The notes under the pieces were generated by a model, which was not told the DNA's origin, did not search any database, and was given only the letters and a program-made list of their open reading frames with translations. Of a stretch of 64,000 nucleotides of DNA, positions 1 to 64,000 are shown piece by piece. The stretch is from the NCBI GenBank assembly GCA_002104905.1, contig MCFE01000481.1, positions 1 to 64,000 of the forward strand, read 5' to 3'. Position 1 is the stretch's first letter, and each line of letters begins with the position of its first letter. The translations under genes and the position numbers were made by a program. The stretch comes from Basidiobolus meristosporus CBS 931.73. Taxonomy: Eukaryota; Fungi; Basidiobolomycota.

Positions 1-94
1 ACTGTGACAAAGGAATTACTGGATTAGAGGCAAGTTTATTAATAGAGATTATAAATACATAATAGTAAATACTGCTGTTACTCTGATCTATAAT

Positions 95-925
95 TTACTG
101 GCAATCACCATGGCCATTACTACCATTACTACCATTTCCGGAACCGTAGTCGCCAGCTCCATTACCACCATTACCATTGCCACCGTTGTCATTGCCGTTA
201 CCACCATTTCCAGATTCATAGCCTCCAGCTTCGTTGCCGCCGTTACCATTTCCACTATTACCATTGCTGTCTCCATTGCCGTCTCCACCATTTCCAGAGT
301 CATAGGCACCAGCTCCGTTACCTCCGTTGCCATTTCCGTCTTCACTACCGCCATTGCCATTGCCATTATCACCATTTCCAGAGTCATTGGCACCAGCTCC
401 GTTGCCACCGTTGCCATTTCCACCATTGCCGTTGCCATCTCCATTACCTCCGTTGCCATTACCACCATTGCCATTGCTGTTACCTCCGTTTCCAGAGACA
501 TAGGCGCCAGCTCCATTGCCTCCGCTTCCATCACCGCCGTTCCCGTTGCCGTCTCCATTACTCCCATTTCCAGAGTCATGGGCACCAGCTCCGTTGCCAC
601 CGTTTCCATTTCCTCCATTGCCACCGTTACCATTACCATCATCTCCGTTTCCAGAGTCATAGCCACCAGCTCCGCTGCCGCCGTTACCATTTCCACTATT
701 ACCATTGCTGTCTCCATTGCCGTCACCACCATTTCCAGAGTCATAGGCACCAGCTCCGTTGCCGCCGTTGCCATTTCCACCATTGCCGTTGGCGCCTCCA
801 CTGAATACATCTGTGACATCGTAAGCCCCGCCACTCCTAGCCTGCAGTCTTCTATCGAAAGCTGCGGCGTTGATTGCTGCCAAACCAGAGAGGAAGCACA
901 AGATTCTAGGAGCGGAGAATTTCAT
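95..925 (-). CDS. Secreted Gly/Asn-rich repeat protein (276 aa)
   Basis: Intronless ORF. Hydrophobic N-terminus (MKFSAPRILCFLSGLAAINAAA) resembles a signal peptide and is followed by RR/AR (possible Kex2 site). Then GNG/GDG tracts with about 8 GAG(A/G)YDSGNG-type units; ends in HGDCQ. Confidence 0.8.
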   Translation of the reverse strand: MKFSAPRILCFLSGLAAINAAAFDRRLQARSGGAYDVTDVFSGGANGNGGNGNGGNGAGAYDSGNGGDGNGDSNGNSGNGNGGSGAGGYDSGNGDDGNGNGGNGGNGNGGNGAGAHDSGNGSNGDGNGNGGDGSGGNGAGAYVSGNGGNSNGNGGNGNGGNGDGNGNGGNGNGGNGAGANDSGNGDNGNGNGGSEDGNGNGGNGAGAYDSGNGGDGNGDSNGNSGNGNGGNEAGGYESGNGGNGNDNGGNGNGGNGAGDYGSGNGSNGSNGHGDCQ

Positions 926-1683
926 TCTAATGTAAAAGGAGATATACTACTGAGTGAGATGTCTTGATTTTACCAACTAGAGTGCTTATTTATAGTATAG
1001 CGCCCCTTGGCAATTACTCTTTACCCCACACACCATCTTGGTAAGCGAGGTGTCAGCCATCATATGCAACCACTTCAATGTCTCCAAGACTCTTACAACA
1101 TCTAGCTCATCCTGACTAAAAGCCTAGTGCACAGCAGACCTATCAGGATAGAAGTTGAGCATTTCATTGGCCACCCTCCAGTATACACCCTATATCATAT
1201 ATTTTATGAATAACATGCATCTGCGGAGTATATAATTCAGTCAGCCAAAAATATCTCTTCAATCCTACCATTGCTACCAATTAGATAAACTTCGGTCAAA
1301 TTACCTATATCATACGCATGAATACTAAGAATATTTGTAAGAGCTTTGAGTGTTGAGATTATGTAGTTTGTCACCATTCGCCACCAAGGACTTGGAGATC
1401 ATCAAACCAATGCTAAATCAGTGTAGGAGGACTTCTTTGCATTTCACCAAAATTTTACCTACCCGCAACAAGTCCCACTCTCCCGCAACTTGAGTCATGC
1501 GGAGTACCTTACTCTTACATCGCTTTAGTTGGGCATTTTATGTATTAACAATGTACCAAACAACGCACTATCAAGAGTATACATGAGTATCACAACTACT
1601 TCAACGACAATAGAAAGATCAGATAGATGAACGTTTATGAATGAATATTTATTAGAGTACAATACAAACATCTAAGTAAGGAT

Positions 1684-2592
1684 TCAATTACGGAGGCCGA
1701 ATACCAAGGATAGCAACATGTTGACACCCACCCACTTCTTTGCTCTCGGGCCCAATCTCTCGGCATGGGCAGCGTCTTCCACACCATCTTCAATCTTCTC
1801 CAGCAAGATGAACCCACACTCCTCGGCCTGTTCAATTAGGTTCTGAGCTGAGTGATTGGCGGAGTAGCCCACAACTTTTTCTCCGGTGTTAGGATTGTAA
1901 AAACCAGCGCTTGTCGCGTCACCCATATCGGGATGCATGTTTGAGATGAACAGTTTTCCGGATTCTGGGTTCAAGCATTGCTTGGCAAATCTGAAGAAGT
2001 GGCTTGGATCTGGCAAATGCTCTAATACCAGGGTACTATATATGATATCAACATTCTTGGCCTGAGGTGGGATTGTGGGATTGCTGATGATATCTTGCAA
2101 AATCCATGATACAGTGAGGCTGCCCTGGAAGCTAGAACGGGTGGGAAGATTGGCAAGGTCAGCCAGTTTGGCTTGAGCTTTGGACATCATTCCTTGGGAA
2201 ACATCCATGGCGACAATATCCACCGTCTCCCAATGCGATGCTTGCTCAGCGAAGGGCGAGTCGGGGATTTCTTTTTGGATTCCCATGAGATTAAGAATGT
2301 TTCGCCCGGTACCACACCCGAAGTCCAGTAAGCGTATGCTTTTGCCGGAGGAGGCGGCAGACACGCCGCTCATTAGTCTGGGCAGTGCTTCTTTGAATCG
2401 AAGATCGTCAACCTTCTGGAGGACATTCCCGTCGTTGTCGTAAACCTAAGGGGGAACGGGAGTGAGCTGCATGAAACATCGAGAACACTTGGGCTTTCTC
2501 AGGCTTACCTCGGACCAGGAGTTGTAGAAATCATCCATCTGTTTAACGTAGACGACGTTTCCGGGCGTGCGGCTTCTTGGGACTTCACTCAT
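1684..2592 (-). CDS. Class I SAM-dependent methyltransferase, 2 exons (2592-2509, 2445-1684)
   Basis: Motif I LLDFGCGTG, AMDVSQGM, IYSTLVLEHL. Removing a 63-nt GTAAGC..TAG intron (2508-2446) joins MSEVPRS..NSWSE to VYDNDGNVLQKVDD in frame. Confidence 0.85.
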
Positions 2593-3064
2593 TGCAACCT
2601 CGATGGCCGACCTCATTTTCAATACTGCTATTATAGTGAGAGGCATCAAATCCGCAATCATCCACAGTCGTTCCATTGAACGACCGGTATTCTCGATTAA
2701 CCCATAACCATCCATATCAATGTGTCTTGGGCCACCTATTGGCCAGCCGAGTGGCCAGTCGGGTGGCGCTGCTATATATCTGGTAATTGGCACCATTTGA
2801 ATCTAATATTGAGGTGGTGATCGATAAAGGTGATTGATCGACGAATCTGGCATATACAATTGTCAACCGTTCTCTCATGTGTAGGGCGAATCATAAGCCA
2901 GAATTGGATTTGGAGAACCAACAGTAACAAATTCTAGCATGTTATAGAAGCAGTGAAATTTTATAAATTGATGTTGGGATATGTATTAGGACTATATAGT
3001 TGTACATGCTTACAAAATGGTAAATAGGAACATTACGAGGGGTATAGCACAATGAACAAACGAT

Positions 3065-3976
3065 TTACATTTCGGCCAATTGATTTTGAACCACTGCCTT
3101 GTGGATAGCATTGCTACTAGAACCTTGCTCAAGTGGCATGAAAATCACCTTGGTTCCCGTGTTCTTGCTCATCGAGCTCAAGGTTTCGAGATAACGGATC
3201 TGCATGGCTGCTGGAGTGTTGAGAATCTCCGCCGCCTCTCTCATCAACTTGGCCGAGTCCACTTCGGCTTGGGCGGAAATCACCTTCGACTCACCGATTC
3301 TCTTTTGGGTGGCTGCGCTGGAAAGCGACTCCTGTAGCTCCTTGGAGAACTCAAGATCCTTAATCAGGATGGATTCGATGGTGACTCCCCACTCTCTGGC
3401 TGGAATATCGATCATCTCACGGATGTCATCAGCAATGGTCTCCCGATTCTCAATACAGTCTTGGAGGACTCGAGTTCCGAGAACCCCTCTGAGTGTGGTT
3501 TGTGTACGCTCAATTAGAGCCTGGCGAACGTTGCCAACCCCGAATAATGATTGGTAAGGGTCCACTACATGATAGTAGACCACCGAGTCGATCTTGATGT
3601 TTACATTGTCCTTGGTCATGATGCGAATGTCCTCGATCAAGGCGATCTGCAACTTGATATCAACGCTATGCAGTTTCTCGGTGAAGACATTCACTGTGGT
3701 CAGACCTGGATCCACACATTTGTAGACTCGGCCGAAACGAGAGATCAGACCAACATAGCCTTGATCCACCTCCTTGTTGGGATTTGGACAGCAGAAACAC
3801 CCAGGAATAGAGCCAAGGGCCCCAAATAAATTTCCCAGGGACTGCATGGCAACCCCGTAGAAGCCCGCGACTGGCTCTGCTGGGATTTCTTTGGCAAACG
3901 ACTTGGACATTGCATGGCTACTTGGCTGAGTGGTCAAGGCCTCAGGCTGAGTGGATGAAGATGGCTTCTTGGACAT
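3065..3976 (-). CDS. Stomatin / SPFH (band 7) family protein
   Basis: Intronless 303-aa ORF with CFCCPNP, TKDNVNIKIDSVVYY, TTLRGVLG, AKLMREAAEIL and AMQIRYLETL stomatin motifs. Confidence 0.92.
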   Translation of the reverse strand: MSKKPSSSTQPEALTTQPSSHAMSKSFAKEIPAEPVAGFYGVAMQSLGNLFGALGSIPGCFCCPNPNKEVDQGYVGLISRFGRVYKCVDPGLTTVNVFTEKLHSVDIKLQIALIEDIRIMTKDNVNIKIDSVVYYHVVDPYQSLFGVGNVRQALIERTQTTLRGVLGTRVLQDCIENRETIADDIREMIDIPAREWGVTIESILIKDLEFSKELQESLSSAATQKRIGESKVISAQAEVDSAKLMREAAEILNTPAAMQIRYLETLSSMSKNTGTKVIFMPLEQGSSSNAIHKAVVQNQLAEM

Positions 3977-4879
3977 TGATTAGAAAGGATAGAGGTTTGG
4001 ATGAATCGAGATAGAGGGGGTGCGCAGCTCTTATATAATTTGGACCTCCGAAACCTAGAAAATCCATAATGTGGGTGAGTGGCACCAAACTAATCACATG
4101 GATTCAGCAAGAAGATCCGGCTGTACAACGGAATGATGGGCTACGACCAATCAACCCGTTCCCTCTACCATGGCTGCCGGCTTTCGCCCAAACCGGTTTC
4201 TGTTTGCTCTTCATCGGTTGTATTATACTATCCATGAGGTTAGACACCTTCAGAGGGTCCAATATAGAAATTCGCTTCTTGGCAGAAATCCCCCCCCCAC
4301 AAGGCTGTTTCTTACCCGCCTCTACCTGGTATCTACCGTGAGGGTAGCTTGCATGAATGGTAGATTGAAGCATATGTGTCGTATTCACGATAATGCTAAC
4401 TGCAGAGGTGCGATCTTTGATTTGAGCATTATCACTCACCACCACCACCACCACCGTCAGCTTAAGAGTGCCCATACCCTTTGGAAATGAATTACATTAT
4501 TGCGTCCACAACAGCGGTGTTCTACACTCGAGACAGCCGGGGATGATGGTGTAGGATCGGACTCCTTTTCGGTCGCGTTGCGGTTCGGAACGTACCAGCA
4601 TGGAAACGGAAGACACGAAACAACGCATAGATCAACGCGAGAACAGAGGAGGAGATATGGTAAACAAAGAGGTGAACTAGCTGTGCACGGTTTTCCCGGT
4701 TGAAAATCGCGTACACTGGCGCAAGGTGCCTTGTGGATCGCGAAAATCGGTGGATGGTTTTGGTAATAGACTAGGAAGGATTTAACCTAAACGGACCAAG
4801 TGGTTTGTTGGCCAAAAACAATGGAACTTATAAAAAATCCCGCCTTGCCTGTTTCCCATCATCCCCATCAGCCTCTAGA

Positions 4880-5647
4880 ATGTTGTCTACTGTTAGAATC
4901 ATCGGCTCCCTCCTCGCCTTCCTTGCCACTGTGCATTCGGCGCCGGTCGATGAGCTGGTCCACAACATCGTCTTCAAAAACCAATGCACCCACAACGTAT
5001 GGCTGGCGGCGTCGACCACCTGGGACAACACTCCCTTGCCTGCCAATGCGGGGCTACTCACCCCCGGAGAAACCTTCACCATCACTGTGGTGGATCAATG
5101 GCAAGGTCGGTTCTGGGGTAGAACAGAGTGTGATTTCCAGCACAAGAATATGACCACCAATACCGCCTGCGTCACTGGCGACTGTGGTTCTGGAGAAGAG
5201 TACTGTGGCTATATCTCTGGCAGACCACCTGCCTCGTTGGCCGAGTTCACCTTCAACGGCTGGAATGACCTCGACTACTACGACGTATCTCTCGTGGACG
5301 GGTACAACCTGCCAGTCTCCATTCAGCCCCATTCCAAGGTTAACAACTGGGGTAACCCCTTCTCGTGCGGAAGTCCCACCGTTGAGAAGGACATCAACCT
5401 CATCTGCCCCGGTCCCCTTCAGATCCGGGACCACGATGGAAACGTGGTCGGTTGTGAGTCAGCGTGCACTGCCTTCGGGTTGCCTCAATACTGTTGCTCC
5501 GGCCCTGACAGCACACCCCAGAAATGTCACCCAACCAAATACTCCAAGCTGTTCAAGTCCGCTTGTCCATTCTGTTACAGCTATGCCTACGACGATGCCA
5601 CCTCGATCTTCACCTGTCGCGGTGACTACACCGTCCAGTTTTGTTAG
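4880..5647 (+). CDS. Secreted thaumatin-like (PR-5) protein
   Basis: ATG at 4880 gives a signal peptide (MLSTVRIIGSLLAFLATVHSA). Motifs WQGRFWGRT, CVTGDCG, PPASLAEFT, DYYDVSLVDGYNLP, YSYAYDD; 16 Cys. Confidence 0.92.
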   Translation: MLSTVRIIGSLLAFLATVHSAPVDELVHNIVFKNQCTHNVWLAASTTWDNTPLPANAGLLTPGETFTITVVDQWQGRFWGRTECDFQHKNMTTNTACVTGDCGSGEEYCGYISGRPPASLAEFTFNGWNDLDYYDVSLVDGYNLPVSIQPHSKVNNWGNPFSCGSPTVEKDINLICPGPLQIRDHDGNVVGCESACTAFGLPQYCCSGPDSTPQKCHPTKYSKLFKSACPFCYSYAYDDATSIFTCRGDYTVQFC

Positions 5648-5679
5648 TTCGCGAAGGACTCGCCGTCCCCTCTGTACAT

Positions 5680-5719
5680 AATTTAATTTAATTTAATCTA
5701 ATCTAATCCAATCCAATCC
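5680..5719. repeat. Graded pentanucleotide microsatellite (AATTT)3(AATCT)2(AATCC)3
   Basis: Read directly; lies in the thaumatin 3' region. Confidence 0.8.
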
Positions 5720-5936
5720 GCAATAAACGAGATCCATTAATCTTTCCACCGGCCTCACCATTGTTGAATCCCATGCAGGTATCACATCCGATACCTAGGT
5801 CACGTCAAGGATCATTGGGTTGAGGTTGGTTTGTTGAGCCCCGTCCGTCCGATGTGGGTTGTCACTACATACATCGTACGATGAAATGGTGCTTTGCTAC
5901 CATCATCCATCGTGGTACCAAATAGACATAAAATTT

Positions 5937-6008
5937 TGCCTACTGCCAGGATTGAACTGGCGACCTTCAGTTTACGAGACTGACGCGCTACCACTGCGCT
6001 AAGCAGGC
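5937..6008 (-). tRNA. tRNA-Thr (anticodon CGU), intronless
   Basis: The reverse complement folds as a cloverleaf: acceptor GCCTGCT/AGTAGGC, D-arm GCGC-AGTGGTA-GCGC, anticodon arm TCAGT-CTCGTAA-ACTGA, T-arm GCCAG-TTCAATC-CTGGC. A T4 run follows downstream. Confidence 0.95.
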
Positions 6009-7082
6009 TTCTGTAACTTCTGAAAACTTCATTTAAATATGGTAATGGTCTATAATTCAGGAAAGTACCAACAAATTTTCCATTAATAAAATAGCCCAAA
6101 AGGATAAGAAAACAGCACAAAATCTCGGAAATTTGGGATCAGAAACATCATACACTTGCGATCACCCGTAAATCACCGACCAATAGCATCATCGACATGA
6201 TGTTTGCAAAAGCGACCCGCGAAATCCGTCGAAACGAGCATTTGTTTGGATAGATGGACGTGGCCTATCCCTCTCGAGACCTTTGGGGCAGAAGACCATT
6301 GGCTCCCTCCCTCCGAGCCATCTCTACAGGAGAGCCGCCTACACACAGCAACAACCATGGTCACGGTGATCCATTGATTTTTCGTCTACTACACCGCGAT
6401 AAATTCAATGAGATACACAAGTGTGAACCCGAGCCATGGATACTCGTAAACTTCCGTCCAGGAGAAATGGTCAACCGTTGCATGAATGCTCGTGGCGTAC
6501 GAAGTGTACAGCACACACCATCTATTCGATCATCCAGGGTGACACGATGGAGCCCCCGTTTTCCGGGGGGGTTGATTTCCTCAGGTACCGATGTGCACAA
6601 AGCCAATGTTTAATCAATCATTTCGGACTATGCATATGCCGCCTGGAGGCACTGGCTGATGAGTCGAAGTCCGCACGCTACCTTAATAAAAGGTTGGGCG
6701 TTGGATAAGTGCGGCCTTGTCGGTTTGATGAGCGAACAAGCAGATCCAAGCCATTCATCAGCCGTACGCTGGGATTGTGAGAGGTCCAGGGGAGCGGGGA
6801 GGTTGGGCCAGTTCCCTGGAGTTTTCAACCACCAGCACCAGAGGATGCGTCGAAACTACCTCTTTGCTGTCGAGTGACGTTGTTGGGGTTGCCAGTGTTT
6901 ATAGCAGGCGATGGGATAAAAAAAATTCCCCCCTCTGCCACTCGCGAAGGATCGATCGGATTGGCTGGCTCGCGAGTACCGGGTGGAATAAATATGATAG
7001 GACGGGGTGGGGATCGATCTTTTCTGCCTAATCTTTGTTCTGGATCCCCTTCCGCCAAAGTTGCAATCAGTCAGCCTTCAAT

Positions 7083-7945
7083 ATGGTACGATGCACCTAA
7101 CATGATGTGAATACCCCGACGCCAACCATCTAACCTGTTCTCCATCCATCCATCTACAGCCTAAGGGAAAGTCCACCAAGAAAGTCGCCCCCGCTCCCTA
7201 CCCCGTGAAGGGTAAGCAATCCAGCAAGGTCGTCAAGAACCCCTTGTTCGAGAAGACTCCCAAGAACTTCAGTATCGGCGCTGATATCCAGCCCAAGCGT
7301 GACTTGTCTCGCTTCGTCAAGTGGCCCGAGTATGTCCGTCTCCAACGCCAAAGAAAGGTCCTCAAGCTCCGTCTTAAGGTCCCTCCTTCCATCAACCAAT
7401 TCACCAAGGTTTTGGATCGCAACACCGCCACCGAGCTCTTCAAGGTCTTGAACAAGTACCGTCCCGAGACCAAGCAAGAGAAGAAGACCCGTCTCGGTGA
7501 GGCCGCCAAGGTCACCGCCGAGGGAGGCAAGGTTGAGTCCAAGAAGCCCGTCGTCGTCAAGTACGGTATCAACCACATCACCGCCCTCATCGAAGCCAAG
7601 AAGGCCCAACTCGTCGTCATCGCCGACGATGTTGACCCCATTGAAATCGTCCTCTGGTTGCCCGCCCTCTGCCGCAAGATGGGTATCCCTTACTGCATTG
7701 TCAAGGGTAAGGCTCGTCTCGGTACCGTCGTTCACAAGAAGACCGCCACTGCCCTCGCCATCACCGACATCCGTGAGGAGGACAAGGCCGATCTCGCCAA
7801 GTTGGTCGACTCCATCAAGGCCAACTACAACGACAAATACGAGGAGGTCCGCAAGCACTGGGGTGGTGGTATCATGGGCGCCAAGTCCCAAGCCGCCACT
7901 CTCAAGAAGCAAAAGGCTCTTGCCAAGGCTACTGGCAAGGCTTAA
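7083..7945 (+). CDS. RPL8: 60S ribosomal protein L8 / L7a (eL8); exons 7083-7085, 7160-7945
   Basis: [61 protein letters not shown] and WGGGIMG. An ATG-only first exon and a 74-nt GTACGA..CTAAC..CAG intron give [14 protein letters not shown]. Confidence 0.96.
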
Positions 7946-8134
7946 GTTTCGTTTAGGCCCTTGCTGCTGTTGTCTTCAAACTAATAATAAAAACATGGTG
8001 TACAACAAACCCCTCGTCACCTCGTGCGGATTTTATGGATTTATTGTAGAAAGCGTAACATAGGTAGTTTTTGGGTGGTAACGGTAACAGTATTAGGTTG
8101 TACAATACGTGTGGGTTGAGGTGTGGTGTGTGGG

Positions 8135-11100
8135 TCAGGATAGGTCAAAGCCAGCCTCCGAGTTGATCGCGTATTTCAGTTTCCTAGATGAATGCAAACT
8201 TTGGTCAGTACCAGTGATAATGGTCAATTCCACCGAAACTCACGTACTCCCTCAATATGGCCTTGGTGCTGAACTGCGGCAACTTCAGTAGATTAACGCA
8301 GGTGGAGGAGGTGGGCAACCTGGAATCATCCTCGCCCGCACTGGTGATGCACATCTTGGGGCTCAACTCCTTGAATCCAAGCAGAGGCGGTCTCGAACAG
8401 CTGGTGATGAACTTGACCAGCTTCTCCCTTTCCTCAGGCTGGAATTCGTGCACCACCTCCCAGAAGTTGCGGATTACTGGGTGGGATTCGAAATACTTGC
8501 CCTCGTAGACAATGTTGCTCTTGAGGTCAACCAGGTCGATGGGCACCTGAGCACCGCCGAGCAGTACCTGGAGCTCCTGCTGGTTGAACATCTTCAGCCA
8601 GTTGGGCTCTATCAGGTCGGTCAGGCCCCGGAAGAATGCTCTGCACTGCTTGTAAATCTGATCGTTCAGTCGGTAATTCGCCACCCGGTAAATGTACTCG
8701 ATCCTGTTCTCCAGAGTCACCGGGATCTTCGAACCCCCGGGGATTAGTTCCAACTCTCTCTTGGCCCCCAGCTCGTCGCTTATCACAGTGAACGTAAGCG
8801 AAAGGTTCTGGACCTCCTCCTTATCGCAATTCTTCAAATAGATCAGCCCGCGGTACAATTCTGGATCAAGGGTCGGTAGATCATCCAGGAAGTTCAGTCT
8901 GCCGAGCAACTTGCTCAAAAAGAACCCTGCGAAGGCCACATCCACCAGGATTCCCTCGTAGAGCGCCTTGCCCATGATTCTACCCAAGAACTCGTAGTGC
9001 CCAAGCTGTGTATCCTCCTGGGCAAACGCATGTGGGTTGGGGTACAGCTTTTGATCCACGGTGTTCAAGAAAAGCCCATAATCCGTGTCAAATGCCTGCC
9101 TGGCCAGGCCTGTAAGGAACTCCTTAAAGACGCCTGATACAAACCTGTTAGTCTACCTCCCGCTGGCGCGCAAACAAGTTGTCCTTACCTCCACCATCAA
9201 TGCCAGCCTCCTCAAGTCCAAACTGATCGATAAATGTGATAGCTACCCTAGACTTCAGTCCAGAGCCTAGTCTGTTCAGATGGTCGTAGCCATCCTCAAA
9301 GATATGATCTCTTCGGATGATCGCTTTGGCACCATGCAGGGGCCCAAAGTAGTGGGGCGCTGGCAGGTGTGCTTTATCACCAAGCACAAATCGTCGGAAT
9401 ATATAAACTCGGTCTTCGAAAGGAATGACGAAGGGGATGTTGTGTAGAATCGCCAGCTTGGCACCGACGCCTTTGTCGGCGTTTCTGTATTCCTCTTCCT
9501 CCGCTACTACCGAATCAGCAAACTGTGTGATACCATTAAGCTCACTCTTCATTAGCCAATGATCTAATGGAGTGAACTGTTTTCTAGATTCTCGTGCATG
9601 TATCTGTTGCAACAATTTAGTACTGATGGTACGAAGCTCTTTCACTGGGATCGAGGTACCTGGCACTTCGTTTCCAAGGTCGATCTGATTCTCATTCCAA
9701 TATAGATTGAATGTCAAATTTCTCAAAATCCCCGATAATTCTACAACCTCCGCAATACTCAGTGGGTTTTTCTCCCCGAAAAACTCGTCATCTCCGAGTG
9801 TGATCAGCACTCTGGCGTAGATTTCAATGACGAGCATGATTGCTGCCCATTCCATTTGGAATTGTTCCTCACCAAACAGCTGGACCGGTAGCTTGGTTGC
9901 CTGCAGTCTGCTGGCCAGCATGGATCCTTTAAACGCACTCCACGCCACCTTCAGGAAGGGAACGTCGTTGTTGAACAGCAGGTAGTTGAATATGTTTTGT
10001 CTTGCGGTAGGCCACCGAGACAGAAGGTTGATTATCAAATGGATCGCCAGATAGAACTCCTCGTCTTGCTTTCCAGACACGTCATGACTCGACAATGGTT
10101 GCAGGATATTGGCCAAGTGGCTCGGCTCGTACATCAAGTTCAGCCATTTTTGAAGCTTTTGGTTGGCAAGCTCCTCGTCGGTTTCCATGGGGGCTATATC
10201 TGGCCTGTCTTCGTGCTCGTCGTCAGAATCATCCGAGTCGATCTCCGTTTTAATGTCTACATTCAATATCGCAAACAAACGTAAATCACCTGATCTGTAA
10301 GCGGGAAAGGGACTAGGCAAGCGCGAACACTTACCATGGTTCGATGCGGTGCTTTCGAGGAACTTCCTTGGCACACGGACAATGAGGTCGCGGAGAACTT
10401 TGACATAGATCAGCTAGAATGGCTTGTACGGTTAGAGATCAGCTCGGTAGAGACAGCCTCCACATCGACATACCTTTGCTTCTCTGTTCATCTTTTCGAC
10501 CCGTTTGTGTCCAAACGCCAGGATATTACTCAGCAACGGTAACGTAGAGCTCTCCTCAATTTGGATTTTTCCGCTTGCAGTCTGATTTAATATATCCAAG
10601 AAAGGCAGGTTGCGAGAAAAATAAAGAACTCCATCAAACTTCAGCCGATTTGGCAGCAATGGAACACTCATGATGTTAAGGATGATTTGTTGCTACAGCT
10701 ACGTCATACATCTCTTCATGCGGACCGGCATATTGAAATACTCTTAATATCAGCTTGCTAACATCTGCTTCCGTCGAGTGTTCTGGCAACTTTTGGCAGC
10801 GAGGTTCATAGTTAGAGATAGAAAGAATGCTGCACGGTGGATTCGAATCTTACCTGTGTCAAGTAGTCACTCAAGTGCTGATACATCCCCTTTCGAATCA
10901 AATACCCCAGTATTTTCATAACTGTCTGTTTGCTGGTCAGATAAAATTGTGTTGGTAAATCAGACAACAGAGTTTGTGAAGCTATGTGAAATGTACCTTT
11001 GATCCGAGGCTTGGTTAATTTGTCGGTAGCTGCTCTCCTCCGTCAGGAAAAGCAAACATCTTAACAGATAAGAATCGCCAGTACGAACAAATGCTCTCAA

Positions 11101-11657
11101 TAAGATATCACATGCTTTTCTTAAGGTGTGTATGTAGACGTCTTCTCCTATGGCGAGTGAGCTAAAAGCGAAGTTGTAATGCCCTTCAGGTAGTTTTGGC
11201 TGTGGATTCGACAACACCAATGCCAACGCAACAAGTCTTATTTCGTCGTGCATAGGTCGATAGAATAAAACTAGTTCACGTAAAAACTGGAATAGCCGGC
11301 TAGAAGTCAAATCTGCAATCTTTGCATCGTCGAATTTGGCATTCCATTGCTGACGCAGGTCTGACCGCAGTGACTGCGCACGTTTGCGACCACGGTAGAA
11401 GCTCTGCAAGTTAATCAGTAAGTAGAGGTTCAAGAAATTGACGCATGACCAGCAGTAGCACCAAGGTACAAGCTACCTGGACTTGCGAGACATCTTACCT
11501 GGATCAGGATAGCAGAGCGTTCACGCTTTCGAGATTGCTCACGTTTTTTGCGTTCCAATTGGGCTTTTTTCAGCAAATCTTTTTTGTCCTGTTGTTGGCG
11601 AGAGCCACCCAGGTTGATGTTTCTCTTGGCTTTGAAATCACCCTCAAAGCTGAACAT
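8135..11657 (-). CDS. HUL5: IQ + HECT E3 ubiquitin ligase (UBE3C / Hul5 type), multi-exon
   Basis: N-terminus MFSFEGDFKAKRNINLGG..ILIQ/SFYRG (IQ motif). HECT domain with GIDGGG/VFKEF, FITSCSRPPLLGF and the catalytic RLPTSSTCVNLLKLP. The last exon gives EKLKYAINSEAGFDLS* (TGA at 8137-8135). Several GT-AG introns. Confidence 0.9.
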
Positions 11658-12260
11658 TGGGGAAATTCCGGTACAAAGATAAAAGGCCGAAGTGGTAGAG
11701 GTGAAAAGGGAAATCTAGTGCTATAGGACAAACGATGCGGGAAGAAAGACGAGATAGGTGAAGAGAAACGTAAGAGACAAAAAAAGAGCCGCTACAGTAT
11801 ATTGGCAACGTACCAGCCGATCATCAGGTCGGATCGGAAATGGAAATGTGTATATGCGTGGGTCCTCTGAAGTGGAAGCGGATTATTAATTGGGCCTTGA
11901 ATTCGTCAGATGCGGGATGAATAGCATTTCTTCCAAATCACCTGACTCATGGGATGAGGAAATAGAAATCTGGGGAGCGGCACCGAGAGTGATCAGGAAT
12001 TGGATATTCCTAATTGCTTCGAAATAGAATGATCGAAAGGGAAATCGCCTGGTAAACGCTTTAGTTCATGGTTTGGTAATTGCTTACCCCAGACTGGTTC
12101 AATCGGCAAATGGAAAAACCAACGTGCGCTTGATGGCACTTCTCAATGGAGCGACGATTTGACGTCAGTGAGCGGAAATAGGGTTTCTTTATGGAAAGAA
12201 GAGCTTGTACCAAAACTATAAAAAGGTGGTAGCTACCGATCGTGCTGCATAGATCCGAAC

Positions 12261-12725
12261 ATGCTAGTGACCGCCTATCCCACCACCGCACCAGACTTCA
12301 CAAAGGAGTACCATTCCTCTGATTGGGAATACATTCAGAATATGCTTGCTTCAGGCCAAATTCTAAAGCTGCCTCGTTCCGCCGAGGTCCAAAGAAAATA
12401 TGAAGCGCAAACACAGAGAATCAAGCAGGAATACGGAAGCATGGCTCAGTACATCCAGCAAGTCAAGCTGGGCTGGGTGGACTCCAAAGGGGACCCTGTC
12501 CCAGGAGAGGATTTTAAGCTTCTTCCAAACGACTTCCCCTACAAACTGGACCCCACCATTCAACATCTAGTGCTGTGGTGCCGTAAGCCTTTCACACGGG
12601 AAGAGATGGCGAAGATACTAAGCGCTGAGCTGCCGGGTAAAGAGTTCCTGTTCTTTGTAAATCCAAAAGCCTTGCAGTCCATTAGAACCGTCTACCATGC
12701 GCAAGTCATGGTCAGGGATTTGTAA
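12261..12725 (+). CDS. DUF3605 family protein (GIG1 / HTC1-like, HIT-related fold)
   Basis: IKQEYGSM..LGW, LLPNDFPY..IQHLVLW and FFVNPKALQSIRTVYHAQV match my recollection of the fungal DUF3605 pattern. Confidence 0.8.
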   Translation: MLVTAYPTTAPDFTKEYHSSDWEYIQNMLASGQILKLPRSAEVQRKYEAQTQRIKQEYGSMAQYIQQVKLGWVDSKGDPVPGEDFKLLPNDFPYKLDPTIQHLVLWCRKPFTREEMAKILSAELPGKEFLFFVNPKALQSIRTVYHAQVMVRDL

Positions 12726-13029
12726 TATTAACATTATCTGTAGTCATCACTAACGCTATCGCCATAGACCTAATCTCATGTAATAAACTGTTTAACCTGC
12801 AACTATAGTCTAACCATTGATGGCAACTTGATGGCAAGGGTCAATCCAAATACGGCATTGATTATAGATATCAATGTGATACGTTCTCTGATTTGCGATT
12901 TACGTAATATTGGTTGTTGTGCAATCAGCTATTGATGAAAACTCTGGAATTTTGAGATCGAGAAATCCTTTGTTATTTATTGCGAACTGGGCACTTGCTT
13001 GGCTTGTAATCTTGACTTCTACCTTTACC

Positions 13030-13598
13030 ATGGTAAGTCCCCTTATCCCATATGTCGCGTTCGCTCGGTTTGACACTTCTTTCGTAACAGGCTAACCAAC
13101 TCACCGAAGACCAAATCTCCGAGTTCAAGGAAGCTTTCTCCCTGTTCGATAAGGATGGCGATGGCAGCATCACCACCAAGGAACTGGGAACCGTTATGCG
13201 TTCTTTGGGACAGAACCCCACCGAGGCCGAATTGCAAGACATGGTCAACGAGATCGACGCCGATGGCAACGGTCAAATCGATTTCACCGAGTTCTTGAGC
13301 TTGATGGCTCGTAAAATGAAGGACACCGACTCCGAGGAGGAGATCAAGGAGGCCTTCAAGGTGTTTGATAAGGATGGTAACGGTTTCATTTCCGCCGCCG
13401 AACTTCGTCACGTTATGACCAACCTCGGCGAAAAGCTTACCGACGAGGAGGTTGATGAGATGATCCGTGAAGCTGACATCGATGGCGATGGCCAGATCAA
13501 CTACGACGAATTCGTCAAGATGATGGTTAGTACACAGTATGGTAACGAAGGATTCGCTCTTCGCTAACGCTTCATATTCACACTAGATGACCAAATAA
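13030..13598 (+). CDS. CMD1: Calmodulin (149 aa); exons 13030-13032, 13091-13525, 13587-13598
   Basis: [26 protein letters not shown].. with four EF-hands ending FVKMM/MTK*. Both introns are GT..AG. Confidence 0.97.
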
Positions 13599-14136
13599 AT
13601 TCTCTGGACACCGGGGCCTGTTTAGCAAGGTCGCATCGAGCCAGCTTGAGCTCCAACGAAATTCACAATAAAATAGACGATTCACAACAAACATGGCTTA
13701 GGATAATCGGATATTTATGCACTTGATTAAGCTTCTTGAGTGGGTGAGGTAGCACATATGGCTGATTGGCTCCACAGATAAAGGAGGAGACAGCAAAGTC
13801 ATCTGGTCGAAGAGTGTGACTGATGCCACAAAACGTTCCCACGGCTCGTGGTAAAAAGCCCGCGCCATTAGCCGATATTAACGTTATTAGAATTCGATCT
13901 ATATTTTGCCCTAACAACGATGGTTTAGACTTGACCTCACTATAGCATAATCAATCCAAATATCTTTCATTTCTTTTTTCCCACCCTTGCACCCAATCAA
14001 CAGCGTGGCTCGAGACTACCTTTCCCACGTTCCTAGAGATTGCCTTAAATATTCCTTACGTCGTCAATTCCTATTAAACCCTGAGCTTCTCCCCTGACAA
14101 CGCTTACCTGTCATTATTCCCTTCCTCCTTTGAGTC

Positions 14137-15828
14137 ATGAATCTTTTACCGCGTACAGTCTCTCGCTTGAGAGTCCCTTCCCGTGTTCTTCGTAGACAGC
14201 AGCTTGTAAGTATCGGCTGAGTGGGGGAGGGGATAGTGAGTCTTTCTAACTGGCCTATTGCCTCGCTAGTTCTCGGTGTGTACCGTCCGGGCTGCACAGC
14301 CGCTCAGCACCTTGGCAACGAAGGTAGCGTAGTGCATTAATGGTGTAATCGAACGCCACATCGTCTAAACATCTTCCCCCAGCGTCCACAGTCATACAAC
14401 GCCGAGATTATAAACCATAGAAAATCCGACTGCTATGCTTCGTTCCATACCTCCGCGCATCACAAGGGAGTCGTTCCTTTCTTGCTTGCTGATATTGGTG
14501 AAGGGATCACTGAGTGTGAGGTCATACAATGGTAATGGATCCCGCGTCAGCCAATCGAGCGAGCCTTGGATTAACTTTGGAATCTTATGATGATTGCAGG
14601 TTCGTCAAGCCAGGCGAGGAGATCGCGCAATTCGATAAGATCTGCGAGGTACAGTCCGACAAAGCTTCGGTGGAGATTTCGTCGCGCTACGACGGTGTTG
14701 TGAAGACACTGCATTACGATGTCGGCCAAATGGCCAGAGTGGGCCAGCCATTGGTTGATATCGAAACGAACGACATATCTGTTGGGGAAGTTGACACACC
14801 AAGGCCAGCGGAGAGCCCGGTCGCACCACCCAAGAGCGAGCCTGCCACGCCGACAAAGCCACAAGTTGAGGAAAGAATCCTTTCCCTGGCCACTCCAGCT
14901 GTGCGTCGGTTGGCTCGTGAGCATAGCCTCGACATCACCACTCATCCAAGGGACTGGAAAGTCCGGCCGTGTGCTCAAGGAGGATATCCTGAGGTACCTG
15001 AATGGTCCTCAACCCACAACAACCAGCGCCGAGTCATTCGTGCCATCGGTGGCGGAGAGCGCCCCGGCCTCGGTTGGAAACGAGATCAAATCACTCACCA
15101 ACATTCAAAAGGCGATGTTCAAGACCATGTCGAAGTCCCTTCAGATCCCCCACTTCGGATACTCTGACGAGATCGTGCTTAACCAGGTCACATCTGTGCG
15201 CAAAGCCATCAACGAATATGTAGTCAACTCCGGCCTCTACTCCTTCAAGAAGATCTCCTACATGCCGATCTTCATCAAGACGCTCTCCATCGCCCTGGAG
15301 AATTACCCAATTCTCAATGCACGCTTGGTTGATGCCGAGGATGTTTCCCAGGTGAAGCTGGAGTACCGTGGCTCCCACAACATCGGTGTTGCCATGGACA
15401 CTCCAGCCGGACTGATTGTTCCGAACATCAAGGACTGCCAGAGCAAATCGATCCTTGAGATCGCTGCCGAACTGAACAGACTCCAGGAAGCAGGCAAGAA
15501 GGGAGCCATCGCAGCAAACGACCTTAAGGGCGGCACCATCTCGCTATCCAACATCGGAGTCATCGGAGGAACCTACCTCTCACCCGTGGTGGTCACCTCA
15601 GAGCTTTGCATCGGCGCCTTGGGCAAGATCCAAAGGCTTCCCCGCTACGAGACCATCCAGGATTCCCAGACCGGCAAGGCAGTGGAGGTGGTGGTGCCTA
15701 AAGAGATCGTGCAGATTAGTTGGTCTGCTGATCACCGGGTGGTTGACGGCGCCACGATCGCCCGATTCTGCAACGACTGGAAGTCCCTTCTGGAGAACCC
15801 GATCGCCCTGATCTCCAAGCTCAAGTAA
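14137..15828 (+). CDS. DBT: Branched-chain alpha-keto acid dehydrogenase E2 (dihydrolipoyl transacylase), multi-exon, with a +1 frameshift near 14940
   Basis: Lipoyl domain LADIGEGITECEVIQW/FVKPG..EVQSDKASVEI, E3-binding region LATPAVRRLA..GTGKSGRVLKEDIL, catalytic SADHRVVDGA. The Arg-rich N-terminus (MNLLPRTVSRLR) resembles a mitochondrial transit peptide. The 5' exons are inferred. Confidence 0.88.
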
Positions 15829-15870
15829 ATAATCATTGTACTTTGTCCCCATAATAAAGTGAATCAACTC

Positions 15871-15968
15871 ATCGATGTGGTTTATTTGTTGTGCTTTGGA
15901 TATATCGATGGGGTTTATTTGTTGTGCTTTGGATACATCGATGAGGCTTGTTTGTTGTGCTTTGGATA
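15871..15968. repeat. 33-bp minisatellite, 3 copies
   Basis: ATCGATG(T/G/A)GG(T/C)TT(A/G)TTTGTTGTGCTTTGGATA starts at 15871, 15904 and 15937, between the convergent DBT and zinc transporter stops. Confidence 0.9.
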
Positions 15969-15973
15969 GCGAT

Positions 15974-18620
<2,647 letters not shown>

Positions 18621-18951
18621 AAGAGACGGCACGAGTAGCCTTGAACGCAAACAGTGTGCCCAGCTCAGATAGCATGGTTAGAAACAAAGTTGGTTGTGCT
18701 CAGTTGAACCACAGGTGATATATCCAGAAGAATTCCCACTCTGGATATTAGTGGCCAATGGAGCATCGCTATTTGCACATCATAGTTATACCGAAATTAG
18801 ATAAGGTAACGATGGCCAATAGCCACGGCACCACCCGAGGCTACTGTGGGACAGCCGAGTGGAGGCCATTGGGTATAAGAGAGTAATTGCCCTATTTATA
18901 GAAACCTTCCACTGAGTTTTGGCTGAAAGTGTACCTTCCAAGACACTTCTT

Positions 18952-19035
18952 GGAATTCTATCCATTATTTAATCATGCTTTAACTCAGACACCTGGAGTC
19001 CTATCCGTTATTTAATCATGCTTTAACTCAGACAC
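18952..19035. repeat. 43-bp tandem duplication (2 copies)
   Basis: GGA(A/G)T(T/C)CTATCC(A/G)TTATTTAATCATGCTTTAACTCAGACAC at 18952 and 18995, in the divergent MSC2-HIR3 intergenic region. Confidence 0.85.
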
Positions 19036-19664
19036 TGTCCATTGTCGAATCATGCTTCAACTCATTTCCTGCTTGCGCTTGATGAAGTTTGCGCGTTATA
19101 TCTGTATTGAGCAATATCAAACAAGTGGAGCTTTCTGGCATGTAAAAAAGCCAATCCAGCGGTGTCGAATAAGCATCTTTATTATATATCAATTCGTAAT
19201 GTCAGCAGTGTCAGGTAAATATATAGATACCCAGAGCGTTCAGTTCGCAATGGGGATATTTCATGATGCTCTAAGCACCAGAAAGAGTGGGTATTCCAGA
19301 CAACTCCACATAATTGGCATAAATCGGAATCGAAGAGATGGAGGGGAGAGTGCGTAGCTATATATATATATATAATTCAACAACCATGGGTAAGCCTGGT
19401 TAGCTGTACGTGCCCAACAACCATGCATTTTCTGTTCTTGCTGCCAAGTTCTCTGCCCTATATGATACACACATTTCACAGCTAGTGAATCCACATCCCA
19501 ATGCCAATCACTCATGTCAACAAGGAATCCAAACAAAATGCTATTTTATTCGCAGTCTGGGTTCCAATTCCATCACGAACTTTGGTTGATTTTTCTGAGG
19601 ACGTGCAAAACCAGATATATAGGTGATTGATTCCGCAAGTAAACACCAAGGCTTGCTAGACACA

Positions 19665-22600
19665 ATGAAGCCCCTGGTAAACCTTCGATGACGCTCAATT
19701 CAGCGGAATCCGTTCTCACTTTTCTTTCTAGACAAAGTTCCTCCCTTTGAACGACTCTTCGGACGAATCGGAGGAAGTAGAGAAAGACACCTTTGAAACA
19801 CAAGTAGGCCCCTTCTGCTGGCAAGCCCCATTCCAACTTCAAGCTAAAGAGAGTTTGCTGGTTTCTAGATCGAGCAATGCCTGGAGCTCTATCAAAAGGC
19901 GCTGAGGTTTCAGCAGAAGAAGCGGACTCAAGAGGCCAAGCTTTTATATCATCAACTAACCGAATACGAAGTGATAAACAAACCGAATAGTACCTCGATC
20001 AATGTAAGTTTCGGGAAGAGCTTCCCGCGCCCATTTCAAGTATTTATATCGAGAAGCCGTTGATCCCCACCCTTCTCCACCAGACCGAAAAACACTCCGA
20101 TTCGAAGACCCACACTCGGACACATACCTACACGCAATCCATTCTGCAATTTGCGGTCTACAAAAATTACGCCTCGCTATTGCGGAGTCTCCAAAGACAG
20201 CCCGACGAAACCGATCGTTCGCAGGAGATTCTCCAGTACTATTTCAAAGTATCACCTCCGATCTCTCTCAATGCGTCCCTCCGAAACTCACCGAGTACTT
20301 TCTTAGGCACTTGAAATCGATCCCTCCGACAGCGAGATCTGGCTGCACGTAGGCCAGCTCGCTTTGGACAATCAGAATTCGCGTTTGGCGCGCCACGCAT
20401 TTGAGAAAGGAGTAAGTGGAGGGCTGAGTGTGTCAGGTGAGATTAGCCTGGAGTCACTGAGGCCAACCCAATGGCGCTGTCTTGATGGACTTTGCGAGGT
20501 AATATAGTGTGACTGAGGCTTCCAGGATGCGCGCTAACTTCAAGTAGGTCCTGTACGATATTGGGGATTTCATTACTTGCCTGAGGTACCTGGAGAGAAT
20601 CCTGAAGGTGTATCCGGACCATGAGCGTGCGCTTGGCCTTCGAAAGGTGGTCATGGATCAAATAGGACGCCGGAGTCTGCTGCACAGGTTGCTACAGAGA
20701 TCCCATGAACTCCTAGGCCTCATGTTACATGCTGACTCGACTTCGCCCATGTAGGGTATCGATCTATGACGACCCATCCACCTCCCACCTCGATCTCGAT
20801 GGTGTTCAGGAGACGCAATGGTCCACCGTTGAGCGAAGTCCATACATCTCTGGTAATTCGCCGGTCATTTGGCCGTTGCTGGATCGGTATCGACATCTGA
20901 TCATTACTGACGCCTTACAGATCTTTACAACGAACCATCCTCAGAGCCGGCCAAGTTTACGCTGAAGCAGATGAGTTGGGAGGCGCTGGGTAAAGTTCTA
21001 CTCGACATCTACGCCCATGTCCAGCAAGGGTTAGTTCGGTAAACCAGAGATTCTCCGGAAGTATTCACGCTGACCAACCCTTTCCAAAGGAACGATCCCA
21101 TGTCCCTTTGTGCATCTACCGATACTGAGTGCAAGATCATCAACCGAAGAATCACGATCGTGTTCTCGGACGAAAGCGACGAGGAAGAGACCCAGCCCCC
21201 CGATGATCCCTCGCATGTGAAGCAAGAGGAGATAGAGGTCGAGATCGTACCAAAGGCCAGCGCGGATGAGCCTTCCGCGGCAGAGCCAGCGGAGAAGGGG
21301 AAAGATGCCCATGCGAAACGAAAACGAGAAAAGGAGGATTGGGACGATTTCGCGGAGAGAAAATCGTCCAGGCTGCGGCAGAAGTCGGTCACCGCGCAGC
21401 CGGAGATCAAGAGGAAGCAGCAGGAGGGGATCATTCTGGAGCAGCTGGAAAAGCTGCTTTCGTTGATCGACTGGCGATTTTCCGAGTACACGAAGGACGC
21501 CCGAAAGGTCGCATCTTACCTCGGCCTGCCCGATGAGAAGGTTACCCGCTTCATGAGCGAGTTTCCCAAGGAGATCCTGAAGATCAAGGGTGATCTGACC
21601 CCTACTCACGAGCCCACCAAGTAAGCCGACTCGGTGCTCCCTCGTTGTACCTCAGATACTGACATGTCTTCTAGGACCAAGCCTATCGTGATCGACGTGG
21701 ATGAGGAGACGGTGGAAGTGCAGGCGGACGCATTCTTCTCCGACGAGGCTCTGCTCGCGAGTTTCATCGAGGAGGAGAACGAGGCCAACTCAGGGATCAT
21801 CGATTATTGTTGTCACTTTGTATGCAAGTTGATTCTCGGGGCGGACCGCGACCATCTGGACAAGTTCGTCTGGAAGCACCGATGGTCGTCTGGCACGGGC
21901 GAGGTTCTCTTCTCGATGATCCGGCAATTGGACACCCACGTATCGGAGATTGGCCGATTCAACTACTTTGAAACGGACGCCACCAATGTCAGAGAGAGGT
22001 GTCCCGCCATCGAGGTAAGTATGTGCACGCGCGATGCTTGCTTGGCCCATTGCTAACTCGTGAACCAAAGCTGTATCTAACTGTCTCCGAGCTCTTCATG
22101 GACCGAGTTGAGCGGTCAGCCGATGAGGGGCGGTATCGTTCCTCGCTTGACGAGTGGATTGACCGCCTGGAATTCGAACTCAGCCTGGTCGTCGGCCAGA
22201 TGAATCTGTCGAAGAGCAGCCTCTCCTCCGACCTATCCAGCTGGCGTTCCAGGACCATGCTGCGATACCTGTGGCTGAAAGGGAATGTGGCTAACCAGCG
22301 GAACGAGGTCAAAGAGGCGATCAAGTACTATCACCAATCCCTGGCGTGGGCCAAGTCGGCACGCACCGTTCTTCTTCCCAATTGGTAGGCGTGTCTGTAG
22401 GCATTCGCGGTTGTTTCCCTACTAACCTTGTCCCCAGCCTCAAGAACAACTCGATCAACTACGCCAACATCTACGCCAAGGTCCAACACCTAGAGTGGCA
22501 GCAGTACGTCATGGAATCCGATCAGATGTTCGCCGAGAGGGATTACCCCGGCGTGATCGAGCGGCTAGGCCCAGTTATCCTGGACGAATACCAAACCGAG

Positions 22601-25600
22601 GGTTCCGGGAAGACTCGAGCGAGCGCTAGTAGGCGGAAGTCGGTGAAGGAGCTCAAGTTCAAATCCAAGGATGCGCTCAAGAATCGCCTCCAGTCGCTCC
22701 ACATGCTGATGAAAGCATACGAAGCCACCGAGAATCTCGAGAAGGCGTGGCAGTGTGGGGCGTTGATCTTCCAAGAGGGGTTGATCACCTTGGTGTGCCG
22801 GGGAGACGAGGACGACGACAAGCACTCTCTGGAGATCTTCGGGAACGCCATCAGGACGCTGAACGCCCTGCTCACCCAAGACAAATATAGCGACTGTCTT
22901 CTCGACATGAAGCCGGCCGAGATGGAGAAATTCTTCCCCATGGTCCTGTTTTCCATCCGAATCGCCCTCTGGATCATGGGTAGGTACGAGGATCCCAACG
23001 AGGAGCCTCCCACCGATGGGGACGACGACGCGCTGAAAAGTGTAATAGTCCACTGTTGGGTGCTCTTCTACTACGTTGCTGACTGCATCCGACGGAAGAA
23101 GTCGGTGGCCAAGAAGCAAACCAAGAGGACAGGCAGGGCCTCCCAGCGCCGCAAGACGAAGAAAGCCGACTCCGAGGGAATCGAGGATGAGGACATGGCC
23201 GACTTCTTATCCTTCGTCCACGAGGAGCTCGGCGCCTGTCGCCTTTGCGGTAGCGGAGAAGGGGTGTTCCTTGAGCTGTGCTTGAGGGTATTCTCCTCCA
23301 TGCCGGGCTCTAGTTATCACGAGGAAGAGAGCCAATGCTACTACTGTTTGTACAAGATCCGGAGCGGGGTACGTAGTCCGCATGCACTGGGCGTGCGCGG
23401 ATGTTGGTCTAATCCATGTGTTGTAGGTCGAAACGGAGTATCTACTGAACGATCACAACTGTCTGCCCACTGAGCTTGATCGCAAGGGAGCCGGCCGGGT
23501 GTATAAACTCATCTCGACATACGTGGCCGACAAAACCCATCGGGGTGCTCAGGTCAAGCCGGACATGAAGACCACGTTGGATAGAGTGTGCGAATTCTTC
23601 TCGAACAGTCCGATCATCCAGAATGACGGTGAGTATTCACATGTTCTCCACGACCTTGAGATTGCCTCTTACTGACCTCGTCCACCTGCAGCATACATCG
23701 CCCTGAACAACGACCTGCTAAACCATCACTTCGCTGCGAACATCAACTTCGTGCAGGCCATCGATTTCTCCCCATATTCCTCCATGCCCGCCCTAGTCCA
23801 GCCCACCATCGCGCGCGATGAGCAATACGGTACGTGTGGCTGATAGGCTTTGTGGAGGTATTTTCTGACATTTACCAGGGTTGCTGGAGAGCCTGTTCTT
23901 CCAGCAGGGCAAAGTACAGCATCTGCAGGTGAGATCCAAATCCAAGGTGTTGCAGGCCAAGCCTATTGAAGATTGGCAGCTCCCGATCCAGTGCTTTCTG
24001 GTAGGTCGTTTCTCCCACGCCAGTGGTCCCTAGCACCGCAGCTCACCCCCGTGCCCCATTGTAGCGGGACATCTCCATCAATCCCACCAAGATCGAGGCG
24101 TGGTTCATGTTGGCCCTGAGCTACACGGAGTTGGCGAACGACCAGCTCATGCTGAACGCGACCGAGTTGAAGCTGCTCCGACCGCAGATCGTGGAGAACC
24201 AGAAGGTAAGTGAGACCACGTTGGCCTCCACGACCCAGGATAACCAACCGTCGCTGTTTCCAGAGGGGCTTCCTGTCATTCTCAAACGCCGTGAAGATGC
24301 ATCAGAAGACGGTGGCAAACTCCGGGCCCAGATACTCGGACATCGGGAAAGTGTGGTCCGCGTTCGGCTTCCACGCCTACTCCATGACGGTCGCTCCGAT
24401 GAACTGCGAAGCTTTCAAGAGCGCCCCGGTGCAGATCGTGGTGGATGTCGAGGATGAAATGGAGCCCACCAACCTGACCAGCGAGCCAGCGTTGAACCAG
24501 CTTTTCAAATTCATGACCTGCTGCTTTCTGCAAGCGATGCGATTCGACCCGGCGGATTGGAGGTAGAACGGTGCCCGATCGCTGGTGCGGAGTCCTCTTC
24601 TAACCTCCCTTGTCCCTAGGTACCCCTACATGATCGGCAAATGCTGCGAGAAGCTTCGACGCAAACCCGAGGTAACGCTGAACCCACCAGCCGGCCATCG
24701 ACCATTCGCTAACCAAGACATAGGAAATCGTCCGCTATTACTCCATCGCCCAGAGGCTCCTTCCGAAACGCTCCGGGAAAGACGGCCAGGAGAAGATCTT
24801 CGAGCCCAGGTATAAAGCGATCGCCTACATCGCCAAGGCATTCAAGAACAACCAAATCGAGGTAAGTCGCTCATTCTGGAAATGCATGGCCGGGCCATTC
24901 ACCAACCTTTGCTCCCCGCCCCTAGCCTGCCCAAACCGAACATCTCCTTGGCATGGTCCCCTGCGAGAACGAGAAGACCGCTGAGGAGCCAGCCACCGAA
25001 GCCGGCGGGCCCAGTGACGCGGAGAACGAGGGGCTAGTCTCCGGGGCGATCAGAAAGTTGAACTCCGAGTTAGGCAAGATCCGGGCGATGGATAAGAGGA
25101 AATGGCAGCACAGGCCTATCTACCGAGTCGGTATCAGTCATGCACATCTCCCTGCTCACCACCATACTAATCCAAAGTTGGTCCCCACAGCAAGCGTGGA
25201 TCTTCTACCATTTCTACCGAGATCTCAACCGGGCGAAGGCGGAGATGCTCGCCTTGTTCAACATCAAGTCCTCCAGCAAACCGTTGGCGAACTTCTTCAA
25301 GACCGAGTTCGAAAGGTACCCGGGGGTTTGCTCCGACCACCACGTCTCGCCCTGTCCACTAACCGGTTACCATGTAGACCCGGGAAGCACTTCGCTTACA
25401 TCCATGGCTACCTAGTCTTCTTCATGAGGATTCTGAACGAGACTCAAGACGTGGAGAACCTTCGTTTGCTCTACCAGAAGCTGAAGAAGTCCGAGAATGC
25501 TGTTCTGGAGCACGAGGGCTTGCTCAAGCTTTCCTTGAAATCCTACCTTGAGGTAAGTAAAGCGTACCCTCCCCTTCCCCTTCCCGTCACTGATGGCCTC

Positions 25601-26159
25601 ACCATCTCACTCCAGGGGTTGCAAAGTCGATTGCAGCTAACTTCGGGATATTCCCTGGAGAAGATGCCCAAGGGGGAGTTCGAAAGGCGAGCCCGGACCA
25701 TGGAGGCCTGGGTCCAGGAGAAATCGGCCAAGCCTGAGGCGTTCTGTGTCCTCCAGCATCTTTGCGAGTTGAAAAGGTGTCGGGATCCGATCCCGGAGGG
25801 GTTCAACCTCAACTTGATGATCACCCAGACCTACTTCACCCTTCTCCACGAGTGCCCGGATCCCACCACCTCCCCTTCGAGCCCGACCGAGCCCTCCGAC
25901 GAATCCCTGGTCCCGGAGAAAGAGGTTATCCAACGCGCGCATCAGTTGATGCGCTCCAGTGGTTCCAAGGTAGTCACTTCCCCCTCGGTATGAATCCCGG
26001 CCTCAACCTTTACTAACCACCCCCACCCCCACTCCCTCCTACTCGTGCCACTCCTTGCAGGAACACACCGACTCCCCGCCACCTGACCCGTCCGGCAAAC
26101 CGGCCCCGGAGCCTGCCATCCTTAACGGTGGGGAGGCCAGCATGTCCGAGCCCAATTAA
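19665..26159 (+). CDS. HIR3: Histone chaperone HIR complex subunit Hir3 / Cabin1, many exons
   Basis: IEQCLELYQKALRFQQ (Cabin1-like N-terminus), YKNYASL, TPR ALEIDPSDSEIWLHVGQLA, C-terminal KWQHRPIYR and RPGKHFAY. Many short GT-AG introns; last exon 26061-26159. The exact start is inferred. Confidence 0.85.
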
Positions 26160-26589
26160 GTGGCCTTCGTGGAGCTCGGATGGGTGCCGAATGTCCGAAA
26201 TCTTGCTCTGTTGTACATATGCCGGCCACTCCAAATCCCACCCAAGCCCATTCCTTTCTGTACCTATCTACACCATAACCCCAATCCCCCGTGATCACTA
26301 ATTAAACGTCCGCTCTCCCTGACAAGTAGTCCTTAAATCAGGCTCTCCATCCAACAACCAGCATGACCCCAGCTGTCAGCAGGACAAGAGGGCGGGGGGG
26401 GAGGCTCTAGAAAGTGTGCTTCCTCATCCCCAATGGATTTATTTCAAGTCTTGAATGTATTTGGATGTATGGGTTTGCCATGCCTGATGGGGCCATTCAA
26501 AGCCCGTAAAATCCCCAAGCAATTTAAAGCACTGGTGGGGAATACAGCAGGCCTGAAAATCAAGTGGGTCTAAGGAGGTGTGGTGATGA

Positions 26590-28044
26590 ATGTACACCAA
26601 TGCACATGATCAGCATGATACCAGCAACTTGACCTGTCTTCCTATCTCCGCACACATCTACTCCATGGGAAACCCCCAAAAGTTGACATTGAGCTACTTG
26701 AGTTCCTTCTTTGCAGCAAAGATACTGCATTCTCTACCTGGGATATTGATTGCTCTACACATATCATCTGCTCATCCTGTCTCTGGACAACTTCTTGATT
26801 TCTCTGGGCCATTGCATGTATTCTATTAGCCACTGCTTCTAATTGCCTCATTAATGCTTTGGTATGAGCTGACAACATACTTGCTAATACTGGTGGTGGT
26901 GATGTTATGGTGGTCATCTTCTGGTCTTGCACTGGAGATACTGCTTAAGCTTTGTAGGCAGCTTGCAGCTCCGCAGAGATTCTCAATTGCCTACTTGACT
27001 TGGAGTCTTAAGAGTCTGCATTAATACCTTCAGTGAGCTCACTGTCAACATGGCCATTTTTGATGTAGCCCTGCTTGTTCTATTGAATGTCAAAGCAAGC
27101 TGTTGTCCAACTGTTCTTCTGCTGCTTCAGCAGTGCAGTTTAGTTTGGAACCAGACAACTTTACTTTATTTTTTGGCAGCATATGTATGGAAGTGAGTCA
27201 AACCATAGGGGAAATAGTGTTACATATATATGTATATGGTGCCACAGCTTTATTTACAATGCTTACTCTGGTGGGTTGTCTTTGAATCTTACATTCATGA
27301 AGGTGCAATGTCTCAAACACAAGCCATAGGGGAAGTAGTGTTACATATGTGTGTATTCCAGGATGTAAATTACCATGTACTTGGTATAGATGAACAGCTG
27401 TCATGCAGCTTACAACATATGTTCCAGAGACTGTCCTGATGCCAGCATGTGTGAGCAGTTGCATGGCATTAATATCAAAGAATGCACCATTGCAAAGTGA
27501 CCAACTTGCAAGGAATCCACTCCCACAGAGGGAAAATCATTTGTTCTCCAGATATATTCCAGTAATACCCCATATAAAGAAGCTCATACAGTCCCCAAAT
27601 ATTGCAAAGCTTTAAAGTACTGCACACAGCATCAGTCAAGAGCAAATATTTTCAATATATTTGATAGCAAACATCACAAACAACTTTGGAGTAAGAGCTA
27701 ATCTGAAGGTATGCATGACCATGCCATTGCCTTGGCTCTTAACAGAATCTCATCAAATAAGTATTCTACTAGCAAATCTGGCTGGCTGCTGATTCTCATC
27801 ACTCTGAATCTGCTATCAATCTCACAGTATCTGATGGTAGTCTCACTGATATCTGGGCCTAAATCTCTGTCCAGCCTGAATAGTAACCTGTATCCATTGC
27901 TGGATGAAACTTATATGATATTCAGCAGGATACTAGAATATGGCAGCTATATCAAAGTGCACATGCTATCCGCATTGGAGAAACTCCAGCCATTAGCCAT
28001 ATAGCTGGCATTTCAAGGCATAGCAGATGATAGTGCTGCCAAAT
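26590..28044. mobile_element. Degenerate mosaic of CACTA/EnSpm-like fragments (copy B, left part)
   Basis: Pieces are homologous to the ORF2 (SMLSAHTKALM) and transposase (HAIALALNRIS..KYSTSKSGW) regions of copies C and D, joined by deletions. Confidence 0.75.
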
Positions 28045-29628
28045 CCCTATGAAAAATAATTTGGTCCTGCAGGTGGATCCAATCCAGATCTGCCATCAGG
28101 ATCCTGTTAAGAGACCATCACAATATCAGCAGCTTGGAATTAGTGACCCTCTTAGCAATCTTATGATGGGATCACAATGGCACTTTGCTAATTTTACTAC
28201 CAAATAAAGTGATAAAACTTGACAAGATTTGATTGGTGCTGTGACAAAAATTGCATGGTATTGTTGCGGTCTTATTGCGCTCTACAACCATTTTAAATGG
28301 ATCTAACCAGCCAGGACATCCAATTGCCTTATATGTCAAGAAACTTGACGGTATTTCAACAGCCTCACAGCAAGACTCTGATGGCATTATTTTGGCAGTA
28401 TGGCGGCCTACAGCTGGTTCTGTATAATGCTACCATACCAATTTATCAAATGGTTTTCCTTTTTCTACCTCCCCTTGTGCAATTCATATATTCTACTGTA
28501 GAATCACCCCTCTTTATTTGCTTACCCACTACCACCTTGGGTATTCCACATATAGTTCCAGTCAAAAAAAACTATGGCCTTGTGCTTACTAACCTCTACA
28601 AACATGCACACCTGCCGCAATTGACATACTTCTATCACCTCAACTTTATGGCTTTTTAGTGTGATACTTGCAAAGTTGCCATATACTGCGCACTGCTGGA
28701 AACATATACATCTTGCAAACATATGCTTGGTTGTTGCCACTTTTGCTATGACCTGTCCTCCATGTGCCAACTCATCACATACATGATGGACTTGAAGTTA
28801 ATATTCTTGATAAGACTGGGATATAGTAGTACCTTCAACTTGACTTGTTTTCCTATCTCTGCACTCATTCACACCATAGGAAACCCCCAAAAGGTGAAGC
28901 AAGGCCAAAAATTCTCTACACACTGTGCAAGATGGAGTAGACAATGGATGCAGTAGTGGCAGAGATATATGTGCTCAGCTTTATGTTTGTAGTATAGCCG
29001 CTCATATCCCATCACAAACTCCGCGCACAACAGCTGTAGATGCATCAAGTTGGCATTTGTGATCCACTTCTGGATAAATATTCCTACAATGTCCACATAT
29101 GGCTCTCTATGCTTCCAATGTACTCTTGGTAGGAATGGCTTCAGAATGCCACTTGAATCAATACATATCCAGGTTATCCAGTCTTTGCATTTGTATTGTT
29201 GCATATGCATATGAATATTGATTGGAGCCCATGAGAAGTACTTAGGGTAGCAGATACTCTGTAATATCTTGCCAATTCTTTCAAATTTCTCCAGTATCTC
29301 AAAGGGCTCATTTAGCTTGAAATGCCCCATGTACAACTTGGTCATCAATATAGGTATATTGTTGAACAGCAAATGCATTGCTCCCAGTGAAAAGCTTTGG
29401 CTCCAACAGATACCCTCTTTCTTAAGTATCTCCGGTTTCCAATTGATTCCATATTCAGGCCTATGGCCTATAGCTTGCCAACTTTGCTGCAATTGCATGC
29501 TGACTTCTGTACATTCTCTCTGCAAAAAGATGATGTTCATAGTGCTGGTGTATGGGTCATAATAATATGTGTGAGTTATTGAGTAAATCCCCTGGATCTC
29601 ACACATTCAACAGCAATACCATCCATTG

Positions 29629-30012
29629 TGTGAGTACTCAATGTAGTACCCACTCTTCGCCCAAGAGTTCTCCCAAGAGTTCCCTCCAGAGTCCTACCCG
29701 AAGTCCTCCAGTACCCTCCCTATGATTCCCCACGCGTCCTCCCCTCCTATCCCTGCCCTTATCTAGTTAGAACACTTACCATAACAGGAAGGTGTTCACA
29801 CCCCTATTTTATAACACATTGTCTATTGTCTAAGCCCCCAAGTGATATATATATCTACCCAATTGAACCAGGAAGAACAACAAGATTTGGACGAAATAAA
29901 CAGAAGTCTTTATTACCTTGCTACCTTCTATCGGAAGCTATTCTGAACCAAGTGGTACTGACTTGACCTACAAGCTCTCCCACTCACCAAGTACAGTCAG
30001 TAATAACCCACA
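29629..30012. mobile_element. Solo LTR (384 bp) with 5-bp TSD CATTG
   Basis: TG...CA ends flanked by CATTG at 29624-29628 and 30013-30017. Removing it restores the transposase sequence seen in copy D. Confidence 0.85.
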
Positions 30013-30338
30013 CATTGTGCCTGGAAAAGCCTGCTATCTTGCTGATGGCTGGGGTATCTCCAATGCAGTTAATTACATGTGCTTTTACATGATAGCCATT
30101 TACTGTTATCCCATTAGAAAGCATACAAAACTCATCCTGTAATGGATACAGGTAGCATCCAGGTTGGACAGTAATTTAGACCCAGATACCAGTGAGACTA
30201 CCATCAGATTATTGCTCTGATACCATGAGAGGAGCAGCAGATTCAGATTGATGAGAAACAGTGGCCAGCAGGATTTGCTGGTAGAGTGCTAGTTTAACAA
30301 GAATTCATCATGTGCTAAGGCAAAGGCATGGTCATATA

Positions 30339-33300
30339 TGTTGTAAGAGGCTTGGAGATATTGGAAGTGATTTGGGAGAGCAAGTCAATTATGTTGTAAG
30401 AGTCTTGGAGATATTGGAAGTGATTGGGAGAACAAGTAGATTATGTGGTTTTCACTTGATGATTTATTGAATATAAAAGTAGTATTTATACTTTTACATG
30501 GTCTTGGCATTACAAACACATAAAATAGGCTAAGGAAGGTCCCAAAAACATGTGTGCAAAGCTTGGGGCTGTTTGGACAACTTTCAGAATTTTCATGTTC
30601 TTGGTACCTGGTATTTTGGTGAAAATATATTAAGTAATCCCAACAAGAAATTTGGTCAGTATTCTCCAGAATTTGAAGGTAATGATCTAAGTGACTAAGT
30701 TAGGTGAGTATTTAGGTGGAATTCTGAATTTTTACAACACTTCCACTCAGCTAAATGCTCATACTGACTAGTCCTAATTTTGACCTAAGATATTCAAACT
30801 TGTCTCTAGCTAATGGTTTGGTAAATATGTCTCCAATCATTTCATCTGTAGAACAATAAACTAAGCTAAGTTATTTTCTATAGCTTCACATATGAAATGA
30901 TGTCTAATATCTATGTGCTTAGCTCTAGCATGAAAAGTTGGATTTCTATGTAATTGTATACATCTTTGATTATCTGGAAATAAAGTAATAGGCATTTTTT
31001 GACATAGGCCTAAATCTGTAAATGCTTTCTTAACCGCATTGCTTCTTTTGTAGCTTCACAGGCTGCCATGTACTCTGCCTATGTGGTACAAAGTGCTACA
31101 GCTGGTTGCTTTCTTGAATTCCATGAAATTGCTCCTTTACAGTAAAGAAAGGTGTATCCTGTAGTTGTTCTTCTGTCTTCTAAGCTTTGTTGCCAATCAG
31201 TATCAGAGTATCCCCCAAGATCCTGTTCTGAATCCTTATATGTGTATCTTAAGCAGATATTAGCAGTTCCCTTTAGATCTCTAAAAATCTGCTTAACTGC
31301 TGCATTATGATCAGATCCATAGTTCTGATTATGCTGGCTGACAACTCCCGCTGAATATGAGATATCTGGATGTGTTCCAAGCATAGTATACATTAGACTG
31401 CCAACCTTGGACTGATAAGGAAGGTCAGGGCTTTCAGATGGCACCAAGCTCTCTTGATTTGGCTGAGTTTTGACCAAGTTAAGGTTTGTTTCCATTGGGG
31501 TAGCTGCCGGCTTACAGTCTTCCATTTTGTACTTCTTTAGTATATCTTGAATATACTAGGATTGGCTTAGAGTAACAGTCTGGGTACTTGTGTCTATAGA
31601 GAACTTGATCACTAAGTAGTAACTAAGCTCTCCTAGATTGGACATTTTGAACTCCTTAGATAGGCTGGACTTAGCTACTTCCAACATTTCTAGTTTATTG
31701 GCAGCTACAGTAAATCATCCACATATAGAGCTAATAGAACTGGATTTGCTCTATCTGGCATATAGTATATACTATAGTCAGCTTTACTCCTTTTGAAACT
31801 CAAAGATTCTAAATAAGAATCTATCTTGCAATTCCAGGCTCTTGGTGATTGTGTAAGACCATATAGAGACTTTTTAAGCTTGCAGACCAAATGGGGGTTA
31901 TCTTGGTCCACAAACCCATCTGGCTGGTCCATGTACACATCCTCATCAACTTATCCATTCAAAAATGCAGCTTTTTCATCCATTTGATGAAAAAAAACTT
32001 ATATTTGGCTGCAATAACCAATATTAATTTGATGAAATTAAACTTGGCTACTGGTGCAAAGGTCTCAGTATAGTCTAGTCCTTTTATTTGAGAGTATCCT
32101 TTGTCCACAAGTCTTGCTTTGTATCTTTCTATTATACCATCAGCCTTGCATTTTGTCTTGAAGACCCCTCTGCATCCAATAGATTTTTAGTTGATTGGTA
32201 ATTTGACTAAGTCCCAAGTTTGATTTTCCATCAGGGCCTGATATTCCTCAGTCATTGCAGATCTCCAAAACTTTGTCTGAGGGCTACTTAGGGCCTCTAT
32301 TACAGTCTGGGGCTCATTAATATGGACTGAATAGGCATAGGCTAAGTTTGTACCCTCATTGATATAGTAATTAGGCTATTTCTTGTCTGATTGGACCTCC
32401 TGGCATTTGATGATGGAATGATCACTTCTGGGATATTCCAGGGCACTGATTCTGGCTGAACCACAGTTGCAGAGTCCTCTGGAGTGAAAAAATTTTCATT
32501 GTTTTGCTCTGATTCAATCCTGATAATTGGCAGACTTGAGATCAGATTTTGTCACTATTGGATGTCATATTTTGTGAAAATTTTAATTTTTCATCCAACA
32601 ACACATCTCTGGACTGATTAGCTTCTTTGCTTTATGTTGCAGAATTTGTATGCTTTACTTTCATTGCAGTAACCCAAAAATATGCATTTTAGACTTTTTG
32701 GTACAAATTTTGACTGATTTCTGAGCAGTTTCTTAGCCAATGCTGTACACCCAAATATTCTTAGATGTTCTGCACTTGGTCTGTACCCATATCATGCTTC
32801 AAGTGGTGTTGAATCACAAAGTATTCTGTGTTAACTCCTATTTTAAGGTATACTGCAGTGGCAACTGATTCTGCCCAAAAATCATAGGATAATTTTTGAT
32901 CATGGATCATAGATCTTGCCATATCTGTTATTGCTCTGTTAGCACATTATGCTACTCCATTTTGCTGTGGGGAGTATGGTACAGTAGTCTCTTGCTTTAT
33001 CCCAAGAATTTTGCAGAAGTGGATGAAGAGTCTTGAGGTATATTCTCCACTATTGTCAGAGTGTATTTTCTTGATTTTTTCACCTGTTTCTCTCTCCACC
33101 ATGACTTTGAGCTCCCTGAACTTAGACAGAGCTCCCACCTTTCTCTCCATGAAGTAATCCTACATGTATCTTGTATAATCATCAACAAAAGTGATTAGAT
33201 ACTTCATCCCGCCTAAGGATAAATTTGCATAGGTCCACAGACATCTGAGTGAATTAGTTCTAACTTTTTCTTAGTTTTGATCAACCCAGAGCTCTTGAAC

Positions 33301-35061
33301 AGTTGTCTGGCTAGTTTACCATATATGCAGGCTTCAGAGTGCTCCAAATTGGCTGGGGGATCAATCCTTACTCCAGAAATTTAGCTGATCTGTGATCATT
33401 TTGCACAAATAATCAAAATTGGTGTGCCCAAATCTCCTGTGCCAAAGTATTGGTGTTTCTTCATTTATGCTAATTCTATTGGCTTCCAGATATGATGGAA
33501 TATACGTCAGCTTGTAAAGATTCTGATCTCTGATATGCAAAGCAATATGGGCACCATTTTGATCAGTGATCTTGCATCCAGAATTGTCAAAGCTGAGACT
33601 GAGTCCTTCTGCAGTGGCCTTGCTTACAGATAGTAGGTTCTTGGCTATTTCTGGTACATAGAGTACTTCTTTAAAGGTAAGTGTATGGCTTCCTTCACTG
33701 CTTCTTAGCTTTACTTGGGTAGTTCCTTCTCCCACTGCATCAAGTGTTCTATCATCACCCATGAGAACTTTCTTAATTGGAATATCTTGATATTGGGAAA
33801 GAAGTTCTTTTTAGTGTGTAAAATGTTGAGATGCTCCAGAGTCAATGTACCATGTCTGTGAATCCTTGTTTGTGGTCATATTTAGTGCAGATATGAGTAG
33901 TCTATCTTCAGTTGTTGCAGCATATCAATATTCCGGCTTCTTTTGCTGATCATCTCTCTTTTTGAGACACCGGTATGATGTGTATCCTTTCCTTATGCAG
34001 TAGTTGCAAAATAGGTGGCTGTTACCTTTGTAGGGTCCTGGGTACCTACTTTGTTGGTTATCATTGCTTATTAAAGCATTTTCTTCTCCCTTCTTATTGG
34101 TGCTTGATTTTCTTAATTCTTCATCCAGGAGCCTTCCATATGCATAATTTAAGGTCAAATCTTCAGTTCTGGACTCTGGGCTGATACAAGGCCCTAAAAT
34201 TTGTCTGTCAAGCTATTCAGGATGGTAACTATCACATCCATATCAGTAGTTGGTACACCCACAGTTTTCATTTCAACTACCAGCAGGGTAATTGTGTTAA
34301 TTAGATGTTTCATTTCTTCTCCTGGCAGCATCTTTGTAGTAAAGAATTTTTGTCTCAGATACATTTTCTTAGCAGCTGAACATGACTGGTAGGTATCTTC
34401 TAGTGCCTTCCAGGCATTCTTTGCTGTTTTTGCTCTTGAACATTGAATTAGCAATTTATCTTTAACATTAGGCAAATGCAGTTAAAGGCACTTTGTTCTT
34501 TCTTCTGGTACTTTAAGGATACCTCTCCCATGTTTTTAAGAGGCCATTCTTCTCCCCTGACAGTATCCCAAAGACCTCTTTCTGTAGCAGCATCTTCATC
34601 TTCACCTTCCACACTTGGTAGTTGGATCCATTCAACTTTTCAGCAGAGCAAGAAATTCCAGTAATAGCAGTAGTAGACATTGCAGAGAGTGACAGCTTGG
34701 GGCTCATAGACTGTTGTAACAGTCTTGGAGATATTGGAAGTGATTTGGGAGAACAAGTAGATTATGTGGCTTTCAATTAATGATTTACTGAATGTAAAAG
34801 TAGTATTTAAACCTTCACATGGTCTTTGCATTACAAGCATGTAGATTAGGCTAAGAAAGGTCCCAAGAGCATGTGTGCAAAGTTTGGGGCTGTTTGGACA
34901 ACTTTGAGAATTTTCATGTTCTGGGTACCTGGTATTTTGGTGAAAATATATTAAGTAAATCCCAACAAGGAATTTGGTCAGTATTCTCCAGGATTTGAGG
35001 ATAATGATCTAAGTGACTAAGATAGGTGCGTATTTAGGAGGAATCACAAATTTTTACAACA
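30339..35061 (-). mobile_element. Ty1/copia LTR retrotransposon, full length but with stops and frameshifts
   Basis: LTRs TGTTGTAA..TTTACAACA at 30339(30392)-30739 and 34712-35061; TSD ATATA/ATACA. PBS-like GTCTATGAGCCCC overlaps the gag ATG. gag KLNGSNYQVWK, pre-integrase LWHRRFGH, integrase HSDNSGEY..PQQNGVA, RT KKSLYGLTQSPRAWN / LYVDDLL, RNase H GYSDTDW. PPT-like GAGTGGAAG. Confidence 0.93.
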
Positions 35062-36298
35062 ATACATACCTTCAAAGTAGCACTTGCTTCTTAGCTGTTT
35101 GTGATGTTTGCCATTTAATATATTGGATATATTTGTGCTTGCTTGATACTGATGTGCGGTACTGTTCATCTTTGCAACATTTGTTGGACTGCATCCACTT
35201 CCTCTGATGGGGTATGACTGGAATATATCTGGAGTGTAAACAATGTTTTCCCTCAATAGTAGTGGATTCCTGACAATTTAAACATGTTGCAATGGTAGCA
35301 TTTTTGGATGTGAATGCCATGCCACTGTTAACACATGGTGGAATCAGGACAGTCTCTGAATCATATGTTGCCAGCTGCATGAGAGTTGTCCACTTGTGCC
35401 ATGTATATGATGAGTTGCATCCTAGAATGATTTTGGCAAGAAGTAGTAATAAATCCTCAAAGCCCTCATTACTGATATTAATGGAAACACACCACTTCTC
35501 TGGCCACAACATTACATCATTCACCAGTAGATGGATTACTGGGCTAACCTGGCTCCACAAAGCATCCTAGGCATTTGTTTCAACTGGCATTGTCTCATTG
35601 CATATTGGGATTTGACCAGGCTCATATGTAGCACTGTTGCTAGCGGAGATAGGCTCACAGTTTCATCAATGAGCCTTCTTCATTGCAGCTATCACTTTGC
35701 ATGCCATATTTAGAAGGATGAGGTGAGCTCAAAGGTGCCACAAACTCACCAGACTCAGTTTGCACAAGGTAACAAGGTTATTGCCATGGGAAGATGATGT
35801 TCTTAGTATTTGTGTTTGGATAAAAAAATATATGTGAGTTTTGGAGTAAATCCCCTAAATCGCATAAGTTTGAGAGCAATACTGTCCATTATGCCCAAAA
35901 AGCCAGCTATGTTGCTGATGGCTGGGAGATCTTCAATACTACTGATAATCAGCACTTTAAAATGCCAGCCATTCACTGTATTCCCACTAGAATGCATACA
36001 AAATTTATCCAGCAATAGATACAGGTAGCTATTCAGGTGGGATGGAGATTTAGGCACATATACCAGTGAGACTACTATCAGATTATACTCTGATTTGGAT
36101 TCCTGCTAAAGTCATGTAAACAGATTGTTACAACTGAAATACTTATTAAGTGGTGGGTCTCAGTGGAGCTTCTTGCTGAGTATACAGTTGCACTTAATGT
36201 TAGTGTAGGGTATAGGGATTTGCATAGGTTAATACAATTGGCAGTTGAGGTACAACTGAAGCTCCAACAGAAATAAATCAATTTGTACACATGAACGG

Positions 36299-39200
36299 TG
36301 TGGTGGTGTAGAGGTACTCCGGGGAGAAGCTACACAACTCAAGGTGTGTGAGGTGCCCAATGGGTGCAATAACCTCTGTGTCTAAACTGCTGGTGTCTTT
36401 GTCAATATGTCACTATGATAAAAGCTCCTGCTTCTCTAGCTTCCTAGGTGCTCCAAGTGTCTCCAAAGGCCTCTGTGTGTCTTGTGCACTACCCTGAAAA
36501 GCTTCTTGATGGCAGGTTTGAGATGTACTGTTGAAGGCAGGTGCAGTGATCAACTGCTAATCAATAAGGTAGAAGTGTCACTGATAGAAGGGATGTTTGA
36601 TTGATGAGGGATTGCTTTCCCTTAAATACTTTTCCTGATTGCCAAGTGATTACTAATGACAAGGTTCTAAAAGATTCTAGGCATCAGTGGAATTCTTGAT
36701 GACATAACTATGAGCTAAAAATATGCCAAGAATGTCCTTGGAAGGTTCTAAAGGGCACAGCACATCCAACCAATCAGGAATCAGTAGTCTGAAACCTGTG
36801 CAACATAGAAATACCATATATGGTATTGAAATGATAGGGATGGTAACACAGACCTAGGTCATGTGTCATGGGTACTGACGCGGGTACTTGCCTTATGTAG
36901 ATACATATTATGATCACAAAGCTGAATAACATCTGGGATAACTAATGCTAATAACTAATCAAGGTAAACATCATATAGGGATAATGCTGATAATATGGGC
37001 AAAAGAAGAATGAGATAATACTGATAAGATAAAATATGGATAAGTTTATCATAATGACTATATGAATAAACTTGTCTGTGGGAGGTATGTTTACCCTACC
37101 ACATCCACCCCCCACTTGAGCTAAAAAGTTTCAGGGAACTTTTTAGCTAACCACTGTAAGTTTGGAGAACAAAGTGCTCTCTCAGTCTTCCTTAATGAAG
37201 CCACCTGTTCTTTCTTAGGGGTAGAAATCTACATGATGTCATTGATTGGATATTGTTTGAGTCCACACCACAGAAGGTTGCTGTTAGTCCTGGGCTCTCT
37301 GAGTATATTAGTATACCATGCTGAACCATCTGGGTAGTTCACTGCAGTTGCTATTGCTTTTACCTCCCATGGTCTTCCAAGAAGTAATTCAAATTTAGCC
37401 TTTGCACAAATGAATGCTGGGATCTCATGGGGTATTCCCTCAATGATGAGAGGAAAGCTGTGAATAATTCCTAAAAGCTTTGATTGCCCTGAGTTGGCAT
37501 CCTTCATGCTCCAAGTGATATTGGTGTCTATGGGCAATAGGTCTTTGCATGGTAGTTGTTTCCAAGCCTCCAAAGGCATCACACATATCTTCAGATCCAC
37601 TCTCTATATGACATAGGATTTCTTGATTATGCACAGTTCCTGTAGTTGTTGCAGTTGCCACTGAGTAGTAGTGTTTCTGGCTTTGATGCAGCTTACTGGT
37701 ATCTTGGCTTCCTTGAACTGTCCTGACCTAGTTACCTTGAGTTGCTTCAATTGGATGCTTTCTTATTCTGATGTGCTCATCCAGAGTCTTTCTTACAGAT
37801 GGTGATATACTAAGTAGCTCTCCAACCTTGATTGATATGTTGCTTCCTAGTATATGACTTGTCAGAGCCTCTGGGGTACCATTTTGCTTGACTCTAAGCT
37901 GCATGTGGTAGTTGTTGGCCTTGGCAGACTCTTGTAAAGTTAATGGGGGTGATGCTTTCTTTGCAATCACAACTTCTGGCTCACATCTTGGTACTTTTGT
38001 TGCTGGGCCTGGATTAGCCATTTTTTCAGAATGGTGTCTCTTTGAAGCATAAATTGAAGCTATATGATCCTTGGGCCTCTCTGGGGTCCTCATAGTCAAA
38101 GTTAAGAACTTCAGCTGGATTAAAGTAGTCAGAATCTTCTTCTTTATGGAGGTGCACCTGTTCTTGTATGAGAGGTGACTTGCTTGTAGTGAACTCTCAT
38201 TCCTCCTTGTCCAAATGCTGTGGATAATTTGTCACCATGCTTACTGACTATATATCCCTGAGGACTATATAGAACATCACCTATAGATAGTAATGACTGG
38301 AGCTCTTGGCAATTTCTCTTGGAATGGTTGGCAGAGTCACACCACATGCATGTATATTTGACTTCTTTCTCTACTGGCTTCTGACCATGTGCTTTGCTGG
38401 CAAGTAGCAAAGAGAGTTTCTCTAGTTGCTGTGTCAGTTCCTGAATCTGAGTGCTTTGATTACTAGGATTAAGTAAGTCTTGGCTATCTTGGTATTGTGC
38501 TGAGCTTGAAAGAAGCTTTCTGATTGGTGAGGTTTCTTCAGGAGCAAGTAGCATCTGCTTAGCTAACTGAAATGCAGGCAGTGAACTCATAGCTTTCACA
38601 GTAGGATTGTTTTCAATCCTTCTCACCAGGTCTTCTGGTAGTGCTCTGAGAAGATAGGCAGATAAAGTGAGATCAGTGATAACTCCTTGGGCTTTCAGTG
38701 ACTCTCTAATATGCTCAAGGCCACTCAAGTATTCTTTCAATGGTAGCAGCTTAAACTTGCTATAAGCAAAGTTCTCCAAGTCTTGAAGTGTGTAGTCAAC
38801 TTGTCTCTATCCATATTCATCAATCAAGTAGCTCTTCAAGAGGGTCTAATTTGTTAGCAGATCATTTCTTTCATATAATGAGAGCATGATCTCATCAGTG
38901 CTGTAAGGGGGCATCTCTTCAGCCATAATGGCCTTAGGTATTTTGTGAGCTCTGCAGAAAAGCTCCCACCTCTCAATGAAAGCTTTAACTTTAGTTCCAT
39001 GCAAAGAAAGGGGTTACTTGCATTCCTGGTAAAGGTATATCCATGGTCTTGATAATTTGTTCTTTCTTAAGTCTTCTAGGGGCAGTTCAGTCAAACCCCC
39101 TATGTTGGGTGCCAAATATGTGGTGGTATAGAGGTACTCCTGGGAGAAGCTACACAACTCAAGGTGTGTGAGGTGTCTGATGGGTGCAATAACCTCTGTG

Positions 39201-40129
39201 TCTAAACTGCTGGTGTCTTTGTCAATATGTCACCATGGTAAAAGCTCCTGCTTCTCTAGCTTCCTAGGTGCTCCAAGTGTCTCCAAAGGCCTCTGTGTGT
39301 CTTGTGCACTACCCTGAAAAGCTCCTTGATGGCAGGTCTGAGATGTACTGTTGAAGGCAGGTGCAGTGATCAACTGCTTAATCAATAAGGTAGAAGTGTT
39401 ACTGATAGAAGGGATGATTTATTGATGAGGGATTGCTCTCCCTTAAATACTTTTCCCGAATTGCCAAGTGATTACTAATGACAAGGTTCTAGAAGATTCT
39501 AGACATCAGTGGAATTCTTGATGACATCACTATGAGCTAAAAATATGCCAAGAATGTCCTGGAAGGTTCTAAAGGGCACAGCACATCCAACCAATCAGGA
39601 ATCAGTAGTCTGAAACCTGTGCAACATAGAAATACCATATATGGTATTGAAATGGTAGGGATGGTAACACAGACCTAGGTCATGTGTCACGGGTACTGAC
39701 ACGGGTACTTGCCTTATGTAGATACATATAATGATCACAAAGCTGAATAACATCTGGGATAACTAATGCTAATAACTAATCAAGGTAAACATCATATGGG
39801 GATAATGCTGATAATATGGGCAAAAGAAGAATGAGATAATACTGATAAGAAAAAATATGGATAAGTATATCATAATGACTAGACTTGTTCCATTGTGCAT
39901 TGATCATAGTGCAGAAAGTGCTGTATATTTGTTATTAATTTGATATTTTAGGTCATATGCATGTCAATTTGATCCAATTTGGCACTGTATGCACTATCTG
40001 CACTCTGTGGCATGATCAGGCACCATCTGGCATGCTGTGGCACTATTGGCACTATGATCAGCTGGAATGATGAAACAAGTCTACTATATGAATAAACTTG
40101 TCTGTGGGAGGTATGTTTACCCTTCCACA
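36299..40129 (-). mobile_element. Non-autonomous Ty3/gypsy-type element (gag and protease remnants only, ~2-kb internal region)
   Basis: LTRs at 36299-37103 and 39119-40129 (TGTGGTGG..CCACA), 4-bp TSD ACGG. PBS TGGCACCCAACATAGGGG resembles a decayed tRNA-Lys PBS; PPT-like AAGTGGGGGGTGGA. Zinc knuckle CMWCDSANHSKRNC, DUF4100-like GELLSISPSVRK, protease-like ELLLGRPW. No RT or integrase seen. Confidence 0.85.
39881..40082. mobile_element. 202-bp MITE of the PHIS/Pangu family, inserted in an LTR
   Basis: Ends AGACTTGTT..AACAAGTCT with ACT TSD (39878-39880, 40083-40085). The sister LTRs have the empty site GACTATATGA. Internal GCACTAT repeats. Confidence 0.9.
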
Positions 40130-40133
40130 ACGG

Positions 40134-40938
40134 TGTGGTGGTGTAGAGGTACTCCTGGGAGAAGCTACACAACTCAAGGTGTGTGAGGTGTCTGATGGGT
40201 GCAATAACCTCTGTGTCTAAACTGCTGGTGTCTTTGCCAATATGTCACCATGGTAAAAGCTCCTGCTTCTCTAGCTTCCTAGGTGCTCCTAGTGTCTCCA
40301 AAGGCCTCTGTGTGTCTTGTGCACTACCCTGAAAAGCTCCTTGATGGCAGGTCTGAGATGTACTGTTGAAGGCAGGTGCAGTGATCAACTGCTAATCAAT
40401 AAGGTAGAAGTGTTACTGATAGAAGGGATGATTTATTGATGAGGGATTGCTCTCCCCTAAATACTTTTCCTGATTGCCAAGTGATGACTAATGACAAGGT
40501 TCTAGAAGATTCTAGACATCAGTGGAATTCTTGATGACATCTCTATGAGCTAAAAATATGCCAAAAATGTCCTGGAAGGTTCTAAAAGGCACAGCACATC
40601 CAACCAATCAGGAATCAGTAGTCTGAAACCTGTGCAACATAGAAATACCATATATGGTGTTGAAATGGTAGGGATGATAACACAGACCTAGGTCATGTGT
40701 CACTGGGTACTGACGCAGGTACTTGCCTTATGTAGATACATATAATGATCACAAAGCTGAATAACATCTGGGATAACTAATGCTAATAACTAATCAGGGT
40801 AAACATCATATGGGGATAATACTGATAATATGGGCAAAGGAAGAATGGGATGATACTGATAAGATAAAATATGGATAAGTATATTATAATGACTATATGA
40901 GTAAACTTGTCTGTGGGAGGTATGTTTACCCTACCACA
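40134..40938. mobile_element. Third LTR in tandem with the gypsy element
   Basis: Complete near-identical LTR, separated from the previous LTR by ACGG (40130-40133) and followed by ACGG (40939-40942). Confidence 0.92.
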
Positions 40939-41249
40939 ACGGTAAGAGAAATAGTTCAGTAGGAAGTAAGGAGTGTGAAAAAGAGGCAATGGCCAATCAA
41001 TGTATACAAATGTAGGAGGTGATTAAGTGTATGGGATCAGAAAGTGAGCAAATTGGCAGAGAACCAATCAAAAACCACTTACATACTGTTGTGATGAGAA
41101 ATTTGACCAAGTTTTTTGTGAAATCTGGGGTGAAATTATTTTTCAATAGTCTCTGCATGGTGTCCTGACAGGATCAGTACCTCTTAGTAATGGGACTTTA
41201 AGTCTGTGATGGCCTTTTGATGGAATCATCACAATAACTTCTCATAGAG

Positions 41250-41700
41250 AAAGTATATGGCAACTTTGCAAGCATCACACTAAAAAGACATACGGTTGTG
41301 TTGATATGGTGTGTCAATTGAAGTGGTTGTGCACATATGCAGAGGTTAGTAAGCAGGAGGCTATAGCTTTTTTGATTCAAGCTCTATGTGGAGTGCACAA
41401 GGTATAAGTGGGTAAGCAAACAAAGTGGGGCAATTCTATAGTATGAATGGCACAAGAGGAGGTAGAAATAGTAAAAACCATCTGGTAAATAGGTACAGTA
41501 GAATTACACAGTACTACCTGTAAGTTGCTCTATTGCCATTATAAAGCCAGCAAAGGTTTGCTATGCATTCATTAGAGCACTGATAAGTTTCTTGCCATAT
41601 AAGGCAATTGGATGTATTGGCCAACTAGGTCCTCTCAAGTAAATGTAGAACACATCAAGATTGTTAGAATGCCATGCAGTTCTTGTATAAAGACCATCTA
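41250..41700 (+). mobile_element. CACTA-like transposase 3' fragment (copy B, right part)
   Basis: Homologous to about 63540-63900 of copy D (TATGGCAACTTTGCAAG...). Confidence 0.65.
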
Positions 41701-42648
41701 AGCCCTATGAAAAATTATTGTGATGATCTGGTCAAAAGGCCGTCACAAACTTAAAGTCCCATTGCTAAGAGGTACTGATCCCATCAGGACACCATCCAGA
41801 GACCATTAAAAAATAATTGCACCTCAGATTTCACAAAAAACTTTGTCAAGATTTTTCATCACAACAATGTATAAGTGGCTTTTGATTGGTTCCCTGCCAG
41901 TTTGCTCACTTCCTGATCCCAGAAACTCTATTGCCTCCTATGTTTGTGTGCATTGACTGGCTATTGCCTTATTTTCAGCTCCTTACTTCCTGACTCAACT
42001 GTTTCTCTTACTTTTCATGTGTACAAATTGATTTATTTCTGTTGAAGCTTCAGTTGTACCTCAACTACTAATTGTATTGACCTATACAAGTCCCTATACC
42101 CTACACTAACATAAAGCCCAGCTCCACACTCAACAAGTAACTCCATTAAAATCCACCACTCAATAAGTATTTCTGCTGTAATGCTCTGGTTCCACAACTT
42201 TAGCAGGAACCCAATGGCTTTATGCCACTGTTCATTCACTGGTTCCTACATGTGGTGGTCTTCAGCTGGCACTGCAAGGTCTAGCACCTCATCTGCCAGT
42301 CTTTGCAATAAACTCTAGCAATAATCCAGTGCGTTTTCTGGAGCACTGCACTTGAAGAAGTGATGCAACCTCTTGGTGTGCCTTTTGATGTTCCAAAACT
42401 CCACTGAAGGCATTGTGATGGTCTTTTGAGCTCTTGACAATGTAGCCTTGTCTGTTAGTAGATTTTAACACTGTCAACTATGGAGGATGCAGAGGCTGTT
42501 GTAGACAAATTGCCTTTTTCATCAAACTCATTTACCTTGCTGGAGTGAAGCTTAACTGGCTGTGTTTCCAACTCTTCTGAAAACAGCTGTTTTCTTGTTG
42601 GTAATTCTTCTTAGCTATGATGGGATTTAGTCTGTTCCTGGCTTGCGG

Positions 42649-43720
42649 CGTAGTGGGGTGACAGTGACACCCACTGACAGATGTGCTCATTCCCTTATTT
42701 TGTACTTCCTTCTATCTCTACTACACTTATTTTAGTTTTATCCCATTTGTCTTACCCAATCAGTACTATCCCATAAGCCGGTTGACTATCACACCTGTTT
42801 ACCTTATTGCATAAGTTACCCCTCACTTTATGTAAGACAACTAGCTATAAGTACTTCTATATTAGGCAAGTACCTGCGCCAGTACCCATGACACATGATC
42901 AACCCTGTGTCACCATCCCTACCATTTCCATACCATATATGGTATCCATATGTTACACAGGTTTCAGAATACTGATTCCTGATTGGTTGGATGTGCTGTG
43001 CCTCTTAGAACCTTCCAGCACCTACTTGGAACATTCTTGGGTCATTCTGATGTCATTAAGATTTCTGTTGATATCTGGAACCTTCTGAAACACAATGATT
43101 AGTACTCACTTAGCCAGTGAGAAAAGTACATAAGGGAGGCTATCCCTCAACAATAAATCATCATCCCTTTTATCAATATACTGACTTGTTGATTAGTGTG
43201 ATCACTGCTACCTGCTGCTACCTGAACTTCCAACCCTAGACTACAGGACACTCCCAGGAAGCTGTGCTGACAGCCAACTGACTTTGGAGGCACTACTTGT
43301 GAAGAATACTCAGAGTAGGTATCTTTTATTATATTTGATTCTTTCCCAAGTTTGTTCTTGTACAGGCAAAGATACTTTTCTGTCTTTGTAACTATTGACC
43401 ACAGCTGCATTCTTATCAAGTCCCTGCTGGTGGAGTTTACAGTTGTTTTGACTTTGGAAGCTTTAGTACATTGGCATCTCAAAGGACACTGAACCCAGCA
43501 CATACTTTTGTTAAGACGCCAACTAAGTTGGGGATTGTAGCTCAATAGTTTTCCCTTGACAAGCTTGTGGCTTTATTCCCCTTCACATTAGATTAGAGAC
43601 AGAACCCAAGTATTCCTAGCAAGCTTTTGCCAGAGGTTATTGCACCCAGTGAACACCCCACACACAAAACACTTGAGAAGTGTCGGACATATATCTCCCT
43701 TGGACCTATACACCACCACA
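42649..43720. mobile_element. Solo LTR related to the 36.3-40.9 kb LTRs, inverted; TSD GCGG/TCGG
   Basis: Absent from copy D at the homologous site (GCTTGTGGCATT). Its right end is the reverse complement of TGTGGTGGTGTA. The internal block CTGATTCCTGATTGGTTGGATGTGCTGTGCC matches the LTRs in reverse. Confidence 0.85.
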
Positions 43721-45763
43721 TCGGCATTAATTGGCAAGAAATGCAGTTTTTTTTACATGCCTCCCTGTCCGGGGCTTGGGTGGACACTTTTCCCTTTATC
43801 ACTGCCAGGTCTTTCACTGCCACTTTGTCTGAGCGCTTCTTGTAAAGAACTTTGTTCACTCCTGGATAGGTTATGCTCTAACATATCAGTTTTGGCCTGC
43901 TTGTCCCTTGCTAGCACTCTGCTGGCAAACTGATGCTTCTATTCTAATTGTTTTGAGCTCTCAATGGTAGCTGTGATGGGCTCCTGTAAAAGCGGCTGGT
44001 ATTTATCACAGCCAGGTCTATCACCGCTACTTTGACTGGGTGCTTCTTGAGTGGTACTACGCTTTTTCCTTGATAAATGTTGTGCTGGTGCATCTATGTT
44101 TGCCTGCTTGTCCCCTATTGGCACTCTTCCAGATACCTGACATCTCTTTATGCTTGTCTAGAGCTTTTGCCCTGCTTGTAACAGGCTCTTGAGGAAGCCG
44201 CTGGTTATTAACCATGGCACCCTTGTTCTTCTGCCTTTGATAGTTTCTGCTATTCTTAAGATACTTTCTTAGCATACCAATGCAGGCCCAAAATCCATTT
44301 GCCTGTTTGAATCCAGGATAATGCTCATGAAATAAGTCAAGTGCATTCTACTTGGCCTTAAGTTCCTGATGGTCCCATGGTATGCTGGCCTTGAGGTGAT
44401 GAAGTGCTAGACTTCTGACAGCCTCTTGTATGTTAGCCAACTCTTCATTATTGCACTCAACAGCTTCATGGATCTTGAATGTCTTTTGATTTTTAGGCTT
44501 TGGTATGAACACCACATTGTCTCCCTCCCATGCAGTGATAAATTTTTCTGTGGGCTCTATTTTGGGCACTGTTGTTGTGCCTCAAAGACTGTATAGTACT
44601 ACTCTGCTGTTACATCAGGAAATGGCTCAGTTCTTGGCTGTGACATTGGGCTACTTGAGTTCCTTCTTTGCAGCAAAGATACTGCTTTCTCCACCTGAAT
44701 ATTGATTGCTCTACATGTAATTTCTGTTCATCCTGTTTCTGGACTATTTCCTGACTTCTCTGGGCTGTTGCATCTATACTTTCAGCCACTGCACCTAATT
44801 GCTTCATTAGTGCTTTGGTATGAGCTGACAACATACTTGCTAATATGGGTAGTGGTGATGTTATGATGGCCACTTGCTGGTCTTCAACGGAGGGTACTGC
44901 ATTTGTCACATTCCCATCTGGCTGAGCATAACAGTCAGCTTGTGGCTCCGCCAAGGGTCTCAAATGCCTACTTGACTGAGAGCCTGAGGAGTCTGCATTA
45001 TAACCTTCAATAGGCACACTAGACTTGTTCCATCGTACCGTGCCAGGGCGCGCGGCGCAATCCGCGGTCGCAAAGAACGATTGGGCGCGATATTATGGCT
45101 ACCAGAAGACAGGATCGTTCTTGGACGATTTTGCACTATGCGGGTCGATCTTGCACACTATGGCACAATCTGACACGATGAGGTTGGCACGGATGATCGC
45201 GCCAACTTGTAATGTTTGCATCACGTGCGCGATCGGATACTGCTATAATGGCAGGTAAAATCCGGTATTTGGATATGTTTCTTTAATGTAAATGGAAATA
45301 AATGTGTATCACACTATAAACTATACTGATACTTACCATTTTGGTTACCCTCACTCCAATTGGATGGTATCTCAGTGGTTAATTGGTCCAAAAGTATCCT
45401 GAAGCTGGCATCCCCCAATTGGCTCATTGACTACTAAAAAAGCTACCTGATTCGCCAACAAATATCCCATTTTGCCCATTGAGCAAGTATATCCCTGATC
45501 CTAGTAATTGGGCTAGGTGTCATAGCTAGCACGCAAGCGATCGTGTAGGTGCGGAACAGATCCAATTGCTGCACTGCTATTACAGATGACGTATATATAT
45601 GCAGGGTGTTTATTTATAGGGGTTCTGTCTCAAATGTGAGACAACCTTGATATTACTTATATCAAAAATTTGATGATCACTGATTTGCGATGGCTCAATT
45701 TGGATCGCAAAAAAAAAGGGTTGTCGGGATCATTACGAATGTGAGCGATTCAAAGCGATCGCA

Positions 45764-46918
45764 TCATCTTCTCCTGGGTTTTTTTCTCACAGGGATTACT
45801 ACTGAAGCATTTGGTAGTGACTCACTTTGCACACCTATACTACTTCCAGGCTGACTATCATCTTGGCTACTTGTGTATTTGTAGTCAGTATTTTGCCTCC
45901 TAGTTGATGACTGCGATGCTGCAGCTTGGCCGCGCTGAATCGCTCCGACTGAACTAACTGAACCGGCCTGTAGTGCCACGCGCTGACGCGTTCTTTTACT
46001 TGCCAAGGGCTCTGGTGGTTGAGGCACTTCATGTTGGTCATCATCAGTCAGTTCACCAGAAGTAACTCGCTGATGGTTGGGCAAAACGGCACGCACAGGC
46101 GCACCTTGACGCGTTGAGATGGCCCTTGGCTGAGTTTGATGGGATGCCGCATGTTGACGCAACTTGGTCCGCTCCAATGGACTTGTGTCTAAATGAGCAG
46201 TTTGCCGAGTTCTCGTAGTTTTGCTCTGAAGCGCGCACGTTGACCCGACGCGCGTTGACTCGACACGGGGCGTTCTGGTAAAGGTTGTTGGCGTGGTCTG
46301 GACTGACGTGCGCTGGCGCGCTGTGGTTGCAAGAGATGGTAGGGAATCCAGCGAGGTGTGCTGGCGCGATCTGGACGATGTTGCCCGCAGTCTGTATTCT
46401 TCCTCCTGAAGCTCACCATCTGATTCCTCAAGGTATTCACTTACCCTCTGTCTGATACTTTGGAGCTGTTGCCTGGATGAGTCCTGTGTATATTGCTCTC
46501 GGAAGCCACTTAGCTCTACTAATATATCACGTAGTACATTAGTCATTTGAGGCAAAAACTCATTCAAAATCTCTTTGGTTCCCAAGGTTAAGGCACAAAC
46601 GGACGCGTCCGGCCCGTACTGTGCAAATTGTGTGCGAAATTGTTCCCGCGCGGCTTCTTTGTCAAATCCCCTCACTCTCAGCTCATTCTTGATTTCAATA
46701 CTTGTCTTGTTATATATCTTTTTACATACATCGGCTGGCATCTTGATGTAGAACTCATGCTACAGCTTTCTACTCAAATTCTTCCATCTTTGTTGACTCT
46801 CTGAGGTATCTAGTTCTGCTAGATTAATCAGTAGTGCCCAAATATCTGTATGAAGGCTCATCATAGACACTTGGGCCATACTAAAATCATTTGGCAAGAA
46901 CTCAAATGGATCCGACAT
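45764..46918 (-). pseudogene. PHIS accessory ORF (Myb/SANT-like N-terminus, long S/T/R/Q low-complexity tail) with one in-frame TAG at 46762-46760
   Basis: ORFs 46760..47011 and 45764..46741 share a frame: MSDPFEF..QQRWKNLSRKL*HEFYIKMPADV.. RWKNL recalls the Myb/SANT/MADF helix of Harbinger ORF2 proteins (weak motif). Basic C-terminus RKKPRRR. Confidence 0.6.
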
Positions 46919-47370
46919 CGACTTTTCCAGTCCGGACCGCGCTTGTGAGCTGGGGGATGGGTTTTGTCTGGGTTGTACTAAAGATGAGTTGAGGCTTGGT
47001 ATGGGGACCATAGCAACGGATTTGGATACTTATACAGCAGTATATTGGCATCAACCTAGTCTTATATGAAATATATATGAAAACTAATGTGATTGTTGAA
47101 TTTTCCATATATTATGCATGATACATCTCGGATTGCGTTGACACGGATCAGATCACATCAATCGCAGATTTCCTATTTGATTATAGACCTATGATTAAAG
47201 CATCAATAAAAGTACCAAGGCATTGTTTGCGGATGATTTTTGCGACATAATGATGGTATACATGGCAATTGATGGAGATTTAACCATAATGTGTTAAAAA
47301 TCAGATAAATAACGCGGATCGCACCAAATCAATTCAAACCGCCTTTATACAATCATCCATCAATTTTAAT

Positions 47371-48255
47371 ATGACTTACTCATCTGAATGGTCTTTTCTC
47401 ATCAATCCCATCACTACCACTGGATTTCCTTTTGACACACTGGAGGAGATCTATACCAAGTACTGTGGACCATCAACCCCAATCTACTCAAGGAGATCCC
47501 TTGTTAAGCTTCTCTGCTATTACAAGAACTATTGCCCTACAAGGTTTCATCCCACCATCCATGGCAACAAAAGTCCTAGAAGCTTTCATTCCCAGCTGAC
47601 AGCCATGGAGAACCACCTTGCAGAGGGTATGAATGACTTAGAGCAAGCTTGGAATACTAGGTTCAGAAGCTCCAATAGACTTCCATATCCCAGAGTGTTC
47701 AGCAACAGGTTCCATATCAGGAGTATTTTGGATACCTTCCCAGTGAGGATTAACAGACCTTCTAGAGGGCAGAGGCACTTTTATTCTGGCAAGTACAAGG
47801 CACACTGTGTGAAGTTTCAAGCACTATCTGACATTGAGGGCAACATCATCTGGTTTAGTGGGCCATTTGCTGGAAGTAGGCATGACAAAGCACTCTGGGT
47901 AGAGAATCATCCTGAATTCAGTAGAGGGGAGAAATGTATGGCAGACTTAGCCTATATAGGAGAGGATTGTCAGAGATTAGGATGTATTACAGCTTATAGG
48001 AAGCCAAGGAATGGTGTGCTTAGCAGGAAGCAGAAGCTCTACAATGAGATATTTAATCATTTCAGAGTGAGGGTAGAGCACACATTTGGATATCTGAAGA
48101 GATTCAGCATATTGGCAGGTAAATACAGAGGAAAGTCATATATAGGTGAAAACAGCAGGATAGGTAAAATAGTTAAGATACTTATTAATGCACAGTATGT
48201 TCATACAAGAAGACATCCACTGAGAGAAATGTGTCTGGAGCATTATGAAGAGTAA
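47371..48255 (+). CDS. DDE_Tnp_4 (IS5/ISL2-like, PHIS) transposase, intact
   Basis: ILDTFPVRINRP (D), QRHFYSGKYKAH, GSRHD, CMADLAYIG (D), FRVRVEHTFGYLK (E). No stops or frameshifts. Confidence 0.92.
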   Translation: MTYSSEWSFLINPITTTGFPFDTLEEIYTKYCGPSTPIYSRRSLVKLLCYYKNYCPTRFHPTIHGNKSPRSFHSQLTAMENHLAEGMNDLEQAWNTRFRSSNRLPYPRVFSNRFHIRSILDTFPVRINRPSRGQRHFYSGKYKAHCVKFQALSDIEGNIIWFSGPFAGSRHDKALWVENHPEFSRGEKCMADLAYIGEDCQRLGCITAYRKPRNGVLSRKQKLYNEIFNHFRVRVEHTFGYLKRFSILAGKYRGKSYIGENSRIGKIVKILINAQYVHTRRHPLREMCLEHYEE

Positions 48256-51200
48256 ATAAAGCAAGGAAAGCACTATTCTGAGCAACATAAGTAAGATTGA
48301 GTAAAATTACCAGTAACTGTATCATACCACTGGCATCATGGTAGAAATTATAGTGCCAGATACTGCCGTAGAGTGCCAGATTGATCCGGCACTATAAACA
48401 GGCTGGCACTATGTGGCACTATCCAACAGAACAAGTCTACTGTCCACAGGGCCTTTTTTGGATGTAGTCCTGCTTGTTGCACTGAATGTCAAAGTGAGCT
48501 GTTATCCAATTTTTCTTCTGTTGCCATCAATGGTGGGGTTTGGGGTGGAGCCAGACAACTTTGCTTTATTTTTTGGCAGCCTATATATGCAAGTGAATCA
48601 AACCAAAGGTGAAACAATGTTACATATATGTGTGCATGAGGTGCCACAGCTTTATTTATAATGCTTACCATGACTGGTCATCAGTAAATCTTACATTCAT
48701 ACAATGTATGTTCAATTTCTCAAATACAAGACTGTCTTAAGTTCAAAAGAGTATTGAACAAAAAGTGATATAATAGCATTAGGTTTTTGAAGGTCAAACT
48801 GTTTGCCTATGGACAAGGACACTTTAACTCAACACTGTAAGGAAAGAGCAAAAGACCATGTGGCTATTGTGGCAAATCTCTCAGCTATGAAGCATGCAGA
48901 CAGCATAGGAAGTATTACAAGGATCATGGCCAGTGTTTTGCCACCCAAGTCATATTTAGCCATTTATTGGTCACTACTGTGCCATCAGTATCTTGCCAGC
49001 CAGTTGATACTTCTATATTGGCACCTGGCCATCTTTGTCACCTTGCACAAACTGAGACAGGTGAGTTTGTGACGCCTTGAGGCTCACCTCATCATTCTGA
49101 ATATGGCATGCAGAGTGATAGCTCTGGTGAAGAAGGTTCACTGATGTATTTTGAGCCTATCTCCCCTAGCAACAGTACCATGTATGAGCCTGGTCAAATC
49201 CCTACATGCAATGAGGCAGCTCCCATTGAAACAAATGCCAAGGATACTTTATGGATCCAAGTGAGCCCAGTAGTCCATCTACTGGTGAGTGATGCAAAAT
49301 TGTGGCTAGAGAAGTGGTGTGTTTCCACTAATATCAATAATGGGGGCTTTGAGGATTTGTTACACTACTTGCCAAAATCATACCACAATGCCACTTACCA
49401 TGTACATGGTACAAGTGGACAACTCTCATGCAGCTGGCAACATATAATCCTGAAACTGTCCTGATTCTACCATATGTTAACAGTTGCATGGCATTCACAT
49501 CCAAAAATGCTACCATTGCAGCATGTCCAAATTGTCAGGAATCCATCACCATTGGGGGGAAACATTGTTCACACTCCTGGTATATTCCAGTCATACCCCA
49601 TCTGAGGAGGTGGATGCAGTCTGACAAGTATTGCAAAGCTATACAGTACCGCACTCAGTATCAATCAAGCACAAACATATCTCATATATTTGATGGCAAA
49701 CATTACAAACAGCTACGAAGCAAGGGCTACTTCAAAGGTATGTATGACCATGCCTTTGCTTTAGCACTTGATGGATACTCATTAAACAAGTACTCTACCA
49801 GCAAATCCTGCTGGCCATTGATTCTCATCAATCCAAATCTGCTGCCCATCTTACACTATCAGAGCAATAATCTTGTGGTAGTCTCACTGGTATCTGGGTC
49901 TTAGTCATTGTCTAACCTGGATACCTACCTGTATCCGTTGCTGGATGAGTTTTGTATGCTTTCCATCAGGATAGCAGTAAACAGCCATCATGTAAAAGCA
50001 CCTATTATTTTCTGCATTGGAGATACACAGCTATCAGCAAGATAGCAGGTTTTTCCAGGCACAATTGATGGTAGTGTTGTTGAGTGTGTGAGATACAGAG
50101 GATTTACGCCATAACTCACACACATTATAATTAATCAAGCCCCAGCACTTAGAAAATCATATTTCCACAGAGTGAATATCCAGAAGTCAGCATGCAATGC
50201 AGCAAAGTTGGCAAGCTATAAGCAGTTGGCCATAATATGGTATCAATTGGAAACTGGAGATACTTAAGTTAGAGGGTATCTGTTGGAGCAAAAGCTTTCC
50301 ACAGGGAGCAATGCATTTGCTTTTCAACAATATACCTATACTAATGACCAAGTTGTGCATGGGGCATTTCAAGCTAAATGAGCCCTTTGAGATACCAGAG
50401 AAATCTGAAAGAATAGGCAAGATATTATAGAGTATCTGCTACCCTCACTACTTCTCTTGGGCTCCAATTTATATTCATATGCATATGCAACAATACAAAT
50501 GCAAAGACTGGATGAGCCAGATATGTATTGATTCAAGTGGCATTCTGAAGCCATGCCTACCAAGAGTACATTGGAAGCATTGGGAGTCATATGTGGACAT
50601 ATTAGGAATATTTATCTAGAAGCAGATCACCAATGCCAACTTGACGCATCTACAGCTGTTGTGTGAGGAGTTTGTGATGGGATTTGAGTGGCTATAATAT
50701 AAGAATGAATTGGAACACATAGGTCTCTGCTGCTATTGTATCCATTCTCTACGCCATCTTGCACAGTGTGTGGAGAATATTGGGCCTTGCTTCACCTTTT
50801 GGGAGCTTCCTTATGGAGCAAATGTGTTGGCAGATGGGAAGATGGGTCAAGTTGCAGGCACTACCATATCCCAATCTCATCAAGACTACTACCTTCAAGT
50901 CCATCATGCATGTGATGAGTTGGCACATGGAGGACAGCCAGGAAGAGTAGAAAAATACTGAGGACAAATGTGCCCATGGAGACACCAATCCCTATGGCAT
51001 TAAGAAGCTAAGCAGCCCCAATGCATGAGTAATCAGTTAAGTAATGCAAAGTTGGGTTGTGTACAACAAGCAACTAATTTTTATCAGGAAAACTCTACCA
51101 AGGTATGCTGGATTTCTCATGGTCACAAGCTAACTTTGTCACCATTCAATACAAAATTCACACAAACAAAAGCCAGAGCACACCTATCAGGGGGACTAGA

Positions 51201-51789
51201 ATCCAGCAGGGAGAAGGAATAGATTGACTAAATATCAAGATGTTCTTTGCAGATTTTCAGGTGTTTTCATGGCAGAAGTGGCAACAACAAAGCATAAGTT
51301 TGCAAGATGTATATATTACCAACAGTACAAGGTATATGGCAACTTTGCAAGTATCACACTAAAAAGCCGCAAAGTTAAGGTGATAGAAATATGTAAATTG
51401 CGGCAGGTGTGCATGTTTGTAGAGGTTAATCAACAGGAGGCCATAGTTTTTTTTAAATAGTGCCATTGAGTGCCAAAAAGGCATAGCAGACCTAAACTTG
51501 GCCACATAGTGTGAAACATTACTCTTCATTTTCATGCTAAGCAGCCCCTGTGTTTCACCCAATGTGCTGGAGAAAATCCATTTTTGATCTTTTTTTTGGA
51601 TCAATGTTGTTCAGGATGTGAAAGAGTACAGAAGGATTGAAGACATGCATCCGGTACTCTATACCCATGGCACTCTGAATCCAGCTCCTGTGGCTTGTAT
51701 CATGTCACAAAATGCATGGCACTATCTTGGTTTACTGGTACTATCTGGCACTATAAGTGCTTTATATAGGATTAACCTTAGGGCTAATA

Positions 51790-53800
51790 TTTAAATAGGT
51801 GCATGTGTCAATGACATGCTCTACATCTCTGACTGGTGGTAGGCCTACTAGCTCAACTGTAAACATGTCAGAGTATTCATTCAAAAGAGTCTGGACCTTC
51901 AGGGGTGCTGGAGAAGAGGTATCCTCCTATAATACCTTCCTGAAGATCATCTGAGTACCTTTTCTAAATGCTCTACAGAGCTGTGTCTTGCTAAGCTCAC
52001 TTGTTTTACACACACTTAAATTGACAAAGTTGAAATCCAGTCTGGAAGATAATAGCTCATAGGTCTAATTGTCTTTCTGGATCTGAGTAGCATGGGTACT
52101 CTAGCTGATAAATGGATAACAACAAAATAGCCAGGTTTGTCCAAGTACAAGGTTAAACTTTTAGCTCCTAAATATATAGGCCTGAGGGTTTTCTTCATAG
52201 TCATTGATCTTCATTCTTACTGGCCAAGTAATAAAGTTGACTATGCAAGAGTTCCCATCACCTCTGGAGACTGAAGTTGACTTGGTAGGTTCTATTTTGA
52301 TTCCAGCATTTAAGGCAAATTGCTCCAACATGTACTCATGCAATGCTCCTGAGTCAATGATGATCTTGGCAGGTACTCCATTGATTACCCCATTCAAGTA
52401 TAATAGCTTTCCTGAGTCTGAGGTCATTTGGGATAGGTATTCTTCTGTCAAGTGGAAGGTCAGTTCTGCATCTTCTTCAAGTTCATCCTTCAGGTTACTA
52501 TGCTCAAGGGCTTCAATATGTTTGATGGTCCCTGTTGACTGGTGTCCATTTCTTCTCTGAGGGCAGTATTCTGCAATATGTCCTTGCTGGTGTCAATTAA
52601 AGCAAAGTCCTTTCTTCTTTCATTCTTCTGAGGTGATATTTGTCTGCATAATGCTTAATTTCATTGTCACTGCAGCTGATTGTCTTCTTTTGTAGTCATT
52701 GTGGCCTCTCCAATTAGTTATGTTGGGCTTTCCAACTCCAAGCATAGCTGAGTCATAGTCAATGGCAATTGAAATGGCTTATTCAGTAGTCTGAGGTCAT
52801 TGGTTATTTGCTTCCTTGCAAGTTCTTTCTTTCAACCCATTAATAAAGTTTTCAACTTGATCCAGGAGGCTCATTTGTCCAGTTTGTCCAAGTAGATATC
52901 TACATTCATAGATGTACTCTTAAACCATTCCTATCTGTCTGAGTGTCTTCAGCTTCTTTCTTAGTAGTGTTTGCTGGTGTGGGGGTTCAAGAACATACTG
53001 AACTTCCTGCACAAACTCATCCCAGGCAGAGATTGCAGAGAATCCCATCACGGTGTCTGACCTAAGTGTGTTGCTGTACCACTGTAAGGCTGCATCTGCT
53101 AAGTAAGAAGCTGCAAAATGCAACTTGCTCTCTGGAGCAACCCCTTTAACCTTAAAAGCTTCTTCAATCTGGAGGAGCCAAGTTCACAGGTTCTCATCAA
53201 TTCTACCATGGTTCTGGTTAACCTTTGCACAAAAGTAGCTCTTGACAGGGTTTTGTTGGTTCTAGGCCATGGTGGTCATTCCTTGGCACTGCTAGCTAAG
53301 GATCTGGAGTAACTGTTGCTATTGTGCCAGGATTTGTTGCATAGCCTCCTTGCCATTCTTGATTTTTGGACATCTTAAAGGAGGCTTCTTCTTCCTTCAG
53401 GGGGCAGGTTTTGGGTTATTGCTGCTATTAATATTAAAAGTCTTGATAATAAGAGCTGCAGAGGAATAGGGAGTTTAGCTAGTATTGTATTCACTAAAAC
53501 TTGACCTGATTTTGGTTGAGATTGCAGCAGCTTCTTATATACAATTTGCCAGATCAGTTGCTAACTAGTTATATTTCATAATGTAGGTTGTGGCTGATGA
53601 CTCATTTGATTGCATCATCATCACCAAATTAGATCCTACATGGTAAGTCTATTTTTGTCTGATATGGAACTGCTGATCCTTTGCTGATTAATACTACTGA
53701 TTTGATAGATAACACTAATATACTGATAGACTAAACATAAACCTAATTGATTTGACTAGAGACTGATTGAATTTAGACATTCAAGCGGTATATCATAATA
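51790..53800 (-). mobile_element. Truncated Ty3/gypsy element: 5' LTR (53432-53800), gag, protease, start of RT
   Basis: HFAASYLADAALQWY (gag), NGVPAKIIIDSGA (protease), EYSDMFTVELVGLPPVRDVEHVID (RT start). The LTR is homologous to the solo LTR at 60843. Confidence 0.85.
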
Positions 53801-54059
53801 ATTACTTCATGGCTGAAAGGTTTGCTACAATAGCCACATTGTCTTTTTTTTGTCTCTAACAGCAATGAATCAAAATAGTCTTTTCCATGGGGCAAGCAGT
53901 TTGATACTCCACAATATAACACTAACATATCATTTTTTTGTTAATACCCATGTGAACCTAAGACAGTCTTGTATTTTAGATACTGCACCTACATGAATGT
54001 AAGACTCAATGATCACCTGCCATACTAAGCCTCTTAATATTTAGTGATTACTGTGACTT

Positions 54060-57000
54060 TTTCACAGATATGAAGCCAATATTTTGCAACATTGATCAAG
54101 CCAGAACTGCTGCCAACAAGATCAAGAGCTTTAGGCAAGGAATCAAACCTGCCTCTCTGCTTGCTTCTAAGTTCTTTCCACTAGCTTTTCACTTGAGCCT
54201 TTGGGATGATGCTGCCCTGATGAGTCAGTTGCAAGATGAACTCAATGATGTAGTTGGAGACCTTGTACTTGTACTCCCTGGCTGAACCTCTGTGGGGGAG
54301 GCTATACATTGAGTAATCTAATGTGGCAAATGGCTTTTGTCAAAGAGCAGAAATTTCTACAGGTACATCAGCCCACCTCCTTCCCTGTAAGCCAGTCACC
54401 TAGTCCTAGGGCTAATGATCCTATACATGCTGACAGTGCCAAATACAAGAAACTCAAAGAGGTAGAAGATCTGAATGCCAACAAGCAAACCTCAGCCTAT
54501 ACTGTGGCCAGCCCAGCCACTTTGCCAAGTATTATCCCAACAAGAAGTCCAGCTTCAAACTTCTGCAGTCATCCAGTGAGCAATCTTCCCCTGAGTAGCT
54601 GAGAAACTCCTTGGCACAGTACCAAGGACAGGCTTGCCACTGGATCTTCCAATAAAAACTTGACACATTAAAGAAACATCATATGCTACCAAGTCCATTC
54701 AGTCCTTCAGAATGCCTGTCAACATCTGTTCCATTGACCAATCCCTTGACTGGAAACACAAAATCCCTACTGCCCTGAAATCCTGACCTGTCAAAGTAGA
54801 AGTTGTTGATAAACAGATCCTTCTCCTTTGGTGTTATGAATAAACACAAGGCCAGAGAGTAGAGCTAAGTAAGGCAGGACCAGGAATGACTTAGGTGTGG
54901 ATTAACACAGCAAGGTGGATTTTCAAGGCAAGGCTGATTATTCAAGACTTGTGTTTATCAGACCAAGGAGTACATAAGGGGTATAGAACTATATATACTT
55001 TTTGGCAATATGGATGCCAAGAGATATTAGCTAGTACTGATGGATTACTGCGGTGAGGCACAGTAACTCTCCTAAGATAGGAAAATATTAAAGAACATAC
55101 TAGAATGTCACATGGGGATATGTCAAGGGTCAGCTGATCATGTGAGTAGGTCATGTGACACACAATTATCATTCATGGTATTGAGCTATATAAACTTCAA
55201 AGACAAGCTTCCATAGTATGTTCCATTGTGCAATGCTAACTTGAAGCTTTCCAATAGCTGTTAGAATGTAGTAGAACATTCTAGATGGCACCAGGATTTC
55301 TTCACCAACTTGATTTGGATGAATCATGAAAGGTCAAGGATGTCATAGGTGCATGGTATCCAGTACTGTTGCCCATGATACATGTTTACTCCAGTTGTCC
55401 AGTACTCATAACCATCAGTCATCAGCCTTCCACACCATTTACTCTTCCCACTACTCTGTAGTCCTTGGAAATTCATGGCTAAATATCCATAACACAGCTG
55501 TCCAATGGAAGACCTAAACACCAGCACTTGCCAGAATCTTCAATACCAACTTCATAGTAGTACCTGACTCTTCAAGTATAGGAGTAAATTCTCCCAAGCC
55601 ACCTCAGACCCAGGAGTTGGTCATTGCTAATGGATGCCTCTTCAATGGAATACCTGCCAAGTATCACATGTTTTCCCATGTTGTTGACAAGAAGAAGGCA
55701 CAGCCACTCTCATTGCATAGTTCCTATGATTTAAGTCACATGTAGGCACCCAATCATCTTTGTCAAAATAAGACAGTACCCTAAGAATATGGGTAGACTT
55801 ACATGCACCAAACAAGATCATCAATAAAAAGCAGTGTTGTTAGCTCCTTATCAACACCCTGATGGATCAAATCTCTTCACTCAAAGTTCTTTCTAAAGTT
55901 GACCTCAGCAGAGCTTAAGAATGTGTCAATTCAATCTTGGCAATGTATGAGAACTGCCCTCAGAAAAAGATACAGTCACTAGCCTATAAAGTTATACTGC
56001 TTAGTCTCATCAATGCCCTAGCTGTCTTGCAACACCTAATAAATGACATTTCCCATGCATACCTTGACCAATTTATGATTATCCACCTTGGTGATATCTT
56101 GCATCTATTCCAAGACTCAAGCTGCACATAAATGGCACATAAAGAATGTCTTGACAAAGCTTGACACAGCTGGCCTCTATGCCAAACTGAAGAAATGTGA
56201 GTTTTACCACAAAAAAGTTAAATTCCAAGGTTATCTTATAAGCTCAACTGGAACCTACATAAGCCCCAAGAAAGTAGGTGCCACCCAATCCTGCAAAAAT
56301 AACTGTTTGGTAAAAAAGGTGCAGTCCTTCCATTGATTTGACAGCTTCCACTATAAGTATATTACAAAGTACTCATAGATAGTCACCCTGCTGACAAATC
56401 TAATGCAGGGGAACCTTCCCTTTGCCTGGAATGAAGAACTCTGTAGGTCCTTTAATTCCATCAAGAGATTCTTCTTGGGAGCCCCCTGACTTGCCCACTC
56501 TGGCCTTGAGAAGTATTTTCTTGTAAAACTGTCATCTCCGACTGTGCCCTTGGTGCTATTCTTTCCCAGTACAATGACAAGAATGTGCTACACCCTATTC
56601 ACTGTATACTTGGAAATTTACTCCAGCCGATGTAGACTATGATATCTATGACAAGAAGCTTCTTGAAATCATTGTTACCTTTGAACAGTGACGTCATTGC
56701 CTTGACAGTGCAGCACAAAAGATCAAGATCTTCTTTGACCACAATGACCTTAAATACTTAAGCACCTCAAAAGTGCTAAACTGGAGACAAGCTAGATAGT
56801 CCTCCTTCTATCTAGCTGTGAATCTGTCATCACCTATAGCCCAGGTGTCAAACAAGGAAATCTTGATTCCCTGTCCAAAAAGATGGAGTATTCCCTTGAA
56901 GTTGGGGATGATGCCTGTTGGCAAATGAAAAACCTATAACTTACCAAAGACACTCTGAGCCCAAGCCAATGACATCAACAATTGCAAGTACCAACTGTTT

Positions 57001-57730
57001 ACCCCTGACCCTACCTTCCAGCTAGATATTATTCATTCTTGCCATGGTTCAGTGGCTGCAGGACATATTTGTGTTGCCAAAACCCTGAATGCAATTAAGA
57101 TAGACTTCTGGTGGCTGCAAATGATATTCCTTGGTAAGGAGTATCTTCAATCCTGTGATACTTATTGATAGGCAATGTCTGCCAGACACCAGCCAAAGGT
57201 ACTTTGCAAACTTTTGCCAATCCCTGATCAGTGATAGAAGGTAACTTCAATAGATCTTGTTATCAACCACTTAGAAACCAACCAACTCAACTCAGTCTTA
57301 GTGGTGGCAAATAGACTCACACATATGGCTCACTTCACTCACTATTCCATCAACATAGATGCCGAGGCAACTGCCCTCTTGGTAATCAAGAATATTTTCC
57401 GGCCCTATAGTATCCCTAGTGGCATTGCATCTGCCAGAACACCCCAGTGGATATCAAAATTCTCAAAGTACTTCATTCAATTTATTAGTATGCACATCAA
57501 GCTCTCAACTGCTTTCCATCCCCAGTCAGATGGTCATACTGAGAAAACTAACCAGATCATTAAGCAATATTTCTGGTGCTATATCTACTACTGATAGGAC
57601 AACTGGACCCAGCTCCTACCACCTGTAGAATTTGCCTACATCAACTTATGTCATAGTTCAACTGCTCTCTCTGCATCTTATGAGCACTACGGTTTTGATC
57701 TGCAATAGATACAAACAAGCCTTATGAGTC
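54060..57730 (+). mobile_element. Highly degenerate Ty3/gypsy element (gag to integrase remnants)
   Basis: KIKSFRQG..LASKF (gag), VVLGNSWLNIHN (protease-adjacent), YLDQFMIIHLGDIL (RT), YDIYDKKLLEII (RNase H), VVANRLTHMAHF and STAFHPQSDGHTEKTNQ (integrase). An unrelated LTR-like insert may lie at ~54830-55300. Confidence 0.8.
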
Positions 57731-57742
57731 CCCTAACAGTGG

Positions 57743-58110
57743 TGTAGTGGTGAAGAGGTACTTCTGGGAGATGCTATACAACATGAGGTGTGTGAGGTTT
57801 CTAATAGGTGCAATAACCTCTGAGTCTAAGCTGCAGGTGTCTTTGTCAATACGTCAATTATGGTAAAGCTCTTGCTTCTCAGGCTTCCTTTGAACCTTTC
57901 ACTATACAAGCATCAAGAAGCACTTTAAGAATGACCAATACACCACTCTTGGAGCTAATAGCCACTATTAAAGATGCCATTCCAGTAACATTCTCAGCCA
58001 AGAATGTTACTGAGTTTCTACAAGAGTATAACAATAAAGCTGCAGCATTTGAGTTATCACACAAGAACAAAATCTAGTTGTTTTGCTTTCTCTGCAAAGT
58101 TGAAGTGTTA
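57743..58110 (+). mobile_element. Truncated LTR of the 36.3 kb family joined to a gag-like remnant
   Basis: TGTAGTGGTGAAGAGGTACTTCTGGGAG.. matches about the first 140 bp of the LTR at 36299. It is followed by FSAKNVTEFLQEYN (gag-like). Confidence 0.7.
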
Positions 58111-58115
58111 AGATT

Positions 58116-61100
58116 CCCTATGAGTAATTATTGAGATGATCCCATCAAAAGTCTGTCACAAAGTTAATGTCCTGTGACTAAGAGGTACTGATCATGTTAG
58201 GACACCATCTGGAGACCTTTGAAAAATAATTGCACCTCCAGATTTCACAAAAAACTTTGGTCAAAATTTTTCATCACAGCAATATATAAGTGGCTTTTGA
58301 TTGGTTCCCTGCCAATTTACTAACTTTCTGATCCTGGACACTCTATTGCCTCCTATGTTTGTGTGAACTGACTGGCCATTGGCTCTTTTTCATATTCCTT
58401 ACTTCCTGACTCAACTGTTTCTCTTATTTTCATGCATACAAATTGATTTATTTCCATTGAAACTTCAGTTGTACCTCAATTGCCAATTGTATTGATCTAT
58501 GCAAGTCTCTATACCCTACACTAACATTGAGCCCAACCCCACACTCAACAAGTAACTCCATTAAAATCCACCACTCAATAAGTATTTCTGCTGTAACGCT
58601 CTGGTTTCACAACTTTGGCAGGAACCCAACAGCTTTATGCCACTGTTCATTCACTGGTTCCCACACATCCTGGTTTTCAGCCAGCACTACAAGGTCTAGC
58701 ACCTCATCTGCCAGTCTTTGCAATAAGCCCCTGAAATATTCCAGTGCATTTTCTTGAGCACTGCTCTTAAAGAAGTGCTGCAACCTCTTGGTGTGACTAT
58801 TAATGCTCCAAGACTCCACTGAGGCATTGTGCTAGTCTTTCAAGCTCTTGACGTTGTAGCCTTGTCTGTCAGTGGGATCTCCACTCTGTCAACAATGGAG
58901 GCTGTGGATGCTGTGGTAGACAAATTGCCTTTTTCAGCAAACTCATCTACCTTGCTGGAGTGTAGCTTAACTGGCTGCACTTCCAACTCTTGTGAAAACA
59001 GCTGTTTTCCTGTTGGTAATTCTTCTTGGCTATGATGGGATTCAGTCTGTTCCTGGCTTGTGGCATTAATTGGCAAGAACTGCAGTTTTTTTGCATGCCT
59101 CCCTGTCTCAGGCTTGGGTAGACATTTTTTCCTTTACCTTTTCCTCTATCACTGCCAGGTCTTTCACTGCTACTTTGTCTGAGTGCTTCTTGTAAAGAAC
59201 TTTGCTCTCTCCTGGATAAATTCTGCTCTGATGCATCTGTTTTGGCCTGCTTGTCCCTTGCTGGCACTCTTCTGGCAACCTGACATTTCTTTTCAGCTTA
59301 CTTTGAGCTCTCACCATAGTTGTGACGGGCTCCTGTAAAAGTGGCTGGTTTTTATCACAGCCAGGTCTATCACTGCTACTTTGACTGGGTGCTTGTAGAG
59401 TGGTACTACGCTTTTTCCTTGAAAGATATTGTGCTGGTGCATCCAAGTCTGCCTGCTTGTCCTTAATTGGCACTCTTCCAGCTACCTGACATCTCTTTGA
59501 TGCTTGTCTGGAGCTTTTAGCCCTGCTTGTAATGGGCTCTTGAGGAACCCGCTGGTTTTTAGCCATGGCACCATTGTTCTTCTGCCTTTGATTGTTTCTG
59601 CTATTGTTAAGATACTTTCTTAGCATACCAATGCTGGCCCAAAATCTATTTGCCTTTTTGAACCCAGGATAATGCTCATGGAACAAGTCAAGCTCATTCT
59701 GCTTGGCTTTGAGTTCCTGATGGTCCTATGGTATGCCAGCCTTAAGGTGATGGTGTGCTAGACTTCTGACAGCCTCTTGTATTTTAGCTCACTCTTCATT
59801 ATTGCACTTAACTGCTTCACAGATCTTCAGTGTCTTTTGATTTTTAGGCTTTGTTATAAACACCTCATTGTCTCCCTCCCACACTGTGATAGGCTTTTCT
59901 GTGGGCTTTATCTTTGGGCAGTGTTATTGTGCTTCAAAGACTGTATGGTGTTCCTCTGCTGTTACATTGGGAAATGGCTCAGTTCTTGGCTGTGACATTG
60001 GGCTACTTGAGTTCCTTCTTTGCAGCAAAGATACTGCTTTCTCTACCTGATTATTGATTGCTCTACATGTATTATTTGCTCATCCTTTTTCTGGACTACC
60101 TCCTGATTTCTCTGGGCCATTCCATCTATCCTATCAGCCACTGCACCTAATTGCTTCATTAATGCTTTGGTATGAGCTGACAACATACTTGCTAATATGG
60201 GCAGTGGTGATGGTATGATGGCTACTTGCTGATCTTCAACTGAGGGTACTGCATTTGCTACATTCTCATCTGCCTGAGCATAACAGTCAGCTTGTGGCTC
60301 CACAGAGGTTCTCAGTTACCTACTTGACTAGGAGCCTGAGGAGTCTGTATTATTACCTTCAATGGGCACACTGTCCACAGGGCCTTTTTTGGATGTAGCC
60401 CTGCTTGTTGCACCAAATGTCAAAGCAAGCTGTTGTCCAACTGTTCTTCTGTTGCCATCAGTGGTGGGTTTGGTTGAGAACCAGACAACTTTGCTTTATT
60501 TCTTGGCAGCATATATATGGAAGTGAGTCAAACAAAGGGGAAATAATGTTACATATACGTGTGTATGTGGTGCCACAGCTTCATTTATAATGCTTACTAT
60601 CACAGGTCATCATTGAAACTTACATTCATGTAGGTGCAATGTCTCAAATACAAGACTGTATTAAGTTCAGATCAGTATTGACCAAAAAGTGATATAATAG
60701 TGTTACATTGTTGAAGGTCAAGCTGTTTCCCCCATGGACAAGACTACTTTGACTCAACACCGACAAGAGAAGAGAAAAAACACCATGTGGCTATTGTAGC
60801 AGGCCTCTCAGCCATGAAGCACACCAACAGCACAGGAAGTATTGTCACAAGTCTTGGTACAAGAGTTGTAGAGGAAAAGGGAGTTTAGCTAGTATTGTAT
60901 TCACTAAAACTTGAACTGATTTTTATTGGGTTCCAGCAGCTCCTTATATACATTTTGCCAGATCAATTGCTGACTAATTGTATTTCCTAATGTAGGTTGT
61001 GGCTGATGACTCATTTGATTGCATCATCATCACCCAATAAGATCCTACTTGATGTATCTATTTCTGTCTGATAAGGATCTGCTGATTCATTTGCTGACTA

Positions 61101-64000
61101 ATACTACTGATTTCATAGATAATACTGATATACTGATAACCTAAGCATATACTAATTGATTTGACTAAAACTGATCTAACTTAAACATTCAAGCGGCAGA
61201 TCATAACAGTATTACAATGATCAACAGTTGATACTGCTATATTGGCACCTGGCCATCTTTGTCACCTTGCGCAAACTGAGTCAGGTGAGTTTGTGATGCC
61301 TTTAGGCTCACCTCAGCCTTCTGAATATGGCATGCAGAGTGATAGCTCTGATGAAGAAGATTCACTGATGGATTTTGAGCCTATCTCCCCTAGCAACAGT
61401 ACCACATATGAGCCCAGTCAAATCCCTTTATGCAATGAGACAACAACCATTGAAGCAGATGCCAAGGGTACTTTATGGAGCCAAGTGAGCCCAGTAATCC
61501 ATCTGCTAGTGAAAGATGTAATATTGTGGCTAGAGAAGTGGTGTGTTTCCACCTAATATCAGAAATGGGGGCTTTGAGGATTTATTACTACTTATTGCCA
61601 AGATCATACCAGGATGCAACTTACCATGTTCATGGTACAAGTGGACAACCATCATGCAGCAGGCAATATATGATCAAGAGACTGTCCTGATTCCAGCATG
61701 TATTAACAGTTGCATGGCATTCACATCCAAAAATGCTACCATTGCAACATGTCCAAATTGTCAGAAATCCACAACCATTGAGGGAAAACATTGTTTACAC
61801 TCCAGATATATTCCAGTCATACCCCATCTGAGGAAGCTGATGCAGCCCAACAGATATTGCAAAGCTATACTGTACCGCATTCAGTGTCAATCAAGCACAA
61901 ACATATCCCATATATTTGATGGCAAACATTTTCAAACAGCTAAGAAGCAAGTGCTACTTTGAAGGTACATATGACCATGCCTTTGCTTTAGCACTTGATG
62001 AATTCTCATTAAACAAGTACTCTACCAGCAAATCCTGCCGGCCACTGATTCTCATCAATCTGAATCTGCCGCCCATCTTACAATATCAGAGCAATAATCT
62101 GATGGTAGTCTCACTGGTATCTGGGTCTAAACCACCATCCAACCTGGATAGCTACCTGTATCTATTGCTGGATGAATTTTGTATGCGTTCCAGCAGGATA
62201 ACAGTAAATGGCCATCATGTAAAAGCACATATTATTATCTGCATTGGTGATACCCCAGCCATCAGCAAGACAGCAGGTTTTTTGGGGCACAATGGATGGC
62301 ATTGCTGTCAAATGTGTGAGATCCAGGGGACTTACTCCATAACTCATACACATTATTATTACCCAAACACCAGCACCAAGAACATCATCTTTCCACAGAG
62401 AGAGTGTTCAGAAGTAAGCATGCAATGCAGCAAGGTTGGCAAGCTATAAGCCATTAGCCAGAATATGGAATCAATTGGAAACCAGAGATACTTAAGATAG
62501 AGAATGTCTGTTGGAGCAAAAGCTTTCCGCTGGGAGCAATACATTTACTTTTAAGCAACATCCCTATACTGATGACCAAGTTGTACATGGGGCATTTCAA
62601 GCTAAATGAACCCTTTGAGATTCCAGAGAAATTTGAAAAAATTGGCAAGATATTACATAGTATCCGCTACCTTAATATTCATACGCATATGTGACAATAC
62701 AAATGCAAAGACTGGATGAACTGGATATGTATTTGTTCAAGTAGTGTTCTGAAGCCATTCCTACCAAGAGTACATTGGAAGTAGTGTGAGTCATATGTAG
62801 ACATTGTAGGAATATTTATCCAGAAGTGGATCACCAATGCCAACTTGATGCATCTACAGTTGTTGTGCAAGGAGTTTGAAATGGGATTTAAGTGGCTACA
62901 CTACAAGCATAAAGCTGAATGCATAGATATCTTGCCGCCACTGTATCCATTCTCTACTCCATCTTGAATGGTGTGTGGAGGAATATCAGGCCCTGCTTCA
63001 CCTTTTGGGAGTTTCCTATGGAGCCAATGTGTTGGGAGATAGGGAGATGGTCAAGTTGCAGGTACTACCATATCCCAATCTCATCAAGAATATTACCTTC
63101 AAGTCCGTCATGGATGTGATGATAGGCACATGGAGGACAGCTAGAACAAGTTGGAAAATACTGAGGACAAATGTGCACATGGAGACACCTATGCCTATGG
63201 CATTAAGTAGCTAAGCAGCCCCAATGCATAGGTAATCAGCTAAGTAATGCAAAGTTGGGTTGTGTGCAACAAGCAACTAATTCTTATCAGGAAAACTCCA
63301 CCAAGATATGCCAGATTTCCTGTGGTCACAAGCCAACTTCTACCCCATTCAAAATGGAATTCACACAATCAAATGCCAGAGTGCACCTATAAGGGGGACT
63401 AAATTCTAGCAGGGAGAAGCAATATATTGGCCAAATACCAAGAAGTTCTTTGCCAATATTCAGGAGGTATTCATGGCAGAAGTGGCAACAACCAAACATA
63501 TGTTTGCAAGATGTATATGCTACCAGCAGTACAATGTATATGGCAACTTTGCAAGTATCATACTAAAAAGCTGTAAAGTTGAGGTGATAGAAGTATGTCA
63601 ATTGCAGCAGGTGTGCGTGTTTGTAGAGGTTAGTAAGCAGGAGGCCAAAGTTTTTTTTGATTCAAACTATATGTGGAATACCCAAGGTAGTAGTGGGTAA
63701 GCAAATAAAGAAAGGTGATTCTACAGGTGAATATATGAACTGCACAAGGGGAGGTAGAAAAAGCAAATACCATTTGGTAAATTGGTACGGTAGCATTATA
63801 CAGAACCAGCAGTAGGCTGTCCTACTGCCAAAAAATGCCATCAGAGTCTTGCTGTGTGGCCGTCAAAATACCATCAAGTTACTTGCCATATAAGGCACTC
63901 AGAAGTCCTGGCTGACTGGATCCATTTAAAATAGTAATTGAGTGCTGAAAGACCGCAACAGTACCATGCAAAATTGTCACAGCACCCATCAAAAATTGTC
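58116..64000 (+). mobile_element. CACTA/EnSpm-like copy D (most complete; runs off the window end)
   Basis: CCCTATGAG terminus; ORF2 remnants on minus at ~58400-60350; transposase remnants on plus at ~61320-63700 (ALALDEFSLNKYSTSKSCRPLILINLNLPP, CIGDTPAISKTAGFLGHNGWHCCQMCEIQG). The window end matches the subterminal region at 28210-28260 in reverse. Confidence 0.85.
60843..61208. mobile_element. Solo LTR (366 bp) with 4-bp TSD GTAT
   Basis: TGTCAC..ATAACA flanked by GTAT; absent from copy C (GGAAGTATTACAAG); homologous to 53432-53800. Confidence 0.88.

Follow-up and report, generated by a model that had tools for sequence, protein, structure and literature searches.

How can a transposase gene remain intact, and rich in arginine at that, when it lies in a block of repeats that is almost devoid of the CpG dinucleotide and does not itself contain a single CpG? 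This question is raised by a locus in the genome of the fungus Basidiobolus meristosporus CBS 931.73, which lies in a stretch of 64,000 nucleotides (positions 1 to 64,000 of contig MCFE01000481.1) that is called the window in what follows. An earlier note on this DNA, made from the sequence alone, had singled out an open reading frame (ORF) of 885 nt in which it saw no CpG, about 28 arginine codons all of the AGA/AGG (AGR) kind, and an intact frame and DDE triad. The note proposed that the lineage had been selected to remove every CpG from its transposase, which would thus have become methylation-proof and might have stayed expressed.

The genomic setting

The window consists of two parts of sharply different composition. 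The part from 1 to 26.5 kb is a gene compartment that encodes Band_7, thaumatin, HECT and 2-oxoacid dehydrogenase E2 proteins and has CpG observed/expected (o/e) ratios of 0.6-1.08; the Band_7 gene (3068-3976, on the minus strand) shares 100% identity with K493DRAFT_321673 from B. meristosporus CBS 931.73. The part from 26.5 to 64 kb is a block of transposable elements (TEs) in which the CpG o/e is 0-0.17 and TpG and CpA are in excess, the sole exception being the segment at 45.0-47.3 kb, with an o/e of 0.8-0.97. The other ORFs of the TE block are short and encode few Arg but many Trp, Cys, His and Gln residues, a composition that is the footprint of the decay of CGN codons. The transposase ORF, which adjoins the exceptional segment, is unusual for this neighborhood in being both intact and Arg-rich. 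Two features of this part of the window have to be distinguished:

47371-48255, forward strand: transposase ORF, 885 nt from ATG to TAA, 294 amino acids, DDE_Tnp_4 domain with intact triad, 0 CpG, 28 AGR codons for Arg
47341-48366, forward strand: CpG-free zone of 1,026 nt, which extends from 30 nt 5' of the ATG across the whole ORF to 111 nt 3' of the stop codon

What the earlier note had read from the letters withstands computation. With 172 C and 201 G, 39.1 CpG are expected in the ORF and none is counted, and GpC is present at a normal level (36 occurrences); each of the codons TCG, CCG, ACG and GCG is missing (0 occurrences), and the Arg codons, which account for 9.5% of the protein, comprise 15 AGA, 13 AGG and no CGN. 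The protein matches the Pfam families DDE_Tnp_4 (E = 8.7e-24) and DDE_Tnp_1 (E = 5e-10), and the residues of the predicted catalytic triad, D121 (47731-47733), D172 (47884-47886) and E236 (48076-48078), occupy columns that are invariant in the alignment with the relatives. In the 111 non-coding nt 3' of the stop codon, where about 3.6 CpG are expected, there is none either.

Could this be simply a decayed piece of the TE block that keeps an open frame by luck? Such a coincidence has next to no probability, being excluded by the intact DDE triad, the high Arg content, the 21 of the 28 Arg columns that are shared with a sister family, and, for the element as a whole, the perfect ends, the target duplication, the CpG-rich arm and the thousands of near-identical contigs described below.

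Is the absence of CpG beyond chance?

Judged against its immediate surroundings, the ORF is ordinary. In the TE block (26.5-64 kb minus the element), the CpG o/e is 0.072 and 14% of the 885-nt windows contain 0 CpG; the CpG-free run at 47341-48366 ranks only eighth in length in the 64,000-nt window, with seven runs longer. Thus, zero CpG is not exceptional against the TE block. Compared with the left arm of the same element (see below), with the host genes and with permuted codons, however, the absence of CpG is far beyond chance. The host genes of the window have a CpG o/e of 0.65-0.86 and encode Arg by 45 CGN and 38 AGR codons, and every 885-nt window of the gene-rich part contains at least 17 CpG. 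When synonymous codons were permuted within the transposase ORF, 12.8 CpG were expected at codon junctions, and zero was reached in none of the 5000 permutations; in the actual sequence, not one of the 66 C-ending codons is followed by a codon that starts with G.

Since the junction CpGs are absent too, the avoidance operates at the level of the dinucleotide, which rules out codon preference as the cause. Host codon usage has to be rejected as well, given the mixture of Arg codons in the host genes, where AGR-only usage is clearly not general, and in ORF2, the second gene of the same element (19 CGN to 17 AGR in its long part).

For annotators, a word of caution is in order here: in the genome of B. 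meristosporus, a CpG-poor TE gene is not necessarily a dead one.

A transposon with two unlike halves

The ORF belongs to a mobile element, the parts of which are the following:

45021-48438, forward strand: putative complete Pangu-group PHIS (PIF/Harbinger-like) DNA transposon, 3,418 bp, delimited by a paralogous repeat and by empty-site contigs
45018-45020, no strand: target-site duplication ACT, left copy (single ACT in the empty paralogue)
48439-48441, no strand: target-site duplication ACT, right copy (single ACT in the empty paralogue)
45021-45045, forward strand: left terminal inverted repeat, beginning with the 10 nt AGACTTGTTC, a perfect match to the right end
48414-48438, reverse strand: right terminal inverted repeat, pairing with the left one
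45764-46741, reverse strand: ORF2, long part, 325 amino acids, an orphan rich in S, T, R and Q, CpG o/e 0.87
46760-47011, reverse strand: ORF2, N-terminal part, 83 amino acids, in the frame of the 325-aa part and separated from it by TAG at 46760-46762
47012-47370, no strand: intergenic and promoter segment from which ORF2 and the transposase gene diverge, with a normal CpG content and a GGATCGCRCC block that recurs in the sister family

The boundaries follow from two kinds of empty site. The sequences on the two sides of the element (44002-45020 and 48439-48916) run on without a break in a paralogue at 59351-60843, which is a repeat of the CACTA type with Transposase_21 fragments and in which the empty site, at about 60370, bears a single ACT; in addition, the direct junction of 45017 with 48439, again an empty site, is present in 26 contigs of the same genome. 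The element was inserted within an older, CpG-poor repeat. Its inverted ends are perfect for 10 bp and then imperfect, to about 25-30 bp, at 77%; ahead of the right terminal repeat, subterminal GGCACTAT/ATAGTGCC repeats begin at 48350, a motif that is common to the right end of the sister family. In run X1, which represents DNA of the same genome, 32,574 contigs fall on 44500-49000, a span that includes the host-repeat flanks, and 6,239 of these match at a level of at least 99%. This pile-up of contigs indicates that the transposon family is young and present in high copy number. The copy number, the terminal repeats and the target duplication together exclude a domesticated host gene.

With respect to the target-site duplication, the ends, the length, the two ORFs and the DDE domain, the element appears to match the Pangu group of PHIS transposons. 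In the passages of PMC4482050 that deal with this group, Pangu elements are characterized by a 5'-ANT-3' duplication, a mean length of about 3,487 bp, two ORFs, the second of which lacks a motif, and terminal repeats that measure 11-40 bp and begin with AG or GG. In the present element, likewise, ACT fits ANT, the ends start with AG, the length of 3,418 bp is close to the mean given there, and a DDE transposase without any other domain is accompanied by a motif-less second ORF. A Pangu transposase would be expected to belong to a clade next to IS5, and the only named relatives that we found are cyanobacterial IS5-type transposases. Unlike in strict PIF/Harbinger elements, the duplication is ACT rather than TWA. 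Strict PIF/Harbinger elements also have a partner protein with a Myb/SANT or MADF domain, and neither of the two parts of ORF2 has a Pfam match to Myb, SANT or MADF at E values of up to 10. The Pangu paper differs from the present case in that early-diverging fungi are absent from its hosts and, in the passages on Pangu, CpG is not mentioned.

The compositional contrast within this one element is striking. The left arm (45022-47370, the very first base being left out of the count) contains 107 CpG in 2,349 nt, with an o/e of 0.91, distributed patchily, in dense patches separated by deserts; in the 187 nt ahead of the transposase ATG, there are 6 CpG against 5.1 expected. The 325-aa part of ORF2 has 53 CpG, and 34 of the CpGs of ORF2 could be removed synonymously. 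The GC content is 0.50 in ORF2 and 0.42 in the transposase gene. ORF2 has no significant match to any Pfam family, even at E values up to 10, and no relatives among 1.84 billion representative proteins. In this copy, it looks to be broken by the premature in-frame TAG, the position of which is occupied by Trp in the sister family (contig L003).

Two conclusions follow. The transposase ORF cannot have reached its present state by decay after insertion, given that the left arm of this very insertion abounds in CpG; the earlier note had made the same point on other grounds, namely, that deamination of CGN codons does not yield AGR. Because the left arm and ORF2, with the same history, retain an o/e of about 0.9, a uniform pressure on the CpGs of the whole element fails to explain the split between its two halves.

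A sister family and the age of the CpG-free state

How old, then, is this split? Homologues of the transposase are few: a word search with the single protein returned only three proteins, a profile search strayed to the IS transposases of cyanobacteria and yielded no further eukaryotic relative, and nothing was found in a scan of metagenome contigs for homologues. The sole close relative in the protein collection (P0001/P0241) has 63% amino-acid identity and the same length of 294 aa. The sequences of this sister family are Logan contigs from four public runs (L001 and L003-L005), and they present the same partition. The coding sequence of 885 nt contains 1 CpG in L001 and 0 in L003-L005, whereas the 667 nt upstream of it in L003 contain 24 CpG (o/e 0.96); upstream of the L003 transposase, there is also an 86-aa gene fragment that is homologous to the N-terminal part of ORF2. 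In the two families, the CpG-free zone, which is 1,034 nt long in L003, starts 16-31 nt 5' of the ATG and ends 103-133 nt past the stop codon, a stretch where 3-5 CpG would be expected.

Between the transposase of the window and that of L001, pS is 0.77, that is, saturated, and pN is 0.23, which argues for strong purifying selection on the protein. Given the divergence of the two families, the earlier note was right to attribute the CpG-free state to the lineage. Arg is encoded by AGR in both families in all the shared Arg columns, and the AGR share of Arg codons is 27-28 of 28 and 25-26 of 26 in the two families; where Arg is exchanged between the window transposase and L001, the other residue is in most cases Lys (AAR/AGR) and in no case Cys, Trp, His or Gln. 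The distant homologue P0002 (contig L002), which is metagenomic and 37% identical, is of the opposite kind, with a CpG o/e of 1.52 and 30 CGN to 2 AGR codons for Arg, so that the single homologue from elsewhere is anything but CpG-free. Six Arg columns are retained out to P0002 and are encoded by CGN there and by AGR in both Basidiobolus families, which suggests a switch of codon family, the direction of which is unrooted.

The partition could have a trivial origin if a CpG-poor donor, be it another genome or an old methylated lineage, had supplied a transposase module that was joined only recently to a CpG-rich left arm. The orphan status of ORF2, without detectable relatives, and the difference in GC content between the two genes would fit such a mosaic. 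However, the split recurs in the sister family, along with a fragment homologous to the ORF2 N-terminus, and in the 2013 runs (organism B), copies are 81-88% identical across both arms, which implies that the arms have long traveled together; a recent mosaic is hence very improbable. Transfer of the gene from a CpG-poor donor can also be dismissed, given the CpG-normal flanks and the occurrence of the same state in a deeply diverged sister family. Taken together, the comparisons indicate that the CpG split is an old and actively maintained property of the lineage.

It might be thought that the CpGs of the left arm persist because each of them is functional. The comparison lends this idea no support, as few of them occupy matching positions in the two families, with the proviso that the alignment is poor: over the 667 nt upstream, global alignment gives 48% identity, which is near random, and the conserved CpGs in it are limited to one pair and the GGATCGCRCC block.

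CpG decay in the repeats of the Basidiobolus genome

The comparisons among closely related repeats offer a view of the underlying mutational process. Across the 885 coding positions, L003, L004 and L005 show a single difference, whereas in the 294 nt over which the upstream regions overlap, 8 of the 12 CpGs of L003 are lost in L004. Two CpGs, at positions -24 and -16, which are present in the more distant L001 too, have become TG in L004 and CA in L005, and these changes are independent mutations of the same sites. The differences at non-CpG positions of the flanks among the sister contigs amount to 10 of about 270, against the 1 of 885 in the coding sequence; the latter value may be low owing to selection or to the collapse of repeats in the Logan assembly, and the comparison does not give a clean neutral rate. 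In run X1, seven transitions among the left-arm positions listed reach a minor share of at least 8%, and six of them fall on CpG sites. The old paralogous repeats, with an overall identity of 88%, have just 4 of 19 CpG sites in common. All these sequence comparisons point firmly to the conversion of CpG in repeats to TpG or CpA at a rate much greater than that of changes at other sites.

What is the agent? In a survey of 180 species, CDCA7F nearly always accompanies HELLS and DNMT1, and B. meristosporus encodes CDCA7F. The decay of CpG would most likely be caused by deamination of 5-methylcytosine (5mC) under maintenance by an enzyme of the DNMT1 type. We found no 5mC map of Basidiobolus in the literature.

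What keeps the transposase gene free of CpG?

The explanation that we favor, at a probability of about 0.55, is that CpG-directed mutation combined with the selection of survivors has kept the transposase free of CpG through saturating synonymous divergence. Under this scenario, mutation bias would strip the synonymous and junction CpGs from the gene, and the lineages that bear CGN codons would incur mutations of Arg to Cys, Trp, stop, His or Gln and then drop out. The transposases with AGR-coded Arg would survive, which amounts to survivor selection on the protein, and CpG-directed mutation would be left without any site in the transposase gene, so that the transposase would stay intact even in copies whose CpG-containing parts decay. 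As regards the building blocks of this scenario, the comparisons above show that the gene is CpG-free, that this state is old, that the codon family has switched at conserved Arg positions, that the protein is under purifying selection and that the CpGs of the flanks are hypermutable. That survivor selection, and not mutation bias alone, is behind the AGR-only state, and that freedom from CpG helps the element to persist, we infer from these findings.

The claim of the earlier note that every CpG had been selected for removal goes further than the data, inasmuch as such selection cannot be told apart from a mutational pressure directed at this portion of the transposon, and the 111 non-coding nt lack CpG as well. 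More generally, a CpG-free zone that runs 103-133 non-coding nt past the stop codon is not what protection of the ORF alone would predict. The combination of a CpG-rich left arm with CpG-free non-coding DNA leaves room for the view that the absence of CpG is a by-product of regional methylation. In that case, only the transposase transcription unit and the right arm would be methylated in active copies and the left arm would be protected, in the manner of a CpG-island promoter next to a gene body that is methylated; 5mC decay on the right side would make AGR-only Arg an equilibrium state that confers no advantage on the element. This view gains from the presence of non-coding DNA in the CpG-free zones of two families, from the turnover of the left-arm CpGs without net loss, as in unmethylated DNA, and from the comparable CpG content of the host genes, which are presumably unmethylated. 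It has to contend with the fact that other copies do lose CpGs from the left arm or upstream region, so that there is no general protection of this arm. Furthermore, mutation bias together with ordinary purifying selection tends to retain CGN at essential Arg residues, as it does in vertebrate genes, whereas Arg is encoded almost exclusively by AGR in both transposon families. We know of no fungal mechanism that would produce such a partition within one element and, on balance, consider the regional methylation scenario unlikely, albeit one to be taken seriously.

A different kind of selection is conceivable, in which CpG would be selected against because a transposase gene without CpG escapes methylation and hence remains transcribable within a methylated compartment. 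The presumably transcribed part of the element is indeed fully CpG-free, including the 3' untranslated stretch, and methylation is reported to block transcript elongation in Neurospora, which would fit. On the other side of the ledger, the promoter region and left arm keep 107 CpGs, including those immediately ahead of the ATG, so that methylation could still silence the element, and ORF2, normally the second intact ORF in PHIS elements, is CpG-rich. A search of public runs for the element returned DNA runs only and no RNA run. We therefore regard selection for escape from methylation as distinctly unlikely. On this point, the earlier note finds no support: the element is still a target of methylation, the partner gene ORF2 has a premature TAG in this copy, and the transposase gene cannot be called methylation-proof or assumed to stay expressed. 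The absence of CpG from a gene means that CpG-directed mutation has no site there; it does not mean that expression escapes methylation.

Finally, one could go beyond survivor selection and envisage an adaptive design with two compartments, in which a mutation-proof, CpG-free enzyme gene is coupled to a methylatable, CpG-dense control arm that consists of the promoter, ORF2 and arrays of CpG motifs. This is a speculative extension to which we assign a low probability. Should it be true, the defense of the host would be reduced to reversible silencing, and silenced or arm-decayed copies would hold a working transposase for later bursts.

Relation to known systems and implications

The loss of CpG from methylated repeats is textbook knowledge, and CpG depletion and AGR-biased Arg coding are known from resident TEs. 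In elements that have long resided in methylating genomes, such as human L1 and many vertebrate viruses, CpG-poor coding sequences with Arg encoded by AGA or AGG result from the mutation of methylated CpG along with purifying selection. There, the depletion is partial and extends across the whole element, whereas in the Basidiobolus transposon it is total and restricted to a single half, the element being CpG-normal elsewhere.

In fungi, the closest parallel is the RIP-like hypermutation of repeats at TpCpG in Pucciniomycotina (Horns et al. 2012, PMC3318451; 2017, PMC5381629). As in that system, where mutated copies suffer a loss of fitness, C is mutated to T at CpG in the repeated DNA of a fungal genome, and the transposase described here resembles the outcome of what Horns et al. 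[quoted passage not shown] The differences are that their work concerns retrotransposons of basidiomycetes, with shedding proposed for those of Microbotryum, and the TpCpG context, whereas here a DNA transposon has one gene without CpG and retains CpG in its other parts. The signature to be expected from shedding of this kind, the lack of CpG in spite of the base composition, is found in the transposase part only and not in the element as a whole. With respect to RIP itself, the process in Basidiobolus would be either homology-dependent, and thus RIP-like, or plain 5mC decay. Transposon vectors with little or no CpG have been engineered by synonymous recoding, the low-CpG Passer transposon being an example (PMC11840574); vectors of this type differ from the present element in being man-made, against TLR9 signaling or the silencing of transgenes in mammalian cells. 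In the literature, we found neither a natural CpG-free transposase nor such a partition within one element.

The Pangu group, the hypermutation of fungal repeats in the CpG context and the idea of target-site shedding have all been published. What the present locus adds is a transposon in which one essential gene lacks any target site and has remained so over a divergence that saturates synonymous sites, unlike the other parts of the element. It thereby provides a countable system, in an early-diverging fungus, in which to ask whether CpG-directed mutation of repeats acts as a genome defense outside Dikarya, whether transposons can evolve mutational immunity to such a defense, and what maintains the high CpG content of the remaining half.

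Genomic setting of the element

The window is divided into two compartments of very different composition, with a sharp boundary at about 26000-27000: CpG observed/expected is 0.6-1.08 and GC up to 0.57 in the gene compartment, and about 0.07 and about 0.40, respectively, in the 37 kb TE compartment. Two features of the latter are relevant here:

49428-49901, 61916-62446, 44002-45020 / 59351-60372: decayed CACTA/EnSpm-type element (Transposase_21 fragments) that received the insertion
28872-29606, minus strand: 245-aa ORF

The CACTA/EnSpm-type host repeat is present in at least two copies in the window, with about 89% identity, and is already CpG-poor in both copies. The 245-aa ORF encodes only 6 Arg residues, as against 10 Trp, 12 Cys, 14 His and 13 Gln, the composition expected where CGN codons have decayed to TGN and CAN.

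Sequence changes in the family and its relatives

ORF2, the minus-strand frame in the CpG-rich left arm of the transposon, is interrupted by a stop codon, and copies of the family from organism B (2013 runs X5-X7), which are 81-88% identical, carry damage inside the transposase:

46760-46762, minus strand: in-frame TAG in ORF2, between the conserved N-terminal part (83 aa) and the 325-aa part
47655, 47725, 48053-48057: 1-nt indels within the transposase, organism B copies

At the position of the stop codon, the sister family (contig L003) has Trp; a TGG codon would have become TAG, and this is not a CpG transition. The organism B transposase genes are broken via indels, not CpG transitions. 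At 47058, 47123 and 45848, about 99% of the depth of the same-genome contigs (DNA run X1) is unlike the window, and these changes are therefore private to the window copy; those at 47058 and 47123 are both G-to-A in a TpG context, that is, CpA-to-TpA on the opposite strand.

Upstream of the sister transposase, the comparison involved the Logan contigs L003, L004 and L005 (from ERR14656578, ERR14127507 and ERR14127509, respectively). Two CpGs, located at -24 and -16 relative to the ATG, are replaced by TG in one contig and by CA in another, with both changes on one strand within each contig.

CpG-bearing motifs in the left arm

Much of the CpG in the left arm is contributed by the repeats of ORF2 together with the hexamer GATCGC or its reverse complement GCGATC, which occurs at 8 positions across the left arm and promoter. 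One of the ORF2 repeats is the following:

46100, 46148, 46234, 46249: four copies of a 15-nt CpG-bearing motif, consensus about CGCACNTTGACNCGN, in central ORF2 (45931-46376)

The same central region contains three more repeat pairs with a spacing of 48 nt. The ORF2 repeats and the GATCGC/GCGATC sites could represent either peptide repeats or cis-acting sites.
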